The translations under genes and the position numbers were made by a program. Below, piece by piece: positions 1 to 64,000 of a DNA stretch of 64,000 nt (the stretch's first letter is position 1; every line of letters starts with the position of its first letter). The notes under the pieces were generated by a model. The model made no database searches and had not been told where the DNA came from. It saw only the letters and a list, made by a program, of their open reading frames with translations. Origin of the DNA: Candidatus Poribacteria bacterium. Lineage in GTDB: Bacteria; Poribacteria; WGA-4E; WGA-3G. The stretch spans positions 19,400 through 83,399 of the forward strand of contig JAGWBV010000003.1 in NCBI GenBank assembly GCA_021295715.1, given 5' to 3'.

Positions 1-1
1 A

Positions 2-454
2 GTCAATGTTTGCACAGATGAAGACCTCACGTTAAAGGGCGGAAGGGCACAGACATACGAATTCCAGAGAGAATATAGTGCCAATGGCACTTTGCAGCGT
101 ATCTTTGTGGAACTTCCAGCGTCTTTAGGGGGCACTATAGAGTGGATAAATCCTTATCGGGGGACAGACATTTCAGAGACGGGTATCTCATTGGCGACAA
201 TGCTTGACGGTATCGCACGTGCCGTCCGAGAAGACACCCAACCGCTATGGACAGGCGAAATGGGCAAAGCAGATCAGGAGATGGTGATTGCGGCGCATCG
301 GTCAATCGAAATGAATCGACAGCCTATTGAACTTCCCCTTAAACCTAATCCGGCTGAAGAAGACGCGTTTGATCGCGATTTTGAAGTCCAGTTTGGTGTT
401 CATCCACGCGAAAACATTGAAAAAGCATTACAAGTTAATTTCAAAGCGCGTTAG
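2..454 (+). CDS. 3' part of a CDS that begins upstream of the window; product unknown
   Basis: The frame of the listed ORF 92..454 is open back to base 2 (VNVCTDEDLTLKGG...), so the TTG at 92 is probably internal. Stop TAG is at 452-454. It lies directly upstream of two Gfo/Idh/MocA genes, but no family can be assigned from these residues. Confidence 0.5.
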   Translation, partial: VNVCTDEDLTLKGGRAQTYEFQREYSANGTLQRIFVELPASLGGTIEWINPYRGTDISETGISLATMLDGIARAVREDTQPLWTGEMGKADQEMVIAAHRSIEMNRQPIELPLKPNPAEEDAFDRDFEVQFGVHPRENIEKALQVNFKAR

Positions 455-503
455 CAGAAGTGAAGTTGGCAATAATTTTTTTAGGTATTTATAGAGGTAA
501 GTA

Positions 504-1478
504 ATGACAGAAATTAAAATCGGATTTATTGGATGTGGTGGTAATGCGAATGGACACATGAACCAATTAGCCGGAATCAAAGGCGCAAGCGTTGTGGCTG
601 TGTGCGACGTTCAAGCAGAACGGGCGCAAAGTGCAGCCGAGAAACACAACGCTGACCCCTATACCGCGCATCAAGCCCTGCTCGAACGTGATGACTTGGA
701 TGCCGTCTATTTGAGCCTCCCAGTTTTTGTACATAGACAACCAGAACTTGATGTCATCGAGCGAGGCTTACCATTTTTTGTGGAGAAACCTGTTGCTATC
801 AATATGGACATCGCCCGCGAGGTTGAAACGGCAGTTGCAAACGCTGGACTCATAACTTGTGTCGGTTATCAACTCCGTTATCTCGGTTCGACGCAAATAA
901 CGCAGCAGATCCTGCAGGAAAGAACTATTAACATGATCGTTGGTAAGTACTGGTGCAGCACTGGGCATGGGGACCCAAATGCATGGCTCCGCCAGATGAA
1001 CAAATCCGGCGGTCAACTTGTCGAACAAGCAACACATACAATCGATATGATGCGTTACATGGGCGGAGAAGTGGAAACTGTTTATGCGATGCAGGCAAAC
1101 CGGCTTCTCAAAGAGACGGATTGTCCTGATGCCAATAGTGTCACTCTTCAGTTTGCGAGCGGTGCCGTCGGTTCGTTGACTGCCACTTGGGCGTATGCAG
1201 GAGACTGGTCGAACGCGAATATCCTGGATTTACTGTATGAAGACGAGTTGTTGAATTGGAATCCATCAAGGGTCTTGGTCCAGGAAGATGGGGAATGGGT
1301 GGATAAGACAGAACCAAGCCCAACAATTGATGAGGTATTCGTGGACGCAGTGCGCAGCGGTGATGGTTCTTCAATCTTGAGTCCATATAGTGATGCAGTC
1401 AAGACACTCGCAATATCGCTGGCAGCGAACCAGTCTGCGCAAGAAAACAGACCTATCGCCATTTCAGAGATTTTGTGA
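504..1478 (+). CDS. Gfo/Idh/MocA family oxidoreductase
   Basis: N-terminal Rossmann motif KIGFIGCGGNANGH, EKP motif (FFVEKPVA), about 324 aa, GAGG upstream of the ATG. Confidence 0.9.
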   Translation: MTEIKIGFIGCGGNANGHMNQLAGIKGASVVAVCDVQAERAQSAAEKHNADPYTAHQALLERDDLDAVYLSLPVFVHRQPELDVIERGLPFFVEKPVAINMDIAREVETAVANAGLITCVGYQLRYLGSTQITQQILQERTINMIVGKYWCSTGHGDPNAWLRQMNKSGGQLVEQATHTIDMMRYMGGEVETVYAMQANRLLKETDCPDANSVTLQFASGAVGSLTATWAYAGDWSNANILDLLYEDELLNWNPSRVLVQEDGEWVDKTEPSPTIDEVFVDAVRSGDGSSILSPYSDAVKTLAISLAANQSAQENRPIAISEIL

Positions 1479-1514
1479 GGATACCTTCCTGACCTGTCCT
1501 AAAAGGAGTTGGTT

Positions 1515-2510
1515 ATGTCGCAAACTTCGCCAAAATATCGTATCGCCATCGTCGGATGTGGTGGTATCTCTAACGCGCACGGAAACGCATGGCGAAATCT
1601 GCCAGAAATTGAAATTGTAGGAGCCTGCGACGAGAAACTTGAACCGCTCAAGCGTTTTGCTACGGAATATAACGTTCAGAATACCTACAACGACCTCCGA
1701 CTGATGCTGGAGAAACAGCAACCCGATGTCTTAGTGATTGCAACGTGGCCCTCGAATCATCTCAAAAATGTGCTGGAGGCAGTGCGGTGCGGCATCAAAG
1801 GTATTCTTGTTGAGAAACCGATTGCGGTTAACACGACGCAATTGGAGCAGATGATTCAGGTTACAGAACGTGCCGACATCCGATTAATGGAAGCCTTCAT
1901 GTACCGACACCATCCGTTGACGCTCGCCGTGAAACAGAAGATTGAGGAAGGGGCTATCGGAGAGGTCCGCTATGCACGCTCCACTTTTTCAACAGGACTC
2001 ACAGACCGGCAGAATTGGCGATTAAGAGGCGATCTCGGAGGGGGTGCTGTCATGGATTTAGGCTGTTATTGCATCAATATCATCCGTTATCTCGTTGGGC
2101 GAGAACCGCAATCGGTTTGGGCAACGGGCAAGTTTGAACCCATTAACAACGTCTGGGAAACTCTGATTGGAACTTTGGACTTTGGCGATGGTCTTACCGG
2201 ACAATTGGATTGTAGTTTTGGATGGACGTGGCGCGAATCTTATGAGGTCGCTGGTACAGATGGCACTCTCTTTGTTCAGAGTGCTTGGGGCAATTCGGAA
2301 GGTGAATCCCATTTTATAGTAAACGGCGAAACTATTCGTGTTGATAATGGTGTGAACCCTTATGCCGCTGAGATTTTGGATCTCTGTCGGGCAGTGGATA
2401 CGGGTGCGCCAACGCATTTACCAATATCGGACGCGCTTGGAAATATGCGTGCCATTGATGCATTACACGAATCGGCACACACAGGTCAGGGCATTAAACT
2501 CTCTGCATAA
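1515..2510 (+). CDS. Gfo/Idh/MocA family oxidoreductase
   Basis: Motifs RIAIVGCGGISNAH and LVEKPIA. AAGGAG (1503-1508) precedes ATG 1515. The listed ORF begins at TTG 1509, two codons upstream. Confidence 0.9.
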   Translation: MSQTSPKYRIAIVGCGGISNAHGNAWRNLPEIEIVGACDEKLEPLKRFATEYNVQNTYNDLRLMLEKQQPDVLVIATWPSNHLKNVLEAVRCGIKGILVEKPIAVNTTQLEQMIQVTERADIRLMEAFMYRHHPLTLAVKQKIEEGAIGEVRYARSTFSTGLTDRQNWRLRGDLGGGAVMDLGCYCINIIRYLVGREPQSVWATGKFEPINNVWETLIGTLDFGDGLTGQLDCSFGWTWRESYEVAGTDGTLFVQSAWGNSEGESHFIVNGETIRVDNGVNPYAAEILDLCRAVDTGAPTHLPISDALGNMRAIDALHESAHTGQGIKLSA

Positions 2511-2546
2511 GGTTTTCAATCGGTAAAAGGAGCCCAATAATTAAAA

Positions 2547-4967
2547 ATGTTTGAAAAAATGATGAAGTATCCCATTGACGTTTTTCGAGAGGGGAATTTC
2601 TCATTTGGGGTGCCATTGCCAGGGCTTCTTATAGCCGTTCTGCTCGTAGCACTGTTTGCCGCTACAATATGGGCATATCGGAGTACCGAAGGTCGTATCC
2701 AACGCGTCTTTCGGGGTTTTCTCATCTTCCTCCGCACGCTTGTACTCTGTCTGCTTGCCTTCTGTCTCCTTAAACCTTTTCTCACAATTTATCAAACAAA
2801 TCCTGATGATTCCTATCTGTTGGTGATGATCGATCGGTCCAAAAGTATGCAGATTACCGATTCTGTGGATTCAGTGACACGGCTGCGCCGCGCCAACGAA
2901 CTACTCTTTTCAGAAGAAGCGGGACTCCTTGAAAAATTGAACGCAAAATTCAAAGTTAGATTTTTTGCGTTTGACACTACAGCAAAACGGGTTCCAAGCG
3001 AAGCATTGACGAGTGCAGAGGGAGAAAGCACGGATATTCCACAAGCGGTAAACGAAGCACTTGATGACTTGCAGGGAATTCCACTCTCTGGTGCTGTCCT
3101 GTTGACTGATGGTGTGGACAGAAGTGGTGTTGATGTCGCAAAATTCGCAATGCAAATCCGAGAACGGAAACTGCCTATCCATACGGTTGGCATTGGCGCA
3201 GAAGAGGGCAATTCAGACCTGGAGCTTGTGAAGGTCGATGTACCTCGGACCGCAGAAGAGGATTTTCCCGTCGAGGTATGGGCGACGCTGAAACGGAAGG
3301 GTTTCAAAGGGAAGAAGGTGAATATCCAATTAATAAGTAACGGACGAGCCCTGAAAACGGAGTCCGTTGATATGGATGAAGGAACCTCTTGGATGTCGCA
3401 GCTTAGCGGGGCAGACTCAGAATCTGATACCAAGACAAAACGCGTTCTGCTTAAATTTACACCTCGTGAAGCTGGCACGCAAAAATTTGAAGTACACGCA
3501 GAGTTAGGAGAAACGGAAGCCGTCCCACAAAACAACACAAAAACGTTTTTAATGAAGGTAGCACCTACCAAACGTGTAAAAATCCTGTTTGTTGACGGTA
3601 GACCGCGTTATGAATTTGGCTTTATAAAGCGTGCCTTGAAAAACGATCCGAACATCCAATTAACGGATCGGTTTTTGAAAGGGCTCACTGCTGACGGTCT
3701 CCCAACATACGGTGGTACTCGTGCCGAAGTGTCACACGATTTTCAATTTTATCCCGACGATAAGGAGATGCTTTTTGACTTTGATGCCATCATTTTAGGC
3801 AATGTGGATGCATCCCAATTTACACTGTCGCAGCTGGAGAATACAGTTGAGTTTGTACGCACCCGAGGTGGTGGACTGCTTATGTTGGGGGGTTCCAGTT
3901 CTTTAGGGAACCACGAACTTTCCGTGTCCTATATCAACACGCCGATTGCGCAGTGTCTCCCAGTAGAATTGGAGCTTGGATCCCCGCCGCCTCCATTAGC
4001 ACCGAGGCGAATCGGTAGGTCGGTCAGGAGTTCGCAGTCTATTGAAGACAGCGGCTTTAAATTGCAACTCACACCGGACGGGAAAGTCGAAACTTTGATG
4101 GCTTTAGCGGCTATGCCTGCCGATAATTTAGAGCGCTGGCAAATCTTGCCCACGCTAAAGGGATATAGTAAGGTGAAACGTGCTAAAGCGGGCGCACTTG
4201 TTTTGGCAGAACACCCAACTGATCGAAATGAATTCGGGAAGCGAATTCTTATCGCGACGCATAATTACAATGCCGGGCGCGTCATGGTATTTACACCGCA
4301 CACCTCTTGGCGTTGGCAGATGCTACCTTCTCACGAAGATGCGGATCAACGATCCTGGAATCAAGAGGATAGTCCCGAACGGTTCTGGCGACAGGTTGCG
4401 AAATGGCTGACGACTGCCCCGAAGGAACACATTAAACTCGATGTCGCAAAAACTGTTTACGCGTTGAAAGAACCTATCGTAATTGAGGTTACCGCTACGG
4501 ATCCAGAGTTCCAGTTGACAAACAACGCGAAAATCCGAGCCGTGATTCTTGATGCGTCGGGGAAACGCCGGGAGTTAAAACTCGAACAGGTTCTCGGTAA
4601 AGATGGACTCTACACGGCGCGTTTTATTCCGAACCGTTACGGCGAATACACCGTCACCGCAACCGGGACCCTCAATAGTGAAAACTTAGGCGAACAACAG
4701 ACCCTCTTTGAGGTAAAAACATCCTACGCTGAATTTAGCAATGCTGAGCTTAACGCCGCGCTTCTCAAGACGCTTGCGGAAGGGAGTGGCGGAAAATACT
4801 ATACCGTGGAAGAGGCACCGCAACTTGTAAATCAGATTCCGCTTGTAGAAAGTGCAACATCAAAGATTACGGATGTCGATATTTGGGATATGCCTCTCAT
4901 TTTTGGGGCGGTTATCGCACTCCTTGGGTTCGAGTGGTTCTTAAGAAAACGTGGGGGCTTGGTATAG
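2547..4967 (+). CDS. VWA-domain membrane protein (BatA/aerotolerance-type N-terminus, central ThuA/GATase1-like region, C-terminal TM anchor)
   Basis: Two N-terminal TM helices; MIDAS-like LLVMIDRSKSMQITDS; VKILFVDGRPRYEFGF segment; hydrophobic C-terminal helix followed by LRKRGG. Confidence 0.75.
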   Translation: MFEKMMKYPIDVFREGNFSFGVPLPGLLIAVLLVALFAATIWAYRSTEGRIQRVFRGFLIFLRTLVLCLLAFCLLKPFLTIYQTNPDDSYLLVMIDRSKSMQITDSVDSVTRLRRANELLFSEEAGLLEKLNAKFKVRFFAFDTTAKRVPSEALTSAEGESTDIPQAVNEALDDLQGIPLSGAVLLTDGVDRSGVDVAKFAMQIRERKLPIHTVGIGAEEGNSDLELVKVDVPRTAEEDFPVEVWATLKRKGFKGKKVNIQLISNGRALKTESVDMDEGTSWMSQLSGADSESDTKTKRVLLKFTPREAGTQKFEVHAELGETEAVPQNNTKTFLMKVAPTKRVKILFVDGRPRYEFGFIKRALKNDPNIQLTDRFLKGLTADGLPTYGGTRAEVSHDFQFYPDDKEMLFDFDAIILGNVDASQFTLSQLENTVEFVRTRGGGLLMLGGSSSLGNHELSVSYINTPIAQCLPVELELGSPPPPLAPRRIGRSVRSSQSIEDSGFKLQLTPDGKVETLMALAAMPADNLERWQILPTLKGYSKVKRAKAGALVLAEHPTDRNEFGKRILIATHNYNAGRVMVFTPHTSWRWQMLPSHEDADQRSWNQEDSPERFWRQVAKWLTTAPKEHIKLDVAKTVYALKEPIVIEVTATDPEFQLTNNAKIRAVILDASGKRRELKLEQVLGKDGLYTARFIPNRYGEYTVTATGTLNSENLGEQQTLFEVKTSYAEFSNAELNAALLKTLAEGSGGKYYTVEEAPQLVNQIPLVESATSKITDVDIWDMPLIFGAVIALLGFEWFLRKRGGLV

Positions 4968-5038
4968 CAGAAAATCCCGTCATCAACTCATAATTTTTGG
5001 ATATAAAAAATTCAACCTGTCAGGTATAGATTGGCACC

Positions 5039-5067
5039 GGGAGCTGTTATGGCTCCCTGATTTTTTG
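5039..5067 (+). terminator. Rho-independent terminator candidate after the VWA gene
   Basis: GGGAGC (5039-5044) / GCTCCC (5052-5057) stem with a 7-nt loop, followed by TGATTTTTTG. Confidence 0.55.
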
Positions 5068-5080
5068 TCAGGATTTCCAC

Positions 5081-5109
5081 TTGACAAACAGCATTTTAAA
5101 TATTACAAT
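5081..5109 (+). promoter_or_regulatory. sigma70-type promoter candidate for the Uma2 gene
   Basis: TTGACA (5081-5086), 17-nt spacer, TACAAT (5104-5109), about 50 nt upstream of ATG 5159. Confidence 0.5.
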
Positions 5110-5158
5110 GATTCTTATCAGAAATTCGCTACAGGATATCAAAAGAGGAGCGAAAAGC

Positions 5159-5725
5159 ATGACGCAACGAGAACTCCACGAAGTCGCGCAAGGAACACGC
5201 GCGCCCGAAGACCTTTCCATGACATTGGCGGAATTTCTTGAGAACGATATAGACGGCTATGAATACGTCAAAGGAGAATTAGTGCCAATGTCTCCACCAA
5301 CAAGGATACATAGTAAGATTAGTGTTAAAGTCATCCGATATTTGGATCGGTATGTGGAAGAGAATCAGTTGGGGGAAGTACACGTAGAGGCAACTTTTCA
5401 GGTCGGTGAACGTGGACTGAAGCCAGATGTGGCATTTGTTCCAACGTCTCAGTTGGATGGAGACGAAAACAAAGGATTTCCGATACCTCCCGATCTGGCG
5501 ATTGAAGTTATCTCACCGACAGATGCTCAGTCGCGTGTCGTTGACAAAGCGTTTGCCTACCTGGATGCAGGCACACGCCTCGTTTGGGTGCTTGAACCCC
5601 GTTCCAAAACGGTGACAGTTTATCGTTCTGAAAGTGACATTGCGCTGCTCACGCGCGAAGATACACTCACGGGTGAGAAGGTCGTGCCGGGGTTCGCCTG
5701 TCCTGTCTCCCAACTTTTCGAGTAG
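5159..5725 (+). CDS. Uma2 family (DUF820) endonuclease-like protein
   Basis: Motifs YEYVKGELVPMSPP, KPDVAFV, PDLAIEVISPTD and LVWVLEP are typical of the Uma2/PD-(D/E)xK-like family. GAGGAG lies 8 nt upstream of ATG 5159. The longer listed ORF (5081) would start inside the promoter. Confidence 0.85.
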   Translation: MTQRELHEVAQGTRAPEDLSMTLAEFLENDIDGYEYVKGELVPMSPPTRIHSKISVKVIRYLDRYVEENQLGEVHVEATFQVGERGLKPDVAFVPTSQLDGDENKGFPIPPDLAIEVISPTDAQSRVVDKAFAYLDAGTRLVWVLEPRSKTVTVYRSESDIALLTREDTLTGEKVVPGFACPVSQLFE

Positions 5726-5774
5726 TTGCGTTGAGGCAATCTTTTTTATTGCACTTCCGCATATAAGGAAAATT

Positions 5775-7133
5775 ATGAACAAGCCCTATAAAAGCGTTAT
5801 GTTTGTCATCGCGGACGATTGGAGCCGAATTGCACAATGCTACGGAAATGAGGTCATCCGAACCCCGCACATCGATGCGTTTGCCGAACGCGGTGTTGTG
5901 TTTGATTATGCTTTCTGCACAAGCCCCTCATGCGCTGTGAGCCGCGCCTGTATTCTTACAGGACAACATAGCCATACACACGGACAATATGGACACTGCC
6001 ACGGCATTCACGGATTTCGCACACATGAATATATGCAATCGGTGCCGAAAATTTTGAAAGCGCACGGATTTGCCACGGCGTGCCTCGGAAAGAAACACGT
6101 TGAACCTGAAAGTGTTTATCCTTTCGATTTTGAACCGAAAGTCAATGCCCGTAGTCCTGTAGAAATGGCGGCGAAGGTTACAGAATTTCTCAACGAGAAT
6201 GCAGATACACCGTTTTACCTCCACATTGGCAGTAGTTATCCACATCGCGCTGGCAAGGGGTTTGGGAATGACCGAACGCATGCTGGCATCGAACCGAGTT
6301 CTTATTCGCCAGATGAGATCATTGTCCCGAACTTCCTGCCGGACGTTCCCGCTGTCCGTGAAGATCTCGCTGATTATTACGAGAGTGTGTCGCGGTGGGA
6401 CGCTGTGGTGGGTTCAGTTCTGGAGGCACTTGACACTTCCGGACGTGCAGATGAAACCCTTGTCTTTGTTACAACGGATCACGCGATGCCATTTCCGGGC
6501 GCGAAGGCATCCAGTTTTGATAGCGGACACCACTGTCCGTTACTTATTGCGAGTCCAACGCAACAGAAACGCGGTTTTCACAATCAGGCACTCGTTAACT
6601 GGGTAGATTTCTGTCCGACAATGTTAGATTGGTGCGGTGTTACACATCCGGACGGAGTAGACGCGCTTCCTGGTAGATCGCTGCTTACTGTCTTGGAGGA
6701 CGATAGTCCATACCCGGGTAACGGCGACTGGGAGGAAACGTACTTTTCCCACTGTTTCCACGAGGTGACGAACTATTATCCGTATCGCGTCCTGCGTGGT
6801 AGACGGTATAAGTATGTCCGAAATCTGGCATATCAGTTGGAGACACCTCTCCCCAGCGACCTGTTCCGCTCAATCTCATGGACAGCCGTGCGGAACGACA
6901 ACGTCCAACAGCTCGGTGAACGACAACGGACCGAATTCCTACAGCAGAGCCGAGAGGCTTTATTTGATATGCAGAACGATCCAGCCGAGTCGCGAAATCT
7001 AATTGACGCACCGCAGTTACAAGACATCGCCAACGAGATGCGCCAAAAGGTTATTGAATTCCGTCAGAAAACTGAAGATCCGTGGCTTGAGCAGTCCTTC
7101 CAAGAAGGCGAAACACAACCTTTTTTCACGTAA
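5775..7133 (+). CDS. Sulfatase (N-sulfoglucosamine sulfohydrolase-like), no signal peptide seen
   Basis: Motifs VMFVIADDW, TSPSCAVSRACILTGQ (formylglycine-motif position), GKKH and TTDHAMPFPGAK. AAGGAA lies upstream of ATG 5775. The listed start 5634 overlaps the Uma2 gene. Confidence 0.9.
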   Translation: MNKPYKSVMFVIADDWSRIAQCYGNEVIRTPHIDAFAERGVVFDYAFCTSPSCAVSRACILTGQHSHTHGQYGHCHGIHGFRTHEYMQSVPKILKAHGFATACLGKKHVEPESVYPFDFEPKVNARSPVEMAAKVTEFLNENADTPFYLHIGSSYPHRAGKGFGNDRTHAGIEPSSYSPDEIIVPNFLPDVPAVREDLADYYESVSRWDAVVGSVLEALDTSGRADETLVFVTTDHAMPFPGAKASSFDSGHHCPLLIASPTQQKRGFHNQALVNWVDFCPTMLDWCGVTHPDGVDALPGRSLLTVLEDDSPYPGNGDWEETYFSHCFHEVTNYYPYRVLRGRRYKYVRNLAYQLETPLPSDLFRSISWTAVRNDNVQQLGERQRTEFLQQSREALFDMQNDPAESRNLIDAPQLQDIANEMRQKVIEFRQKTEDPWLEQSFQEGETQPFFT

Positions 7134-7251
7134 TATCAGTCAGTTACCAGCGGTCAGCAATCAACAGTCTGCAATCAGTAAAGAGATTTATGATTACAGA
7201 TAGACGGGCAGTTGTCTGAATCAGGATTTACATGGCAATACCAAAGTGGTA

Positions 7252-7403
7252 GCCTGCAACAATCCGCAGAAATCCGCAGAAACGCCCAAGCAAAAACCTC
7301 AAGCAAAAACACGCAGGCGGATATAAGAGAGACCCGCAAGCGTTTAAAGGTATGTTGTTCCTCCGCAAGGTAAAATTAAGAACCCGCAAGGTAAAATTAA
7401 AAA
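7252..7403. repeat. Composite of dispersed intergenic repeat modules (GCCTGC...GCAGGC hairpin module, CCCAAGCAAAAAC module, three CCGCAAG copies)
   Basis: The same modules recur at 16091-16208, 35442-35705, 38151-38190, 41965-42460, 49261-49484 and 52662-52840. Local tandem duplications: AATCCGCAGA x2, CAAGCAAAAAC x2, CCGCAAGGTAAAATTAA x2. Confidence 0.8.
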
Positions 7404-8396
7404 TTGCAAAACTACGATTTAGAGGCGATAAATGCCCGCATCCAAGCAGACAGTGGGCTTATACAGCAGATTCTCACAGAGACAGGAAAAGTCATCGTCG
7501 GACAAAGTGCGCTGTTAGAGGGGTTAGTGATTGGATTGCTCTGCAACGGGCATATTCTACTTGAAGGGGTACCCGGCCTCGCGAAGACGACCGCTGTGAG
7601 TGCTCTTGCGCAGACGATAGACGCTTCTTTCAATCGCCTTCAGTTTACACCCGATCTGCTCCCCGCCGACCTCGTTGGGACCCTTATCTACGATCAACAA
7701 AAAGGGGATTTTTACACGAAAAAGGGACCCATTTTTGCCAACATTATCCTCGCAGATGAGATAAATCGCGCACCCGCCAAAGTGCAAAGTGCCTTACTTG
7801 AAGCGATGCAGGAACGGCAGGTAACAATCGGTGGGACGACTTATCCGCTTGACGATCCGTTTCTCGTTTTGGCGACGCAAAATCCGATTGAGCACGAAGG
7901 CACCTATCCGCTCCCCGAAGCACAAGTGGATAGATTTATGCTCAAGATTAAGGTTAACTACCCTTCACATGGAGAGGAATTGCAAATTCTCCGACGCATG
8001 ACGACCGAAGAAATCTCAACGATTCAACCGGTAATTTCTCCGGAAGATATTCTCCGATTCCGAGAGGCGGTCCGCAGCATCTATATGGCAGAGCAGTTGG
8101 AGAGTTATATTGTCGATTTGGTGTGTGCGACGCGCGCACCAGAAGCGTATCGATTGGATGAACTCAGCACATTCATTGAATACGGTGCTTCGCCGCGCGC
8201 GACCATTTTTCTGGCGTTTGCTGCGAGAGCACGGGCGTTCCTTTCTCAACGCGGTTACGTTACGCCTGAAGACATCCATACAGTCGGCATGGATGTCCTG
8301 AGACACAGGGTCATCATCAGTTACGAAGCAGAGGCGGAGGGGCGCGATGTCGAGAGTATTATTTCGCAGGTATTCGCGAAGATTGAAGTGCCTTGA
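7404..8396 (+). CDS. MoxR family AAA+ ATPase
   Basis: Walker A in LLEGVPGLAKT, FTPDLLPADLVG, ILADEINRAPAKVQSALLEAMQERQVT; about 330 aa. It has a TTG start directly abutting the 20-nt repeat end. Confidence 0.9.
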   Translation: MQNYDLEAINARIQADSGLIQQILTETGKVIVGQSALLEGLVIGLLCNGHILLEGVPGLAKTTAVSALAQTIDASFNRLQFTPDLLPADLVGTLIYDQQKGDFYTKKGPIFANIILADEINRAPAKVQSALLEAMQERQVTIGGTTYPLDDPFLVLATQNPIEHEGTYPLPEAQVDRFMLKIKVNYPSHGEELQILRRMTTEEISTIQPVISPEDILRFREAVRSIYMAEQLESYIVDLVCATRAPEAYRLDELSTFIEYGASPRATIFLAFAARARAFLSQRGYVTPEDIHTVGMDVLRHRVIISYEAEAEGRDVESIISQVFAKIEVP

Positions 8397-8400
8397 ACGT

Positions 8401-9660
8401 CTATTCCTCTGTCTGTCCTGCTACAGCCGATGCCCGTGCACCTACGCCGAGGACTGCTAAGAACCCTTCTGAATCGGCATGGTCAAAGTCACCAATCGCC
8501 TCCATAGAGGCAGTCTCTTCGGAATAGAGCGAATGCGGTGCTCCACCTGCGGCATAGAACGCGACATTCCCTTTGTAGAGTGCAACTGTAATGCTCCCAC
8601 TCGCTAAGTTAGTGAGCGGTCCAATAGAAGATAACAGCGCTTGTGTCGCCGCATCGAACCAGTAACCCTGATATACCTGCTCCGCAATCGTGGCGGCGAC
8701 CCCATCAAAGTGTCGGCGTGCGCGTCTATCCAAAATCAGTTGCAGTAGATATTCGTAACACTTCCCAAGCAATTCCATCCCCGGAGATTCATAAACACCA
8801 CGACTCTTAATCCCGACAAACCGGTTTTCAACGGTATGGATGCCGATGCCGACACCATTTCGTCCACCAATACGATTTGCCTCTAATAGACTCTGAAGGG
8901 GTGTAACGGGACTTCCGTTAACCTCAACAGGTGTTCCGCGGGCAAAGATGACCGTAAAGTGCTCTATGTCATCAGGTGCGTCTTTTGGATGGACTCCCAT
9001 ACCGGGGATAATAAAGCCTGCTGGTGTTTTCAAAGATTCGAGGCGTCCGGCTTCATGCGTGAGTCCCAGCAGATTTGCGTCGGTTGAGTAGGGTTTCTCG
9101 TGTGTCGCAGTAATCGGTAGGTTATGTGCTTGGCAGAAGTCTATCATCTCTTTCCTGCCGCCGAACACTGTGAGGAAGTTCGGATCTCGCCACGGGGCAT
9201 AGACAGCGAAATGTGGATTGAGCATATTGGTGGCGAGTTGAAATCGCACCTGATCGTTGCCTCTACCCGTCGCACCGTGTGTTAAGATGGAAATGCCGCG
9301 TTTTTCCATCTCCGGCAGGAGTGCTTTCACGGTGACATGCCTCGCGATGCCAGTCGTATTCCAATATCCGCCTTCATACATGGCTTGGCACTGGACGAGT
9401 TGGATACCCGCCTCTGCGAGTGCGTCCTTCGCGTCAACCATAATCGCATCTTCGGCACCGCATGCCAACATTCGTTCCCGGATTTCCGAAACGTCCCGTT
9501 CGTCAGGTTGTCCGAGGTCTGCCGTAAAACAGACGACCTTAACCCCGTTATCGACCAACCATTTAGTGATGGTACAACTATCTAAGCCGCCCGAAACAGC
9601 GGCACCCACCGTTTTTCCTTTTAATGCATCAATGTTCAAAAGCAATCTCCAAGGTATCAT
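8401..9660 (-). CDS. argG: Argininosuccinate synthase
   Basis: AVSGGLDSC PP-loop motif, THGATGRGNDQVRF, GIGIHTVENRFVGIKSRGVYE; 419 aa. It converges on moxR with a 4-nt gap. Confidence 0.95.
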   Translation of the reverse strand: MIPWRLLLNIDALKGKTVGAAVSGGLDSCTITKWLVDNGVKVVCFTADLGQPDERDVSEIRERMLACGAEDAIMVDAKDALAEAGIQLVQCQAMYEGGYWNTTGIARHVTVKALLPEMEKRGISILTHGATGRGNDQVRFQLATNMLNPHFAVYAPWRDPNFLTVFGGRKEMIDFCQAHNLPITATHEKPYSTDANLLGLTHEAGRLESLKTPAGFIIPGMGVHPKDAPDDIEHFTVIFARGTPVEVNGSPVTPLQSLLEANRIGGRNGVGIGIHTVENRFVGIKSRGVYESPGMELLGKCYEYLLQLILDRRARRHFDGVAATIAEQVYQGYWFDAATQALLSSIGPLTNLASGSITVALYKGNVAFYAAGGAPHSLYSEETASMEAIGDFDHADSEGFLAVLGVGARASAVAGQTEE

Positions 9661-9728
9661 CTATTAAGTTATGACGGAATTATACCACTTTTTGGTGCAG
9701 CTTGCAAATCAATATTGAGACACTAAAA

Positions 9729-9757
9729 AAAAATATATTTGACAATTTATCCAGTTT
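9729..9757 (+). promoter_or_regulatory. sigma70-type promoter candidate for the 9956..12982 gene
   Basis: TTGACA (9729-9734), 17-nt spacer, CATAAT (9752-9757). Implies a leader of about 190 nt. Confidence 0.5.
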
Positions 9758-9955
9758 ATAGCATAATAATTCAAACGGTGCGGTGGCACTTACTCCATCC
9801 CGAGCAACGACTCTGAGAGGTAGAAGATAGCGAGACCTTTCCGCCTCACCTTGTTGCAAATGGCGTTAGGTTCGCAATTTTCACACGATTCTCTCAAGTC
9901 GTTTCTAAGGTTCATAAAAACCCGAGAACATCCATTTCTATGGAGATTTCCCCGC

Positions 9956-12900
9956 ATGGAATCTGTCAAGGATATTATCCAACAGTGCCATGAACAGCGA
10001 CGAAAGGAACTGCAGCAGCGGGAGACAATCGTCTCACCCACGTTGCACGGTGAGCACCCTTACCACTATATTGTTTATTGTGCACGTCGATATCCGTTGC
10101 TTTTGCATGACCTTGAACAGGCAAATATTTCGTTTATGCCGATTGGACAGGCACCGGAATTCGATCGAGGCCCAGTGTATTGTGGCGGCTCGCGTCTCTT
10201 AAGACGACAAGGCACACTCAACTGGGAGCCGAGACGATGGTTTTCGTCGTGGGGGATTCAGGTCTATACAGGAACACCATCTGCGCGCGACGGAGCGAAT
10301 TGGCATGACATCGAGTTCACCTACAGAGCGATCCGCGATGCCCCTGATGCCGTTGTTGCATGTCTGGACGCACTCATCAACGCTGTTATGAATCCGCTAC
10401 TCACCTTGCTCAAGGCTGGAGGCTTGCGATTTTCGTGCCGAGTGCCAGACTATCTTCACCCAAACACAACGGATGAGCAGCAGTATGTTCATAAGCATCT
10501 ACCTGACAAAGACCGCCATCGCGACTGCGATGTGTATGTTAGAATTATTGGGGATAAAGGCTTTACTCGCTGGGATGCCCGCTACGAGATTCTTAAGGGC
10601 AATCTATTAGACCCGCCCATCATTTCTAAAGATGTGCTCTTTGCGTTTCTCGATGTCTTTCGAGACCTGTTGCACGAACCCGCCCCGGCATTGGAATTAC
10701 ACAGGATAGATGAAACGATCGAGGATACACAGGATTTCGACGATTTTGCTGTCATAGAATCGTTAGAAATAGAGCAAGTTGTGAATGAGAATATCCTTGC
10801 AGTGCGACGCGGTGAGGTAAGTCCGATTGGAATCAGACGACCGAAACCTATCCTTGAAAAACTGGAACGCACTGGGGCTGAGGATGAGAGGAATCTCTTC
10901 GAAGGTGAGGAACGCATTCTTGGGATTATTACGGGTCCGATCAGCACGGAAAAGAAACGTGAGATCGAAGCGACGTTTCTAAATACGGCACCTCTATGGG
11001 TCAACGCTAATACCGCACATGATGCTGAAGAGGCAGAGCAATATTATGAAAGGCTGGGCGTTTCAGTAGAACGTTGGAAACCGAGAAACTATCGCTGGGA
11101 GCAGGCGAAGTGGACACCGATTGCTGAACGGATGCAGAATCCTTTTGCGCACCGGAACGTCTGCGAAGATGCCGAAAGATGTGATGCCTTAGAACAGAAA
11201 GGTGGTGATCCGAATAGGAGTATCTGCCCGAGTTGTCCAGCTTATGACGCGTGTCAAGTGCGCGGGTATCTTTCTCAATTCGAGACGCTCAAGGAGAAGC
11301 AGGTCATTGTATCTGATATTCCGAACCTCTTTCTGGATCAGCGGTATGCGGCGTTTGTTGATGCGTTGATTATTCCCGATAGGGTCTGTGTTATAAATGA
11401 TTCTGAATCCCATCCTGCCAAGCTCTTTTCAGAGCATCATTTGTCAATCGAAATTCTTGAAGGATGGCTCATTAATTGGAGCGGTGCGGCGTTAGGTCAA
11501 TTCGCGAAAACAATGTTGAACGCTATTCGGATTACAGACAGTCAACATGGTGATATTGCGAAGCGGACTCGCACTGTTGTTCAGGCATTTGAAGGGTTAG
11601 AAGATAGCATTGTTCAGCAGATGTGTGAAGTAAATTATACATCTAAAGATGGCAGCAGCTTAGCAATAGATATTGATAGTGCGATCGAGTTTGGGATTTT
11701 GGATATATCGACCTCAGAAAACATAGCGCAGACCCCAAATGTGTATCGCGACCCGGAGTGGACGTTATGGCATCAGTTGAAGGCATTCTTTGCGCATTAC
11801 ACGCGCGACATGGATGCTCCAATGTTTGTCGAGGACGGGATTTTGCGGTTCTGGTTACCGCCACGAATTCATCAAGAGGTTCAGAAACTTGTGTTCATAT
11901 CACCAACGTTCGCGGGAGATTGTTTCAAAGAAGTGTTTCCTGAAGAGACCGTTTCGGTCAGATGGGTTGAATCGCAGGAGACATCGCTTTCAGGGAATAA
12001 GTCTTTTCAGCTGCGGAGTGCGCCTCATATCTCCTATGCAATCGCAAACTACGAGGTTAATTGGGATGTGTTTGGCCTTTCTGAAATTGCGAGTCGCTTT
12101 TTTCGCGGTATCTATCAAGAAATGAAGCGGCATCCGGATTGCAATCATGTTGTTATTTCGAGCTCAAGCACAGTGGTGATGTTGAAAAATGTTTTTGATA
12201 AGATTATCAGCTACCACGATCTCATCAGAGACACCCCGGCACGCCCTGAGGATTTGCGATCCACTTTTGAGGCTGCTGACGTTTACTACGACCGCATCAA
12301 GGCTCTACAATCCATCTTTGAAGCTGCTGATGTTGTCTGGATCGTTGGCACGCCCTATTGGCCCCCAAAATTCATCTGGGAACAAGCGAAAATATTGTTT
12401 GGAAACCAAGAACAACCGTTAAATTATAACTTGACTGTGAACCCTTATCAATTTGAAGATGAACGGATACAAGAACTCTACGAACAGAATGCTGTAGGGA
12501 CATTGACACAAATTATCCGTATCGCTGGATTCAATGAGACATCGGATAAAACGCTAATTCTCAACACGGCTTTGCGGGTACCCGCTATCACTGACGCACC
12601 AGAGACGGAATTGTTCGATTGGGAAGACTTGGAGATTGCTGGTGGGTTGGACAAACTTTCAGAGACGATTCGGATACGTGCAGGGTACGAGGCAGAATAC
12701 GCAAACATGGATGCGTCTTGGAGCCGAAAACGCGTTGAATATTTGCTTGGGGTTTCCAAGGCACAAGCAAACCGTATCTTGATGAGATTGAGGGGCAGTA
12801 AACTCGAGCGAATTCCATTCCATGTGCAGATTTTAGATTTGCTTTCGGATGGAGAGAAAACAACATCCGAAATCCTTGAATCAATTCAGGGGAATCCGGG

Positions 12901-12982
12901 TTCCATTAAAAACGAACTCACCCATCTTGTGGAAATGGGTGAGATTGTGAGGATCCGGCGCGGGGTTTATGCGTTGGCATAG
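9956..12982 (+). CDS. Large orphan protein (about 1,008 aa): PrimPol/AEP-like N-terminal region (tentative), Cys cluster, C-terminal HTH plus winged-HTH
   Basis: Long uninterrupted ORF. GGAGA lies 9 nt upstream of ATG 9956 (listed start is TTG 9851). Motif order is SFMPIGQ / WGIQVYTG / WHDIEF / KAGGLRFSCRVP / CDVYVRIIGDKGF. Cys cluster C-x5-C-x14-C-x2-C-x5-C is at nt 11162-11253. C-terminus has GVSKAQANRILMRL and EMGEIVRIRRGVYALA. No Walker A motif seen. Confidence 0.8.
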   Translation: MESVKDIIQQCHEQRRKELQQRETIVSPTLHGEHPYHYIVYCARRYPLLLHDLEQANISFMPIGQAPEFDRGPVYCGGSRLLRRQGTLNWEPRRWFSSWGIQVYTGTPSARDGANWHDIEFTYRAIRDAPDAVVACLDALINAVMNPLLTLLKAGGLRFSCRVPDYLHPNTTDEQQYVHKHLPDKDRHRDCDVYVRIIGDKGFTRWDARYEILKGNLLDPPIISKDVLFAFLDVFRDLLHEPAPALELHRIDETIEDTQDFDDFAVIESLEIEQVVNENILAVRRGEVSPIGIRRPKPILEKLERTGAEDERNLFEGEERILGIITGPISTEKKREIEATFLNTAPLWVNANTAHDAEEAEQYYERLGVSVERWKPRNYRWEQAKWTPIAERMQNPFAHRNVCEDAERCDALEQKGGDPNRSICPSCPAYDACQVRGYLSQFETLKEKQVIVSDIPNLFLDQRYAAFVDALIIPDRVCVINDSESHPAKLFSEHHLSIEILEGWLINWSGAALGQFAKTMLNAIRITDSQHGDIAKRTRTVVQAFEGLEDSIVQQMCEVNYTSKDGSSLAIDIDSAIEFGILDISTSENIAQTPNVYRDPEWTLWHQLKAFFAHYTRDMDAPMFVEDGILRFWLPPRIHQEVQKLVFISPTFAGDCFKEVFPEETVSVRWVESQETSLSGNKSFQLRSAPHISYAIANYEVNWDVFGLSEIASRFFRGIYQEMKRHPDCNHVVISSSSTVVMLKNVFDKIISYHDLIRDTPARPEDLRSTFEAADVYYDRIKALQSIFEAADVVWIVGTPYWPPKFIWEQAKILFGNQEQPLNYNLTVNPYQFEDERIQELYEQNAVGTLTQIIRIAGFNETSDKTLILNTALRVPAITDAPETELFDWEDLEIAGGLDKLSETIRIRAGYEAEYANMDASWSRKRVEYLLGVSKAQANRILMRLRGSKLERIPFHVQILDLLSDGEKTTSEILESIQGNPGSIKNELTHLVEMGEIVRIRRGVYALA

Positions 12983-13049
12983 GCAAGTGTCTCCCCTTTA
13001 ATTAAAAACGCATTTTTTGCGCGAAATTCATAAAAAAATAAGATTTTTT

Positions 13050-13084
13050 ATGCCAAAATTGTATTTTTTATACAATTTTGGCAT
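13050..13084. repeat. Perfect 15-bp inverted repeat (operator-, origin- or terminator-like)
   Basis: ATGCCAAAATTGTAT (13050-13064), TTTTT loop, ATACAATTTTGGCAT (13070-13084), in an AT-rich spacer 68 nt after the stop of the large gene. Confidence 0.85.
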
Positions 13085-13090
13085 TGTTTC

Positions 13091-13119
13091 TTGCAAAACT
13101 GAATCAATCTATGTATAAT
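13091..13119 (+). promoter_or_regulatory. Near-consensus sigma70 promoter with no ORF behind it
   Basis: TTGCAA (13091-13096), 17-nt spacer, TATAAT (13114-13119). The predicted start falls at the first arm of the 13125-13172 hairpin. Confidence 0.5.
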
Positions 13120-13124
13120 ATAAT

Positions 13125-13172
13125 ATGACTGAAATCCATTCATACATCATACGTCATCATGATTTCAGTCAT
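13125..13172 (+). repeat. 12-bp perfect inverted repeat / 5' hairpin of a putative non-coding transcript
   Basis: ATGACTGAAATC (13125-13136) and GATTTCAGTCAT (13161-13172), separated by 24 nt. Confidence 0.8.
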
Positions 13173-13468
13173 ACTCCAAATTAAATAGGAAATTGGTAGA
13201 GCGCAGAGGGAACAGTTCAGCAGGCTTTCTGTCTGCTGCTCGCCAACTCCTTTTCCAAGCCATTCCGGCGAACATACTCCCGCATGCAGGACAGATTGGA
13301 ATATTTGCTGCCTCCATATTATACATGGTAGATCTTAGAATTACTTATACACTCTCCACTGGTGCGGTTGGATGAAAGACCCTACCGCACGCTGCTTGCT
13401 TCGCCTCAAGAGTCCAGCGAAATATTAACTTATTTTTTTAATCCACCATCAATGCAGCCAAAAAATCC

Positions 13469-13497
13469 TTGACATCCGTTCCAAAACAGCATACAAT
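13469..13497 (+). promoter_or_regulatory. sigma70-type promoter candidate for the 13537 operon
   Basis: TTGACA (13469-13474), 17-nt spacer, TACAAT (13492-13497), about 40 nt upstream of ATG 13537 (GGAGG RBS). Confidence 0.55.
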
Positions 13498-13536
13498 GCA
13501 ACCTCAAGCAATGTATGTTTTATACGGAGGTTTCTC

Positions 13537-14169
13537 ATGCCGACAATCGAAAAAGTTTTTGACTCCCCAGGACCACAACCTAACGGAATGCAAGCCACCG
13601 AAGAAGGGCTCTGGATTCTCGACCAACAGACCAACGAAGTGCACCTCGTCTCTTATGATGGCGTTGTAAAAAAGACACTCGACACCGGTTCCGACAGAGG
13701 AAGCGGTATCACGGATACAGGGAATACCCTCTGGCTGGCGTCTACCTACAGTTGCGAAATCCTCTCAGCGGATCCGGAAAGCGGTAAAACACTCGCTTCT
13801 TATGACACACCGGGTGCAGGTCAGACGGGTGCCCACGGCTTAGAGTGGCGCGACAATAAACTCTGGTTGGCGGTCCCGCCATCCGCCACCATTTATCAGG
13901 TCGATGTTGAAGATGGTTTCAAAGTCATTCACACGCTCCCTGCTCCCGGCGATCGACCACACGGTATCGCATGGATAGGCGACGATCTCTGGTGCGTTGA
14001 GACGAACCACCGAGCGATCTTCCATCTGAATCCAGAAGATGGTAGCCATCTGAACAAAATTGAGATACCTGAACCGCATCCTGAACCGCATGGAATGACT
14101 TACTGGGATGGGTCTTTCTGGTATTGCGATGCACATACAACTGCGGTGTGCCGTGTAGCATTATCCTGA
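13537..14169 (+). CDS. Beta-propeller repeat protein (glutaminyl-cyclase/NHL-like; function unknown)
   Basis: Repeated ...G..W(L/I/C)... blades (GLWILD, TLWLAS, KLWLAV, DLWCVE, SFWYCD). GGAGG RBS present. No signal peptide seen. Confidence 0.7.
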   Translation: MPTIEKVFDSPGPQPNGMQATEEGLWILDQQTNEVHLVSYDGVVKKTLDTGSDRGSGITDTGNTLWLASTYSCEILSADPESGKTLASYDTPGAGQTGAHGLEWRDNKLWLAVPPSATIYQVDVEDGFKVIHTLPAPGDRPHGIAWIGDDLWCVETNHRAIFHLNPEDGSHLNKIEIPEPHPEPHGMTYWDGSFWYCDAHTTAVCRVALS

Positions 14170-14951
14170 TGAAAACAGTCGGACGGCTCCTGAATATGGG
14201 CGCAAATTCTGCCGCGATGAATATGGCGATCGACGAGGCAATTCTGCTTGGACAGCAGGAGCACCCGAAACCGACGCTGCGGTTTTATGAGTGGTCGTCT
14301 CCAGCTTTCAGTTTCGGCTATTTTCAGGATATTGCGTCAGAAGTTGATGTGGAGGCGTGCCGCGCAGACGGCATCGAATTGGTGAAACGAATGACGGGCG
14401 GCGGGACTGTCGTGCATGGATGGGAATTGACGTATACATTGGTGCTCCCACGGGCTGCTTCAGAGATGGGTATTTCCGACACGTATCAACGCATCGGACA
14501 CACTCTCGTCAAGGCATTTCAGAAACTCGGTGTCCCCGCGCAATGCTACACTGAATGCCCCAATCCCTCCGAGTCAGTTCCAAATATCTGTTTGACGAAT
14601 CCTGCCGAACATGATGTTATGTCTGGCGACAAGAAGTTAGCAGGCGTTTCTGTGAGACGTAATCGGAAGGGAATTATGTTTCAAGGATATATTACATTAG
14701 ATATGCCACCTTCATTTATCCTCAAGCGCGTTTCAAAGGACCCGGAGGTCCAACAGAGCCTCCACGAAAAATCGACTGCTATCAATGTAGATGGACGTTT
14801 TATAACAAGGGATGTGGTTATCCAAACCGTTTGCGAAACATTTGAATTCGGAATCCCGTTTAATTCAGGAAAACTATCACTGGAAGAATGTGCACAGGCA
14901 GCAACCTTGGCTGAGACCAAGTATGCTACAAGCGCGTGGAATTTTGGATAA
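14169..14951 (+). CDS. Lipoate-protein ligase / octanoyltransferase family protein (BPL_LplA_LipB domain)
   Basis: Motifs AMNMAIDEAIL, TLRFYEWSSPAFSFGYFQ, VKRMTGGGTVVHG and KKLAGVSVRR. ATG 14169 overlaps the preceding stop (TGATG), suggesting translational coupling. Listed start 14124 lies inside the upstream gene. Confidence 0.85.
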   Translation: MKTVGRLLNMGANSAAMNMAIDEAILLGQQEHPKPTLRFYEWSSPAFSFGYFQDIASEVDVEACRADGIELVKRMTGGGTVVHGWELTYTLVLPRAASEMGISDTYQRIGHTLVKAFQKLGVPAQCYTECPNPSESVPNICLTNPAEHDVMSGDKKLAGVSVRRNRKGIMFQGYITLDMPPSFILKRVSKDPEVQQSLHEKSTAINVDGRFITRDVVIQTVCETFEFGIPFNSGKLSLEECAQAATLAETKYATSAWNFG

Positions 14952-14981
14952 AGGCACATTAGCAAATAGCAACGAAACTGT

Positions 14982-15015
14982 AGCCCGTAATGTAATGGAG
15001 GGCGGATTTAAGAAG
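14982..15015. repeat. Copy of dispersed module GCCCGTAAT-N-TAATGGAGGGCGGAT
   Basis: AGCCCGTAATGTAATGGAGGGCGGATTTAAGAAG here. Near-identical copies are at 49397-49428 (+) and 42026-42052 (-), with more diverged copies at 42155-42175 (-), 46836-46868 (-) and 16167-16200 (-). Confidence 0.7.
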
Positions 15016-15020
15016 CACAC

Positions 15021-16097
15021 GTGAAAGCTACAACTGCCGTCATTTCTCCGCAAGGTATAATTAAAAATATTCTTATTCCACGGGGCGCGTTCATCATGGG
15101 TACCGATATTGAAGCGTTCTATGGCACTGCTTTAGCCAATTCGGAGCATGCCAAACTCGATGAAGCACCAATGCATGTCCGTTTTCTCGAAGCATATCTG
15201 ATTGAACAGTATCCCGTAACAAATACCGAGTATGCGGCTTTCGTGCAGGCAACGAATCACCCAGCACCGCCACATTGGAAAAATGCAACCTTCTCACCTG
15301 AAGAGGCAAACCTTCCGGTTGTTCATGTAAGTTGGCATGATAGCAACGCGTATGCACAATGGGCAGGCAAGCGGTTACCAACAGAAGCAGAATGGGAGAA
15401 AGCCTGTCGTGGTCCTGATGGACGGATTTATCCGTGGGGCAATATCTTCGTTTCTGATGAATCTGAATCCACAGAAACTCCAGCAGAAACTTTACAGATT
15501 CTGACGGCACACCTCACACCTGTAGGAGTTCGTCCTGCGACAATAAGTCCCTACGGTGTCGGAGACGCGGCAGGAAATGTTTGGGAATGGACTGCCGATT
15601 GGTATCAACCATATTCCAATCCAAAACCGCTTAAACAAGGAATAGATGATAAACATAAAGCCATGCGTGGCGGGTCATGGTTAGAAGTACGTGATGGCAC
15701 TGCGGAACGCTATTTTCGGTGCGCCAATCGTTTACATGCACCACCAGACTATGCCGCTGGGAATATCGGTTTTCGGTGTGTGCGTGAGGTGCTACCCGGA
15801 CAAGTCGAATCGGTGCATGTTCCTGCGGACCCCCTTGCTGACTATGTAAAGGAACGGAAGTTAAGTAACCTACATCTCCTTCAAAAACGGGCGCAAAAGA
15901 ACAGTCTCAAAGATACCTTCATCGCTGTCCTACTCATTGGAGGCGCGATCTACGGTATTGTAGAGAAGCCTGAATTGGTATTGGGTGCTGTGACAGCGGG
16001 TATTATCGGGGTCGGATTTCTTTTTAGTGCCAGCGTGAATTTCTGGCGGAGATGGCGTGCAGTAGCACGAGCCAAACAGGTAGAGTCCGATTTTTAA
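15021..16097 (+). CDS. Formylglycine-generating enzyme (SUMF1/EgtB/PvdO) family protein with C-terminal TM helices
   Basis: Motifs YPVTNTEYAAFV, VVHVSWHDSNAYAQWAGKRLPTEAEWEKACRG, GNVWEWTADWY, MRGGSW and NIGFRCV. The hydrophobic tail is IAVLLIGGAIYGIV...GIIGVGFLFSA. GTG start. The stop codon lies inside a repeat end. Confidence 0.9.
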   Translation: MKATTAVISPQGIIKNILIPRGAFIMGTDIEAFYGTALANSEHAKLDEAPMHVRFLEAYLIEQYPVTNTEYAAFVQATNHPAPPHWKNATFSPEEANLPVVHVSWHDSNAYAQWAGKRLPTEAEWEKACRGPDGRIYPWGNIFVSDESESTETPAETLQILTAHLTPVGVRPATISPYGVGDAAGNVWEWTADWYQPYSNPKPLKQGIDDKHKAMRGGSWLEVRDGTAERYFRCANRLHAPPDYAAGNIGFRCVREVLPGQVESVHVPADPLADYVKERKLSNLHLLQKRAQKNSLKDTFIAVLLIGGAIYGIVEKPELVLGAVTAGIIGVGFLFSASVNFWRRWRAVARAKQVESDF

Positions 16098-16208
16098 TTT
16101 TACCTTGGGAGTAATCAAAGACGTTGGAACTCTTGTGGGCGTGCCGCCTATCTGAAGAAATACCCAAGCAAAAACACCTCCATTTTATTACGGACTACGG
16201 GTTTGAAC
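16091..16208. repeat. Dispersed repeat modules (TTTTTAATTTTACCTTGGG end, CCCAAGCAAAAAC, CCTCCATTTTATTACGG)
   Basis: Same module set as 7252-7403, 35442-35705 and 49261-49484. The end overlaps the TAA stop of the FGE-family gene. Confidence 0.75.
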
Positions 16209-16316
16209 ACACAAAAACAAACGGTAGCTTGTAACAACGGCGTATCGGGCCTTAATCGGAAACATTATTAAACAGATTGCCCTATACAACACCTTGCGAA
16301 TAATTAAAAATTCGCA

Positions 16317-16345
16317 TTGACCGAAATTTGAATTCAGTGTAAACT
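16317..16345 (+). promoter_or_regulatory. sigma70-type promoter candidate for the PhyH gene
   Basis: TTGACC (16317-16322), 17-nt spacer, TAAACT (16340-16345). A TGCGAAT/ATTCGCA palindrome around AATTAAAA lies just upstream of the -35. Confidence 0.45.
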
Positions 16346-16396
16346 TTAGCAAACTCAAGCATTGCGACCTCAAGTCGCTTCTATAAGGGGAGAATA

Positions 16397-17245
16397 ATGA
16401 ACCCGCTATGTTTGGAACACTGTTTGACCGAAACAGAAAAACAGCAATTTGAAGACAACGGTTTCTTTGTGGTTGAGGATGCCATCCCGCAGGAGATGGT
16501 TGAAAAGTTGATCGCAGCTGTTGACCGAGTCGGGGCAGAGCATCTGGGCAAAAATGAACTCCCAACCGATGCGCGTTTCAACCTCCTCGATTTTGTCGGA
16601 AGAGACGATAGCTTTATCGAGCTGCTTGACTGGCACACGACATTTCCGAAGGTCTGGGGAATTTTAGGGTGGAACATCAAACTCTACCATTCACATCTAA
16701 TTGTGCTACCGCCGCTGCCTCCTGAAGAGCGCGACAAATCCCAACGTCTTGGTTGGCACCAGGATAGTGGTAGACTCAATTTTGAATTGGAAGGAGACCC
16801 GCGACCCCGCGTATCGTTGAAAGTCGCATTTTTCCTGACCGATACATCCGTGCCGGGACGCGGTAATTTCTCGGTGGTGCCGGGGAGCCAGAAATCGAAT
16901 ACTTTAGAAATGCCCGATGATCCTACGGCGGATCCCGAGGGTGCGACATCTGTATTTGCCAAACCGGGAACGGCTGTCTTTTTCGATCGCAGGCTCTGGC
17001 ATTCCGCAGGACGGAATACCTCTGATGTCACTCGGAAAGTATTGTTTTACGGTTACAGTTACCGCTGGCTGCAGCCACGCGATGACATGACGGTGGAGCA
17101 CTATATGGACTGTTCCGACCCGATTCGCCAACAGATTCTGGGTAAAAGCACAGGTGGGCACGGCTTTACATCTCCCGGTGAAAAGGATGTGCCACTTCGC
17201 GCGTGGATTCAGGAAAACCTCGGTTCTGATGCTGTTGCGCGCTAA
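16397..17245 (+). CDS. Phytanoyl-CoA dioxygenase (PhyH) family Fe(II)/2-oxoglutarate oxygenase
   Basis: Motifs QFEDNGFFVVEDAIP, WHQDSG (HxD) and RRLWHSAGRN; about 282 aa; GGGGAG RBS. Confidence 0.9.
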   Translation: MNPLCLEHCLTETEKQQFEDNGFFVVEDAIPQEMVEKLIAAVDRVGAEHLGKNELPTDARFNLLDFVGRDDSFIELLDWHTTFPKVWGILGWNIKLYHSHLIVLPPLPPEERDKSQRLGWHQDSGRLNFELEGDPRPRVSLKVAFFLTDTSVPGRGNFSVVPGSQKSNTLEMPDDPTADPEGATSVFAKPGTAVFFDRRLWHSAGRNTSDVTRKVLFYGYSYRWLQPRDDMTVEHYMDCSDPIRQQILGKSTGGHGFTSPGEKDVPLRAWIQENLGSDAVAR

Positions 17246-17259
17246 CACAAAAACACGAC

Positions 17260-17281
17260 GGGCGGGCAACGCTGTCCGCCC
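17260..17281 (+). terminator. GC-rich hairpin after the PhyH gene (weak terminator candidate)
   Basis: GGGCGG / CCGCCC stem with an 8-9 nt loop. The downstream T-tract is poor (TTCATGAGCATTT). Confidence 0.35.
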
Positions 17282-17687
17282 TTCATGAGCATTTAGGGTG
17301 AGAGGCTCATCTTTCCAAACTCCCACAGCAAAATCCAAAAATATGCGAAGATTTTAGAGGATGGCAGCCCTATCTTACCTCGCGCTGCACTGTCCAAATA
17401 ATTGCAGATTTTACCATAAAAATTCCACATTTCTTTGGCATATCTGAAAAGAAAATTGTATACTTTTATAGAACAACGCAAATTCCGCATAAGAACATCA
17501 AAAAACACTCAAGCACGGTGCAAGGGACAACCTACATAGCGTTCGCACGTTCTGTTTTCTCCTTCTTTACTTTTAATGTATGGAAGCAACCGAACCTCCT
17601 GCTCGCGCGCTGTAAACTTTTAAATTTGGACTCACGTTGAATACATCGGATATAATTTTCTCACACGGATAGGAGTTGCCAATTTTC

Positions 17688-19910
17688 ATGAAGATGCTTT
17701 TTTGCCTACTAATGGTATTTTGGATTCCCGCGGTTGCCTTTTCCGAAACAGGATCAATTCAAGGAACTGTTTATGACAACAGTACGAAAGCGCCATTAGC
17801 AGGGGCAGAAGTTTTCATCGTTGAAATCGACACACGTCAGAAAACTGATGAAAATGGAAAGTTCGTTTTTAGTGCTATCCCCGCAGGAACCTATACTTTA
17901 ATTACCACGGTGCCTAATACTGAGTTGTTGCACCGCACCTCTATTGTTGTTACGGAAGAAGAGACGCTGGAACCTGAAATCTATGTCGAAACAACACAGT
18001 ATCGTCTTGAGGAAGTCGAAGTAACCGGCGAAAGTGCCCCGAAGACCGTCAGTAAAAAAAGCCTTCAGGCACGGGAAATTACGCGTCTCCCCGGTACAGC
18101 CGGCGATGCCCTTCGCGCCCTTCCAGCAATTCCGGGTATCGGTGTCGCGAATGATTTTAGCGGTGCCCTCTATATTCGTGGCGGTTCCGACGAAGATAAC
18201 CTCTACTATTTCGACCGAGTGCCTGTCGGTTATCCGTACCACTTCGGAGGGATCGTCTCATCCCTGAGTTCCGAAATTATCGATCGGATTGATGTCTACG
18301 CTGGCGGCTACGGTGCCGAGTATGGTGTGGATTCTCAAGCCGTAATTGACATCTACTCGCAGGACAGCAGTCCAGCAAATTTACGTGGAAAATTTAACCT
18401 CAATCTTCTCTTTTCGGAGGGATTGCTTCAAGGCAAAGTCGGCGAGAAGGGCTACTGGTATGCCGCCGGACGCAGGAGTTACATCGACCTTTTCATAGGA
18501 TCTCTGTCATTTGGGACGGGAGCGATCACTGCCTTTCCGCGTTTCTGGGATTACCAACTAAAGTCGGGCTACGACTTCAACGAAAAGCATCAACTCTTCT
18601 TTAATATCTTTGCTTCGGGCGATCGGTTTGCCCTGAAGTTGGACGGCGAAAATATAGACGAAGATTTTCAAGGAAATGTGAGTTTTGAAAGTGGCTTTGA
18701 GGGCGCAGGCATCCACCTTCGCTCCTTCTTGACAGAAAGACTCACTTCCTATTTATCATTGACCCGTTCAAAGTTTCTATTTGATGTCAATTTCGGCCCA
18801 TCACTTTCACTTGAAATCGATGCCCCAGATTATGTTCTTCGCGAAGATCTTACTTATGCGTTAAACGCGCAGCACCGCCTTGAATCTGGGTTAATCCTCG
18901 GATTTGAACCCGGACAAGTCTCTGGCACCTTCTCTCGTATCCCTGATGAAGGCGAGGTTGACTATGACATCCGGTTCGAGGAAAAAGTCGCCATAGACGA
19001 GTATGTGCGTGGGTATCGCGTTGAAGCCTATTTGCAAGACCGATACACACTGCTGCCGTTTTTGTCAGTTGTGTTTGGGCTGAGATTTGATTATTTTAAC
19101 CGCATTAATCAGCTATCTGTCCAGCCGCGCGGCAGTGTGCTCGTGGAACTTCCCAACAACTCTGAACTCCAATTCGCCTATGGGATTTACAATCAGACCC
19201 CGATACCGGCACAACTCTCTCCGAGTATTGGTAACCCTGCCTTGAAGTCGAGTCAGGCAAGTCATTACATTCTGGAACTTAAACGGCCACTTTCACCAAA
19301 TACAGAAATCAAAATGGCAGCCTACTACAAAGACCTTGCTGACTTAGTAACTGCAGACGAAGAAGCGGCTTATCTCAATCAAGGTGTCGGTTATGCGCAA
19401 GGCACCGAGATTTTTCTACGACATCGGGGCGGCGACCGATTTTTCACTTGGGTTTCTTACGCGTATGCCCTGTCGAAACGCCGCGACCGTCCTGATGAAC
19501 CCTATCGCTTCTATTCGTTTGATCAGACGCACGTTGCTACATTCGCTGCAAGTTACAACCTTACGCCTACGTGGGAGATTGGTGCGAAGTGGCAATACCG
19601 GACTGGGAATCCATACACACCTATTGAAGACGCAATAATCCGATTCGATCCGAGAAACGGAGAACCTATTTACGTTCCTATCTATGCTGAAACTAACTCT
19701 GATCGGTTACCGCCCTATCACAGACTCGACCTGCGCGTCAGTAAAACCTTCCAGTTTAACGGATGGAAACTCGGCACCTTCTTGGAACTCCTAAACGCAT
19801 ATAACAGACAGAATTTGCTCGATTACAGGTATAGCGAGAACTACACTGAGCGTGAAGATGTTAACCAATTACCTATTATTCCCTATTTGGGGATTACAGC
19901 GGAATTTTAG
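17688..19910 (+). CDS. TonB-dependent receptor with N-terminal carboxypeptidase-regulatory-like domain
   Basis: Signal peptide MKMLFCLLMVFWIPAVAFS; GSIQGTVYD...GAEVFIV...GKFVFSAIPAGTYTL; plug region GDALRALPAIPGI...YIRGG; C-terminal beta-signal ending in ITAEF. AGGAG lies 12 nt upstream of ATG 17688. Confidence 0.85.
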   Translation: MKMLFCLLMVFWIPAVAFSETGSIQGTVYDNSTKAPLAGAEVFIVEIDTRQKTDENGKFVFSAIPAGTYTLITTVPNTELLHRTSIVVTEEETLEPEIYVETTQYRLEEVEVTGESAPKTVSKKSLQAREITRLPGTAGDALRALPAIPGIGVANDFSGALYIRGGSDEDNLYYFDRVPVGYPYHFGGIVSSLSSEIIDRIDVYAGGYGAEYGVDSQAVIDIYSQDSSPANLRGKFNLNLLFSEGLLQGKVGEKGYWYAAGRRSYIDLFIGSLSFGTGAITAFPRFWDYQLKSGYDFNEKHQLFFNIFASGDRFALKLDGENIDEDFQGNVSFESGFEGAGIHLRSFLTERLTSYLSLTRSKFLFDVNFGPSLSLEIDAPDYVLREDLTYALNAQHRLESGLILGFEPGQVSGTFSRIPDEGEVDYDIRFEEKVAIDEYVRGYRVEAYLQDRYTLLPFLSVVFGLRFDYFNRINQLSVQPRGSVLVELPNNSELQFAYGIYNQTPIPAQLSPSIGNPALKSSQASHYILELKRPLSPNTEIKMAAYYKDLADLVTADEEAAYLNQGVGYAQGTEIFLRHRGGDRFFTWVSYAYALSKRRDRPDEPYRFYSFDQTHVATFAASYNLTPTWEIGAKWQYRTGNPYTPIEDAIIRFDPRNGEPIYVPIYAETNSDRLPPYHRLDLRVSKTFQFNGWKLGTFLELLNAYNRQNLLDYRYSENYTEREDVNQLPIIPYLGITAEF

Positions 19911-19934
19911 ACGTTTTGCCGAGGAGACAAAAAC

Positions 19935-22220
19935 CTGAAACGGGCATTAATCCTTCTAATTTTCATACTACCCTTGACGGCCTTCGGGCAAACCGATACG
20001 AATGATACCGCCGAATCAGACGCTGAAAAGGATGAAGCATCACAATCTGTTGTCATTTTAGATGAAATAAAAGTCGAGACGACACGATTGGAAACAAGAT
20101 TCCGAAAGACATTGAGCGGAGATTTGCTCAGGCGCGCGACAGGCAGTGCTGGCGATCCTCTTCGCGGGATAGCCCGACTTCCAAGCGTTGGGACAGTTAA
20201 CGATTTCATGGGGGTCCTTTCCATTAGAGGTGGTGCGCCGGGAGATAATCTTTACTACTTTGACCGATTACCATTGGGATACCCTTATCATCTCCTCGGT
20301 ATTGTTTCGGTCGTGAGTTCCGAGGTCATTGGAAAGGTTGATGTGCATCCGGGTGGGTTTGGTGCTGAATTTGGAGCGGACTCACAAGCGGTGATTGATA
20401 TCCATTCCCGCCCACAAAAAATGGAGTCTTTAGGGTGGTTGGATGGAATGCTAAAACCGAGTTTTATCTATTCCGAAGGCTTCCTCAGTGGTGCTTTATC
20501 CCTTCGAGAGAACCCCGCGGCGAATGTTCCAAACGAAACGGATAAAAAATCTATTTTCCATCTTTCCAAGGATATACTTCTCGGCGATACTCAGGTATTC
20601 GGTAGAGATGCAGACGAAAAGGACAGAAAATCGGCGAGCACTGACCAAGAATTCTTAGAAAACAGGGCATTATCCGGGCAAGGATATTGGTACGCTTTCG
20701 GCAGACTCAGTTATCTGGAACCCTTTTTTGAATTGGCATCGAGATTAGTGGAACTTGAGGATCTGGTTCGAGAGGTGCCGCGTTTTTGGAGTTATCAGTT
20801 AAAGGGCGTTTACAAACTCAATGAAACTCATGGAATAGTGGTTAACGCCGTTACCGCGTACGATGCATCTGAATTGTACTTGGGAGCGAGGGAAGTTCAC
20901 GACAGCGATCTTCGAGGTCCCGCGATTTCAGAAAACCCTTTTGATGTCCAAGGAATTCACTTCTATTCTCGTTTATTGCCGCGATTTAGATCTATTCTGT
21001 CATTCACCCGTTCGTTTACAGAAAACGAACTCGCTTTCGGTGAAGAGTACTACTACCGGACGGCAGCGTCTGTCTACGCACTCCGCAATGATTTCACTTA
21101 TACCACATCCTCAAAGAATCCCGATGAGACTGTAGAATTCGGCTACTTGCTTTCAAGCACCCCTTCAACGGTCATCAGTGATGGCGCGCGCCGAGTTGAA
21201 GAGGGAGATCCTGATTATGAGTTTCGGATTCGGCACCAACTGGAGAAAGTCTACGTCACTGAGACGCGAAACCTTCACCGTTTAGAGGGGTACCTCCAAG
21301 CGAGTCGGAACCTATTCAATTCTGACCTTCTGGGCACTTTTGGTGTGCGAGCGAGCTTCTTCAATCTTACGGATAACCTATCCCTCCAGCCACGTGCCCA
21401 ACTCCACTATAGTCTTCCATGGCAAGATGCATCTCTGAACTTCAGTTATGGACGTTATGCGCAAAATCCACGATTAGATCAGTTTGTGCTGGGTGTACCA
21501 TCAAACGCGTCTCTTGAACAGAGCCTTGCAACGCATTACGTTCTTGAGTTGAGACAAACGTTACCCTTCAATACGCAAATGAATATCGCCGGCTATTACA
21601 AAACACTACAAGATCTCATTATCTACAATAAAGATGCAAAGCAGTATCAGAACGGTCAGGAAGGATTTGTGCGTGGGTTTGAAGTTTCTTTAGAACATGA
21701 TATTTTCCAGAACTTCAATGGGTGGGTGGCGTATGCTTATACAGTTTCCAAACGCCGTGATTCTCCTGAAGAATTCCACCGGTTTTATACCTACAATAGT
21801 CCGCATGTGCTAACTGTCGCGACGAGTTACAGTGCCACGCAAGAACTTCTTCTCTCAGTACCACTCATTGACACATTTGATATAAGCGCGAAGTGGCAAT
21901 ACCAGAGCGGTGTCCTCTATGCCCCGTTAGTAGGTCGCACCCCTTTTACGAACTTTCGGACGAAGGAAAAAAAGTGGCGACCGCTTTACGGAGAGTGGAA
22001 GCGCACCTCGCCGTATCATCGGTTAGACTTGAGTCTCCGATTTAGTTTGTTAGGCGGTTTAGAGGATAAAGGTTGGGAATTAGGGTTGGCACTTGAGGTA
22101 TGGAACGTTTATAACCGTAATAACATCCTTGAAGTGCGCTACAGCCCGAATTTTACAAAAGAGGAACCTGTTTCGCAATTACCGATTATTCCATTTGTAG
22201 CGATGACGCTGGAATTCTGA
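19935..22220 (+). CDS. TonB-dependent receptor paralogue (no CarbopepD_reg domain); probable CTG start
   Basis: Plug motifs GDPLRGIARLPSVG...SIRGG and a C-terminal MTLEF, paralogous to the upstream receptor. Only from CTG 19935 (GAGGAG 8 nt upstream) does a signal peptide appear (LKRALILLIFILPLTAFGQ). No ATG, GTG or TTG lies between stop 19908 and TTG 19974. Confidence 0.75.
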   Translation: MKRALILLIFILPLTAFGQTDTNDTAESDAEKDEASQSVVILDEIKVETTRLETRFRKTLSGDLLRRATGSAGDPLRGIARLPSVGTVNDFMGVLSIRGGAPGDNLYYFDRLPLGYPYHLLGIVSVVSSEVIGKVDVHPGGFGAEFGADSQAVIDIHSRPQKMESLGWLDGMLKPSFIYSEGFLSGALSLRENPAANVPNETDKKSIFHLSKDILLGDTQVFGRDADEKDRKSASTDQEFLENRALSGQGYWYAFGRLSYLEPFFELASRLVELEDLVREVPRFWSYQLKGVYKLNETHGIVVNAVTAYDASELYLGAREVHDSDLRGPAISENPFDVQGIHFYSRLLPRFRSILSFTRSFTENELAFGEEYYYRTAASVYALRNDFTYTTSSKNPDETVEFGYLLSSTPSTVISDGARRVEEGDPDYEFRIRHQLEKVYVTETRNLHRLEGYLQASRNLFNSDLLGTFGVRASFFNLTDNLSLQPRAQLHYSLPWQDASLNFSYGRYAQNPRLDQFVLGVPSNASLEQSLATHYVLELRQTLPFNTQMNIAGYYKTLQDLIIYNKDAKQYQNGQEGFVRGFEVSLEHDIFQNFNGWVAYAYTVSKRRDSPEEFHRFYTYNSPHVLTVATSYSATQELLLSVPLIDTFDISAKWQYQSGVLYAPLVGRTPFTNFRTKEKKWRPLYGEWKRTSPYHRLDLSLRFSLLGGLEDKGWELGLALEVWNVYNRNNILEVRYSPNFTKEEPVSQLPIIPFVAMTLEF

Positions 22221-22320
22221 GGAATCCGTTTCATTGAAATTTATATAGTCCAATTCGCCTCTTTTTTCGTCTTTAAATATTAAATTAACCACATTCCTTT
22301 TTGAAAGGAGGCGACGTTTT

Positions 22321-24579
22321 TTGGACGACTATCTATCTTCTTCACTGAAATTCCAAAGAGTCCCAATCTACTTATTCCTTATTGCGCTGTTGCATACCCT
22401 TGTCCCCAGCGGACACGCCGAATCGCACGATCACCAAGTTAAGGCATATCGCACTTACGAGAGTATCGAAATCGACGGTGATTTAACGGAGGAGGATTGG
22501 AAACACGCAGAGCCAATTAACGAGTTTGTGCAGATTGAACCGTATGAAGGCGAAATCAGTTCCGAATCGATGGAGGTCCGGGTTCTCTACGATAACGAGA
22601 ACATCTATTTCGGCTTTACCTGCTTCGATTCAGATATATCGCAACTGGTTGCTAATGAGATGCGCCGAGATTCTCGGGACTTGCACGAAAATGACACCGT
22701 GTTCTTGATATTGGATACCTACAACGACAAACGGAGCGGCTTCTTCTTCCGTATGAACGCCCTGGGTGCGATACAAGACAGAGCCGTAACCAACAGCGGT
22801 GACACGTTTAATTCGGATTGGGACGCTGTCGTTGAATGCAAGTCGAAAATCAACGACACCTATTGGACTTCTGAACTAAGCATCCCGTTTAGCCAACTTC
22901 GTTTTGAAAAGAGCGATCCGATAATATGGGGCATGAACACCGGTCGCGAACTCGCGCGAAATCAGGAAGAAATGATATGGGTGCCTGTCCCCGCATCCTA
23001 TGGGGGCAGAGCGAAATATCGAACTGCTAACTTGGGCAACCTCGTCGGACTCTCAGGCATTGCTCCCTCTCGGAACTTAGAGGTGCTTCCATACATCCTT
23101 CCCGGCGTGACCCAAATCAATGAAAATGATACAGGACTTGAAACAGAAGGAAAATTCAAAATTGGTTTTGATGCCAAATACGGTATTACCTCTAATCTGA
23201 CCGCTGACATCACCTATAACACAGACTTCGCGCAAGTTGAAGCCGATGAAGAACAGGTGAACCTGACCCGATTCAGTCTCTTTTTCCCCGAAAAGCGTCC
23301 GTTCTTTTTGGAAGGTGCCGGACTTTTCGATTTCGGCGTGCCGCGGACGAGTTTCCGCCGACCGCCACCGATGCTCCTTTTCTATAGCCGTCGTATTGGA
23401 CTTGCTGAAGGAAACGCGATTCCGATTATCTTCGGTGGAAAGACGAGCGGCAAAATCGGTTCTTACGGCGTAGGGTTTCTCAACGTCCTAACAGATGAAT
23501 TTTATGACGCTGATACAGAAGATGATCCACTTGACATCCCGCACACCAATTATTCCGTAATGCGAATTACAAAGGACGTTGCCTCGGGTTCGCGCATCGG
23601 CATGATCGCTGTCAATAAAGATGAAATTGGCGACTATAATCGCGCAGGCGGTTTTGACTTTGAATACCGCCCCAACGATAGTGTGGATGTACGAGGGCTG
23701 TGGTCTCGCACGTTTGAACCGGATGCTTCTGGACGCAATAATGCATGGTACATCGGTTCCAACTGGCGAAGCAAGCGTTTCCGTGTAGAAGGTTCGTATA
23801 CCGACATTGACGAGGATTTTAATCCCGCAGTCGGATATGTGAGACGTACCGGCATGCGACAATTCCGCGGTGAAATGCGATGGGTACCCATGCCCCAAAG
23901 GTTCGGAATCCGACAAATTTGGACCGGTCCAGAGATGAACTATATTCTCAATCACGACAACGAATTAGAAGAATGGGACATTTCTTACACCAACTGGTTT
24001 GAATTTGGCTCTGGAGATTATATCCTTTTCAATGGGAGACGCAGCTTTGAACATCTGAACGATGTTTTCGATTTTAGGGAGGGCGTAGAGATTCCGATAG
24101 GCGACTACCAATCCAACTCGTATAGTGTACGTCTCTCCAGTAGTGATAGTCGTCCGATCAGTACAACGATTGGTGGCGGTATTGAAGACTTCTACAAAGG
24201 CGTAGTTCGTAGAGCATATATCCAAACCACAGTTAAGCCGAATGGGCATATAAGCCTGAGCGCACAATATCAGTTCAATCAGGTAGTGGATTTACCGGAA
24301 GTGTATTTTACTGACGGGCAACCCCGTCCTGTTTATGTCAATCTTTTCAGAGGTAGATTTGACTATTCCTTCACTACGGGACTCTTTGCGAAACTATTTG
24401 CACAGTGGAATGCCGATACCAACGTTGTGTCTACCAACTTCCTCATCAATTATATCTATCGTCCGGGAAGCGATTTCTACTTCGTTTTCAATCAAACGTA
24501 TGATACGAACGGCACGACTCGATCTCGCCTACTGGATTCAACGGTGGTTGCAAAGATGACCTACTGGTGGAACCCGTAA
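22321..24579 (+). CDS. CBM9-like / DUF5916 family outer-membrane-associated protein
   Basis: N-terminal hydrophobic signal, IEIDGDLTEEDWKHAEPINEFVQIEPYEGE...VRVLYDNENIYFGFTCFD (CBM9-like), then a long beta-rich C-terminal region. GGAGG lies upstream of TTG 22321. Confidence 0.7.
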   Translation: MDDYLSSSLKFQRVPIYLFLIALLHTLVPSGHAESHDHQVKAYRTYESIEIDGDLTEEDWKHAEPINEFVQIEPYEGEISSESMEVRVLYDNENIYFGFTCFDSDISQLVANEMRRDSRDLHENDTVFLILDTYNDKRSGFFFRMNALGAIQDRAVTNSGDTFNSDWDAVVECKSKINDTYWTSELSIPFSQLRFEKSDPIIWGMNTGRELARNQEEMIWVPVPASYGGRAKYRTANLGNLVGLSGIAPSRNLEVLPYILPGVTQINENDTGLETEGKFKIGFDAKYGITSNLTADITYNTDFAQVEADEEQVNLTRFSLFFPEKRPFFLEGAGLFDFGVPRTSFRRPPPMLLFYSRRIGLAEGNAIPIIFGGKTSGKIGSYGVGFLNVLTDEFYDADTEDDPLDIPHTNYSVMRITKDVASGSRIGMIAVNKDEIGDYNRAGGFDFEYRPNDSVDVRGLWSRTFEPDASGRNNAWYIGSNWRSKRFRVEGSYTDIDEDFNPAVGYVRRTGMRQFRGEMRWVPMPQRFGIRQIWTGPEMNYILNHDNELEEWDISYTNWFEFGSGDYILFNGRRSFEHLNDVFDFREGVEIPIGDYQSNSYSVRLSSSDSRPISTTIGGGIEDFYKGVVRRAYIQTTVKPNGHISLSAQYQFNQVVDLPEVYFTDGQPRPVYVNLFRGRFDYSFTTGLFAKLFAQWNADTNVVSTNFLINYIYRPGSDFYFVFNQTYDTNGTTRSRLLDSTVVAKMTYWWNP

Positions 24580-24610
24580 TCCGAGAAATGAGACTGTTTT
24601 GATACAAAAA

Positions 24611-24639
24611 TTGACACAAAACTGAAAATGTGTTACAAT
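24611..24639 (+). promoter_or_regulatory. sigma70-type promoter candidate (extended -10) for the TonB gene
   Basis: TTGACA (24611-24616), 17-nt spacer ending in TGT, TACAAT (24634-24639). Leader of about 150 nt. Confidence 0.5.
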
Positions 24640-24797
24640 TAAAGTATGTTTATACTAACATAGGGTGCCTGAATTGCGAATAATTATTAGGTATTTTTTT
24701 AAACTTACTTTAGCCGCCCTCTTAATATAGGAAACACGAGCGAGCAATGTGCTGAGCACGAAACTATCCCTCTTTTGTTTCGCAGGAGGAAAAACAG

Positions 24798-25748
24798 ATG
24801 AATAGCAGAACTTCGGGCATGCTCAGTCAGATGCAGCAGCGCCGGGCTGATCGGAAAAAACCGAAGCGTTTTGTCGCATTAAAAAAAGTTTCGCTTGATG
24901 CCAGTCAGGAGCATGGCATTTCTACGGCACAAACGAACATGCCGAAGCATCCTATCACACAAATGCACGTCGGACGAAGTTCCGCCGCGTTTGTCGTCGC
25001 CATAGTGTTTCATGTCCTTATAGCGATTATTATTGGCGTTTTCTATATCGCCGATCGGATTGAATTTGAACAAGAGACGTTTGATATTAGTATCGTCACG
25101 GAAGACCCAAAAACCAAACGCCGCTTCATACGTAGAGAAGCACCGAAGTTTAATGAGGTAAAACAGACCCAGCAGAAAGTCCAGGTCCAACGTCCCGTGA
25201 CTGTCCCTGACCAGCTGCTATCGCAGGACGCATTTACGATCCCTCAGGGACCCGAGACGACAGGTGACCTCACAACACCCAGTGCCGATGAGGGACCCAG
25301 ACTCATAGATGTCCCACGCGACTTTGAAAAACCCACGACGACTATCGAACCCGACTCACGGACACCCGGATTTGAGATACAGCGTGAGGCACCCACACTG
25401 ATGGAAAAACTCGACACGTCTGCTCCGGATGATGCCCTTGGGTTGGATGGCGTTAGTTTTGAGAGTGAGCCCGGCATCGTTAGACCACAATACAAATATA
25501 AGGTGGAACCCAAATATCCCGAAGCTGCCACAAAGGCAGGCAAGGAAGGTCAGGTCATTCTACAGGCAACCATTGATGAGAAGGGCATTCCGAGGGATAT
25601 TGTAGCGATTACAGATATTGGATTTGGATTTGAGGAAGCAGCGATGGCGGCGTTGAGGAAAACTACTTTTCGTCCTGCCACAAAAGGGGGGAACCCGATC
25701 AGCCTTCAGGTTGAGATCCCTTATTCTTTTACACTCAAAGATAAATAG
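24798..25748 (+). CDS. TonB family energy-transducer protein
   Basis: One TM helix (AAFVVAIVFHVLIAIIIGVFYI), a Pro/charged linker, and a TonB_C domain (PKYPEAATKAGKEGQVILQATIDEKGIP...FRPATKGGNPI). AGGAGG RBS. Confidence 0.85.
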   Translation: MNSRTSGMLSQMQQRRADRKKPKRFVALKKVSLDASQEHGISTAQTNMPKHPITQMHVGRSSAAFVVAIVFHVLIAIIIGVFYIADRIEFEQETFDISIVTEDPKTKRRFIRREAPKFNEVKQTQQKVQVQRPVTVPDQLLSQDAFTIPQGPETTGDLTTPSADEGPRLIDVPRDFEKPTTTIEPDSRTPGFEIQREAPTLMEKLDTSAPDDALGLDGVSFESEPGIVRPQYKYKVEPKYPEAATKAGKEGQVILQATIDEKGIPRDIVAITDIGFGFEEAAMAALRKTTFRPATKGGNPISLQVEIPYSFTLKDK

Positions 25749-25808
25749 TAGTGGGCTCGTCCGTCTTAAAAGAGTAGGGGCAGCCCTTGGGATTGCCCTG
25801 GCGCAATA

Positions 25809-26597
25809 TTAAAAACCAATTTTTAGCAAGCCTTTCGCCGCGAAGTTACGAACTAAGTTCACAACCGAATGGCGCGCTGTATCGGCTATTTGTGTCTGTT
25901 CAAATGTGAGTTGAGCAGTTTCCGTTTCAATGGCTTCTGCCTGTGATGCTGACATATTTTCAAAGAATCGATCACGTATAGCAGTCGGGGCGTTGTGTAG
26001 GGCAAGGGCTAAAGTGGGTTTGTCCAGTACTTGTAAAATAGTTCTGATTGCTTCATTCTCCAAATTCCCTACGTCTTCAAACGTAAACAACTGCTCAGAG
26101 ACGCTATCCACCACACTGGGTTGCTTTTCGCCTAACGCTTCCAGCAACGCATTCTGTTCTGTTATATCCAGATATGATAACAATTTGGCGAGGTTCGCGG
26201 TGCCTTCACCCAAGAAGGTGGTTTCTTGGATCGCCTCCTTAATCCTCTCGATCTGTTCATTCCAAATTTGCATAGCGTATTCAGAGGCAACCGTCTCTGT
26301 CGTCGTCACCTTCTCAGCAATACTCACCTGTTTATCAAAGGGTAGCTGCGCGAACAGTTTTCCGGCATGTGTTGCGAGCGCATTTCCTGTGGATTCACTT
26401 TTTAAGTGCGTACACATAACTAAAAACACTGCCGCCTCGCTATCGTCAATACTTTGGAATGCTGCCAACGCCACCTGTGGATGCGTTTCGTCAAGCAAGT
26501 CGGTGAGTTCTTGTAGTGCAGTCTCATCTAAAAAGGTGGATGTGGTCTGCGCATCGGTGTTAGACAGGGACACCTTGTACCCCCTTTTTCCCGGCAA
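25809..26597 (-). CDS. FliG middle/C-terminal-domain-like protein (orphan)
   Basis: FTFEDVGNLENEAIRTILQVLDKPTLALALHNAPTAIRDRFFENMSASQAEAIETE parallels the FliG_C signature (F.FEDl..Ld...iq.vLre.....La.ALk.a......NMS.RAae.l.e.me). The start is TTG 26597 or GVG-context GTG 26573; both overlap the purM 3' end. Confidence 0.65.
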   Translation of the reverse strand: MPGKRGYKVSLSNTDAQTTSTFLDETALQELTDLLDETHPQVALAAFQSIDDSEAAVFLVMCTHLKSESTGNALATHAGKLFAQLPFDKQVSIAEKVTTTETVASEYAMQIWNEQIERIKEAIQETTFLGEGTANLAKLLSYLDITEQNALLEALGEKQPSVVDSVSEQLFTFEDVGNLENEAIRTILQVLDKPTLALALHNAPTAIRDRFFENMSASQAEAIETETAQLTFEQTQIADTARHSVVNLVRNFAAKGLLKIGF

Positions 26598-27600
26598 TCA
26601 CTTCACCAATTCGGTAAGTGGATTCCCCAGACGCGTTGAGAGACTCCAGAGCAGCATCAACGGCATCAGGAACAACGATCACGACCATCCCGATTCCCAT
26701 ATTGAAAACCCTATACATTTCTGACGCTTCAACATCCCCTTTCTCTTGGAGAAACGGGAAAATGGGCGGAATTTCCCATGTGCCGTTCCGAATGTAGGCG
26801 GTACACCCGTCTGGCAGAATCCGCTCTACATTTGCTGGTAAACCGCCTCCAGTGATATGGGCAAGACCTTTAATGTCACATACCTCACGAAGGGACAGAA
26901 TAGAATTCACGTAACTTTTGTGGCAAGCAAGCAGTGCCTCCCCGACCGTTGCTGAGAGTTCAGGAAGATAGGTGTCTACACTGTAATTGCACCTGTCGAA
27001 CAGAATACGCCGAGCTAATGTAAAGCCGTTTGTATGTAAACCTACGGATCCTAAACCGATGAGTTGATCTCCCGGGGTAATTTTCTCTCCGGTAATCACG
27101 TCTGCCTTTTCAACCGCACCGACAATAGTCCCTACCAAGTCGTATTCACCGGGTGTATAAATATCTGACAACTCTGCGATTTCACCGCCGATTAAGGCAC
27201 AACCGATCTCTCTGCATCCTGACGCGAGACCGGTTATGATCTCTTCAATCACCGCTGGTGCCACTTTGCTAATACCGATATAATCTAAAAAAAAGAGTGG
27301 CTCTGCACCCTGCACGACGATGTCGTTGCCGCAATGTGCCACAATATCAAAACCGACCGTGTCATGCCGTCCGACTTTAAAGGCGACCTTTAGTTTTGTA
27401 CCAACGCTATCTGTACTGGAAACGAGAACCGGTTCTTGATAGGTTTTAAGTGCAAAAAGCCCGCCGAAACTCCCGACATCACTGAGTACCTCAGGTCGAT
27501 AAGTGGTTTGGACAAGGCGTTTAAGCCGAGATATAGCCTCGGATTCTGCTTCAAATGAAACACCAGCATCGGCGTAGGTCAAAGCCTTTTTAGCTGCCAT
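26560..27600 (-). CDS. purM: Phosphoribosylformylglycinamidine cyclo-ligase (AIR synthetase)
   Basis: Motifs YADAGVS, GGFGGLF-type SFGGLFAL, DSVGTKLKVA and AHITGGGL; 346 aa. Confidence 0.95.
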   Translation of the reverse strand: MAAKKALTYADAGVSFEAESEAISRLKRLVQTTYRPEVLSDVGSFGGLFALKTYQEPVLVSSTDSVGTKLKVAFKVGRHDTVGFDIVAHCGNDIVVQGAEPLFFLDYIGISKVAPAVIEEIITGLASGCREIGCALIGGEIAELSDIYTPGEYDLVGTIVGAVEKADVITGEKITPGDQLIGLGSVGLHTNGFTLARRILFDRCNYSVDTYLPELSATVGEALLACHKSYVNSILSLREVCDIKGLAHITGGGLPANVERILPDGCTAYIRNGTWEIPPIFPFLQEKGDVEASEMYRVFNMGIGMVVIVVPDAVDAALESLNASGESTYRIGEVIAGKKGVQGVPV

Positions 27601-27895
27601 CTGATTTTTCTTGTTCCTTCAATAACTGTTTACGAAGCGGTGAAACGCCTTTCTTCGACCTTAGGAGACTAATGACTAACACGATACCGCTAATGCCTAA
27701 GGCTACGAGAACACCAATCTCTTCCGCCTCCGCTGGTGGCATCTTGGGCTGCAACTTCCCAATCAAGAACGGAAGGATTCTACTCAAAACCATGCCGAGA
27801 ATTGCACATCCAAGTAGAGCAATGAGTGTAGATCGTCCCTGCGCTGTCCCTATCGGATTCGGTTTCTTCTGTTTACCATGTTGTCTATACTGCAT
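27590..27895 (-). CDS. Small two-TM membrane protein, unknown function
   Basis: Two hydrophobic helices (TLIALLGCAILGMVLSRILPFLIG; IGVLVALGISGIVLVISLL) with basic ends. Lies between purF and purM and overlaps the purM start by 11 nt. Confidence 0.5.
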   Translation of the reverse strand: MQYRQHGKQKKPNPIGTAQGRSTLIALLGCAILGMVLSRILPFLIGKLQPKMPPAEAEEIGVLVALGISGIVLVISLLRSKKGVSPLRKQLLKEQEKSDGS

Positions 27896-27943
27896 AAAAT
27901 TTCCCTCGTAAGGCGCGCTTCCAAGCCCATGTTAAGACCGAGT

Positions 27944-29353
27944 TTAATCTACGATTAAGGGAAGTTGTTGTGAGGATTCTTCCACAAACGGGATCGGATA
28001 TTTTCCATCAAAACAGGTGGTACAAAAATCCTGGGGTGTTTCCACTGAATTGAGCAGTCCTTCAATGCTGAGATACCCCAGACTGTCTGCCCGGATATAC
28101 TTTCGAACTTCCTCAATTGTGTGCGAACTTGCGATTAATTCGCCACGGGTCGGTGTGTCCACACCATAGAAGCATGCGAATTTATTCGGAGGGGATGCGA
28201 TGCGGAGATGGACGGCTGTCGCGCCGCCTTGCCGAACGATTTTGATGAGTTTCCTGCTGTTTGTCCCCCGCATGATTGAGTCGTCCACAAGTACGACCCG
28301 TTTGCCGCGCAGCACATCGCGCACTGGATTCAGTTTTATCTTCACCATCAGTTCCCGGACATCCTGTGTTGGGTTCATGAAGGAGCGACCGACGAAAGTA
28401 TTTCGAGATAATCCTAAATCAAACGGAATGCCAGACTCTTCGGCGTATCCAAGCGCAGCGATTGTTGCAGAATCAGGTACTGGGATAACAACATCTGCTT
28501 TGACAGGGTGTTCACGGGCGAGTTGTCTACCGAATTCGCGGCGCGTGTTGTTCACGCTTTGCCCAAACATCATGCTATCTGGTCGTGCCAAATAGATATA
28601 TTCAAAGATGCACTGCGATAATTGCGCCTGTTTCTTATGAAAACGAAATGACTCTACACCCCGATGTGTAGAGCGTGTAAACACTAACTCTCCTGGCTCT
28701 ACCTCACGTATCGGTTCCGCTTCAATCACATCAAAGGCACACGTCTCAGACGCTAACACGTATGCATCCCCAAGTTTACCGAGCCAGAGCGGTCGAAATC
28801 CATGAGCATCACGAGCACCCATCAGCGTGTTTTTATCCATACATACGAATGAATACGCACCCTCAACACTTCGCAGTGCATCCATAATTCTATACTCCAA
28901 CGCCTGCTTCCGCGAATGCGCTATCAAGTGGAAAATGACTTCAGTATCCAAACTGGTGCTAAAGATGGAACCCGCATTCTCTAAGTGATTCCGAATTTGC
29001 AGGGCATTGACGAGATTGCCATTGTGACCGAGCGCGAGGGGACCTTGCTTGTAGTTCCGAACCAAAGGTTGTGCGTTTTCAAGCGTACTTGCCCCTGCAG
29101 TTGAATACCGGTTATGTCCGATAGCGATATGCCCTTTCAGTTTCGCTAAAGCTTCAGTAGTGAAGACGGAGTGAACAAGCCCCATACCGTGGTGGTATGT
29201 AAACTTTTCGCCGTCTGATGCGACGATGCCGCTACTCTCCTGTCCGCGATGCTGAAGGGCGCGTAACCCTAAATACGTCAATTCCACCGCTTTTGGATGG
29301 CCGAAAACGCCAAATACACCGCATTCGTCCTTTGGTTTATCATCGTATTGCAT
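27944..29353 (-). CDS. purF: Amidophosphoribosyltransferase
   Basis: N-terminal nucleophile in KDECGVFGVFGH, GHNRYSTAG, and PRPP motif VVLVDDSIMRGTN; 469 aa. Confidence 0.95.
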   Translation of the reverse strand: MQYDDKPKDECGVFGVFGHPKAVELTYLGLRALQHRGQESSGIVASDGEKFTYHHGMGLVHSVFTTEALAKLKGHIAIGHNRYSTAGASTLENAQPLVRNYKQGPLALGHNGNLVNALQIRNHLENAGSIFSTSLDTEVIFHLIAHSRKQALEYRIMDALRSVEGAYSFVCMDKNTLMGARDAHGFRPLWLGKLGDAYVLASETCAFDVIEAEPIREVEPGELVFTRSTHRGVESFRFHKKQAQLSQCIFEYIYLARPDSMMFGQSVNNTRREFGRQLAREHPVKADVVIPVPDSATIAALGYAEESGIPFDLGLSRNTFVGRSFMNPTQDVRELMVKIKLNPVRDVLRGKRVVLVDDSIMRGTNSRKLIKIVRQGGATAVHLRIASPPNKFACFYGVDTPTRGELIASSHTIEEVRKYIRADSLGYLSIEGLLNSVETPQDFCTTCFDGKYPIPFVEESSQQLPLIVD

Positions 29354-29424
29354 TTTGATGGGTGGAACCTCCAGCGTGCACTCTTGAATTTACGCAACAG
29401 TTCATCAAAGAAGCCTTTCCTAAA

Positions 29425-29970
29425 TTAAGCCTGTTCTGTACTCGCTTGTGTGTCTTCTATCGGTGTTAACCTGTACCCCAATATTGCACCGATAGGAATA
29501 GCAAGAATATACCAGATTTCGACCGGTAAACCGAGGTGAACCCACCCACGCATGGGTAACGAGATAATATACGCAAGTGTTTTTAGAACGGGTAAGAGCA
29601 ACGCCAAGATCAGATTCGGTCTGCCAAATATTTCCCACGGAACGTTAAGCAGTGCCAGCAAACCGACGACAGCAGGTGGTCCCAAAAATGCCCCCGAACA
29701 GAGCGGCTTTAGAGGGATATCGGCACCAAATTTTTGACTCAGAAAACGGATCCCCATACTTGCACCTATAATCACAACTCCGTATGTGACGGTTAGCGAG
29801 ATGAGGAGAAATAAACCTACCCAGAAACCGTGATTGACTCGGTTTCCAAGTAGGAATTGCCAAATAAGACTCTCAAATATCATCAGGCAGATCCATCCAC
29901 CTACCAGACCAATGACACTCCCCGCGACGATTTGCCCGAACGTTAATGTAATGTTATTTTTGGTTTCCAT
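29425..29970 (-). CDS. Polytopic membrane protein, unknown function
   Basis: About 5 hydrophobic helices. Lies upstream of purF on the same strand. Confidence 0.55.
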   Translation of the reverse strand: METKNNITLTFGQIVAGSVIGLVGGWICLMIFESLIWQFLLGNRVNHGFWVGLFLLISLTVTYGVVIIGASMGIRFLSQKFGADIPLKPLCSGAFLGPPAVVGLLALLNVPWEIFGRPNLILALLLPVLKTLAYIISLPMRGWVHLGLPVEIWYILAIPIGAILGYRLTPIEDTQASTEQA

Positions 29971-30119
29971 GCGCTCTCGACTTTCTGTCTAATTAAATTT
30001 TCAATTCTATTGTAACATGATGCAACATTAATGTCAAAACAATCTAATCTTTTTCCTGTAGGGTCCTTCAGTTTTAAGTTTTGGTTTGGAGAAATATCCA
30101 TCCATCACAAAAATTGGGA

Positions 30120-30148
30120 TTGACGAAACAGCAAATATTTATTAGAAT
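30120..30148 (+). promoter_or_regulatory. sigma70-type promoter candidate for the second PhyH gene
   Basis: TTGACG (30120-30125), 17-nt spacer, TAGAAT (30143-30148). Confidence 0.45.
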
Positions 30149-30210
30149 GCCGACAACACTCGGTATTTACAATATAGACAACCAGCCTTGTTCTACGCAG
30201 AGGAAAAGAA

Positions 30211-31083
30211 ATGAAAGAATATTTAGAGATTCAGAAACCTGAACTTGACTACACTTACGAGTTTGAAACCGATGAACTTTCCCTCGTGTCCGAATGCCTT
30301 GAAGCACATGGTTTTGCGATTATCAAAGATGTCCTACCTCCTGATTTGGTCGATAGTTTAAAGCAGGCGGTCTTTGACGGCACAGATCCGAAACGGGAAT
30401 TAGAGCATGGACAGAGCAGCACCCGACACGCGTGGATTGAGTCTGGACCGGGGGCTTGGCAGCTGCTCGGATACGATCCCTTTATGAAAATCCATCGGCA
30501 CTTGATCGGTGCAAAGGAATTGACCCTCCACCGATCTGCCGCTATCATTCGGATGCCTGGGTCTCAGCCTGTTGCATGGCATACGGACTGGTGTGGGTTT
30601 TCAACGGACACCCCCAAAAATTCAGGTGATGTGCTTAACCGTGGACTTTGGCCCTCAGGTAAATGGTTCTATTTGACGGGTTCTCGTCCAGAACACGGAG
30701 GGTTGTGCATCATTGAAGGGTCTCACGTCGAGAACTGGAAAGGTCCCGAAGGCTTCAAACTGACAGCGGACAAACGCTCCTTCTATAAGGAAGGCGAAGA
30801 AGAAAAGGCTTATGTAGGATTTGATATTCCGGGATTGGTGCCACTCTTCACGAATCCGGGGGATATGATTGTGTTTGCGCACCGGACGTATCACGGCGCG
30901 TTCCCGAACCAGATTGATGAAATTCGGTTGTCGTGCGGTGTCGGTTTTCGGCATCGGGACCACCATATTGATACTCCGTGGGAAATCCCAGAAGAAGGCA
31001 GGCAGTTCTTAGCGGACTTACCGCCGCATTTTCAGCAGTATACGCATGGGTATACCAGTATCAATTTGAATTGGCAGGGGTAA
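30211..31083 (+). CDS. Phytanoyl-CoA dioxygenase (PhyH) family oxygenase
   Basis: Motifs GFAIIKDVLPPDLV, WHTDW (HxD) and HRTYHGAFPN; 290 aa. Confidence 0.85.
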   Translation: MKEYLEIQKPELDYTYEFETDELSLVSECLEAHGFAIIKDVLPPDLVDSLKQAVFDGTDPKRELEHGQSSTRHAWIESGPGAWQLLGYDPFMKIHRHLIGAKELTLHRSAAIIRMPGSQPVAWHTDWCGFSTDTPKNSGDVLNRGLWPSGKWFYLTGSRPEHGGLCIIEGSHVENWKGPEGFKLTADKRSFYKEGEEEKAYVGFDIPGLVPLFTNPGDMIVFAHRTYHGAFPNQIDEIRLSCGVGFRHRDHHIDTPWEIPEEGRQFLADLPPHFQQYTHGYTSINLNWQG

Positions 31084-31376
31084 GCGCGTTTCAGAGTATT
31101 CAGAGTAAAACGCAAAAAATGATAGATTCCAAAAAAGCCGTAAACCTATACCATGACTGGATTCTCAGCGGTTTTTGCAGGAGGTATCCTGGAAGTTTAC
31201 TCTGAAGTCTCATACGGAAAAGGAGAAACTTAAATCTACACTTTAGAATGGATAAGATAATACGAAGCGCGTTAAATCTCCTGTCGTCAAGACTTTAGTG
31301 AAGTTTACAATTAACTAACGATCCCCTGGCGGGGTTACAAACCCCACCAGCAAAGGATAATAATTGCACATTGCAT

Positions 31377-32705
31377 CTACAGATCACCGATGTAACACGC
31401 GATGAAGAAGAGTGCGAAGTAGTAAATGACCGGATGAATCTCTTTCCTACGACCCGTCACCAACTTCAAAAACGCCAATGAGATGAACCCGAAACCGATG
31501 CCGTCCGTAATACTGAAGGAGAGCGGCATCATCAGCATCGTAAGGAACGCGGGGATCGATTCTGTGATGTCTTCCCAGTCAATTTGACTGACACTTCTGA
31601 GCATCAATCCACCGACAACAATGAGTGCTGGCGCGATAATCGGATAAAGGAAAGCAGCTTGACTAATCTGAAACCCACCGCCAACGATCTTAACAAGCGG
31701 ATATAAAAAGACAGACAGCAACATGAAAATGCCTGTAAAGGCAGCGGTAAGTCCTGTCCGTCCACCTTCGGCGATACCTGTTGCGCTTTCAATGTAACAC
31801 GTCACAGTCGAAGTGCCGAGCAATGCCCCGCCAACGGTACTTCCTGCATCCGTCAAAAGTGCCCCTCTGGCTTTTGTGAGTTTTCCCTCTTCCATCAGTT
31901 CCGCTCGATATCCGATAGCCGTAAGCGTCCCAATGCTATCGAACATATCAATGGCGAAAAACACAAAGATGACGGGAATGATTTCCAGTCTGGCAAATAT
32001 ATTGGGAAACTGTAGTTTAAAGAGCGTTGGCTCAATGGACGGCGGTGCAGCGACAATTCCGTCATAGGAGGCTGTTCCAACGATGAGGTTGGCAGCAGCT
32101 GAAATGAGGATACCAATCAGGATAGCACCTCGCACCTTGCGTGCGATGAGTGTGAGCGTTACAGCAATACCGAAGATTGAGAGGAGTACGGGTCTGGCAT
32201 CAAGATCACCGCGGGTTATAAACGTGGCAGGATCTTTTGTAATAATTCCACTCATCTGTAGTCCGATGAAGGCAATAAACAACCCAATCCCAATAGCAAT
32301 GGCATTTTGGAGCGAGTGTGGAAGCGCATTCATGATTGCCTCGCGTATCCCGACAAACGAGAGTATGAAAAATAGCATACCCGCTATAAATACAATACCC
32401 AACGCTTCCTGCCAAGGTATACCTGAACCTAAACAAAGGTCAAAAACGAAATAGGCGTTAAGCCCCATACCCGGAGCCAATACAACAGGATAATTCGTAA
32501 AATATGCCATGCAGAACGTCGCGAGTGCACTGGATAGGCAAGTCGCAACCATAACGGCACCATAATCCATACCAGACTGCGAAAGCATTGCGGGTTGCAC
32601 GAAGATTATATATGAAATGGTCATAAAATTCGTGAGACCGGCAACGAATTCGCGTCTCAACGAAGTGCCGCTTTCTTTTAACGCAAATAGCTTTTCAAGT
32701 ATCAT
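31377..32705 (-). CDS. NCS2 family permease (AzgA/PurP-like purine permease)
   Basis: N-terminus LFALKESGTSLRREFVAGLTNFMTISYIIFVQPAML is typical of adenine/guanine/hypoxanthine permeases. About 13 TM segments. GGAGGG RBS. Confidence 0.9.
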   Translation of the reverse strand: MILEKLFALKESGTSLRREFVAGLTNFMTISYIIFVQPAMLSQSGMDYGAVMVATCLSSALATFCMAYFTNYPVVLAPGMGLNAYFVFDLCLGSGIPWQEALGIVFIAGMLFFILSFVGIREAIMNALPHSLQNAIAIGIGLFIAFIGLQMSGIITKDPATFITRGDLDARPVLLSIFGIAVTLTLIARKVRGAILIGILISAAANLIVGTASYDGIVAAPPSIEPTLFKLQFPNIFARLEIIPVIFVFFAIDMFDSIGTLTAIGYRAELMEEGKLTKARGALLTDAGSTVGGALLGTSTVTCYIESATGIAEGGRTGLTAAFTGIFMLLSVFLYPLVKIVGGGFQISQAAFLYPIIAPALIVVGGLMLRSVSQIDWEDITESIPAFLTMLMMPLSFSITDGIGFGFISLAFLKLVTGRRKEIHPVIYYFALFFIACYIGDL

Positions 32706-32884
32706 CTTCCCTCCTTTATTGGTGGTCAGTAGTCAGCGGTCAGCAATCAGGAGAATAACCATCAGAAAAAGGGTTCCGATGCGCATTAAGCATCTCTTTC
32801 TGAAACTGATAGCCATTTTGTGGCAGTCAAGGGAACCATGTATACCAGAACCCTTCTTTGCTGATAGCCGATGGCTGATGGCTA

Positions 32885-33856
32885 TTAAAAATTTGGTTGA
32901 AGCACACCATAAGGCAATTGCTCTCCTTTCAAACCTGCGAGCAAATTCTCCATTGCCATTGTCATCATCTTCATCCGCGTTTGGACAGTTGCGCTCCCAA
33001 GGTGTGGGGCAACAATAACATTGTCCAAACTGAGAAGCGGATGGTCGGTATTAATCGGTTCTGGTTCGGTTACATCGACGGCTGCACCTGCAATCTGTCC
33101 CTGCTTAAGTGCATCATATAAAGCGTAGTGATCAACGACGGGACCTCTCGCGATATTGACTAAAATGGCTGTCTTTTTCATCAAAGCAAGTTCTGCTTCG
33201 CCGATGAGGTGTGTTGTTTCTTCGGTTAACGGGACGTGAAGCGTCACGAAATCGGAGACTTCCAATAGATTTTCAAGTGTTCCGTATTCTACACCGAGTT
33301 CTTGTTCCCAATCGGGTCGACGTTCACGTTTGTAATAAAGGACACGCATATCAAAGGCTCTGGCACGTTTGGCAACCGCATGCCCAATGCGTCCCATACC
33401 TACAATCCCCAAAGTGGAATGATGTACATCAGTTCCCCAGAGGATGTTTGGGTCATAGTAATGCCACTGTTTATCAACTTGGACATGGTTATAGGCAGGA
33501 ACAATATTTCGAGCAGTGGCAAGCAGGAGTGCCATGGTCATATCGGCGGTGGTATCACTGAGAACCCCCGGTGTATGTCCAACCGCGATCCCGCGTTCTC
33601 TACACGCTTCAACATGGACGTGGTCATAACCGACTCCGACGACAGAGATCGCTTTGAGATTCGGTGCTGTAGCAATCATCTCTGGAGAGACAGGCTCATG
33701 CCCATAAGTCATTAACCCATCAAGTGGCGGAATTCTATCTGCGATAGGCGGCAAAATGGCGCTCGTGTGCCACATATCGACCTCACATTCTTCTGCTATC
33801 TTCGCGCGGATCTCTTCCCGGATAGGACGCGTAACAAAGACTTTAAATTTCGACAA
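32885..33856 (-). CDS. D-isomer-specific 2-hydroxyacid dehydrogenase (glyoxylate/hydroxypyruvate reductase-like)
   Basis: Motifs GIVGMGRIGHAVAKRA, ALMKKTAILVNIARG and AAVDVTEPEP...VIVAPHLGSAT. TTG start with a GGAGG RBS. Confidence 0.9.
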   Translation of the reverse strand: MSKFKVFVTRPIREEIRAKIAEECEVDMWHTSAILPPIADRIPPLDGLMTYGHEPVSPEMIATAPNLKAISVVGVGYDHVHVEACRERGIAVGHTPGVLSDTTADMTMALLLATARNIVPAYNHVQVDKQWHYYDPNILWGTDVHHSTLGIVGMGRIGHAVAKRARAFDMRVLYYKRERRPDWEQELGVEYGTLENLLEVSDFVTLHVPLTEETTHLIGEAELALMKKTAILVNIARGPVVDHYALYDALKQGQIAGAAVDVTEPEPINTDHPLLSLDNVIVAPHLGSATVQTRMKMMTMAMENLLAGLKGEQLPYGVLQPNF

Positions 33857-33870
33857 AGCATTCCTCCTTT

Positions 33871-33991
33871 AATAGCCATCAGCCGTCAGTGCGGATTTTT
33901 CAAAAAATCCTTTCAGCAATCGGTAAAGAGATTATCGTTTAACAAAAGTCTCTTGTGACTGACCGCTGATGCCTGATTGCTGACAGCCATT
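33871..33991. repeat. Palindromic intergenic element, family 2 (CAGTCAG/CTGACNG arms, GGATTTTT-CAAAAAATCC core)
   Basis: About 75 nt are homologous to 38074-38150 (...GTCAG.G.CGGATTTTT.CAAAAATCCTTTCAG.A.TC.GTA.AGAG.TAT.CGTTTAACAA). The outer arms CCATCAGCCGTCAG / CTGACCGCTGATG are near-complementary. Confidence 0.75.
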
Positions 33992-33992
33992 C

Positions 33993-35441
33993 CTATGATC
34001 TGCGATAAAAAATCCGTATCGGTGTGCCGTGAAATCCGAATTCCTTCCGAATACTGTTGACAAGGTACGCATCATAGGGCTGCTGGACGCGATGGATATT
34101 CCGTCCGAAGATTAAGAAAGTAGGGGGTTTAGTTTCTACCTGTGTAATATATTTAAGTGCGGGACGTACACCTTTAACCCGCGGCGGTGGATGTGCACTA
34201 CGCAATTCTAAAAGCAATTCGTTGAGTGCCGGTGTAGGGATGTGTGTACAATACTCACGGTATACCTCAAGAGCAGTCGTTAATACTTGGGTAACGCGTT
34301 GTCCAGTTAGCGCCGAAGTAAAGACACGTGGAACATAGCCGAGTTGCGGAAGTTGAGCATCTATCGCATCCATAAACGTTGGATGTGTTGTATTGTCCTT
34401 ATCAACCAGATCCCACTTGTTCATGACTAAAACGGAGGCTTTCCCTTGTCGTTCGATGAAATTAGCGATAGTCTTATCCTGTTGCGCTACCTCTTGGGTT
34501 ACATCCAGCACAAGTACAGCGATGTCGCTCTGGCGAATACTGTGTATCGCGCGTTGTACGGTTGCGGATTCAAGCTCATCTTTGATAGTGGATTTACGCC
34601 GCATTCCTGCCGTATCAACGACCTCAAAAGGGATATTGTCGTGAACGATTCGAATATTCACTGCATCGCGCGTGGTACCGGGTCGGTCATCAACAATCAT
34701 TCTATCTTCACCTAACAAACTGTTGATAAACGAAGATTTTCCGACATTCGGTCTGCCAACAATAGCGATTTTCATTGTGGCAGGCGCGTCGTGAACAGTT
34801 TCGTCGATCTCTGGAAGGACTTCAACAACGCGGTCAAGGAGTTCCCGAATCCCATCGTTTTGGACGCACGATGTCCACATCAGCTCTGTCAATCCGAGTG
34901 CGTAAAACTCGGCGGCTTCATTGTGAAATCTGTCGCTGTCTACCTTATTGACGACGAGGAAGATAGGTTTACCAGCGATTCTGAGTTTATCAACGACAAC
35001 TCTATCGTGTGGCATGATACCAACTCGTGCGTCAACGACAAAAAGGACAAGACTCGCTTCAGCCAAGGCAGCATCCACCTGTGCTTGAACATTATCAATG
35101 AGTCGGTCATCGGGATCAACGTCCAAACCGCCGGTGTCAACGATAGTAAAAGCTCGGTCTGCCCATTCTACGTCAGCGTAGTTCCTGTCGCGCGTCACGC
35201 CCGGAGTATCATGAACGACAGCGTATCGGCGATCAGCTTTCAGTCGCCGACTTTCAACTTTATAGTCTTCAGTTTCCAGTTTTAGGTCATCAGTTAAAGA
35301 GGACTCCGATTCAACAGGATCATTTCTTAACCGATCACCACGCTTCTGCCGGCGGCTATTTCCAGTGATTCGATTGAAAAGTGACGATTTCCCGACGTTC
35401 GGTCTGCCGACGATCGCAACAATGGGTCGCACGGTTTCCAT
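33993..35441 (-). CDS. der: Ribosome-biogenesis GTPase Der (EngA) with an insertion in GTPase domain 1
   Basis: Two P-loops (GRPNVGKSSLFNR, GRPNVGKSSFINS), DTAG/DTGG, NKVD/NKWD, and a KH-like C-terminus. A charged insert of about 45 aa lies between NRITG and AVVHDTPGVTRD. Confidence 0.95.
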   Translation of the reverse strand: METVRPIVAIVGRPNVGKSSLFNRITGNSRRQKRGDRLRNDPVESESSLTDDLKLETEDYKVESRRLKADRRYAVVHDTPGVTRDRNYADVEWADRAFTIVDTGGLDVDPDDRLIDNVQAQVDAALAEASLVLFVVDARVGIMPHDRVVVDKLRIAGKPIFLVVNKVDSDRFHNEAAEFYALGLTELMWTSCVQNDGIRELLDRVVEVLPEIDETVHDAPATMKIAIVGRPNVGKSSFINSLLGEDRMIVDDRPGTTRDAVNIRIVHDNIPFEVVDTAGMRRKSTIKDELESATVQRAIHSIRQSDIAVLVLDVTQEVAQQDKTIANFIERQGKASVLVMNKWDLVDKDNTTHPTFMDAIDAQLPQLGYVPRVFTSALTGQRVTQVLTTALEVYREYCTHIPTPALNELLLELRSAHPPPRVKGVRPALKYITQVETKPPTFLIFGRNIHRVQQPYDAYLVNSIRKEFGFHGTPIRIFYRRS

Positions 35442-35705
35442 ATTTTTAATGTTCCTTGCGGTTCGGTGAGGTGAGTTTCAGGTTTAGAGTGCGTTTCCGT
35501 ATACCTGCGGAAACGCCCAAGCAAACCCCTCCACTACGTTACGGACTATACGATTTTGGACTACACAAAGAACCTGCGCGTAATAAAATGGAGCGCAGTC
35601 CAGGAACCCCGACATTAAAAGCCTTGCGGTTCGTTCAGGTCGGTTTTACGACGGAAGTCGTTTTCGTATATCCAGCCCGGCGCGATGCTTGGGTTTACCT
35701 GTTCT
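35442..35705. repeat. Two tandem diverged copies of the MITE-like repeat
   Basis: ATTTTTAATGTTCCTTGCGGTTCGGTGAGGTGAGTTTCAGGTTT...CCGTATA...CCCAAGCAAAC..., then a second ATTAAAAGCCTTGCGGTTCGTTCAGGTCGG... It aligns with the reverse complement of 49261-49484. Confidence 0.8.
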
Positions 35706-35774
35706 AACTTACGTAACGATTAGGTTATTGACGGGCGATGAAGGATTTCCCTCCTACAAATGCCCTCCACCCTG

Positions 35775-38051
35775 TTACGGATTTTCCGTAGCATCGTTGG
35801 CTGAGTTAACTTCCAAGCGTCCATCTGTCGCTACAGATTGAGAAACTGCAATAACCGATTTTACCACAACAATAATAGGTATTGCAAGCAATACCCCCCA
35901 AAATCCGAGTACAGCTGCCCCAACGATCACAGCAAACATAATAAGCAGCGGGTCTACATCAACAGCGGTGCTCATGATTTTAGGTGAAATTAATGAGTTG
36001 TCAAGCGTCTGAATGCCAAGAATGGCAGCTAACAGAAATGCACTACGAATAAGGAAATCAATGATACCGAAATCCCCTGCCGCCAGCCCCATTAGCATCG
36101 CTACATAGGCGAAACCGCCACCGATAAAGGGTCCAAAGGTCGGTATCGCATTACAGATCCCGGCGATGACACCAATGACCAATGCGAACGGCACCCCGAT
36201 AATGCTGTATGCAATACAGGAAACGACCGACACAATTGCGATAACTGCAACTAATCCTTTTAGGAACTGCTGTAAATTTCTGTCAATTTCGCGCAGATAG
36301 GTCTTGGCAGTTTCGCGATGAAGCTCAGGGACCAGCATGATGAAACTCCGGAAATACTTGTCAAACGACTGGTTTGCATAGACAAACACAATGAAAGCAA
36401 GCGATACTGTGGCTAAAAATCCACCAAATCCGAAAGCGATCGAACCCGCTAACTGAACCCCTTCTTTGACAGCCTCACCACCAGTTTGAGCGATTGTGGG
36501 AATTCTTTCGGTCAAGTATGTTTTCACCTGCTGGACAATAGGCTCGTCCCGATAGGTGTAACTAATCCCTTCGTTTCGCGTCGCAAACGGCTGCCATCCG
36601 GCTGCAGGCAGCGCGCGATGCAGGATAGAAATTCCATTACCGATGTATACACCGGAAGGTGCAGACGCTATCAACGAGACTGCAGCAGTCCCTTCCGTTT
36701 TGCGCCATGTGCCGAGACGATGCCACTCATAGAGACCATCCGGCGTACCAGCGTAAAGTTCAATATCAACCTCCGGTGACGGATCTTCTAAACGCAAGCC
36801 TACAGAAGCTTGCCGGACATTCCACGTTCTACCACCACTTGCCAACGCATAAACCGGATGCGTTGCAGAAGGAAGTGGATTCCACTCAAGAGAAGAATCC
36901 TCCAGATACCAATGCACCATTGTCGCCTGAGGCGTTATAGAAGGAGATAGCGAACTGGAGCTGGCTCCTACAGACATTGCATCAATTATCGCTGTACTGG
37001 CAACATAAATTATCCTATCACCATTCGTATCCACAATTGAGACAATACTGATGATGGACCTGTCGCTATAAATGTTCGGAGCCACCTCACGCCAAGTTTG
37101 TCCTAAATCCTTACTGCTATAAAGTCCTTTCTGCGTGCCAACGTAAATCTGGGTATTATCCCAATTCGGAACGCTGATCGCTTGAACAGAGAGAGTATCG
37201 AAAGGGGTTCCTTGCACCTTGTGCCATATTCTTGGGTTCCGGATGCGTGTTACATTATCTTCAATCGCCTTAGTGGCATCAATAGGCAATGCCTTGTAAT
37301 ACCGATATAATCCACTCCGAGTACCAGCATAGATAACGTTTCCAACTGCTGCGAGTGCTTGTATCGGTTTACCAAGGAGCCCACTGTTCGTAATACCAAT
37401 ACGGTCAAGCTCCGGCTCTGCTCCCTGTCGGATTTCATAGACCCCGTGATTCGTCCCGAGGTAGAACGTCTCTGCTGGTGTCGCCTGTTCGTCTGCTTCG
37501 GCTACATTGCCTTCGTTAACACTAATAGCGACCGCTTCAAATGTTTCACCAACGATATAAGGCAGAACAATTTCATGATAAAACTTCAGCAATCCACTTC
37601 CCATTTGGGTTGCTTGCTTACTCACCTGTTTCCCGGTATAGAAAAGCAACGCACCGCAGACGAAAACAATCAGGACTGTCGCGATCCCACGTTGGTATTG
37701 TGCTTTGAATGGGAGAGCATTCCAGAGAAACCTAAAGATATAAGCGAAGCCAAATCCTAAAATGAAAGGGGTCAGCACGCCCAACAAACGTATAAAAATC
37801 CATACAGCTATCATCAATATCTCAAGAATGACGATGCTTTTCAGGTCGATCCAGCGGTAAACGCGGATAAGCAGAACCATCAGCAGTATTGGCACAACTG
37901 GATGCAGCAGGAGTATTCGGCTGCTGTTGGCACTGCCTTTGTAATAGGCAAAGGCTATCCATCCAGCGGCGAGCACGACGCTGATAATTGAGAGAATTGC
38001 TGTGACGCTGAGCACTGGCTGTTGTGGATTCGGCTCATTTTGCGTGTTCAT
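35775..38051 (-). CDS. AI-2E family transporter (PerM/UPF0118) carrying a beta-propeller/BNR-like insert of about 335 aa
   Basis: The C-terminal half is canonical AI-2E (LQQFLKGLVAVIAIVSVVSCIAYSIIGVPFALVIGVIAGICNAIPTFGPFIGG). The insert (about aa 170-505) has repeated G(T)..GLY motifs and an Asp-box SKDLGQTW (nt 37092-37115). Confidence 0.85.
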   Translation of the reverse strand: MNTQNEPNPQQPVLSVTAILSIISVVLAAGWIAFAYYKGSANSSRILLLHPVVPILLMVLLIRVYRWIDLKSIVILEILMIAVWIFIRLLGVLTPFILGFGFAYIFRFLWNALPFKAQYQRGIATVLIVFVCGALLFYTGKQVSKQATQMGSGLLKFYHEIVLPYIVGETFEAVAISVNEGNVAEADEQATPAETFYLGTNHGVYEIRQGAEPELDRIGITNSGLLGKPIQALAAVGNVIYAGTRSGLYRYYKALPIDATKAIEDNVTRIRNPRIWHKVQGTPFDTLSVQAISVPNWDNTQIYVGTQKGLYSSKDLGQTWREVAPNIYSDRSIISIVSIVDTNGDRIIYVASTAIIDAMSVGASSSSLSPSITPQATMVHWYLEDSSLEWNPLPSATHPVYALASGGRTWNVRQASVGLRLEDPSPEVDIELYAGTPDGLYEWHRLGTWRKTEGTAAVSLIASAPSGVYIGNGISILHRALPAAGWQPFATRNEGISYTYRDEPIVQQVKTYLTERIPTIAQTGGEAVKEGVQLAGSIAFGFGGFLATVSLAFIVFVYANQSFDKYFRSFIMLVPELHRETAKTYLREIDRNLQQFLKGLVAVIAIVSVVSCIAYSIIGVPFALVIGVIAGICNAIPTFGPFIGGGFAYVAMLMGLAAGDFGIIDFLIRSAFLLAAILGIQTLDNSLISPKIMSTAVDVDPLLIMFAVIVGAAVLGFWGVLLAIPIIVVVKSVIAVSQSVATDGRLEVNSANDATENP

Positions 38052-38073
38052 TGTGAATAACTTTCGGTTTTAT

Positions 38074-38190
38074 GGCAGTCAGCGGTCGAGTCGGATTTTT
38101 TCCAAAAATCCTTTCAGTAGTCAGTAGAAGAGGTATTCGTTTAACAAGGGCAACCCGCAGAAATACCCAAGCAAAAACCCCTCCTTACTG
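38074..38190. repeat. Family-2 palindromic element plus CCGCAGAAATACCCAAGCAAAAAC module
   Basis: Homologous to 33871-33950. The second part matches modules at 7270-7300 and 16160-16185. Confidence 0.75.
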
Positions 38191-38245
38191 ATTGCCGATT
38201 ACTCATACGCCGACGGCTTCTTTGCTGACGGTTTCCGACGGCTAC

Positions 38246-39841
38246 TTACGCGGTTGCCGGGGCATCCGTTGAATCTCTGGATTCATACGTCTCAATCACG
38301 CCTGCCCCGATGCTGTCGCCCCAGACGTTAACTGTGGTACGGAACCGGTCAAGTAGCCAATCAATGGAAAGAATCAACGTGATACCTTCAACGGGGAGAT
38401 CCACGGCTCTGAGGACAATAACCATTGTGACAAGACCTGCCTCCGGAATTCCTGCCGCACCGATTGCTGCCAAGGTCGCTGTCAGTACAACAACAACTTG
38501 TTGCGCTGGATCCATGTTTATCGCATAGACCTGTGCGATGAACATGACAGCCACTGCCTCATAGAGTGCGGTGCCATCCATATTAATGGTCGCTCCCAAG
38601 GGAAGAACAAAACTGGAGGTACGTCTGGAAACGCCGTTCTGATTTTCAACCCCTTCCATTGTTAGGGGCAGTGTAGCACTTGAACTTGCTGTCGAAAAGG
38701 CGTTGAGCAAGGCGGTTGCCATGCCTTTGAAGTAGTTAAGTGGATTTCTGCGTCCCAAGATCAAGAGGAGTATCGGTAAAGCGATGGCACCGTGTATACC
38801 GAGTCCTAACACGACTGTCGCGCTATATTTGCCCACCGCCACAAGTTCGGGCCAAAAACCTGCGAACCCTTTTGCCTCGCCAATTCTCCCCGCGATTAAA
38901 CCAAAAATGCCGACCGGTGCGACATACATGATCCAGTGAACAAGTTTCATCACTGCCTCATTTAGCCCTGAAATCACGGCGATGACAGGTTTTCCGATAT
39001 CCCCAAGCATAGATAAAGCGGCACCGATAAGGAGTGAGAAAAAGATTAAAGGCAGAATGTCAGTCCGCACCATCGCCTTGAAGACATTTGAGGGGATCAT
39101 TCCCTCTTTGCCGGTTTCTTCGTTGCCGAGAAATACCTCTTTGATAGTACTGCCCATGGTCCGTTCCATTTTGCCGGACACTCTTGTGGCAATTGGCAAA
39201 TTGACGTCGATGCCTTTACCGGTATTTTGGGGTTCTATTGTCACAAGCCGTCCGTCAACGAATAATAGACGTTCGCCACTGACCGTTGTCACGTAGCGAG
39301 CATCCGTGGCGATGGGGTGCCACGCTTTTACTGTGACTGTTGTTCCAGAAATAGATTCCACTTCGCCGCGCACGTCCTGATCGGTGAGGGTAACGATATA
39401 TTTATTGTTATATGTCCGATTGAATTCCCCGCTTAGCTCAACAGTGAGCATCTCAGGACCAGAGAGCGTGTAACTCAGATCAGCGCGATCTTCACCTTGT
39501 GATAGTCCCTTCCCCGGCAAGATGATGTTAACGAGAATCATCCCGATGATAACGGAAATAGCAGTTGTTGCCATATAGTAGAGGACGGTTCGTCCGCCGA
39601 TAGAACCTATATTGCGAATATCGCCTAAATTTGTTATCCCGACTATCATGGATAGGATGACAAGCGGCACCACTATCATCTTCAGTAGGTTTAGAAATAT
39701 CTCACCGAGTATTGTTGTATGGACTGCAAATCCTGGCGCGAACCCACCGATGATTGCCCCTGCAACAATGGCAATGACAATCCCGTAGAGCAGACCGAGG
39801 CTGGCCCTTGGTTTACTTCCATTACTTCCATTTTCATTCAT
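38246..39841 (-). CDS. Dicarboxylate/amino acid:cation symporter (DAACS/GltP family) with an enlarged extramembrane loop
   Basis: Motifs LKMIVVPLVILSMIVG, SSSATLP and ATINMDGTALYEAVAVMFIAQ. It is 531 aa, longer than my recollection of the family norm (about 420 aa). The extra segment is about aa 118-235. Confidence 0.9.
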   Translation of the reverse strand: MNENGSNGSKPRASLGLLYGIVIAIVAGAIIGGFAPGFAVHTTILGEIFLNLLKMIVVPLVILSMIVGITNLGDIRNIGSIGGRTVLYYMATTAISVIIGMILVNIILPGKGLSQGEDRADLSYTLSGPEMLTVELSGEFNRTYNNKYIVTLTDQDVRGEVESISGTTVTVKAWHPIATDARYVTTVSGERLLFVDGRLVTIEPQNTGKGIDVNLPIATRVSGKMERTMGSTIKEVFLGNEETGKEGMIPSNVFKAMVRTDILPLIFFSLLIGAALSMLGDIGKPVIAVISGLNEAVMKLVHWIMYVAPVGIFGLIAGRIGEAKGFAGFWPELVAVGKYSATVVLGLGIHGAIALPILLLILGRRNPLNYFKGMATALLNAFSTASSSATLPLTMEGVENQNGVSRRTSSFVLPLGATINMDGTALYEAVAVMFIAQVYAINMDPAQQVVVVLTATLAAIGAAGIPEAGLVTMVIVLRAVDLPVEGITLILSIDWLLDRFRTTVNVWGDSIGAGVIETYESRDSTDAPATA

Positions 39842-39882
39842 AGTTTGTTTTCCCTTTTTTAAGTGTTAATTTAAAACGGCTA

Positions 39883-39907
39883 CTGGCGAGATTAAAAACC
39901 TCGCCAG
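39883..39907 (-). terminator. Hairpin between aspS and the symporter gene (terminator or attenuator candidate)
   Basis: CTGGCGAG (39883-39890) / CTCGCCAG (39900-39907), 8-bp perfect stem with a 9-nt loop. On the minus strand it is followed by TAGCCGTTTTAAATT. Confidence 0.45.
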
Positions 39908-39924
39908 CGAAAACAGGACTGCGT

Positions 39925-41964
39925 TTAAAGTTCTGCATCAACTCGAATCGATAACTCTTCAAGCTGTGCGTCTGTTACAACAGAGGGAGCGTGTGTGAGC
40001 GGACAAAGTCCCTGTTGCGATTTCGGGAACGCAATTACCTCTCGGATGTTCTCCTCGTTTCGCATCAGCATGACCATCCGATCTAAGCCTGGTGCAATGC
40101 CAGCATGCGGCGGTGTACCGTACGACAACGCATCTATGAAATAACCGAACCGACTTTCAACCTCCTCCGGTGTAATATCCAGAACGTCAAAAACCTTCTG
40201 TTGGATATCCCACTGGTGGATTCTGACACTCCCGCTACAGATTTCATACCCGTTGCACACGAGATCGTAGTGTTGGCTCTGAACCTTGCCCGGATCTGTG
40301 TCTAACAACGGTAATGTCTCCTCTGTCCCTCCGGTGAAGAGATGATGGAAAGGTTCGTAACGATTCTCATCCTCGTTCCACTCAAACAGCGGGTAATCAA
40401 CGATCCACAGAAAATTGTACTGGGTTTCGTCAATGAGGTTCAGTTTTTTCCCGAGATGGAGGCGGAGATTCCCGAGGGCATCGGCGACGACTTTCGGCTT
40501 GTCAGCAACAAAGAACATGATGTCGCCCGGTTTCGCGCCCGTTCTTTCTTGTGCTGTTTCCAGTTGCTCCGTTGTGAAGAACTTAACGATCCCCGACGAG
40601 AACCCTTCTGTCGTGACCTTAACCCATGCCAATCCTTTTGCCCGGTACGTAGCGACGAATTGGGTCAGGTCATCGATGTCTTTGCGTGAAAAGTCCGCAC
40701 CTCCTCGGGCGGCAATGGCTTTGACCTGCCCACCTGCTGACAAGGTGCGCGTAAATACCTGAAACTCACAATCCGCCATAACATCTGAGAGATCGGTGAG
40801 TTCCATACCGAACCGCGTGTCCGGTTTGTCGTTCCCGAACCGCGCCATTGACTCGTGATACGGGAGCCGTAGGAAAGGCGTTTGGACCGGAATACCACCC
40901 GCATCCTCAAATATGCGTTTCATCAACCCCTCGGTCACCTCAAGCACATCGTCGACGTCGGCGAATGACATTTCAATATCCAGCTGCGTGAATTCCAACT
41001 GTCTGTCAGAACGGGTATCCTCATCACGGAAACATCGCGCTATCTGGAAATATCGATCAACGCCGCTCATCATCAAAATCTGTTTAAACTGCTGCGGTGA
41101 TTGTGGAAGCGCATAGAATCTGCCGGGGTAATGACGACTCGGAACGAGTACATCGCGTGCCCCTTCAGGTGTGCTGTTCATCAAAATAGGAGTCTCAATT
41201 TCAAGGAAACCCTGCTCGTTCATATAGTTACGTGCTGCGAGTGCTGCCTTATGCCGCATTGCTAAAGTTTTCTGCATCTCAGGACGACGCAGATCAATAA
41301 ATCGGTAGCGCATCCGAATGTCTTCCGCTACGTCAATATCGTCTTCAACTGGAAACGGTGGCGTTTTAGCAGTATTCAGAATATTCAGAGAGTCCACAGC
41401 GAGTTCAATCTCACCCGTATCGAGTTCTGGGTTGACTGTGCCTTGATAAATGCTGAGACCTTCCTCTCCCCCCATATCTTCAATGACAATATGATATGTC
41501 CGATTATTTTCGAGATCGGTGAGCAGCCATCGCGTGCCAGCGACGCGGGTCACCACTTCAATCTCCCCGGAGAGCGTGTACTTCGTATCGACCTCTGCAA
41601 ACAGGGATCGGAACGCTGGAGAGAGGGTGCCATCGTCGAGTTCGGTTTGGTACGCAGCATCCGCATGGAAGAGCAATTCGCCCGGATCACGTTCGCGAAC
41701 GGTGCCACTGACGTTCAACACATATTCGCTTCTAATACTATCTGCGAGGGCGTGTGCTTTTTCGTCAATCTGCGGATCAAAGACTACTTGTGTGATGCCT
41801 GTTCTATCACGTAAATCAACAAAGATGACACCACCATGATCTCGACGGCGGTTGACCCAACCGTTGAGTTGCGCAGTCGTACCAACCTCGGTTAAGCGCA
41901 GGTCCCCACAATAATGGGTTCGTTTTAGACAAGGCGATGTGGCTTCTTGGGTTTCTTGAGACAT
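39925..41964 (-). CDS. aspS: Aspartate--tRNA ligase with an 80-aa insertion in the anticodon-binding OB domain
   Basis: Motifs GWVNRRRDHGGVIFVDLRDRTG, FYALPQSPQQFKQ, FQIARCFRDED and GTPPHAGIAPGLDR. Start is taken at ATG 41964 (MSQETQ...), which abuts the repeat end. The listed start 42042 lies inside the repeat. Confidence 0.95.
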   Translation of the reverse strand: MSQETQEATSPCLKRTHYCGDLRLTEVGTTAQLNGWVNRRRDHGGVIFVDLRDRTGITQVVFDPQIDEKAHALADSIRSEYVLNVSGTVRERDPGELLFHADAAYQTELDDGTLSPAFRSLFAEVDTKYTLSGEIEVVTRVAGTRWLLTDLENNRTYHIVIEDMGGEEGLSIYQGTVNPELDTGEIELAVDSLNILNTAKTPPFPVEDDIDVAEDIRMRYRFIDLRRPEMQKTLAMRHKAALAARNYMNEQGFLEIETPILMNSTPEGARDVLVPSRHYPGRFYALPQSPQQFKQILMMSGVDRYFQIARCFRDEDTRSDRQLEFTQLDIEMSFADVDDVLEVTEGLMKRIFEDAGGIPVQTPFLRLPYHESMARFGNDKPDTRFGMELTDLSDVMADCEFQVFTRTLSAGGQVKAIAARGGADFSRKDIDDLTQFVATYRAKGLAWVKVTTEGFSSGIVKFFTTEQLETAQERTGAKPGDIMFFVADKPKVVADALGNLRLHLGKKLNLIDETQYNFLWIVDYPLFEWNEDENRYEPFHHLFTGGTEETLPLLDTDPGKVQSQHYDLVCNGYEICSGSVRIHQWDIQQKVFDVLDITPEEVESRFGYFIDALSYGTPPHAGIAPGLDRMVMLMRNEENIREVIAFPKSQQGLCPLTHAPSVVTDAQLEELSIRVDAEL

Positions 41965-42460
41965 TTTTCTATATTTCCTTGCGGTTCGGTCAAGTGGGTT
42001 AGCACTTTGACGCTTATTTTCGTAGACCGCCCTCCATTTCATTACGGGCTTGCTCGTCCTACGAAATTCAGGTTCTTAATTATTACTTGCGGTTCGGTTT
42101 TTTTAATTGTTCCTTGCGGTTCGGTCAGATGGGTTTTGAAGAATAACGCGCTTTTCCGTATATCCGCCCTCCTAGTGCTGTGTCACTCCTAAAATGATGG
42201 ATGTGGGCAGCCACAAGGGACTGCCCCTACAGGGAAAATCCCTTCAACACACAGCACTAGCGCCGGTCTCCTATAGAGGCTTGCGGAACAATGTTACAGG
42301 CTACGGCTTCTCATTCTATCCAAGACAGCAGCCTGCAACAACGGCACAGGCGGATATAAGAGGAAATCCTCAATAAACAAAACACCCCATTTCTCGCCTC
42401 GCGAACATTTAAAAATTCCTTGCGGTTCGGTCAAGACGGATATTTTGTATCATTAAACAC
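41965..42460. repeat. Repeat-dense intergenic region with four same-strand copies of (C/A)CTTGCGGTTCGGT plus other modules
   Basis: Core copies are at 41977-41990, 42085-42098, 42112-42125 and 42427-42440. A GGAGGGCGG module (reverse) is at 42026-42052 and 42155-42175. GCCTGCAACAA...CAGGCGGATATAAGAGG is at 42330-42365. A GGGCAG/CTGCCC hairpin is at 42205-42226. Confidence 0.8.
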
Positions 42461-42465
42461 CGAAT

Positions 42466-42489
42466 CGTTTCTGAAATTCACATCAGAAA
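42466..42489 (-). terminator. Hairpin just downstream of the 1041-aa gene (weak terminator candidate)
   Basis: GTTTCTGA (42466-42473) / TCAGAAAC (42482-42489) with an 8-nt loop. AT-rich stem and no clean U-tract. Confidence 0.3.
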
Positions 42490-42495
42490 CAAATA

Positions 42496-45400
42496 TTATT
42501 TTCTAAGCTGCTCAAGTTCACTCTGGATCTGCTCCCTGGCACTCAATAGATCGCTCGCATCTGTGGTAACACCAACAATTTCATCAAGTACTTTCAAGGC
42601 ATTGTCGTAGGACTCTATCTGTTTCTGTGGCTGATTCATGGCGGCGAAAACGTTTCCAAGGATATAATGGGAGCGCCACGAATTGGCATCTACGGCGATG
42701 CCCTTCTTTCCATATCTTTCAGCTTCCTTCAGATTTCCCAATTGCAAATGGAGACCCGCCATTGCCGCAAAAATAGGGGCAGGCAACTGCGAAGTTATTT
42801 CCTGTCGTTCAAGTCGCTCGTAAGTCCGAAGGGCATCCTTATATCGTTCTTGGCGTTCATATAGGGGACCTAAGAGCAGGTAGACCTCAAATCTTTTAGG
42901 ATCTCGTCTGAGTAATTCTTCGAGTTCCCTTGTTGCCTTTCCAAGTTCACCTTGCATCTCATACAACGTCGCTAGATGGAGATGTCCCTGGATGTCATCA
43001 GGATTCTGCGCCATCGTTTGCTGGACCTGCTTTTCAATTTGTCGGAGTTCTTCCTGCTCACCCTCACGGATCAACCCCGCAACTACACCAAAGTTATAGC
43101 GTATTGTTTCATCAACAGGATTGATTTCTACTGCATCATTCATGAGTGATGCTGCACTCTGGTACTGCCCACTGGCATAAGCAATCTGTCCACGGATTAA
43201 CCGCTGCGTAGCTCTGAAGTAGGTGTCGAGTCTCTCTCGGATAACCCGCTTCTCTGCGAGTGTTGCGCCGTAGTTTTCAAGATAAGGTAGCACCCGTTCG
43301 CGATATTCTGACATCCCTTTAACGTTTTGCATTGTCGTCCCGACCAAGTCTGCCCCATGGAAGAATTCCAATCGAGGACGGTTGTCTGTGTGAATCGGTC
43401 CAACGCCAGCGTATTTACGCACAGTTTCAGGTCCCATCATGAATGAATCCAGTAGCGACGGACCGTCGAGGTCATCGGCAGTAAGTCCTTCGCGGATACT
43501 CGCGATCTGTGCACGTGCCATGAAGTTTTTGTAGTCAATTCGGAGTGGTCCAGGTGTGCCAATGAGAATCACAAAATCAGGCGTGTATTTGTACCAGAGC
43601 GTCGTATGCGGGAATACCTCAATGAAGGTGCGCACAATCATTTTATAATGCGCTTCCGGCAAGCGATGCAACGGTACCCACTGGCACATGATCCCATCCT
43701 CACTGAGAATCCGACGACACAGTCGGTAAAAATCGGCGGTATAGATATTGGAACTTCCGGCACTCACAAGCGGATGGATAATACCCGTTGAGATCATGTC
43801 GTATCTCGTCTTCGTCATCAGGATATGGTTCCGCCCATCGTTGAGCTTATAACTAAACAGCGGATTTTCAAACACATTCCCGTTGACGTGCGTGAAATGC
43901 TTTTGTGCAGCGGAAATCACACCACTGGACAATTCTATCGCATCAACCCGGACCCCGTGCTGTGTTATTGAATGTGAGGTAAGCCCCATACCGAACCCAA
44001 CAACGAGTGCCTGTTTCGGACGAGGGTGTAACAGCAGTGGTAGGTGCGCAATGACGCGATGCGATGGAGAATCCCAACGCGAGGCGTCCGCCGCTTGATT
44101 TGTATCTACATAGAGGCGATAGACCCCTTCATCATCTTTCAATGTTGTTACAGTGGCGTCCACCTCTTCGTTGTAATCAATGAGCGTATCGCCGGGACGC
44201 TGCGTTTTGAAAATAGTACTCTTGAGAAAGAGCGGTTGATTCACCGTAAGTAAGAGGATTACAGCCAACCCGGCATTGAGAATCGGCATCCCAACGCCTA
44301 CGCCTTGTAGGAGCGATTTCCCCGTTTCAGTGAGTTGCCTACTCCTCAAAACAAGGAGACACCCGATACCCGTGTTCAAGACTACCGTCAAAACGATGCT
44401 CGGGCGGATGCCAAGGAGTGGAATGAGGATAAACCCTGCACAAAACGCGCCCAAAATGCTTCCAACCGTGTTAACTGCGTAGACGTTTCCAATACTCCTT
44501 CCCAATTGGCGTGCGCTGCCGGTATAAATCTTCGTTACGAGTGGAAAACTCGCGCCCATCAAAAACGTCGGCAAACACATTACCAGAAAACAGGAGAAGA
44601 ACGCCCAAAATCTACTCGAACCGAAGGTAGATTGGAACGCCTGGCTCATCCCGTACAATTCCTCAAACGCTGGCATCAAGATAAGCGCGAAAAGTCCGAT
44701 ACCGAGTTGAACGATGCCGAAAACTGCGACAGGTTGTTTAATCCGGTCGACCCAGCGCGAAAACACCATACTCCCCAGTGCAATGCCGAACAGGAACGCC
44801 GCAAGCATCGTCGCAAAGGCATACGTCGTGCTCCCGAGGAAGAAGACCATGATACGGGTCCACAACACTTCATACGCCAACGCACAGAACCCGGAGATAC
44901 CTATCGCCCATAACACCAATTGTCTCTCAGGTAGATCAGGTACATCTTCAGATTCCGCTTGTTGTGTTTCTTCAGCGGGTTCGTCCGCTTCTGTTCCTGA
45001 TACCTTCTGTGTCAACGCTAAAGCAATCGCTGCCACACCGAAATTAATAGCGATGCCGATACCGAGTGTCCATCGGATGCCCAGTGCCTCAATCAGGAAA
45101 AATCCCGCTGCCACAGTTCCGATAACGGCACCGAAAGTGTTCAACGCATACAGGATTCCGATGTTCGTCCCGAGTTGTTCCAGTCTCTTCACAAAGAATC
45201 GGGTTAGCACTGGTAGTGTGCCCCCCATCATCGTAGAGGGAATAAGGATGACCCCGAATGTCAGCACGAATCGAATCAGTGAGAGGGTATAGAATTCTGA
45301 TGTGACGTTGCGATGGATCAGCACATAGATCGCGCCAAGTGCCGTTAAAATGAGGGGCCACACAAGGCAGAAAGCACCAATGCCGGCTTCCAGAAGCGCG

Positions 45401-45621
45401 TAGAGTCGTAGCGGAGACTGTGTGCTTTCGTCAATTTTCCGACCGAAGTAATAACTGCCGAGTGCGAGTCCTGCCATAAAGGCTGTCAGAACGGTACTCG
45501 TTGCAAAAACAGTACTCCCAAAGATGAGCGTGAGTTGCCGCATCCAGATGACTTGATAGATGAGTCCACTGGCACCGGAGAAGATAAAGATGAGCCAAAC
45601 GATGGGCTTGATGTATCGCAT
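42496..45621 (-). CDS. Fused membrane (MFS-like) / spermidine-synthase-like protein with C-terminal TPR repeats
   Basis: N-terminus IFIFSGASGLIYQVIWMRQLTLIFGSTVFATSTVLTAFMAGLALGSY is typical of this fusion family. About 12 TM segments. SAM-fold motif ALVVGFGMGLTS. C-terminal TPR-like repeats. Confidence 0.85.
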   Translation of the reverse strand: MRYIKPIVWLIFIFSGASGLIYQVIWMRQLTLIFGSTVFATSTVLTAFMAGLALGSYYFGRKIDESTQSPLRLYALLEAGIGAFCLVWPLILTALGAIYVLIHRNVTSEFYTLSLIRFVLTFGVILIPSTMMGGTLPVLTRFFVKRLEQLGTNIGILYALNTFGAVIGTVAAGFFLIEALGIRWTLGIGIAINFGVAAIALALTQKVSGTEADEPAEETQQAESEDVPDLPERQLVLWAIGISGFCALAYEVLWTRIMVFFLGSTTYAFATMLAAFLFGIALGSMVFSRWVDRIKQPVAVFGIVQLGIGLFALILMPAFEELYGMSQAFQSTFGSSRFWAFFSCFLVMCLPTFLMGASFPLVTKIYTGSARQLGRSIGNVYAVNTVGSILGAFCAGFILIPLLGIRPSIVLTVVLNTGIGCLLVLRSRQLTETGKSLLQGVGVGMPILNAGLAVILLLTVNQPLFLKSTIFKTQRPGDTLIDYNEEVDATVTTLKDDEGVYRLYVDTNQAADASRWDSPSHRVIAHLPLLLHPRPKQALVVGFGMGLTSHSITQHGVRVDAIELSSGVISAAQKHFTHVNGNVFENPLFSYKLNDGRNHILMTKTRYDMISTGIIHPLVSAGSSNIYTADFYRLCRRILSEDGIMCQWVPLHRLPEAHYKMIVRTFIEVFPHTTLWYKYTPDFVILIGTPGPLRIDYKNFMARAQIASIREGLTADDLDGPSLLDSFMMGPETVRKYAGVGPIHTDNRPRLEFFHGADLVGTTMQNVKGMSEYRERVLPYLENYGATLAEKRVIRERLDTYFRATQRLIRGQIAYASGQYQSAASLMNDAVEINPVDETIRYNFGVVAGLIREGEQEELRQIEKQVQQTMAQNPDDIQGHLHLATLYEMQGELGKATRELEELLRRDPKRFEVYLLLGPLYERQERYKDALRTYERLERQEITSQLPAPIFAAMAGLHLQLGNLKEAERYGKKGIAVDANSWRSHYILGNVFAAMNQPQKQIESYDNALKVLDEIVGVTTDASDLLSAREQIQSELEQLRK

Positions 45622-45705
45622 TTTTTGTCCACGCTATAAACACTTCATCATTACAAGACTACTCAGGTTCTTTACATATATGATACGTCAACCAACCCCT
45701 GAATT

Positions 45706-46527
45706 TCAAGTAGAATCCTCTACCTTCTTCTCCAATCGTTCAATGTACCGAAAGGTTGTAGAGAAAATCATGTCCAACGTAGCGATGTCCCGCGCTTCCA
45801 ACGGGGCACGGGAAAAGACACGTCGTAAGGATTTCAGATACGTCTCCCAATCCTCGTTATACGGAGTCACTTCGACCTTATCCAGCAAACGGGTCACGCG
45901 CTCATAGAACTCTTCCAAGGCATTCACTTCGGCATAATCAATCTCAGAGAGAGGGTATTCGTTGAGGCTTGCAGTGAAGACTTCATAGGCAAAGATTTGG
46001 ACTGCCTGCGCTAAATTCAGAGAAGGGTTCTTTGTAGCCATCGGCACACTCGCAGTCAATTGGCAGAGACTTATCTGATCGGTGGACAAACCGAAATCTT
46101 CACGTCCAAACAGCAGCGCGACCTGTTTGTCTTGCGAAATTGTGGCAATCGTCTCTGCGGCTTCTCTGGCAGGGACGGGCTGTGGTAGGCGGACATCTCG
46201 GCGACGGTGCGTCGTCCCTACCAAATATTGGATACCCTCGAGTGCATCTTTGAGTTCAGGAACAACGTGGCAATTTTCAAGAATATCCTTCGCGCCGTGC
46301 GCCATATACCACGCCGCATCGACATCGCGAAACGGGACTGGATTCACGAGATAGAGTTGTGAGAGTCCCATTCCCTTTACAACTCTGGCGACAGAGCCGA
46401 TGTTTCCCGGCTCACGCGGTTCAAAGAGGATAACTCGGATATTAGTGAGATTCTCTGGTACCGCAACAGGAATGGCACGGAAACTTCCGGTGGGTTGAAT
46501 CGTTTTTGTGTCGGTGTTTGTTGACAT
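45706..46527 (-). CDS. SpoU/TrmH-family RNA 2'-O-methyltransferase (TrmJ-like)
   Basis: Motifs IRVILFEPREPGNIGSVARVVKGMGL, LLFGREDFGLS and SLNLAQAVQIFAYE. Confidence 0.85.
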   Translation of the reverse strand: MSTNTDTKTIQPTGSFRAIPVAVPENLTNIRVILFEPREPGNIGSVARVVKGMGLSQLYLVNPVPFRDVDAAWYMAHGAKDILENCHVVPELKDALEGIQYLVGTTHRRRDVRLPQPVPAREAAETIATISQDKQVALLFGREDFGLSTDQISLCQLTASVPMATKNPSLNLAQAVQIFAYEVFTASLNEYPLSEIDYAEVNALEEFYERVTRLLDKVEVTPYNEDWETYLKSLRRVFSRAPLEARDIATLDMIFSTTFRYIERLEKKVEDST

Positions 46528-46602
46528 ATCAATAGGGTATCTGAAACCTCCCGAATTGTCAAGTGGAATTGCTTTAGAACGGCTGTGGACTTAACAACGC
46601 GC

Positions 46603-46631
46603 TTGCAATTTACTTCACTTTAAGGTATAAT
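46603..46631 (+). promoter_or_regulatory. Near-consensus sigma70 promoter about 290 nt upstream of gap
   Basis: TTGCAA (46603-46608), 17-nt spacer, TATAAT (46626-46631). Confidence 0.5.
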
Positions 46632-46781
46632 TAAAAAGGCTTAAATTGTGAAATTCGGATAATAACAAATCAAGGGGCATCGCTTGCAAGCCTATATCGT
46701 GAATAGCCCCGTATGTTCGTCTGTACTTGTATGGCTTGCAGGTTTTTAAAACTTGCTGTTAGGAGAAAGCCCTGTAACGGC

Positions 46782-47930
<1,149 letters not shown>

Positions 47931-47941
47931 TGGGAAGGACT

Positions 47942-48706
47942 ATGAGAACACCTATCATTGCGGGAAATTGGAAACTGAACAAAACCATTTCAGAGGCGGT
48001 CGCACTCGCAACGGCGTTAAAGGCATCCGTTGCGGATGCCACGGACGTTGACATCATTGTTGCACCGCCGTTTACTGCACTCTCCGCTGTCAGTGATGCC
48101 ATAGCGGGTAGCAACATTCGTCTCGCCGCCCAAGATGCCTATTGGGAGGACAGCGGTGCCTTTACTGGCGAAGTCTCTGTCCCAATGTTGAAAGATGCAG
48201 GGTGTGATTACGTCATTATCGGACATTCGGAACGGCGGCAATATTTCGGTGAAACGCACGACAGCGTCAACCAAAAGGTGAAAGCAGCGTTAGCACACGG
48301 CTTAAAGCCAATCATCTGCGTCGGTGAGCAACTCGAAGAACGGGAAGCCGGACACACAGAAACGGTGATTGAGAGCCACGTTAAGGGCGGTATTGCGGGC
48401 TTATCCGACGCTGACCTTTCGTCCTGCATTATCGCTTATGAGCCAGTTTGGGCAATTGGCACTGGAAAAACCGCTACACCTGATCAAGCACAGAAAGTCC
48501 ATAACTTCATTCGAGGCTTGCTAACGAAAGGGTATTCGGCAGAAGTCGCGTCGCAGATATGCATTCAATACGGTGGCAGCGTTAAACCGGAGAATACAGC
48601 AGAACTCATGGCGCAGCCCGATGTGGATGGTGCACTCGTTGGCGGGGCAAGTCTTGAGGCAGAATCGTTCGCGGGAATCGTGAAAAGAGCAATCAGCAGT
48701 CAGTAA
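47942..48706 (+). CDS. tpiA: Triose-phosphate isomerase
   Basis: Motifs IIAGNWKLN, IIGHSERR, AYEPVWAIGTG and YGGSV. GGAAGG lies 5 nt upstream of ATG 47942. The listed ATG 47930 overlaps the gap stop. Confidence 0.95.
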   Translation: MRTPIIAGNWKLNKTISEAVALATALKASVADATDVDIIVAPPFTALSAVSDAIAGSNIRLAAQDAYWEDSGAFTGEVSVPMLKDAGCDYVIIGHSERRQYFGETHDSVNQKVKAALAHGLKPIICVGEQLEEREAGHTETVIESHVKGGIAGLSDADLSSCIIAYEPVWAIGTGKTATPDQAQKVHNFIRGLLTKGYSAEVASQICIQYGGSVKPENTAELMAQPDVDGALVGGASLEAESFAGIVKRAISSQ

Positions 48707-48840
48707 TCAGCAGTCAGTTAAGAGGTTACTTGTAGCAACTCACCCCTTCTTGGAGTTCTCCACTTTGGAAAAGATTGTTACAATTCGCTCTTTACTGATA
48801 GCCGATAGCCGATTGCTACCTATTAGGAGGAAAGGATCAG

Positions 48841-49260
48841 ATGGAAATTATTATTGGTTTCGTAGTATTTCTCTTCGTACCGGTCTGCGTCGTCTTGACG
48901 CTAATCATTTTGTTACAGGACAGCAAGGGTGAAGGACTTTCATCGAGCGCATTTGGTGGTGCCGAAATGCAGTCTGTTCTCGGAGGACGCGGTGCAGCAA
49001 CCTTCCTAGGTAAACTGACGACATGGCTTGCTATCGGGTTCATGGTTATCTCACTGTTCCTGATGCGTTTCTACGGCGAAGATAGGGGTGGTGAACTCAC
49101 ACCGCTCGAACAGGAAACAACACAAGAAGCCACTACCGAACCTGTTGACACTACAGGCGAAGGAAGCATTGAAGTGACTACAGATGGAGGCAGCGGAGGC
49201 ACAGCCGACGACGCATCAAAGACAGAACTCGATAGTGGTACCACTGACAACACAGAGTAG
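48841..49260 (+). CDS. secG: Preprotein translocase subunit SecG with an acidic/Thr-rich C-terminal extension
   Basis: LIILLQDSKGEGLSSSAFGG...GRGAATFLGKLTTWLAIGFMVISLFL matches the SecG pattern. It sits in the usual position after tpiA. AGGAGG RBS. Confidence 0.8.
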   Translation: MEIIIGFVVFLFVPVCVVLTLIILLQDSKGEGLSSSAFGGAEMQSVLGGRGAATFLGKLTTWLAIGFMVISLFLMRFYGEDRGGELTPLEQETTQEATTEPVDTTGEGSIEVTTDGGSGGTADDASKTELDSGTTDNTE

Positions 49261-49484
49261 TTTTTAATTATTTCTTGCGGAGTAACAACGGGCGTTTGGA
49301 CTTTGACGTGCGTTGATCAAATCCGCCTACGTGTTTTTGCTTGGGTGTTTCTGCGTATTGTTGCAGGCTGCTGTCTTGGGTAAACCAAAGCACATAGCCC
49401 GTAATATAATGGAGGGCGGATATACGGAAAGGAACGTCAAACCTGAAACCGACCTGACCGAACCGTAAGGAAAATTACAAAAAC
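49261..49484. mobile_element. Complete MITE-like element (about 224 bp) with imperfect 20-22-bp terminal inverted repeats
   Basis: The left end is TTTTTAATTATTTCTTGCGG (49261-49280) and the right end is CCGTAAGGAAAATTACAAAAAC (49463-49484, approximately the reverse complement). The interior carries all dispersed modules (GCCTGCAACAA hairpin, GTTTTTGCTTGGG, GCCCGTAATATAATGGAGGGCGGATATACGGAAA, AAACCTGAAACCGACCTGACCGAACCG). There is no coding capacity. Confidence 0.7.
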
Positions 49485-49893
49485 GCTTTCATGGACGGTA
49501 CATCCACTCGTTGAGAATTGGCGCAAATCCATTTTATTAGGGGCTTTTCTAACCTTTCTTTTCATCGGCATCTATTGGGGTTTCCAATCAATTCACATCG
49601 CCCTGCTGTCTGCCACTTTCCTACTCGGATCGCTCTATAAATATTTTCTCCCGTTTCACCACCACTGTGAAGCAGATAAACTTATCATCACAAGCTGCTG
49701 CTATAGACTGGAGCGATCTTGGGAAACATTTCGCAGCTTCTATGTTGACGCGAACGGAGTATTGCTCAGCCCGTTTGCTCATCCGACACGCCTTGAAAAC
49801 TTCCGCGGTGTTTACGTTCGATTTGGAAAACACTCCCCCGAGGAAGTTGTTAATTTTATCACCAGTAAGATTTCGCCAGAATCTTCTTCCTGA
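49447..49893 (+). other. 148-codon open frame with no ATG/GTG/TTG start: two-TM protein with a soluble C-terminal domain (start lost or non-canonical)
   Basis: My own translation of the frame beginning at 49501 gives HPLVENWRKSILLGAFLTFLFIGIYWGFQSIHIALLSATFLLGSLYKYFLPFHHHCEADKLIITSCCYRLERSWETFRSFYVDANGVLLSPFAHPTRLENFRGVYVRFGKHSPEEVVNFITSKISPESSS*. The first canonical start in this frame is TTG 49762. ATG 49491 is one nt out of frame. Confidence 0.45.
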
Positions 49894-49913
49894 ATATTGC
49901 AAAGGAACCGCAG

Positions 49914-50960
49914 ATGCAAGGGAAAACAAGATGGGGCATACTGGGTCCCGGCACCATTTCACAGAAACTCGCCACTGCATTGAAAGCGATTCCCGATACA
50001 GAAATTACGGCTGTCGGCTCTCGAGACCTCCAAAGAGCCAACGCATTTGGGAATAAGTTTCGTATTCCACACAGACACGGGAATTACGCCGATCTTGCCC
50101 ACAACCCTGAAGTAGATGTTATTTACGTGGCAACACCACATCCCTTTCACAAAGAGTGTGCAATGTTCTGTCTGGAAGCCGGAAAAGCGGTTCTATGTGA
50201 AAAGCCTCTCACTGTAGACGCGAAACAAGCTGAAGAACTGATCGTATGCGCACGGCAAAATAACCAATTTCTGATGGAAGCCATGTGGACCCGCTTTCTT
50301 CCCGTAATCGTTAAAGTTCAGGAATGGTTAGCCGAGGGTGCCATAGGCGAACCGCGTCTACTAACAGCAGACAAAGCCTCTCGTCAGACACTGAGCACTG
50401 AGATCCTCGAAGGCAGGCTCTTCAATCCAGAACTCGGCGGTGGCGGACTCCTGGACGTTGGGGTCTATACGATCGCGCTGGCATCCATGGTATTTGGCGC
50501 GCCCGCTCAAATCAGAAGTCTCGCACACATCGGGGAAACCGATGTGGACGAACAAGCCTCTATCCTGTTAGGCTACGATGCTGGGCAAATCGCCAACCTA
50601 TTCTGCGCCATCAGAACCGAGACCCCAAGCGAGGCACGCATCACCGGAACCAAGGGGTCAATACATATTCCTGAATTCTGGCAAGCGACTTCTGCAACGC
50701 TCACTCGGACCGGAAGGGATCCTGTCCACATCGAAATCCCGTTCAAAAGCAACGGCTTCGAGAACCAAGCAATGGAGGTTATCAACTGTCTCCGGGAAGG
50801 GAAACTTGAAAGCGATGTGATGCCACTGGATGAGTCTCTATCCATCATGAGGACTATGGATACTATCAGATCTCAATGGGGATTGAAATATCCGAAGTTT
50901 AAGTCTGTTTTTGCTACGCCTGAAAACGAAACTGGGGTAATAATATGTCCAAAATCTTGA
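49914..50960 (+). CDS. Gfo/Idh/MocA family oxidoreductase
   Basis: Motifs RWGILGPGTISQK and VLCEKPLT; 348 aa. Confidence 0.9.
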   Translation: MQGKTRWGILGPGTISQKLATALKAIPDTEITAVGSRDLQRANAFGNKFRIPHRHGNYADLAHNPEVDVIYVATPHPFHKECAMFCLEAGKAVLCEKPLTVDAKQAEELIVCARQNNQFLMEAMWTRFLPVIVKVQEWLAEGAIGEPRLLTADKASRQTLSTEILEGRLFNPELGGGGLLDVGVYTIALASMVFGAPAQIRSLAHIGETDVDEQASILLGYDAGQIANLFCAIRTETPSEARITGTKGSIHIPEFWQATSATLTRTGRDPVHIEIPFKSNGFENQAMEVINCLREGKLESDVMPLDESLSIMRTMDTIRSQWGLKYPKFKSVFATPENETGVIICPKS

Positions 50961-51082
50961 CATCGAAACGAAGAACCACCCGTTCCTCAAGTCAATTGAC
51001 GACTGTCGAGAATTCATACAGAAAGAGTTAGAAGGAATCAACGTCCGTTTTTTTAGTTGATTTTGTTACAGGAGAGGATACG

Positions 51083-52363
51083 ATGAACGTTTCTGAATCG
51101 AACCATGCACAGAAAATTGCTACTACAGAAGAACTAAAAACCACCGTTTTAGATGCTGTGGACACTCAAAGTGTCACAGATATCCACACACACCTCTTTA
51201 GTCCTCCGTTCGGTGAGTTATTGCTATGGGGAATTGATGAACTGCTGACCTACCACTACCTCATCGCTGAAGTGTTCCGCAACGCTGACGTCTCATACCA
51301 ACAATTTTGGGCGATGTCACAGACGGAACAAGCGGAATTGATCTGGCAAACATTGTTCATTGAGAATTCACCATTGAGCGAGGCGTGCCGCGGTGTCGTG
51401 ACAACTTTAGATGCGTTAGGCTTGGATGTCGGATCGCGAAACCTACAGGACTATCGCGACTATTTTGCGGATACGACCGTCGAGGCTTTTATTGACACCG
51501 TCTTTGAACGCGCGAAAGTCTCTAAAGTGGTGATGACGAACGATCCGTTCGATTCGGCAGAAGCACCCGTATGGCAATCCGGCGACACTGGCGACACGCG
51601 GTTTGAAGCGGCTCTCCGAATGGATGTCCTCATCAACACCTACGAAGAAGTCGGTTATGAACATCTTCGCGGTCTCGGCTACGATGTCGATCCGAGTCTA
51701 TCAACGAAAAAAACCTACAAAGAAATTCGCCGATTTTTAGAGACGTGGATTCAACGAATGAACCCGAAGTACATGGCGGTCTCTCTCCCACCGGATTTCC
51801 AATACCCCGATGATGGTGTTCTCGGACGGTTGTTTGACAACTGTATATTACCGATCTCCCGTGAATTTAACGTTCCATTCGCACTCATGATCGGCGTGAA
51901 GCGTGCGGTTAATCCACAACTTCAGATGGCAGGCGATGGAAGTGGAAAGGCAGACTTGACAAGTCTGGAAACACTACTCCGTGAAAATCCTGATAATAAG
52001 TTTCTCGTTACACTCCTATCGCGTGAAAATCAGCACGAGTTGTGTGTGATCGGACGAAAATTCAAAAATCTAATGATATTCGGATGTTGGTGGTTTATGA
52101 ACAATCCGAGCGTCATTGAGGAGATCACACGAGAACGGATTGAATTGCTCGGTTTGAGCGTCATCCCGCAACACTCGGATGCGAGAATTTTGGATCAACT
52201 CCTCTATAAGTGGAAACACTCACGACGAATTATCGCAGACGTTTTGGTAGAAAAATATCAGACAGTCCTTGATGTCGGGTGGACACTGACTTCAGCAGAA
52301 ATTGAACGCGATGTCAATAACCTGTTCGGCGGGAATTTCGAGCGATTTCTGAATGGGAACTAA
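51083..52363 (+). CDS. Glucuronate (uronate) isomerase-family amidohydrolase-fold protein
   Basis: N-terminal DIHTHLF...LLTYHYL and C-terminal FGCWWFMNNP...SDARIL...WKHSRRIIADVL parallel UxaC (DYHCHL...DHYKW...GSGWWFNDQ...TDSRSFL...HEYFRRIL). GGAGAGG RBS. Confidence 0.7.
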   Translation: MNVSESNHAQKIATTEELKTTVLDAVDTQSVTDIHTHLFSPPFGELLLWGIDELLTYHYLIAEVFRNADVSYQQFWAMSQTEQAELIWQTLFIENSPLSEACRGVVTTLDALGLDVGSRNLQDYRDYFADTTVEAFIDTVFERAKVSKVVMTNDPFDSAEAPVWQSGDTGDTRFEAALRMDVLINTYEEVGYEHLRGLGYDVDPSLSTKKTYKEIRRFLETWIQRMNPKYMAVSLPPDFQYPDDGVLGRLFDNCILPISREFNVPFALMIGVKRAVNPQLQMAGDGSGKADLTSLETLLRENPDNKFLVTLLSRENQHELCVIGRKFKNLMIFGCWWFMNNPSVIEEITRERIELLGLSVIPQHSDARILDQLLYKWKHSRRIIADVLVEKYQTVLDVGWTLTSAEIERDVNNLFGGNFERFLNGN

Positions 52364-52376
52364 GTTCACTTACGGG

Positions 52377-52661
52377 TTAACAACAACAGGGGGTTTCGCT
52401 GCACTTCGGGCAACCCTCTGCGTAGATTTTCGCGGCATCCTCAAGAGAGATACCGAGCAGGCTTGCTAATGTAGCGAGCCATGCAAAAACATCGGCAAAC
52501 TCCTCATGGAGCCGCGTTATGTCTTGTGGTTGCTTGCGGATCTCTTTCGCTAACTCGCCCACCTCTTCAACGAACCATGTAAAGGTTAGTGGCACGCCAC
52601 GCTCAGCATCGCGTGTGTAGTAGATATCTTCAATCTGTTTCTGAAACGCTTCAATTCTCAT
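52377..52661 (-). CDS. MazG-like nucleotide pyrophosphohydrolase domain protein with Cys-rich tail
   Basis: FVEEVGELAKEI...EEFADVFAWLATLASLLGISLEDA (EExxE...ExxD helices), with a C-terminal GCPKCSETPCCC. The start ATG abuts the 20-nt repeat end. Confidence 0.8.
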   Translation of the reverse strand: MRIEAFQKQIEDIYYTRDAERGVPLTFTWFVEEVGELAKEIRKQPQDITRLHEEFADVFAWLATLASLLGISLEDAAKIYAEGCPKCSETPCCC

Positions 52662-52840
52662 TTTTTAATTTTACCTTGCGGTTAAGTGCCACGGTTTCGG
52701 GGCTTCACGTGCTTCCGTATAGAGTCGCCTGCGCCGTTGTTGCAGGCTTCGTGTTCGTTACAAACCCGCAAATCCGTTGCGGTTTGACCAAAAACCTACT
52801 CATAATGGAATGCAGAGCAGTCCAGAGGCACACAGATTAA
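52662..52840. repeat. MITE-like repeat copy or fragments
   Basis: TTTTTAATTTTACCTTGCGG end, CCGTATAGAGTCGCCTGCGCCGTTGTTGCAGGC hairpin module, CCGCAAATCCGTTGCGG hairpin, and CATAATGGAATGCAGAGCAGTCC module (compare 35585-35610). Confidence 0.75.
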
Positions 52841-52848
52841 AAATCCTT

Positions 52849-53748
52849 TCATTGACCGTCTTGCGAATTATTTAAAAACCGTTGGCAATCGACCGAAACG
52901 GACAATTCATGTGTACCACTTCCAAAAATAACGCCCTTCAGCGGTGTTACATCCGAGTAATCTCGTCCCCACGCAATTGTGATATGTCGATCTATCGGTT
53001 TTTGGTTATTTGTTGGATCGAAATCTACCCAGCCAAGTTGCGGAAGATAGACCGAAAACCATGCATGGGATGCATCAGCACCTACTAACCGGGCCTGGTC
53101 GGGTGGTGGATCGGTTTCAATATACCCGCTGACATAACGGGCAGCAAGCCCCAACGCCCGTAGACAGCCAATACCGAGATGCGCAAAATCTTGACAGACC
53201 CCTCGCCGGTGCCGTATCACATCCGCCAACGGTGTCGCGATTGTTGTGAAATTCGGGTCATAAGTGAAGTCAGTGTAGAGGCGAGTGGTTAACTCTTCAA
53301 CCGCTTCAAGGAGGGGTCGTTCTTTGGCAAATGACTTCTCAGCATAAGTCTGGAGTTCAGACATCATCGGAATCATTGGGGAGTCGAGGATGTACTGTCG
53401 CAACTCCAGAACCTCTGGATCCATATCTGTGTGTATCCGCTGGCGTATCTCTTCCCAAGCCAAATGTTCGGCGAAATCTAATTGCATCTCTCTGCCACTG
53501 ACTTGCACATGACTCGTAACTGTAACGGTGAGTTCCCGATGCGGCTGCTGGATTGTGAAATAGTAGACGGTATTTCCGAAGAAATCCTGGCGTTCTCGGC
53601 ACGCCCCAGGTTCGGGATCGACAACGAATTGACTATTGCTACAGTGTTGATGCACAAAACTTCGAGGCGTCAAGCGCGCTTCGTTGTAACAGAGGTTCAC
53701 CGAGTCGCTGTAACTGTATTCGGTTTTGTGAATAATCTTGTAGTTCAT
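52849..53748 (-). CDS. Transglutaminase-like cysteine peptidase family protein (Bact_transglu_N + transglutaminase core)
   Basis: Motifs MNYKIIHKTEYSYS, RRGVCQDFAHLGIGCLRALGLAARYVSGY, ASHAW and DFDPTN (Cys-His-Asp triad). Confidence 0.9.
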   Translation of the reverse strand: MNYKIIHKTEYSYSDSVNLCYNEARLTPRSFVHQHCSNSQFVVDPEPGACRERQDFFGNTVYYFTIQQPHRELTVTVTSHVQVSGREMQLDFAEHLAWEEIRQRIHTDMDPEVLELRQYILDSPMIPMMSELQTYAEKSFAKERPLLEAVEELTTRLYTDFTYDPNFTTIATPLADVIRHRRGVCQDFAHLGIGCLRALGLAARYVSGYIETDPPPDQARLVGADASHAWFSVYLPQLGWVDFDPTNNQKPIDRHITIAWGRDYSDVTPLKGVIFGSGTHELSVSVDCQRFLNNSQDGQ

Positions 53749-53863
53749 ATTTTAATGGCTGTCAGTTATCAGCCACTGGCAGTCAGTAAAGACGCATCTT
53801 TCTTTGCTGACGACTGAAAGCGAACGCAGTTAGCGTGCTGATTACTGACCGCTAATGGCTATT
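53749..53863. repeat. Family-2-type palindromic element (CAGTCAG / CTGAC arms)
   Basis: GGCTGTCAGTTATCAGCCACTGGCAGTCAGTAAAG...GCTGATTACTGACCGCTAATGGC. Related strings are at 7135-7195, 32715-32750, 32855-32885 and 48695-48830. Confidence 0.6.
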
Positions 53864-56569
53864 CTAAAAAAGCTGCTGGGGTCCTTGGACGTGACTGAAA
53901 TAGGTCTGCGTCAGGACATCGGAGATAGCAATCATTATCTGCGCGAGCCGGACCAAGAGTTTTTCTAATCCTCTACGTTGTGTTGTATGCTCCGAACGTT
54001 CCGAGAGTTCCACTGTATCGGAAAGCTGCAACTGCGTTAGTGCCTCCAAAATGAGTTGTTCTTCCTCGCTGAGTCGATAGCCGAGTTTTTCTCTCGGAAG
54101 CACACGGATTTGTTCCTCAAGCCGTTTTAATTGATATAGAAGTGAGCGTGGATTGTGTTCATCGAGAAGTAGCAATTCAAGAACAGTTGGAAAGTGAAGT
54201 GCTGCGCGATATCGACTGCGATACGTGATCAAACTTTCAGCCGCAGCGAGAACAGATTCAAGTAGGAGTCGTTCGATCCATTCATCTTGCACTGCGACGA
54301 GACTGGAACGACACAGCACAATCAGAAGCATCGCACGTTCAATACGCCGCCCCATATCCATGCTGATCCAGCCGATCGTTTGGGTCATGCTCTCGGCGTT
54401 AAGTCCGCTTAATGCTGAAAGAAAAATCATGAGCTGATCGAGTGCAGCCAATTCTGTGTCTTGTAAGATAAAATCCGTTAGTATCTGTGCGTCTGTGTCG
54501 CCTTCTTTGGGCATACGTCTATCAAGTGCGGCGCATAAATCCTCAATATTGTTCATCACACGCCACGTATCGGTGGACCAGCGATCTCGGACAGCATACG
54601 CCGCACTAAGGAGTGCCTGAAGCGTTGACACGAGACTCCCGCTGTTTTCTGTATCCCGCATGATGGAAAGGAGTTCGCTTTCCAGTGATTGTTCGTCTTT
54701 TCTGACAAAACCGGGGTGAGACGACCTTAAACCCGTGAGAGAACGAAGCATACTACGGAGGTACGCAAGTTCAGAAACCTCTCTCGCATCTTCGCCAACA
54801 ATCTCCGTGAAAACAGTGGACGGTGGCACCTCGCCTAAAGTCGAAGTCTCCAAACCCATCTGGCTCATCTTGACCTTATCCAACATAATTCGGAGGAGAC
54901 GTGCCTGTCCCTCGGCGCGTTCCGCATAGCGACCGACCCAGAACAGGTTTTCAGCTGCCCGACTCGACAATCCAGCAGGATTCGTAGAAGCAGGACCCCG
55001 CACCTCAGTGATACGCCGCTGCCATAAACTGACATGCGGCTCAGGTTCTGAAGCGAGCACCCAAGTATCCTTACTAACACCACCATCTTGGATTGAGATC
55101 GTCAACTCACCTCTGTCTCCGGCACAACGCGTGAGTGCACCGGGCATCACGGCGTAGCCCTCTTTTTCAGCAAATAGAAAACAACGGAGGATTGCGCGGC
55201 GTGGTTCAAGTTTCCCTTCAATCAACGAAGGTGTTGTCGATAAGTGAATATGTTCCTGTCCGACATACAAGTGCGGATTTGCATTAATCTGGATACGGAG
55301 TGTGTCAAGTGCCGCCTTGCTAAGCTGCATCCCAAACAGCGGTCCTTCCCCTGGTTGACGGTGAATGGTTTTAATAACCAACTTTTCAAGGTTCGCCAAC
55401 ACATATTCCCGCTGCTTCGGTTCCCCACACCACCATGTTGCAACAGATGGGAGACGGAGGTCTTCGCCCATCAAGTGCTTTGAGATGCCCGGCAGGAAGG
55501 GCATCAACCCCGGATTTTCCAAAACACCGCTGCCGGGTGGGTTTATCACGATCACGTTTCCCTGTCGAATTGCTTCCAGTAAGCCGGCAACGCCAAGTTG
55601 CGAATCTTGTCGGAGTTCCAACGGGTCACAGAAGGTGTCGTCTACTCGGCGCAGGATGATATCGACGGGACGTAAACCGTCAAGTGATTTTAGCCAGACC
55701 CGTCCATCCCACACCGTCAAATCGTCACCTTGGACTAAAGTATAACCGAGGTAATTCGCGAGATAGGCATGCTCAAAGTAAGTTTCGTTGAGGGGACCAG
55801 GGGTGAGTACAACGACGTGCGGATTTTCTGCCTGGTGCGGCGCGATACGGATGGCACTTTCGAGTTGATATTGCAGATCTGCCACACTGTTTTGGAGTGC
55901 ACGGAAGAAAAAGGAGAGTCGATGAACGCCGACTTCGCCAAAGAAATTCGGCAGTGCTCGCGCAAGAACGGTACGGTTTTCGAGCGCGTAACCGGCACCT
56001 GATGGTGCTTGTGCCCGATCACTGAGTATCCATATATTGCCATCTGGTCCGCGTGCCAAATCGGCGGCATAATTCAGCAGGAATGGGAATCCAGAGGAAG
56101 CAAGTCCGACACACGCCCGTAAAAACCCTGCATGTGCATAAACCACTTCCGGTGGTATCACCCCATCTTTGATCAAGGTGCGTTCCCCGTAGAGATCGTT
56201 CAAAATCAGGTTCAGCAGTTCCGCACGTTGGGTAAGTCCATTAGAGATCGTTTGCCAGTCAGTGTTCGAGATGATAAATGGAATGGGATCAAGTTCCCAT
56301 GGACGATGTCCGTGCTGCTCCCCGTGTAAGACGTAAGTAACACCATTCTCACGGAGCAGGCGTTTCACCTCGTTGTCGCGAGATTCCATCTCTGCGAGTC
56401 CTAAGGTGTCGAGTGCCTGCACAAAGGCGTGCCAGTGCGGATTGATCCGTCCATCCCGGTTCAGCATTTCATCAATCTGTCCAGTCGGAAAGTCGCCTGT
56501 ACTTCCATAAGGCAAGTCAGCGGAATGAGCGGTGTTATAACTATCGTCAATCACCTTCCAATTTTCCAT
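53864..56569 (-). CDS. Fused circularly permuted type-2 ATP-grasp / alpha-E domain protein
   Basis: The N-terminal half is paralogous to 62264..63706 (…LENRTVLARALPNFF…, YFEHAYLANYLGYTLVQGDDLTV, VINPPGSGVLENPGLMPFLP). The C-terminal half is paralogous to 61265..62254 (LFWVGRYAERAE, ...RIERA). Confidence 0.85.
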   Translation of the reverse strand: MENWKVIDDSYNTAHSADLPYGSTGDFPTGQIDEMLNRDGRINPHWHAFVQALDTLGLAEMESRDNEVKRLLRENGVTYVLHGEQHGHRPWELDPIPFIISNTDWQTISNGLTQRAELLNLILNDLYGERTLIKDGVIPPEVVYAHAGFLRACVGLASSGFPFLLNYAADLARGPDGNIWILSDRAQAPSGAGYALENRTVLARALPNFFGEVGVHRLSFFFRALQNSVADLQYQLESAIRIAPHQAENPHVVVLTPGPLNETYFEHAYLANYLGYTLVQGDDLTVWDGRVWLKSLDGLRPVDIILRRVDDTFCDPLELRQDSQLGVAGLLEAIRQGNVIVINPPGSGVLENPGLMPFLPGISKHLMGEDLRLPSVATWWCGEPKQREYVLANLEKLVIKTIHRQPGEGPLFGMQLSKAALDTLRIQINANPHLYVGQEHIHLSTTPSLIEGKLEPRRAILRCFLFAEKEGYAVMPGALTRCAGDRGELTISIQDGGVSKDTWVLASEPEPHVSLWQRRITEVRGPASTNPAGLSSRAAENLFWVGRYAERAEGQARLLRIMLDKVKMSQMGLETSTLGEVPPSTVFTEIVGEDAREVSELAYLRSMLRSLTGLRSSHPGFVRKDEQSLESELLSIMRDTENSGSLVSTLQALLSAAYAVRDRWSTDTWRVMNNIEDLCAALDRRMPKEGDTDAQILTDFILQDTELAALDQLMIFLSALSGLNAESMTQTIGWISMDMGRRIERAMLLIVLCRSSLVAVQDEWIERLLLESVLAAAESLITYRSRYRAALHFPTVLELLLLDEHNPRSLLYQLKRLEEQIRVLPREKLGYRLSEEEQLILEALTQLQLSDTVELSERSEHTTQRRGLEKLLVRLAQIMIAISDVLTQTYFSHVQGPQQLF

Positions 56570-56709
56570 ATCTGTCCTGATAAAATTGTAAAGTTTCCAA
56601 GGGTCTAAAATTTCAAAGTTGTAAAATGGTCAGAAGCGATTAAACCCTCTTGCAACTTCCTAACTTCTTAACTTGCAAACTACCTTGTGGCTCCACATCT
56701 GGCACCATG

Positions 56710-59700
56710 TCAAGAGTTTCTACGGAGATCCAATGTGTACGGATATTCGGCATTTGTTTCTTCCGGTGGAACGACCATCGGACCCGGCGGATTCCCTGCT
56801 GGAGAAAACTCTCCGGTTGATGCCGAAACCGGAGGCGGTTGCATAACGCTCGGCGTATGTCCGTCAGTCCCGAACCGATTCACGCGTCGGGATTCCGCCT
56901 CGTAGGCGTTGACAGGGAAGGTGTCGTAGTGCCGCCCACCCGGATGCGAGACATGATAGGTGCAACCTCCGATTGAACGACCGTTCCACGTGTCAATGAT
57001 GTCAAACACAAGCGGTGAGTGTATACCGATAGTTGGATGCAATGCTGATGGGGGTTGCCATGCACGATAGCGCACTCCACCAACGTATTCCCCATGTGTC
57101 CCTGTATTGTGAAGAATTAAACGACGCCCGTTGCACGTCACAATGTATCGGGAGTCCGTCAATCCAGATACTCTCACCTGAAGCCTTTCAACAGATGAAT
57201 CAACAAAACGTGAGGTACCTGCTCGGGTAACCTCCTCGCCCAACACATGCCACGGTTCAATCGCCATCCTCAATTCGATTTCAATATCTCGTATATTCAC
57301 ACTGCCTAACTTCGGGAAACGGAATTCAAAAAATGGATCCAACCATGCCATCTCAAACGGATAACCAGCCTCTTGCAGTTCGGTAATGACCTCCTGTATA
57401 TCAGCCCGAACGTAGTGATACAGCATGAATCGGTCATGCAATTCTGTCCCCCAGCGCACGAGTTTCCCCTTGTAAGGGGTCTTCCAGAATTTGGCGATTA
57501 ATGCGCGCACTAACAGCATCTGCACAATGCTCATCTGTGCATGCGGTGGCATCTCGAAAGCCCGAAGCTCAAGCAGTCCGAGTCTTCCACTTGCTGAATC
57601 AGGGGAATAGAGTTTATCAATACAGAATTCCGCACGATGCGTATTCCCCGTGAGATCTACCATAAGGTGTCTCAGCAACCTGTCTACCAACCAAGGTGGA
57701 ACATCTTCAGCATCACCGATCATTTCCACAGACGGCATCTGTTCAAAAGCGACCTCAAGTTCATAGAGTTGTTCATCACGTCCTTCGTCCACTCGAGGTG
57801 CCTGACTCGTGGGTCCAATAAATGTACCGGAAAAGAGATAAGACAAACTGGGGTGATGTTGCCAGTGGGTGATAAGACTTCTCAGTAAATCCGGTCGCCT
57901 CAGAAATGGACTATCCGCAGGAGTAGCACCACCAACTACAATATGATTGCCGCCACCGGTTCCCATGTGCCTACCGTCCAACATGAATTTCTCAGCACCA
58001 AGTCCTTCTAACCGCGCTTGTTCGTAAAGGGTCGTGGTATTCTGGACCACTTCCTCCCAATTTTTCGCCGGATGAATGTTCACCTCAACCACGCCTGGAT
58101 CGGGTGTCACGTCTAAGGATTCAATCCGAGAATCATGCGGAATCTCATATCCTTCGAGAATCACCGGCATGTTCAACGCTTCGGCAGTCGCCTCAGTTGC
58201 CTCAAGAAGCTGCAGATAATGCTCTACATGCGTCAAAGGGGGCATAAAAATGTGCAATCGTCCGTCCCGCGGTTCAATGCACAGAGCTGTTTGAAAAATC
58301 GGCGGAAGCGCGCCATCACGATGATTGTGATCGCGTGACTTCTGAGTTTGTGTATCTCTATTTTCAGTTGCAGGTGTGTCTTCCGTGTGGTCTGCGCCCA
58401 ATACCTCCAAACTTTCCTCGCATGGCTCCAGAGGGTCGCGTTCGTAAACTATCTCCTGCTGTTCCTCCGGCACCCACTCTAAAGACTCCAAGGGTAGACG
58501 TAACCCGATAGATGAATCACCGGGGGTTAAGAACATGCGTCCACCCCTAAAACGCCACGAACAACTCTCCCAAACATTAGCTACAAGATCCCAACGGAGC
58601 GGTAGCGCGTACCCGATCGGTTCCCCGAGCGTGTCAGTCTGTAGAAGTTGCGCGAGTCGGTGTCGTTCGGAAGCTTCCTTGAAATCAAATTCAAGCGGAT
58701 CAATGTTGACAGGAAGTCTCTCTTCCGTCCAAAGGAAAAAAAACGCGTCTTCATAAGCGGGGACTATTTGATCGGGCAAGAGTCCCAAGCGTTTGACGAG
58801 GTGGTGCACGAATCTCTCGGCATCTTGAGCACCGAAACCATAGTCTTTATGTGGTTCGGCGAGAAGCTTATCGTTTCGCCAAACGGGGACCCCGTCCTTC
58901 CGCCAAAAACACCCGAACTTCCAACGGGGTAACGGCTCGCCGGGGTACCATTTTCCTTGTCCATAATAGAGCGCGCCACCGGGTCCGAAACTATCGCGCA
59001 AACGCAGTAAAAGTCCTGCTCCCAATTCCCTTTTCCTCGGACTGTCCGCCTCGGTATCCCATTCCTCACCTTCCGTGTCATCAATGGATACAAAAGTAGG
59101 TTCACCGCCCATTGTCAGTCGAATGTCGTTCCGAATTATATCTTCGTCAACCTGCTGTCCGAGGCCATTAATATGAGCCCACTGCGTTTCCGTGTAAGGT
59201 TTTGTCACGCGCGGGTCTTCATGGATACGCTGGACGGTGTTGCTATAGGTAAATTCTGTTTCACACGGATCTGTATAGCCAGTGACGGGTGCCGCACTCA
59301 CCGGATCCGGCACACACGCCAACGGAATATGCCCTTCGCCTGCAAATAAGCCGGACGTAGGATCCAACCCTACCCAGCCTGCACCGGGTGCGTAAACCTC
59401 GCACCAAGCATGTAAATCGGTAAAGTCTTGGGGTGGACCGGCGGGTCCGTCTACAGGTTTTTGATCCGCAACAAGTTGGACGAGGTATCCAGAGACAAAC
59501 CGAGCGGCTAAGCCAAGGTGGCGTAAAATCTGAACGAGCAACCAACCCGTATCCCGGCATGAACCGATCTGCTTTTCTAACGTCTCTTCACAGGATTGGA
59601 CACCCGGTTCCATCCGAATCGTGTACTTTACATCTTTCCATAGGCGTTGGTTAATGTCAACGAGAAAATCATTCGTTTCCTGCTTCGTCCGTGGAACATC

Positions 59701-60096
59701 TTCTAACCAAGCTGTAAGCAGGGGACCATTTTCTTTGATCTCAAGGAAAGGGGCTAATTCCTCTTTGAGCTGCGCGTCGTAAGTGAATGGATAGTGTTCG
59801 GCACTCGTTTCCAGGAAAAAATCGAACGGATTGATGATGGTCATATCCGCAACAAGATCGACTTCAACTGACAAAGCACGCGTGGGTTCCAAGAAAACAA
59901 CACGAGCCTGATAATTACCGAATGGATCCTGCTGCCAGTTAATAAAATGATTCTCAGGTTCGATTCTGAGTGAATACGCTTCAATCGGTGTGCGGCAGTG
60001 GACCGCAGGTCTCAACCGAAAAACGTGTGGAGACAGGTTGACAAGCCGATCATAGCGATACAGAGATTTGTGGTTGATTGCTACATGGATAGCCAT
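56710..60096 (-). CDS. Large transglutaminase-family protein (Bact_transglu_N + transglutaminase core + DUF2126-type C-terminal region)
   Basis: Motifs MAIHVAINHKSLYRYDR, GSCRDTGWLLVQILRHLGLAARFVSGY, LHAWCEV and GLDPTSG, then a conserved-looking extension of about 800 aa; 1128 aa. Confidence 0.85.
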   Translation of the reverse strand: MAIHVAINHKSLYRYDRLVNLSPHVFRLRPAVHCRTPIEAYSLRIEPENHFINWQQDPFGNYQARVVFLEPTRALSVEVDLVADMTIINPFDFFLETSAEHYPFTYDAQLKEELAPFLEIKENGPLLTAWLEDVPRTKQETNDFLVDINQRLWKDVKYTIRMEPGVQSCEETLEKQIGSCRDTGWLLVQILRHLGLAARFVSGYLVQLVADQKPVDGPAGPPQDFTDLHAWCEVYAPGAGWVGLDPTSGLFAGEGHIPLACVPDPVSAAPVTGYTDPCETEFTYSNTVQRIHEDPRVTKPYTETQWAHINGLGQQVDEDIIRNDIRLTMGGEPTFVSIDDTEGEEWDTEADSPRKRELGAGLLLRLRDSFGPGGALYYGQGKWYPGEPLPRWKFGCFWRKDGVPVWRNDKLLAEPHKDYGFGAQDAERFVHHLVKRLGLLPDQIVPAYEDAFFFLWTEERLPVNIDPLEFDFKEASERHRLAQLLQTDTLGEPIGYALPLRWDLVANVWESCSWRFRGGRMFLTPGDSSIGLRLPLESLEWVPEEQQEIVYERDPLEPCEESLEVLGADHTEDTPATENRDTQTQKSRDHNHRDGALPPIFQTALCIEPRDGRLHIFMPPLTHVEHYLQLLEATEATAEALNMPVILEGYEIPHDSRIESLDVTPDPGVVEVNIHPAKNWEEVVQNTTTLYEQARLEGLGAEKFMLDGRHMGTGGGNHIVVGGATPADSPFLRRPDLLRSLITHWQHHPSLSYLFSGTFIGPTSQAPRVDEGRDEQLYELEVAFEQMPSVEMIGDAEDVPPWLVDRLLRHLMVDLTGNTHRAEFCIDKLYSPDSASGRLGLLELRAFEMPPHAQMSIVQMLLVRALIAKFWKTPYKGKLVRWGTELHDRFMLYHYVRADIQEVITELQEAGYPFEMAWLDPFFEFRFPKLGSVNIRDIEIELRMAIEPWHVLGEEVTRAGTSRFVDSSVERLQVRVSGLTDSRYIVTCNGRRLILHNTGTHGEYVGGVRYRAWQPPSALHPTIGIHSPLVFDIIDTWNGRSIGGCTYHVSHPGGRHYDTFPVNAYEAESRRVNRFGTDGHTPSVMQPPPVSASTGEFSPAGNPPGPMVVPPEETNAEYPYTLDLRRNS

Positions 60097-60136
60097 CTTT
60101 TAATTACACCTTGCGGATTTTAATTATACCTTGCGG
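60097..60136. repeat. Two tandem copies of the 20-nt MITE end abutting the start codon of the DUF2126-type gene
   Basis: CTTTTAATTACACCTTGCGG (60097-60116) and ATTTTAATTATACCTTGCGG (60117-60136). Confidence 0.85.
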
Positions 60137-60245
60137 TAAGAATGGCAATCGGCTATCCCCAAGGTAAATTTAACATTCCCCGTCAAATCCCCATGCTTTA
60201 GCTTGCGGGATGTAGACGGCATATAGGTTTACCATTAAAAAACAC

Positions 60246-60274
60246 TTGACATTTCGTCCAAAATATTGTATAAT
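60246..60274 (+). promoter_or_regulatory. Perfect-consensus sigma70 promoter upstream of tnpB
   Basis: TTGACA (60246-60251), 17-nt spacer, TATAAT (60269-60274). Confidence 0.6.
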
Positions 60275-60372
60275 TATAGCATCAGTTTGGCAGACAGTTC
60301 AAGCGTAATCGCAAGATTGCGTGTCTGCCTACCCACTTGAACGGGGTTAAACGAACTGATAACTGATAAACC

Positions 60373-61194
60373 ATGAGAAAAGCCTACAAACATAAACTAC
60401 AAAATCAATCTAACACAATCAGACTTGGCAATATGATTGACGATATGTGGGATATACACGTTCATGTCCTACTATTGGCACGTCGGTATTATCGTATGTT
60501 CGGTAAGAACCTTTCAGCCAATCGCATCAATAAGCATATCACAAAACTCAAAAAGCGAACAAAACCACATTGGGCAGACCTACCAAGTCAAGTTATTCAA
60601 GACGTTGTGTTACGTTACGGCAAATCTCGGGACGCTTTTTTTGATAACATAAAAGCTCGTAAAGCGGGTGAAACAACACGTAAAGTTGGTTTTCCGAAGA
60701 TAAAACCGCGTCAGAAATACAACTCAATGACGTTTACACAAGCAGGCTACACACTTGAAGATAATCGTATCAAAATCAATTGTATAGACACATGGTTCTC
60801 TTTTCATAAACACCGTGAAATTAACGGTGTCATTAAAACGATCACAATCAAACGCGATAGGTGCGGCGACTATTGGATATGCTTTTCGTGCGAGAATGTT
60901 AACGATTCCGAACCCAAAGCCAAGACGGGTAAGAGCGCAGGTTTTGATTACGGAAACAAAACATTCCTAACAAGCGACGAAGGCACTAAGATAGAATCTC
61001 CGCAGTTTTTCAAACAATCTCTCAAGACGTTACGATCTCTCAACAAAGCATTGAGTCGTAAAGTCAAAGGTTCTAACAATTGGTATCGTACGTACCGTGC
61101 TTTAGCACGGCACCACAGAAAAGTTGCCCGACAAAGAGAAGATTGGCAGTGGAAACGTGCTGACGAACTCTGCACAGCGTTCTTGGCTGCCTAA
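60373..61194 (+). CDS. tnpB: TnpB (IS605 OrfB family) N-terminal fragment, 273 aa, lacking RuvC-II/III and the zinc finger
   Basis: Typical TnpB N-terminus MRKAYKHKL.P, LPSQVIQDVVLRYGKSRDAFF, and the RuvC-I motif SAGFDYGNKTFLT. The ORF stops at ...REDWQWKRADELCTAFLAA*, just before the conserved (I/V)xxEDL glutamate. No CxxC pairs follow in any frame. Confidence 0.8.
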   Translation: MRKAYKHKLQNQSNTIRLGNMIDDMWDIHVHVLLLARRYYRMFGKNLSANRINKHITKLKKRTKPHWADLPSQVIQDVVLRYGKSRDAFFDNIKARKAGETTRKVGFPKIKPRQKYNSMTFTQAGYTLEDNRIKINCIDTWFSFHKHREINGVIKTITIKRDRCGDYWICFSCENVNDSEPKAKTGKSAGFDYGNKTFLTSDEGTKIESPQFFKQSLKTLRSLNKALSRKVKGSNNWYRTYRALARHHRKVARQREDWQWKRADELCTAFLAA

Positions 61195-61264
61195 AGTGGA
61201 GCGACAGTCAGACGGTGGACTCTTAGAGAAAACCGCAGTCGCGAGGAAGCACAAGCCCCTACCT

Positions 61265-62254
61265 TCAGGTAGTGGGTACCTTTGACAGGCTGTTCGCGGA
61301 TTCTCCATTGACGGGGCGCAAAGCCAAAAAGGTCTTATGGATATCATCACCGACTAAGTTCAACTTAGTTTGGAAGGCATCAAGAAATTCGTGCAAACCC
61401 GTCGAGAGAATCTGTTTGACTTGAGTATACGCAAATTCAGCACGCAACTGTCCCAAACGCTGCTCTGCCGGATTCGAGAATGTCTCTGAGGGAGTACCAG
61501 AGATGGCGTGTAGGGACTCCTCTGCCTTGGAGAGACAGTAAAGCACAGAGCGCGGGAAATCGCGATCTAAGAGTAGAAACGCCACAACATCGTCGGGTGA
61601 GATAAGCCCATACGTCCGACGATACATTTCAAAGCCACTGGCGGAATGGAGCAGCGCGCCCCACTGAATATCGTCAAATGGCGTGTTCACATCCCAGATA
61701 GATGGCAGTAAAATAAAGTATTTGACATCAACGATTCTTGATGTTTTATCAGCGCGTTCGATAAGACGTCCCAACTGGCTGAAATGCCACGCTTCGCTAT
61801 GTGACATGATGTTATCTGTCAGTCCCATGAAGAGGTGGGAGGCGAGTTTGATTTCTCGAAAGAATTCATGCGGTTCATCCATTGCCCACTGTTCGGAGGT
61901 GTTTGCCACTAATAAGTAGGCATCATTTAACTGTTCCCACATCTCTGATGAGATGTTTTCGCGTACCGACCGGGCATTTTCACGTCCAGCTCGCAGACAC
62001 GAGACAATCGAATTCGGATTTTCAGCGTCGAATGCCAAAAACCGAATTACCGCCTCGCGTGATGATTCCCCGTATCGCTCAGCGAATACCTCATCATCAC
62101 CTGTCGTAGCAACCAACGGTTCCCACTGCGTCTGCATATCGGCTGGTGCATCAAGAATCAGTTGCAAGTTAACATCCACAAAACGGGCAACGTTTTCAGC
62201 ACGTTCTATGTAGCGACTCATCCAGTAAATTGATTCTGCAACGCGACTTAGCAT
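61265..62254 (-). CDS. Alpha-E domain protein (DUF403-type)
   Basis: MLSRVAESIYWMSRYIERAENVARF... and LGRLIERADKTSRI. It is 329 aa and lies 9 nt downstream of the ATP-grasp gene. Confidence 0.85.
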   Translation of the reverse strand: MLSRVAESIYWMSRYIERAENVARFVDVNLQLILDAPADMQTQWEPLVATTGDDEVFAERYGESSREAVIRFLAFDAENPNSIVSCLRAGRENARSVRENISSEMWEQLNDAYLLVANTSEQWAMDEPHEFFREIKLASHLFMGLTDNIMSHSEAWHFSQLGRLIERADKTSRIVDVKYFILLPSIWDVNTPFDDIQWGALLHSASGFEMYRRTYGLISPDDVVAFLLLDRDFPRSVLYCLSKAEESLHAISGTPSETFSNPAEQRLGQLRAEFAYTQVKQILSTGLHEFLDAFQTKLNLVGDDIHKTFLALRPVNGESANSLSKVPTT

Positions 62255-62263
62255 GACCTCCTC

Positions 62264-63706
62264 CTACGTCGGATTCGATAAGACCCAGGTATCTTTGCTG
62301 CCACCACCTTGAGAGGAGTTGACGACCAAGGATCCCTTTTTGAGTGCGACCCGTGTTAACCCACCCGGAAGCACATAGATATCTTCGCCGTAGAGGATAA
62401 AGGGGCGCAAATCGACGTGCCGTCCTTCAAAATGGTCGTCAATCAGCACCGGCACCCGTGAAAGCGAGAGTGTCGGTTGGGCGATGTAGTTGCGCGGGTT
62501 GTCTTTGATGCGGCGTGCAAATTCTTCGCGTTCTGCTTTGGTTGAATGCGGGCCGATCAACATCCCGTAGCCGCCAGACTGGTTTGCTTCCTTCACAACG
62601 AGTTCTTCGAGATGCTCCAGAACGTATTTTCGATCTGTGTCTTCCCAGCACATATAGGTCGGGACGTTTGGGACGATAATGTCTTCGTCGAGGTAGTACT
62701 TGATAATCTTTGGCACGAACGAACAGACGACTTTGTCGTCGGCGACGCAAGTCCCCGGGGCATTGACCAAAGCAACGCGCCCTGCTTTGTAAACATCCAT
62801 TAACCCTGGGACACCCAACATTGATTCAGGATTAAGCACGGTTGGGTCAAGGAAATCGTCGTTAATGCGGCGATAGATCACATCAACACGCTCAAAACCT
62901 TTTGTCGTCCGCATGTGAACGAACCCGTCCACCACGACGAGATCGCGTCCTTCAACTAATTCAACCCCCATCTGTTGTGCAAGGAAGGAATGTTCAAAGT
63001 AGGCAGAATTGTAAATACCGGGTGTAAGCAAGGCAACTTCGGGAGACAGCACTTTGTCAGTCACAAGATACCGGAGCATATTCAGGAGTTGACTCGGGTA
63101 TTCCTCCACAGGTTGAATCTGGGACATCCCAAAAAGTTGTGGAAAGGTCCGTTTCATTAACTGCCGATTTTCCACGACGTAAGAAACCCCGGATGGACAC
63201 CCAAGATTATCTTCTAATACATAGATTTGTCCGTCGCCATCACGAACCAAATCCGTTCCGGTGATATGGCACCAAACGCCGCGCGGTGGATTCAAACCTA
63301 TGCATTGCTGTAGGTATCGTTCCGATGAAAGCACAACGTCCGCTGGGACAACGCCATCCTTGAGAATCTTCTGATCGTGGTAAACGTCGTCAATGAATAA
63401 ATTCAGGGCGTGGATGCGCTGTTTGAGCCCGCGTTCTATCCAGTTCCATTCGCTGGCATTAATAATTCTCGGGATAAGATCGAAAGGAAATATTTTTTCG
63501 ATACCCTGTTCGTCGGCATAGACGTTGAAGGTTATGCCCATTCGGAGCAAGGCGTGTTCAGCGGCAATTTGGCGGCGATTTAACTCGCCTTCAGGAAAAC
63601 TTTCAATGCGTTCTACCAGCATCTGAACAGCAGGACGGGCATTTCCGTCTGGCGTGAACATCTCATCATAAAATCCATCAGTATTGTATCCATCAAATCC
63701 TGTCAT
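62264..63706 (-). CDS. Circularly permuted type-2 ATP-grasp protein (DUF404/DUF407-type)
   Basis: Motifs DEMFTPDGNARP, RMGITFNVY, LEDNLGCPSGVSYVVENR, YFEHSFLAQQMGVELVEGRDLVV and LVNAPGTCVADDK. GGGAGG RBS. Confidence 0.85.
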   Translation of the reverse strand: MTGFDGYNTDGFYDEMFTPDGNARPAVQMLVERIESFPEGELNRRQIAAEHALLRMGITFNVYADEQGIEKIFPFDLIPRIINASEWNWIERGLKQRIHALNLFIDDVYHDQKILKDGVVPADVVLSSERYLQQCIGLNPPRGVWCHITGTDLVRDGDGQIYVLEDNLGCPSGVSYVVENRQLMKRTFPQLFGMSQIQPVEEYPSQLLNMLRYLVTDKVLSPEVALLTPGIYNSAYFEHSFLAQQMGVELVEGRDLVVVDGFVHMRTTKGFERVDVIYRRINDDFLDPTVLNPESMLGVPGLMDVYKAGRVALVNAPGTCVADDKVVCSFVPKIIKYYLDEDIIVPNVPTYMCWEDTDRKYVLEHLEELVVKEANQSGGYGMLIGPHSTKAEREEFARRIKDNPRNYIAQPTLSLSRVPVLIDDHFEGRHVDLRPFILYGEDIYVLPGGLTRVALKKGSLVVNSSQGGGSKDTWVLSNPT

Positions 63707-64000
63707 TGCAATGAGCCTCCCTACCTCGCACTGTCAAGAATTCAGTGATTTCGCAGCGAGATGCAAAAATACTAAGGACTACGGGTTGCGGATCACCTAA
63801 GCCGTTGTGTAAAACCTGCCAAAACCTCAAGAACCTATCAAAACCTATAGGTCTTTGAGTTTGTGTCTACTTCCTGCTTCTTCGTTTCGTGCCTCTCAAA
63901 CAAGGTCTTACTGAAACTCCACAGGCGTTTTACGTCTCCTCGCAACTCGTGGCGACAGTTAAAGGTCAAGCGGGACACAGGTTGATAGCCGCGTTGAGGT

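Follow-up and report, generated by a model that had tools for sequence, protein, structure and literature searches.

A chromosomal Candidatus Poribacteria gene joining a PrimPol fold, a catalytically degenerate XPD/DinG-type helicase fold and a winged helix-turn-helix

What function can be assigned to a gene for a 1,008-aa protein standing alone between argG and an unrelated operon in the chromosome of a sponge symbiont? The original prediction for the window, i.e. the whole 64,000-nt stretch of Candidatus Poribacteria DNA that was analysed, described an orphan gene for a DNA-binding, possibly primase-derived protein, and all sequence features named in it were recovered at their positions. The protein was found to consist of three modules: a PrimPol fold, an XPD/DinG-fold helicase into which a four-cysteine domain is inserted, and a helix-turn-helix (HTH) followed by a winged HTH. 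The gene appears to descend from plasmid- or phage-like replication proteins.

The coding sequence of the protein, P0001, covers positions 9956-12982 (+ strand, 1,008 aa plus stop) and lies within the ORF 9851-12982 (+ strand), in which the first ATG is at 9956. Judged from sequence conservation, ATG 9956 is the true start codon; MESVKDIIQQCH is the N-terminus of all orthologues, and a conserved GGAGA (9942-9946) is located 9 nt 5′ of the ATG. The left neighbour is argG (8401-9660, - strand), and the unrelated + strand operon on the right starts at 13537. As proposed, a sigma-70-type promoter, TTGACA-17-CATAAT (9739-9767, + strand), is predicted as the top-scoring + strand match upstream of the gene (score 11/12), is kept in 10 of 11 orthologous loci, and is followed by a predicted 5′ leader of ca. 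188 nt (9768-9955, + strand) with GGAGA as Shine-Dalgarno sequence. The leader gave no Rfam match and no convincing conserved structure. Its CUCCAU (9794-9799) might pair with AUGGAG (9940-9945). On the 3′ side, a terminator-like perfect 15-bp hairpin is followed by a T-rich tail (13050-13084, + strand). Both flanking spacers are AT-rich (GC 0.38-0.42 vs. ca. 0.49 in genes), and the dispersed repeats of the window (13 families) are absent from both, in line with the original prediction.

The original prediction had found no Walker A motif and had not recognised a helicase in the large central region. The absence was confirmed, with no [AG]x4GK[ST] and no GK[ST] anywhere in the protein, but aa ca. 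311-925 (10886-12730, + strand) correspond to a catalytically degenerate SF2 helicase fold of the XPD/Rad3/DinG type. In Foldseek comparison of the helicase region with the PDB, T. acidophilum XPD was matched with E=8.8e-11, and the best 14 matches were all XPD, Rad3, DinG or CasDinG, followed by UvrB, SecA and Hna at ca. 1e-5; the full-length model was built from a shallow alignment of 20 sequences. Relatives gave weak Pfam DEAD and ResIII matches, and at the aligned positions of intact relatives Walker A (GxGK), Walker B (DE/DD) and motif VI (QxxGRxxR) are all present. Because the fold is that of a helicase and the relatives possess the motifs, the missing Walker A represents a secondary loss. 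All three motifs are destroyed in the window gene and in its whole clade, referred to as the dead clade. Walker A (motif I; ILGIITGPISTEKKRE, 10916-10963, + strand), aligned to GLRADTGTGK[TNDS] of intact relatives, reads TGPISTEKK in place of GTGK[TNDS]; Walker B (motif II; VCVINDSES, 11384-11410, + strand), aligned to hhhDE/DD, has DE changed to ND (VINDSES vs. LLDE in intact relatives); and motif VI (LTQIIRIAGFNE, 12503-12538, + strand), aligned to QAxGRARLxR, has lost the QxxGRxxR arginine fingers (QIIRIAGF vs. QAIGRARL in intact relatives).

Within helicase domain 1, the cluster C403-x5-C409-x14-C424-x2-C427-x5-C433 (11162-11254, + strand), a putative 4Fe-4S domain, lies between motifs I and II, in the same placement as the Fe-S domain of XPD/DinG, and is modelled as a small subdomain of helices (aa 389-446). 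C403, C424, C427 and C433 are invariant family-wide, the most distant members included. The cluster is thus the putative Fe-S insertion of the helicase, although the bound cofactor may be either Fe-S or zinc. It had been likened to the Fe-S triad of EndoIII/AddB/Cas4-type proteins, with which the CX2CX5C spacing is identical, but a nuclease or glycosylase module of that type is hardly credible at a site inside helicase domain 1, in an XPD-like fold and between motifs I and II, and no nuclease or HhH family was matched. The internal tandem duplication TFEAADVYY / IFEAADVVW (12263-12340, + strand; repeats at 12263-12289 and 12314-12340) is real but trivial, being a clade-specific insertion of ca. 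20 aa found in the closest orthologues only, absent in P0070 and all other relatives, and located in a low-confidence model loop (pLDDT <50 at aa 758-776).

For the N-terminal third, a divergent archaeo-eukaryotic primase (AEP)/PrimPol fold with the proposed motif order was supported by structure comparison of aa 1-250 (9956-10705, + strand; AF2 model, pLDDT 88.9). Foldseek against BFVD returned phage Prim-Pol proteins as the top match (E=8.9e-8), and nearly all the named proteins among the 25 matches with E<=1e-3 were phage or giant-virus primases or primase-polymerases. Against the PDB, the best 11 matches were all AEPs, the list being headed by pRN1 primase (E=3.3e-3), NrS-1, LigD and CAPP; PDB support for the AEP relation of the modelled domain is marginal (best E=3e-3). 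Sequence-profile searches of aa 1-250 produced no AEP match, and no Pfam AEP model was matched.

After SFMPIGQ (aa 59) and WGIQVYTG (aa 99), WHDIEF (aa 116-121, 10301-10318, + strand) represents AEP motif I (hhhDhD/E) on model strand 114-121, with D118 present in 70/70 and E120 in 68/70 members of the orthologue clade (family consensus DxD/E). At the motif II position, GGLRFSCR (10418-10441, + strand) within KAGGLRFSCRVP (aa 153-164) has Arg158 replacing His; R158 is nearly invariant family-wide, with His in 1 of 52-53 diverse representatives, and the DR0530-like AEP family provides a precedent for Arg/Lys at this position (PMC5862659). The probable motif III hairpin, YVRIIGDKGF (10535-10564, + strand; family consensus YLEIFGxKGx) within CDVYVRIIGDKGF (aa 191-203), has Arg at acid position 196. 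In 35 of 39 paralogues, 41 of 52 representatives and all 6 members of the 60% clade this residue is E, and the relaxation of the position is confined to the dead clade, where the orthologues have E28, R14, K13, D7, H3, L2 and N2. Position 196 is probably the motif III acid, according to the sequence pattern and the strand-turn-strand 191-207 of the model, not coordinates. WDARYEI (10571-10591, + strand) contains the family-invariant D207 and R209 (52/53 and 53/53 diverse members, respectively), R209 being a possible ‘motif IV’ arginine by comparison with PMC5862659. Given the continuing invariance of D118/E120, R158 and D207/R209, some catalytic or nucleotide-binding function may persist in the N-terminal domain. 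The domain is followed by a disordered acidic linker, aa 251-310 (10706-10885, + strand), at the position of which paralogues have an extra insertion of ca. 110-130 aa.

The C-terminal segment (aa 926-1008, 12731-12979, + strand) holds an HTH (aa 932-945, GVSKAQANRILMRL) and then a winged HTH (aa 955-1008) ending in GEIVRIRRGVYALA (aa 995-1008), as originally described. Both Pfam matches, AbiEi_4 (E=5e-4) and HTH_5, were sub-threshold, PADLOC matched AbiEi, the PDB matches were ywnA/MarR-like, and helices span 924-993 in the model.

The gene is no orphan, since the family comprises 1,281 word-index matches, 586 representatives at 50% identity and 354 genomic copies. This large family is uncurated, and none of Pfam, NCBIfam, PADLOC and PHROGs covers the architecture, as had been expected. 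Several family copies are present in each Candidatus Poribacteria genome, the window gene itself being single-copy; a minority of paralogues retain all motifs, and tandem arrays (L047, L052, L058) combine intact and degenerate copies. A neighbour-joining tree without support values places the dead clade as a monophyletic group within the chromosomal Poribacteria paralogues, which in turn descend from an intact grade. Intact members occur in plasmid- or phage-like neighbourhoods (ParA, RuvC or integrase near), often with a RuvC resolvase directly next, as in relative P0165 with the same architecture and intact motifs. One contig of 49.8 kb codes for a BT4734-like primase with PriCT-2, the same helicase core and HTH, in addition to ParA, an RHH protein, Cro-like HTH genes, methylases and an integrase fragment, and on a 117-kb contig a family member is accompanied by transposases, a NADAR (DarT-associated) domain gene and the beginning of a second family gene. 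A phage-like module that includes RuvC, thymidylate kinase and integrase codes for the same N-terminal domain as in the window protein, joined there to a DUF3987 helicase. Among distant homologues, PF08800 was found in 15/36 and PriCT-2 in 10/36. No IMG/VR viral contig had the helicase core, and therefore the mobile link is one of gene context, seen in a small number of metagenomic contigs.

Synteny beside argG is kept in ca. 26/29 orthologous loci, most of them with argG, MoxR and sulfatase to the left of the gene and the Vgb-LplA-FGE operon to its right, and the gene is constant across these loci, where neighbours are variable. The spacer just 3′ of it is a hot spot for TIR genes and a ResIII helicase + N6 methylase pair. 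The gene is compositionally native, its GC, GC3 and codon usage matching what is usual in the window. Intact ORFs of ca. 1,007 aa were identified in >70 genomes, with synonymous divergence among full-length ORFs reaching saturation. The dN/dS was 0.12–0.23 for the whole gene, 0.12–0.19 for the N-terminal part, 0.10–0.29 for the dead helicase, lowest in the HTH segment aa 926-1008 (0.03–0.16) and highest in the linker aa 251-310 (0.28–0.62). The four cysteines, D118/E120, R158, D207/R209 and the HTH are under purifying selection. An AEP profile match was absent and synteny conserved, but the fold is that of an AEP, and this is not a named or a housekeeping family.

With the ATP-using motifs lost, and the cysteines and DNA-binding end kept by selection, the protein is therefore probably DNA-binding and not an enzyme. 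With moderate confidence, we regard it as a domesticated, catalytically inert descendant of a mobile-element primase-helicase, acting by ATP-independent DNA binding, which agrees with the predicted primase-derived and DNA-binding nature. The ancestor would have been the replication initiator (primase-helicase) of a mobile element, later domesticated. ATP hydrolysis and translocation would no longer be possible, and ATP-free DNA binding would be the mode of action: the winged HTH, as origin-recognition module of the ancestral replicase, may give sequence-specific binding, and the frozen helicase cleft and Fe-S domain may hold DNA that is single-stranded or forked. In the cell, the protein would most likely be a DNA-bound regulator, or a blocker occupying origin-like sites in related elements, the data favouring neither.

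Strict retention of D118, E120 (68/70), R158, D207 and R209 in the orthologue clade, the low N-terminal dN/dS and the DR0530-like precedent would also suit a protein that is still an enzyme, the PrimPol domain of which synthesises primers or fills gaps, for example in damage tolerance or replication restart, with D118, E120 and D207 as acidic triad, R158/R209 binding nucleotide, the dead helicase as DNA clamp only, and the winged HTH as targeting module. This is rather unlikely, as position 196, E in ca. 80-100% of other groups, is allowed to be R, K, L, H or N in the window clade, which has moreover lost the 110-130-aa segment following the primase domain of paralogues, i.e. the PriCT-2 position in relatives with a BT4734-type primase. 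Several paralogues per genome, a minority with all motifs, and the mixed tandem arrays could point to a non-catalytic subunit, a regulatory or targeting partner of ATPase-competent paralogues forming the active helicase-primase. XPD/DinG-type helicases are, however, monomeric, and the window gene is solitary, has a promoter and a terminator of its own and lacks a paralogue within 64 kb, so we find such a partnership unlikely.

Lineage-specific expansion and fast motif turnover are typical of conflict genes, and together with the 3′ hot spot they would fit a single-gene anti-phage or anti-plasmid defence protein, i.e. sensor plus effector. This idea from the original prediction has a low probability: PADLOC matches the winged HTH only, an effector domain (nuclease, TIR, toxin) is lacking, the ATPase is dead, and the gene is constant where its neighbours vary. 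The initiator of an integrated, decaying element, also proposed originally, or a pseudogene on its way out is very improbable and already contradicted. Ancestry from mobile-element replicases, the AT-rich flanks and an orthologue broken into two ORFs (L021) speak for it; against it stand the conserved synteny and promoter, native composition, a dN/dS of ca. 0.2, full-length ORFs across genomes up to synonymous saturation, and no flanking integrase, att-like repeat or other element gene in the window.

Among known systems, the order AEP primase, helicase and winged-helix origin-binding domain is shared with plasmid and phage primase-helicases (pRN1 ORF904, NrS-1 PrimPol-helicase, BT4734-like/VirE-type and PrimPol-DUF3987), pRN1 and NrS-1 being matched in the N-terminal fold, and relatives of the window protein have PF08800, PriCT-2 and mobile-element contexts. 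In contrast to these, its helicase is SF2 and XPD-like with an Fe-S domain, not SF3 (D5-like), SF4 or DUF3987, and the window copy is chromosomal and catalytically dead. Basic Arg/Lys in place of the motif II histidine is a likeness to the DR0530-like family of the Prim-Pol clade (PMC5862659). In the literature searched, a fusion of AEP and XPD-type helicase was not described; the only AEPs mentioned there (PMC5862659) have domains that bear a remote similarity to SF2 helicases and come closest to UL9-like phage proteins. The last 50 aa resemble the winged HTH of AbiEi_4 (AbiEi antitoxin, MarR-ArsR), and one orthologue is named ‘AbiEi family antitoxin domain-containing protein’ by NCBI. The AbiEi_4 match is, however, under the Pfam threshold (20.5 vs. 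25 bits), and the domain forms the C-terminus of a 1,008-aa protein without the AbiEi C-terminal domain or an adjacent AbiEii toxin gene.

The XPD/Rad3/DinG helicases, CasDinG included, remain the best structural match to aa ca. 311-925, by about five orders of magnitude over UvrB, SecA and Hna, and share the four-cysteine domain that interrupts helicase domain 1 between its motifs I and II, together with the GxGK, DE and QxxGRxxR of the intact relatives. Unlike in these helicases, the Pfam models of which were unmatched (relatives giving weak DEAD/ResIII only), the cysteines are compactly spaced (C-x20-C-x2-C-x5-C), GKN or GKD takes the place of GKT/S in many intact relatives, and the window protein is fused to a primase and HTH with all ATPase motifs lost. 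XPD in TFIIH offers a functional parallel to a helicase that serves without its motor, since its helicase activity is dispensable in the transcription role (PMC4182028). Eukaryotic XPD nevertheless retains its motifs and employs them in repair, whereas those of the window protein are gone.

On the basis of sequence conservation, ATG 9956 is the true start of the window gene, because all orthologues begin with MESVKDIIQQCH and share a conserved GGAGA 9 nt upstream; it is the first ATG of a forward-strand open reading frame (9851–12982) and gives a protein of 1,008 amino acids. Each of the motifs quoted in the original prediction was located at its place in this protein, i.e. WHDIEF at the position of AEP motif I (aa 116–121), KAGGLRFSCRVP (aa 153–164), CDVYVRIIGDKGF (aa 191–203), the cluster C-x5-C-x14-C-x2-C-x5-C (aa 403–433, nt 11162–11254), the repeats TFEAADVYY and IFEAADVVW, GVSKAQANRILMRL in the HTH, and GEIVRIRRGVYALA at the C-terminal end. 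A Walker A motif, reported as missing, is indeed lacking in any form. The proposed promoter TTGACA-17-CATAAT (9739–9767) was the top forward-strand match upstream of the gene and is kept in 10 of 11 orthologous loci, and 3′ of the gene, a perfect 15-bp hairpin is joined to a T-rich tail (13050–13084). The flanking spacers were likewise AT-rich and without copies of the 13 dispersed-repeat families of the window.

Leader and spacers gave no real match in Rfam, and RNAalifold of the leader yielded −12 kcal/mol, the covariation term being unfavourable, and thus provides no evidence for a riboswitch-like element. In the predicted leader, CUCCAU near the 5′-end (9794–9799) can pair with AUGGAG (9940–9945), a stretch shared in part with the Shine-Dalgarno sequence. 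Most orthologues retain this pairing, but via G-U changes only, and it therefore shows no real covariation. On the opposite strand, a divergent argG promoter TTGCAA-17-TATAAT (9707–9679, within region 9679–9720) was found, and a conserved palindrome CAATATTG (9712–9719) situated between the argG and window-gene promoters could represent an argG operator. The downstream spacer contains a promoter-like TTGCAA-17-TATAAT (13091–13119) with no ORF after it for about 350 nt, overlapped by a 28-nt imperfect inverted repeat (arms 13109–13136 and 13161–13188, core ATGACTGAAATC / GATTTCAGTCAT). Many other spacers of the window carry the dispersed repeat TTTTTAATTnTnCCTTGCGG(TTCGGT) or its reverse complement CCGCAAGGTAAAATTAAAAA (7358–7403, 15043–15067, 16091–16117, 35432–35478, 41955–42136, 42406–42442, 46782–46808, 49261–49287, 52652–52698, and 60117–60143). 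Copies of the repeat are often directly upstream of start codons, e.g. before the gene starting at 7404, and it may be a shared 5′-UTR or promoter-proximal element of the organism.

Queries with the full-length protein against Pfam, NCBIfam, PADLOC, PHROGs and PDB returned only the C-terminal winged HTH (wHTH), below threshold. An initial AlphaFold2 model from a 20-sequence alignment was confident over aa ~310–1000, with aa 1–310 unfolded (pLDDT below 50). When the core of this model was compared with PDB by Foldseek, Thermoplasma XPD was the best match (E = 8.8e-11), and the top 14 matches, including yeast and human Rad3/XPD in TFIIH, E. coli DinG and CRISPR-associated DinG, all belonged to the XPD/Rad3/DinG family (E = 8.8e-11 to 5e-6), with an alignment of about 700 columns spanning the whole target. 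The next matches, to UvrB, SecA and Hna, trailed by about five orders of magnitude. By this comparison, the predicted core fits the family's layout of two RecA-like domains together with XPD-type accessory domains. Curated XPD/Rad3/DinG sequence models matched no family member, and profiles of the intact relatives, which have all ATPase motifs, produced weak generic SF2 matches in Pfam (DEAD and ResIII) and Prp43, reverse gyrase, DHX36, Cas3 and UvrB in PDB (E 0.003–0.2). Because sequence profiles reach generic SF2 helicases only, the XPD assignment rests on the predicted fold.

Motif states were read from the alignment of the family to the core HMM, and from a pairwise example. Where distant relatives have the Walker A sequence RADTGTGK[T/N/D/S], the window gene reads TGPISTEKK instead of GxGK[T/S]; Walker B (hhhDE/DD in relatives) is VINDSES instead of DE(A/x)H, and motif VI (QAxGRARLxR in relatives) is QIIRIAGF instead of QxxGRxxR. 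These degenerate motifs were identical in 72 of 72 members of the gene's 73–100% identity clade, and were also present in the 60% clade. The cysteines C-x20-C-x2-C-x5-C, invariant in the relatives, are kept: C403, C424, C427 and C433 do not vary across the family, and they are located in domain 1, between motif I (aa 321–336) and motif II (aa 477–485), in a region modelled as a small helical subdomain. The 4Fe-4S domain of the XPD/DinG family is sited between these same motifs. Since the four cysteines occupy the XPD/DinG Fe-S position and the ATPase motifs are lost, the cysteine cluster and the missing NTPase motif are one fact, a putative Fe-S helicase with a dismantled motor. Many seemingly intact members (P0141, P0147, P0163, P0177 and many representatives) have GxGKN or GxGKD rather than GKT/S in Walker A. 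The residue after the Walker A lysine normally ligates magnesium via its hydroxyl, and the variants are therefore unusual for an SF2 helicase.

The AEP/PrimPol fold proposed for the N-terminal third was supported by structure comparison. A rebuilt alignment of 41 diverse homologues gave a folded model of aa 1–300 (pLDDT 88.9, pTM 0.79), which obtained 25 matches with E ≤ 1e-3 (best 8.9e-8) among the viral predicted structures of BFVD, and nearly all of the named ones were primases, primase-polymerases or primase-helicases from phages or giant viruses. The 11 best PDB matches were all AEPs with marginal statistics, the best being the pRN1 primase (E = 3.3e-3, probability 0.99, and E = 0.018), and further ones phage NrS-1 PrimPol and the LigD polymerase domain; CAPP was placed at ranks 13, 16 and 18. 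Curated AEP models (PF09250, PF08800, others) did not match the window protein, nor did 24 diverse N-terminal domains queried against Pfam, and the N-terminal profile found nothing relevant in PDB. A motif match to lincosamide nucleotidyltransferase in these searches was dismissed as chance. In hhalign, the comparison with the N-termini of BT4734-type members, which carry a BT4734-like AEP primase (PF08800) instead, was not significant (E = 0.37).

The predicted order of PrimPol motifs fits the conservation across 53 diverse domains, in which G100, T105 and G106 are conserved. Motif I is represented by D118-x-[D/E]120 in WHDIEF on strand 114–121, in agreement with the hhhDhD/E pattern (D in 33/53 and E in 12/53 at position 120). 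Motif II (sxH) corresponds to SGGLR158, with Arg in place of His, and this Arg is nearly invariant family-wide (His in 1 of 52–53 diverse representatives). Accepted AEP families also show the motif II His replaced by Arg/Lys or Gln, the change to Arg/Lys being known in the DR0530-like family (PMC5862659), and Arg158 thus does not exclude the protein from the AEP superfamily. The consensus hairpin YLE196IFGxKG is a candidate motif III, followed by the invariant W-D207-x-R209-Y. As judged from the sequence pattern, E196, three residues before the turn glycine, would take the position of the PrimPol motif III aspartate, for which the invariant D207 could be a substitute metal ligand. Position 196 is Glu in 35 of 39 paralogues, in 41 of 52 representatives and in 6 of 6 sequences of the 60% clade; the window clade has E28, R14, K13, D7, H3, L2 and N2, with Arg in the window protein. 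The clade without ATPase motifs has thus also freed a probable primase catalytic residue. The window clade is without the segment of 110–130 aa that the paralogues carry after the primase domain.

The gene had been described as an orphan, a view overturned by the 1,281 homologues from a word-indexed search. Exhaustive profile search resulted in 586 representatives clustered at 50% identity (243 of them with E ≤ 1e-30), and 354 genomic copies were counted when one genome per species was scanned, the best 80 of which were all in Candidatus Poribacteria MAGs. Single chromosomes carry at least 4–5 copies, as in OZ253447.1 (loci L016, L046, L053, L076) and CBDBPM010000002.1 (L029, L039, L055, L058, L077). 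Curated libraries have no entry for the family, the members of which are publicly named either "hypothetical protein" or "AbiEi family antitoxin domain-containing protein". In other Poribacteria genomes, tandem arrays of 2–4 paralogues were observed (L047 2217–15226; L052 67–14410; L058 8001–17148; L060 6999–14359; L066 6930–14184), which mix fully motif-bearing, motif-degenerate and shorter copies (about 770–980 aa), in the last of which neither a Walker A nor a cysteine-cluster region could be aligned.

Among 36 homologues without the new N-terminal domain, PF08800 (15/36), PriCT-2 (10/36) and DEAD (5/36) were identified, and nearly all end in an HTH; by this tally, the family architecture is a primase, an optional PriCT-2, an XPD-like putative Fe-S helicase and an HTH. 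Intact members were located in the setting of mobile elements. The intact homologue P0165 has the architecture and length of the window protein with GTGKT, LLDE and QAIGRARLVR preserved, is directly followed by RuvC (as are family genes in L078, L079 and L080), and had no close relative when queried against species-representative genomes. The intact BT4734-type member P0230 (locus L092) is encoded on the metagenomic contig ctg120102_637x_c (49,842 bp) with genes for ParA, an RHH protein, Cro/CI-like HTH proteins and several N6_N4 methylases, and an integrase fragment. The suffix of the contig name suggests 637-fold coverage and circularity, and the contig is probably a plasmid or phage-plasmid from a sponge symbiont. 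P0302 is on a 117-kb contig with transposases and a gene for a NADAR (DarT-associated) domain, and at the edge of this locus a second family gene begins. In P0251, the new PrimPol-like domain is joined to a DUF3987 helicase within a phage-like module with RuvC, thymidylate kinase and integrase. A module of primase-helicase and RuvC-like resolvase (L078 463–3950; L079 7122–~10300; L080 2332–~5650; L096 1838–5619; L094 10001–13873) recurs on phage- or plasmid-like contigs of sponge metagenomes; in its primase-helicase, the new PrimPol-like domain precedes either an XPD-like core or a DUF3987 helicase. A scan of IMG/VR with two family alignments found no viral contig carrying the helicase core. 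The longest contigs with BT4734-type members are at most 165 kb, in comparison to the multi-megabase chromosomes of the window clade.

In a neighbour-joining tree of the helicase core, built without support values, an intact grade with both primase types intermixed was separated from a derived clade, which consists of chromosomal paralogues of Poribacteria and in which motifs are frequently lost. The window gene was placed within a monophyletic, uniformly "dead" clade of ~1,000-aa proteins nested among these paralogues. Since close helicase cores of the tree bear differing primases (P0230/P0165, P0162/P0142, P0175/P0158), repeated swapping of the N-terminal module is suggested.

Orthologous loci share on the left argG (26 loci), MoxR, a sulfatase and a GATase1-like gene, and on the right the operon of Vgb-lyase, LplA and FGE. 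Horizontal acquisition of the window gene was rejected because its GC (0.472), GC3 (0.477) and codon usage are within the range of, and typical for, the genes of the window. Pairwise dN/dS against 11 orthologues was 0.12–0.23 overall, with 0.12–0.19 in the primase-like domain, 0.10–0.24 in helicase domain 1 with the putative Fe-S region, 0.11–0.29 in the rest of the helicase core, and 0.03–0.16 in the HTH; the linker (0.28–0.62) was the only relaxed segment. The gene is accordingly a fixed, selected chromosomal gene. One orthologue (L021) consists of two ORFs, which may be an assembly error. A conserved partner gene was rejected, as clustering of the neighbours of 77 loci revealed no gene travelling with the family; the synteny differs from paralogue to paralogue and is mostly metabolic. 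The spacer of 554 bp on the right-hand side (12983–13536) is empty in the window and holds variable cargo in orthologous Poribacteria loci (L001 13025–18400; L003, L008, L012, L016, L019), including two TIR (CAP12-PCTIR) genes, a restriction-modification-like pair of ResIII helicase and N6_N4 DNA methylase, DUF433 and small ORFs. The position thus resembles a hot spot where defence genes integrate.

The window protein is best regarded, with reasonable though limited confidence, as a domesticated DNA-binding protein that descends from the primase-helicase of a mobile element and has lost its motor. Such a protein would be unable to hydrolyse ATP or translocate, and selection would preserve the winged HTH most strongly, and also the scaffold of the putative Fe-S helicase and the shell of the primase domain. 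The C-terminal HTH would have been a natural origin-recognition module of the ancestral replicases, and given this combination of losses and preserved parts, DNA binding without ATP would be the simplest mechanism. The HTH would bind specific sequences, and single-stranded or forked DNA could be accommodated in the frozen helicase cleft; the protein could thereby regulate chromosomal targets or exclude related elements by occupying their origins. Residual primase-polymerase activity is conceivable but unlikely: D118, E120, R158, D207 and R209 are invariant, but position 196 is relaxed. A decaying element gene or pseudogene is highly improbable in a gene fixed and selected as this one, and an Fe-S nuclease is barely credible, for although the CX2CX5C spacing taken to indicate an EndoIII/AddB/Cas4-type module is present, its host fold is helicase domain 1, and the nuclease families searched with the window protein gave no match.

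A bolder and rather doubtful extension of the motor-less DNA-binding protein is that the copy adjacent to argG serves as an immunity factor, i.e. a dominant-negative decoy at element origins, which it would recognise through the winged HTH and the putative Fe-S helicase cleft, and at which it would block replication. Poribacteria would then have repeatedly captured and disarmed the primase-helicases of their own plasmid- and phage-like elements, resulting in a new, enzyme-free mode of defence made from a replication protein, in which the invariant putative Fe-S centre might be a DNA or redox sensor. It is less probable still that the protein, the single family copy of the window, assists intact paralogues as a non-catalytic partner. 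A single-gene defence protein of the classical type would suit the hot spot of defence genes in the downstream spacer of other genomes, but the protein has no effector and PADLOC 2.0 gave only four weak AbiEi wHTH matches (E about 0.02), which makes this explanation improbable.

As a motor-less descendant of a replicase, the protein would represent a clean natural pseudo-helicase, in which the ATPase motifs are gone while putative Fe-S ligands and the DNA-binding domain are kept under purifying selection, and which could reveal the role of the XPD-type scaffold and the putative Fe-S cluster without movement. In these uncultivated sponge symbionts, the lineage-specific expansion has given each genome several copies, the majority of which are disarmed; such expansion usually marks a conflict or regulatory system. 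The labels "hypothetical" and "AbiEi antitoxin domain-containing" are uninformative or misleading for the window gene. An AbiEi antitoxin of type IV toxin-antitoxin systems was rejected: the wHTH reached 20.5 bits, below the cut-off of 25, the AbiEi C-terminal domain is missing, and the gene is flanked by argG and a Vgb-lyase-like gene, not by an AbiEii toxin. A literature search returned no description of an AEP-XPD fusion, nor of a primase or helicase expansion in Poribacteria; PMC5862659 describes only fusions of AEPs to domains with remote similarity to UL9-like SF2 helicases. The window protein is fold-level kin of the AEP and XPD/DinG families and not a member, because the sequence-level tests of both parent families failed, as did the catalytic-motif tests for the window copy. 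In action and descent it is likened to the primase-helicase replication initiators pRN1 ORF904 and phage PrimPol-helicases, from which the family differs in that its helicase is XPD/DinG-like, not SF3 or SF4. New are the domain architecture, the disarmed and domesticated copy, and the lineage-specific expansion: the order of AEP-type primase, XPD/DinG-like putative Fe-S helicase and HTH extends the catalogue of mobile-element replicases, with two unrelated-looking primase modules interchanged on close helicase cores, and supplies a very divergent PrimPol group invisible to sequence profiles.

Follow-up and report, generated by a model that had tools for sequence, protein, structure and literature searches.

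The locus described here occupies positions 60175 to 61286 of the window (the whole 64,000-nucleotide stretch of DNA analyzed) and is one copy of a tnpB-only mobile element of IS200/IS605 type whose family has expanded massively in the sponge symbionts Candidatus Poribacteria. It is very probably a decayed or non-autonomous IS200/IS605-family derivative carrying an internal deletion, IS1341-like and related to the ISDra2 TnpB. An earlier note, made from the letters alone, had named an internally deleted IS200/IS605 element as the simplest reading, and this is what the family comparison returned: when aligned with full-length paralogues of 84% identity, the copy lacks one clean 291-bp piece, and both ends of the element are intact. 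Because the promoter and the folded flanks proved to be ordinary across the element family, the copy is most likely a crippled transposon rather than a new RNA-guided regulator.

Boundaries of the element and the deletion within tnpB

The features that define the element and its coding sequence are as follows.

60170-60174, + strand: target-site pentanucleotide TTAAC (a TAM-like motif), host DNA directly 5' of the left end
60175-60372, + strand: left end (LE), reaching from the element boundary up to the start codon of tnpB; homology to many other copies, the paralogue C117 among them, begins here
60180-60219, + strand: LE subterminal imperfect palindrome; single-stranded DNA fold of -9.4 kcal/mol, z -2.4
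60373-61194, + strand: tnpB remnant ORF of 273 aa, covering WED/REC and the beginning of RuvC, D192 included; identified by an OrfB_IS605 match and by alignment to full-length relatives
61181-61182, + strand: deletion junction GCGTT/CTTGGCTGCC; 291 bp (codons 271-367) absent relative to all full-length relatives

We defined both boundaries and the target motif from ~40 copies. Family copies carry TTA(A/G)C (rarely TTGAC or TTTAC) 5' of the LE, with upstream sequence that is unrelated between copies, and the right end (RE) stops at ...TGAC in every copy, here at ...TTTGAC at position 61286. Both ends of the present copy are intact and bounded exactly like those of its mobile relatives. Each carries a subterminal imperfect palindrome, inverted repeats are lacking, and the element sits 3' of a short conserved motif. 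The LE palindrome (CCCCGTCAAATCCCC...), which is conserved in the family, is by analogy the presumed binding hairpin of the Y1 transposase TnpA. No tnpA is present within the element; a single Y1 transposase gene (PF01797, 131.9 bits; C21) lies elsewhere in the genome, and a search near it turned up neither the family LE nor the RE-core motif, but only the 9-nt RE-end motif with one mismatch. Genome-wide counts of short RE-core and leader motifs with mismatches were at the estimated chance level and were not used.

The 273-aa ORF matches PF01385 (Pfam OrfB_IS605) over residues 173-266 (6.9e-17) and shares 84-89% amino acid identity with full-length family members. By blastn, window positions 60170-61181 correspond to 44134-43122 of C117, and positions 61182-61287 to 42830-42725, i.e., a 291-bp gap at a single point relative to this 370-aa paralogue (84% nucleotide identity), which is likewise seen relative to C47. 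The same split point recurred in every match across 24 congeners, and the junction is unique within the genome. The truncation is not a premature stop: an internal deletion joins the upstream part to the original 3' end, of which the final three codons (LAA) and the stop remain, so that the protein reads ...ELCTAF/LAA-stop. The deletion is in frame, which by chance is expected in one case out of three, and its breakpoints lie between the weakly similar sequences CAGCGTT and CAGGCTT.

Of the functional residues of TnpB, the deletion took the glutamate of RuvC together with its third aspartate, as well as the complete set of four zinc-finger cysteines. As a full-length relative aligns to residues 31-374 of the ISDra2 TnpB (E 2.5e-45), E276, Cys327/330/346/349, and D356 can be placed inside the deleted segment. 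The earlier note had correctly read that the ORF retains the N-terminal part and the RuvC-I aspartate of GFDYG (D192) and ends short of the conserved glutamate, the homology ending at F270, six residues before E276. D192 is the sole catalytic residue left, two of the three RuvC residues being gone, and the C-terminal zinc-finger domain PF07282, present in relatives, is absent from this copy. Since the D-E-D triad is incomplete and the zinc finger is gone, the copy is a defective rather than an active family member. The note was also right that zinc finger and RuvC-III are missing downstream, as the lost 291 bp had no significant match elsewhere in the 64-kb window (blastn). The alternative frame that it had seen open is indeed open, here over 61124-61285, a stop-free run whose length is without significance.

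The genome is a metagenome-assembled genome (MAG) of 175 contigs with ~38 tnpB-like sequences, and dozens of related repeats of this kind might in principle produce such a deletion as a mis-join between tnpB copies. However, the same junction and flanks occur on at least six contigs from separate assemblies, up to 471 kb in length, which differ at no more than four positions over 7.6 kb, and the flanking single-copy genes are collinear with those of relatives. We consider an assembly artefact extremely improbable.

Promoter and folded RNAs at both ends

Upstream of the remnant ORF, we identified a promoter and a structured leader; downstream of the junction lies a second structured RNA that overlaps a host gene.

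60246-60274, + strand: tnpB promoter TTGACA-17-TATAAT (TTGACA 60246-51, TATAAT 60269-74), 12/12 match
60281-60372, + strand: pseudoknotted 5' leader RNA, from covariation in alignment A3; MFE -31.5 kcal/mol, z -3.9
60281-87, + strand: leader P0, 5' strand, closable by either heptamer
60289-96/60322-29, + strand: leader P1, a covarying stem
60304-10/60315-21, + strand: leader P2, from the leader model on A3
60297-303/60336-42, + strand: leader pseudoknot, with compensatory changes in 6 of 7 pairs
60332-34/60344-46, + strand: leader P4, from the leader model on A3
60354-60 and 60361-67, + strand: two tandem heptamers AACTGAT, each able to close P0
61182-61286, + strand: 3' guide-RNA-like (omega-RNA) scaffold, identical with the RE; covariation on alignment A2, 91.5% identical to C117
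61196-98/61250-52, 61201-05/61238-42, 61214-16/61232-34, and 61220-22/61226-28, + strand: scaffold helices, from A2
61256-63/61268-76, + strand: scaffold terminal hairpin, the last scaffold helix, with compensatory changes
61287-61302, + strand: candidate guide (flank) AGGCTGTTCGCGGATT, in the Alpha-E 3' end; the flanks of the copies diverge from this base
61265-62254, - strand: Alpha-E gene (gene call), its 3' end overlapping the element right end

The perfect promoter that had been noted at 60246-60274 was borne out by its 12/12 score, and an identical one precedes eight other family copies, with a near-consensus version at the same position in most others. The leader stem and pseudoknot proposed from the single sequence likewise proved real. 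Across A3, 95% of the cells are paired, compared with 25-41% when the partner strand is slid, and compensatory changes occur in 20 of 32 pairs, a level reached by 0 of 500 shuffles. One leader pair carries a coordinated change that is preserved in both alternative heptamers, and one of the possible closing helices extends over the bases immediately preceding the ATG; the leader may control TnpB translation. Structured 5' untranslated regions (UTRs) are known from IS transposase mRNAs (e.g., the leader stem-loop of IS200), and the Poribacteria leader resembles them as a fold that abuts the start codon, but it differs in its kissing-loop or pseudoknot with two interchangeable heptamers. Neither Rfam 15 nor a full-text literature search returned a match to the leader, and a leader with two alternative closing heptamers is apparently undescribed.

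At the other end, the family scaffold consists of six covarying helices over ~110 nt that overlap the end of tnpB and stop at the right end. Covariation on A2 was pronounced, with 98.6% of cells paired versus 33-41% upon sliding and with compensatory changes in 9 of 28 pairs. The hairpin that the note had pointed out (61259-63/61268-72) forms part of this structure, 18 compensatory cells falling within its helix. In the present copy, the first helix has kept its 3' arm (61187-92) and lost its 5' partner to the deletion, while helices 2 to 6 are intact. Judged from its sequence and pairing, the 3' scaffold is guide-RNA-like, with a candidate omega-RNA role. An Rfam 15 search (E<=1) of the locus and of the full-length paralogue detected no omega-RNA or IS605 RNA family and gave only two chance snoRNA-like matches, both outside the element. 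Third-codon-position conservation increases only across the last 10-30 codons of the gene. Further helices predicted by RNAalifold upstream in the ORF (A2 columns 23-122) showed compensatory change in only one cell of one pair and were dropped.

An RNA of this kind could be of use without an active protein encoded beside it: the 3' RNA, with the Alpha-E flank as its guide, might be used in trans by a full-length paralogous TnpB so as to retain the insertion, homing acting against excision, or the protein fragment might titrate guide RNAs and so dampen TnpB activity amid the ~38 tnpB-like sequences. In favor of this, the RE scaffold is 91.5% identical to that of C117, above the 84% of the ORF, with its helices 2 to 6 intact, in a genome that has many tnpB-like sequences along with a single Y1 transposase gene. 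Yet helix 1 has lost its 5' arm, and high scaffold conservation is a property of the family that would be expected in any recently inactivated copy. Furthermore, the deletion form is single-copy and so gives no sign of amplification as a mini-element. We regard such a role in RNA supply or modulation as unlikely.

The position of the right end also fixes that of the candidate guide. As the element ends at 61286, the guide or flank starts at 61287, not at ~61273 as earlier supposed. The only genome match with at most one mismatch in 16 is its own site, the sole other match has two mismatches in 16 and lacks a TAM, and where the element is inserted, the right end occupies the position of the TAM. 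A guide-target search, as the earlier note had proposed, found the guide only at its own insertion flank and no second target.

Distribution, selection, and comparison with domesticated TnpB proteins

A search for relatives retrieved 994 homologues (E<1e-20), nearly all of 370 aa. The deletion form was found in none of them, nor among 24+40 congeners, the nearest relatives being all full-length; sporadic truncated homologues each have a different lesion, with two other internal deletions (P0111 and P0107). The exact protein occurs at one locus only, on six contigs that are >99.9% identical and represent one near-clonal population, and the allele is present in all six population assemblies that carry the locus. 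No conserved orthologue clade and no conserved synteny of the deletion form were found among the relatives compared.

The element lies in an ATP-grasp/Alpha-E/transglutaminase operon, at the Alpha-E/DUF2126 junction. Its right end (61265-61286) supplies the last six codons of Alpha-E, part of the preceding codon, and the stop codon, which, as read from the sequence, falls within the RE hairpin loop. None of the four nearest species examined (G014, G024, G006, and G010) has an insertion here; in G006, the empty site has the sequence GGTAAATTTAA and adjoins the Alpha-E 3' end directly.

Beyond the deletion, nothing about the copy suggests decay: the promoter is perfect, all leader and right-end helices are intact, and only three private changes fall at columns that are >=97% conserved (0-6 in intact copies). 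The median pairwise dN/dS of the remnant is 0.122, mid-range for intact copies at 0.10-0.16 (Nei-Gojobori pairwise estimates, which cannot date the deletion). The dN/dS check that the earlier note had suggested is therefore non-discriminating, as a value equal to that of intact copies would follow from a recent deletion no less than from selection, and the undecayed look of the copy is equally expected under recent deletion. The note had held that near-identical full-length copies would mark a recent deletion derivative; full-length copies exist, at only ~84% identity.

These data bear directly on the reading that drew attention to the locus, namely an exapted nuclease-dead TnpB akin to the TldR proteins, in which the 273-aa protein and the 3' RNA, guided by the 16-20 nt after 61286, would act on transcription, e.g., of the operon that holds the insertion. 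The likeness is real: as in TldRs, a TnpB-derived protein has its RuvC active site destroyed and its C-terminal part shortened, with a scaffold encoded beside the gene. Here, the nuclease center was lost yet the reading frame, the promoter, the leader, and most of the 3' scaffold were kept, dN/dS is not raised, all six assemblies carry the allele, and the guide lies within an operon gene. The presence of the allele in all assemblies carries no weight, however, because these assemblies are >99.9% identical, and the promoter, leader, and terminal hairpin that had been taken as hints of exaptation are all family-wide.

TldRs have lost identifiable transposon ends (10.1101/2023.11.30.569447), fall into conserved clades associated with specific host genes, have guides that match host promoters, and keep the overall RuvC architecture (10.1101/2023.11.30.569447, 10.64898/2026.09.22.753285). 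In contrast, the present copy has both ends intact, is confined to one locus in one population with no clade around it, and has a guide that is the insertion flank in the Alpha-E 3' end. Far more of RuvC was removed than in described TldRs, about half of it, as 97 of 370 residues are gone from before the glutamate onward, including the conserved block that follows it. In the structure of the Efa1 TldR, conserved aromatic residues at 307 and 311 stack against the heteroduplex, and removing a shorter C-terminal stretch made this protein precipitate (10.64898/2026.09.22.753285). From the alignment, the TldR-like overall fold and the RNA/heteroduplex-binding surface of RuvC appear not to be retained in this copy, and the first scaffold helix is broken. 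Taken with the retained ends, the lack of an orthologue clade, and a guide that is merely the insertion flank, this makes an RNA-guided transcription factor, as the earlier note had envisaged, a very improbable reading.

The crippled-transposon reading, in turn, finds close counterparts among known mobile elements. Full-length relatives share the D-E-D triad and the CxxC...CxxC zinc finger with the ISDra2 TnpB and the IS200/IS605 tnpB elements (PDB 8BF8, 8EXA, and 8H1J), and the family is ISDra2-like in its subterminal hairpins, its insertion 3' of a pentanucleotide, and its structured 3' RNA, which overlaps the stop of the gene and extends to the right end. Relative to ISDra2, the present copy lacks codons 271-367 (with the glutamate, zinc finger, and third aspartate), whereas the Poribacteria family as a whole differs in having no adjacent tnpA, no ISDra2 C-terminal tail, and a pseudoknotted 5' leader. 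Non-autonomous IS200/IS605 derivatives such as PATE and MITE-like elements keep both ends, have lost their coding capacity, and occur in multiple copies. An internal deletion with both ends kept resembles these, and the family has other cases (P0111 and P0107), but here a 273-codon ORF remains and the derivative is single-copy, not multiplied.

Proposed history and significance

We propose that a full-length element of ~1.4 kb inserted 3' of TTAAC at the extreme 3' end of Alpha-E, after the species had split from its nearest sampled relatives, and that a single 291-bp deletion then took codons 271-367 together with the 5' arm of the first scaffold helix. What is left is the unaltered family design: the LE hairpin, the strong promoter, the leader, the 270 N-terminal codons, and the RE scaffold. 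The remnant is probably still transcribed. Having lost half of the RNase-H fold, the 273-aa protein would be unable to cut DNA and is unlikely to hold a guide RNA and DNA heteroduplex properly, and the copy has presumably lost the ability to home on its own. Since its two ends are intact, a TnpA acting in trans may still mobilize it, and its 3' RNA might serve a paralogous TnpB. Were the WED-REC-half-RuvC fragment and its scaffold nonetheless under selection as a cleavage-incompetent RNA-guided binder or a TnpB modulator, which we hold to be very improbable, they would be a case of TnpB domestication at a very early stage, while still embedded in the transposon.

The locus serves mostly as a calibration case: a shortened TnpB flanked by folded sequence and preceded by a perfect promoter resembles a candidate RNA-guided regulator, and family comparison showed each suggestive feature to be inherited and found none of the marks of domestication (loss of the ends, a conserved clade, and a guide matching a promoter) in this copy. 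For the Poribacteria tnpB family of hundreds of copies, the comparison also fixes the element boundaries exactly, establishes TTA(A/G)C as the target motif, and adds two structured RNAs, a 3' guide-RNA-like scaffold of ~110 nt backed by covariation and a pseudoknotted 5' leader with alternative heptamers.

The internal deletion in the tnpB element

The IS200/IS605-type tnpB element at 60175-61286 is very likely nothing unusual: a tnpB-only element of a kind very abundant in Poribacteria, from which an internal piece was deleted, probably recently. Its remnant ORF lies on the opposite strand to its two neighbours, inside a minus-strand gene cluster in which a gene for a circularly permuted ATP-grasp protein comes next after the Alpha-E gene.

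Features of the tnpB remnant and its neighbourhood
56710-60096, minus strand: DUF2126/transglutaminase gene, one flank of the remnant
60246-60274, plus strand: tnpB promoter, TTGACA-17-TATAAT, a 12/12 match
60373-61194, plus strand: tnpB remnant ORF, 273 aa, Pfam OrfB_IS605 at residues 173-266 (6.9e-17)
61265-62254, minus strand: Alpha-E gene, the other flank

The genome holds ~38 tnpB-like matches, full-length copies among them; the nearest, on contig C117, is 84% identical rather than near-identical, as an earlier note had expected of a recent deletion, and encodes a complete protein of 370 aa in which CFETLNL, CSDC...CPEC and HDRDVNAAINI are all present. By blastn and MAFFT, window 60170-61181 corresponds to C117 44134-43122 and window 61182-61287 to C117 42830-42725 (91.5% identity), a deletion of exactly 291 bp (97 codons) relative to C117, and an identical gap appears on alignment to the copy on contig C47. 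The junction, GCGTT joined to CTTGGCTGCC, occurs once in the genome, and the protein ends in ...ELCTAF followed across the junction by LAA, so that the gene's own final three codons and its stop survive, as befits the internally deleted IS200/IS605 element that the note had proposed. CAGCGTT and CAGGCTT, the strings in which the breakpoints fall, resemble each other weakly, which suggests that slippage or microhomology may lie behind the deletion; the deleted segment has no significant match elsewhere within the window. Residues 31-374 of ISDra2 TnpB (8BF8/8EXA/8H1J) can be aligned with the full-length relative (E 2.5e-45). Read against the ISDra2 catalytic triad, D191/E278/D361, the triad of the family falls at D192/E276/D356 and its zinc ligands are C327/C330/C346/C349; E276, D356 and all four cysteines lie inside the deleted segment, and only D192 lies outside it.

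The C47 copy (L003, G000:C47:16231-17419) belongs to the family as well and has decayed in another way: a sister at 83% nucleotide identity, it has the 291-bp segment, three stop codons in frame, a small deletion, and unrelated sequence in place of its left end and leader. Another tnpB, this one from a different subfamily (~29% amino acid identity; window 63966-64000 and beyond, G000:C34:83692-84096, minus strand; 410-aa product with HTH_OrfB_IS605, OrfB_IS605 and Cas12f1-like_TNB) begins just beyond the ATP-grasp gene and extends off the window, so the operon has a tnpB element on either side. Directly adjoining the DUF2126 start codon is a ~45 bp module (60093-60137) of two tandem units, CCGCAAGGT[A/G]TAATTAAAA on the minus strand, with ~45 further genome sites at 84-92% identity; it resembles a promoter/ribosome-binding-site cassette scattered through the genome, or else the end of a MITE.

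Element ends, candidate guide and distribution

Boundaries were set by anchoring ~40 copies on conserved end motifs. On the left, unrelated DNA runs up to TTA(A/G)C (rarely TTGAC or TTTAC) and is followed by ACTCCCCGTCAAA...; on the right, copies finish ...GTGGGTACC(W)(T)TGAC, beyond which the flanks diverge. TTAAC at 60170-60174 is accordingly host DNA, and the left boundary is confirmed by an empty site in the relative G006, where ...CAAGGTAAATTTAAA is joined straight to the Alpha-E 3' end. The right boundary puts the start of the candidate guide at 61287 (AGGCTGTTCGCGGATT...), ~14 nt later than the position of about 61273 proposed before. A mismatch-tolerant search of the genome for guide matches gave no second target, the best other match having 2 mismatches in 16 and no adjoining TTA(A/G)C motif.

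The insertion swapped out the last few Alpha-E codons: the transposon right end (61265-61286, minus strand) supplies the gene's six terminal codons and its stop, the latter being located, as read from the sequence, within the loop of the hairpin at that end. The pre-insertion tail was presumably different, the host protein having been re-tailed with its Pfam domain not truncated.

The tnpB family is enormous in the sponge-symbiotic Candidatus Poribacteria: the analysis turned up 220 confirmed loci, with dozens in single genomes. The exact 273-aa protein occurs on five contigs, with one single-residue variant besides, all at the window locus and with ≤4 differences over 7.6 kb. These contigs therefore represent one near-clonal population, and the repeated recovery of the same locus makes it scarcely credible that the truncated form is an assembly artefact. 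The deletion form was absent from 24 congeneric species, in which every element match splits at the junction. The Alpha-E/DUF2126 spacer is empty in 4/4 relatives examined, the closest included (Alpha-E genes 82-89% identical to the window's), so the insertion is lineage-specific. In the closest relative (L117, G014:C1, ~1330-1500), a ~50-nt unit (CCTTAAATCCGCCTGCGCCGCTGTTGCAGGCTACAGG...) is tandemly duplicated between Alpha-E and the DUF2126-side DNA, in the spacer where the tnpB element would be. The 994 homologues at E<1e-20 are almost all 370 aa and include no recurrent 273-aa form; ~10% of the top matches are shorter, each with a different lesion (frameshifts, contig ends, or internal deletions, in frame in P0111 and out of frame in P0107), and decay by assorted lesions is thus common.

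Selection and comparison with TldRs

Pairwise Nei-Gojobori dN/dS over 269 shared codons, for the window copy against 65 intact copies, gave a median of 0.122, mid-range of the intact copies' own medians (0.10-0.16). Private substitutions at ≥97% conserved columns number 3 in the window copy (I32V, V75I, L262R) versus 0-6 in intact copies, and together these values indicate no relaxation. With dS ~0.47 to the nearest known relative, and >99.9% identity among the only alleles that share the deletion, the signal reflects pre-deletion history at least as much as post-deletion history, and the absence of relaxation fits a recent deletion and a selected fragment alike. That the copy represents a very early stage of TnpB domestication, with which this signal would be compatible, is highly improbable.

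The nuclease-dead, RNA-guided regulator raised by the earlier note was judged against known TldRs. Four properties define TldRs, which lack identifiable transposon ends, arose as clades tied to particular host genes, carry guides that match host promoters, and retain the TnpB fold and RNA-binding surface (10.1101/2023.11.30.569447). In the TldR structure the gRNA runs along RuvC and WED, conserved RuvC aromatics at 307/311 stack on the heteroduplex, and removal of even the C-terminal tail precipitated the protein (10.64898/2026.09.22.753285). The window copy, in contrast, retains both ends, belongs to no clade, has an insertion flank as its guide and is missing the whole stretch that begins six residues ahead of the glutamate. 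It shares with TldRs only a dead active site, and we therefore do not class it as one.

Conserved RNA structures of the family

The positions noted earlier for the leader stems and downstream hairpin are correct. That hairpin is the final helix of a six-helix, ~113-nt RNA that runs from 18 nt ahead of the stop codon to the right end. Its cells are paired in 98.6% of cases versus 33-41% when slid, and 9/28 pairs are compensatory. The hairpin stem reads CTACC/GGTAG in the window and CACGC/GCGTG in C117. For the first helix, GGGCAG/CTGCCT, support comes from 7 copies with paired synonymous changes; the deletion's 3' breakpoint falls in the loop of this helix, so the window copy has lost the 5' arm, with helices 2-6 intact. 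Position and size are as expected for a TnpB omega-RNA scaffold, a putative guide RNA. For the window copy's RNA or protein fragment, a role in trans is quite improbable.

Subfamilies with protein identities of only 38-55% share a ~80-nt scaffold core (GTGGAGCGACAG...GGGT) at 78-85% identity (G000:C25:2255-2336; C38:10149-10230; C44:59453-59535). Upstream of the C25 core, 230 nt are free of tnpB-coding sequence, so this core may be a solo scaffold or mini-element.

The perfect promoter recurs in 8 other family copies, and most others have a near-consensus one at the same position, ~100 nt 5' of the ATG. The leader stem and pseudoknot hold in an alignment of 25 sequences, including subfamilies with only 28-47% protein identity: helix P1, inner hairpin P2, outer helix P0, and a pseudoknot in which the P1/P2 junction pairs with the loop of a hairpin further downstream. 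Leader cells are paired in 95% of cases versus 25-41% with partners slid, compensatory changes occur in 20/32 pairs (6/7 in the pseudoknot), and 0/500 shuffles reach any of five measures; Rfam holds no match. The structure (window 60281-60372) recurs family-wide, at loci L002, L033-L109, L132, L135 and L138. On sequence comparison, then, the promoter, leader and terminal hairpin of the window copy are family features. Two tandem heptamers, of which the second lies immediately before the start codon, are equally good partners for the P0 5' strand, which suggests that alternative conformers may gate translation; in the window copy, a P0 G-C pair has become U-A through a triple coordinated change in the 5' strand and both heptamers. 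This pseudoknotted leader with two alternative closing heptamers, a property of the family, is the most interesting by-product of the analysis.
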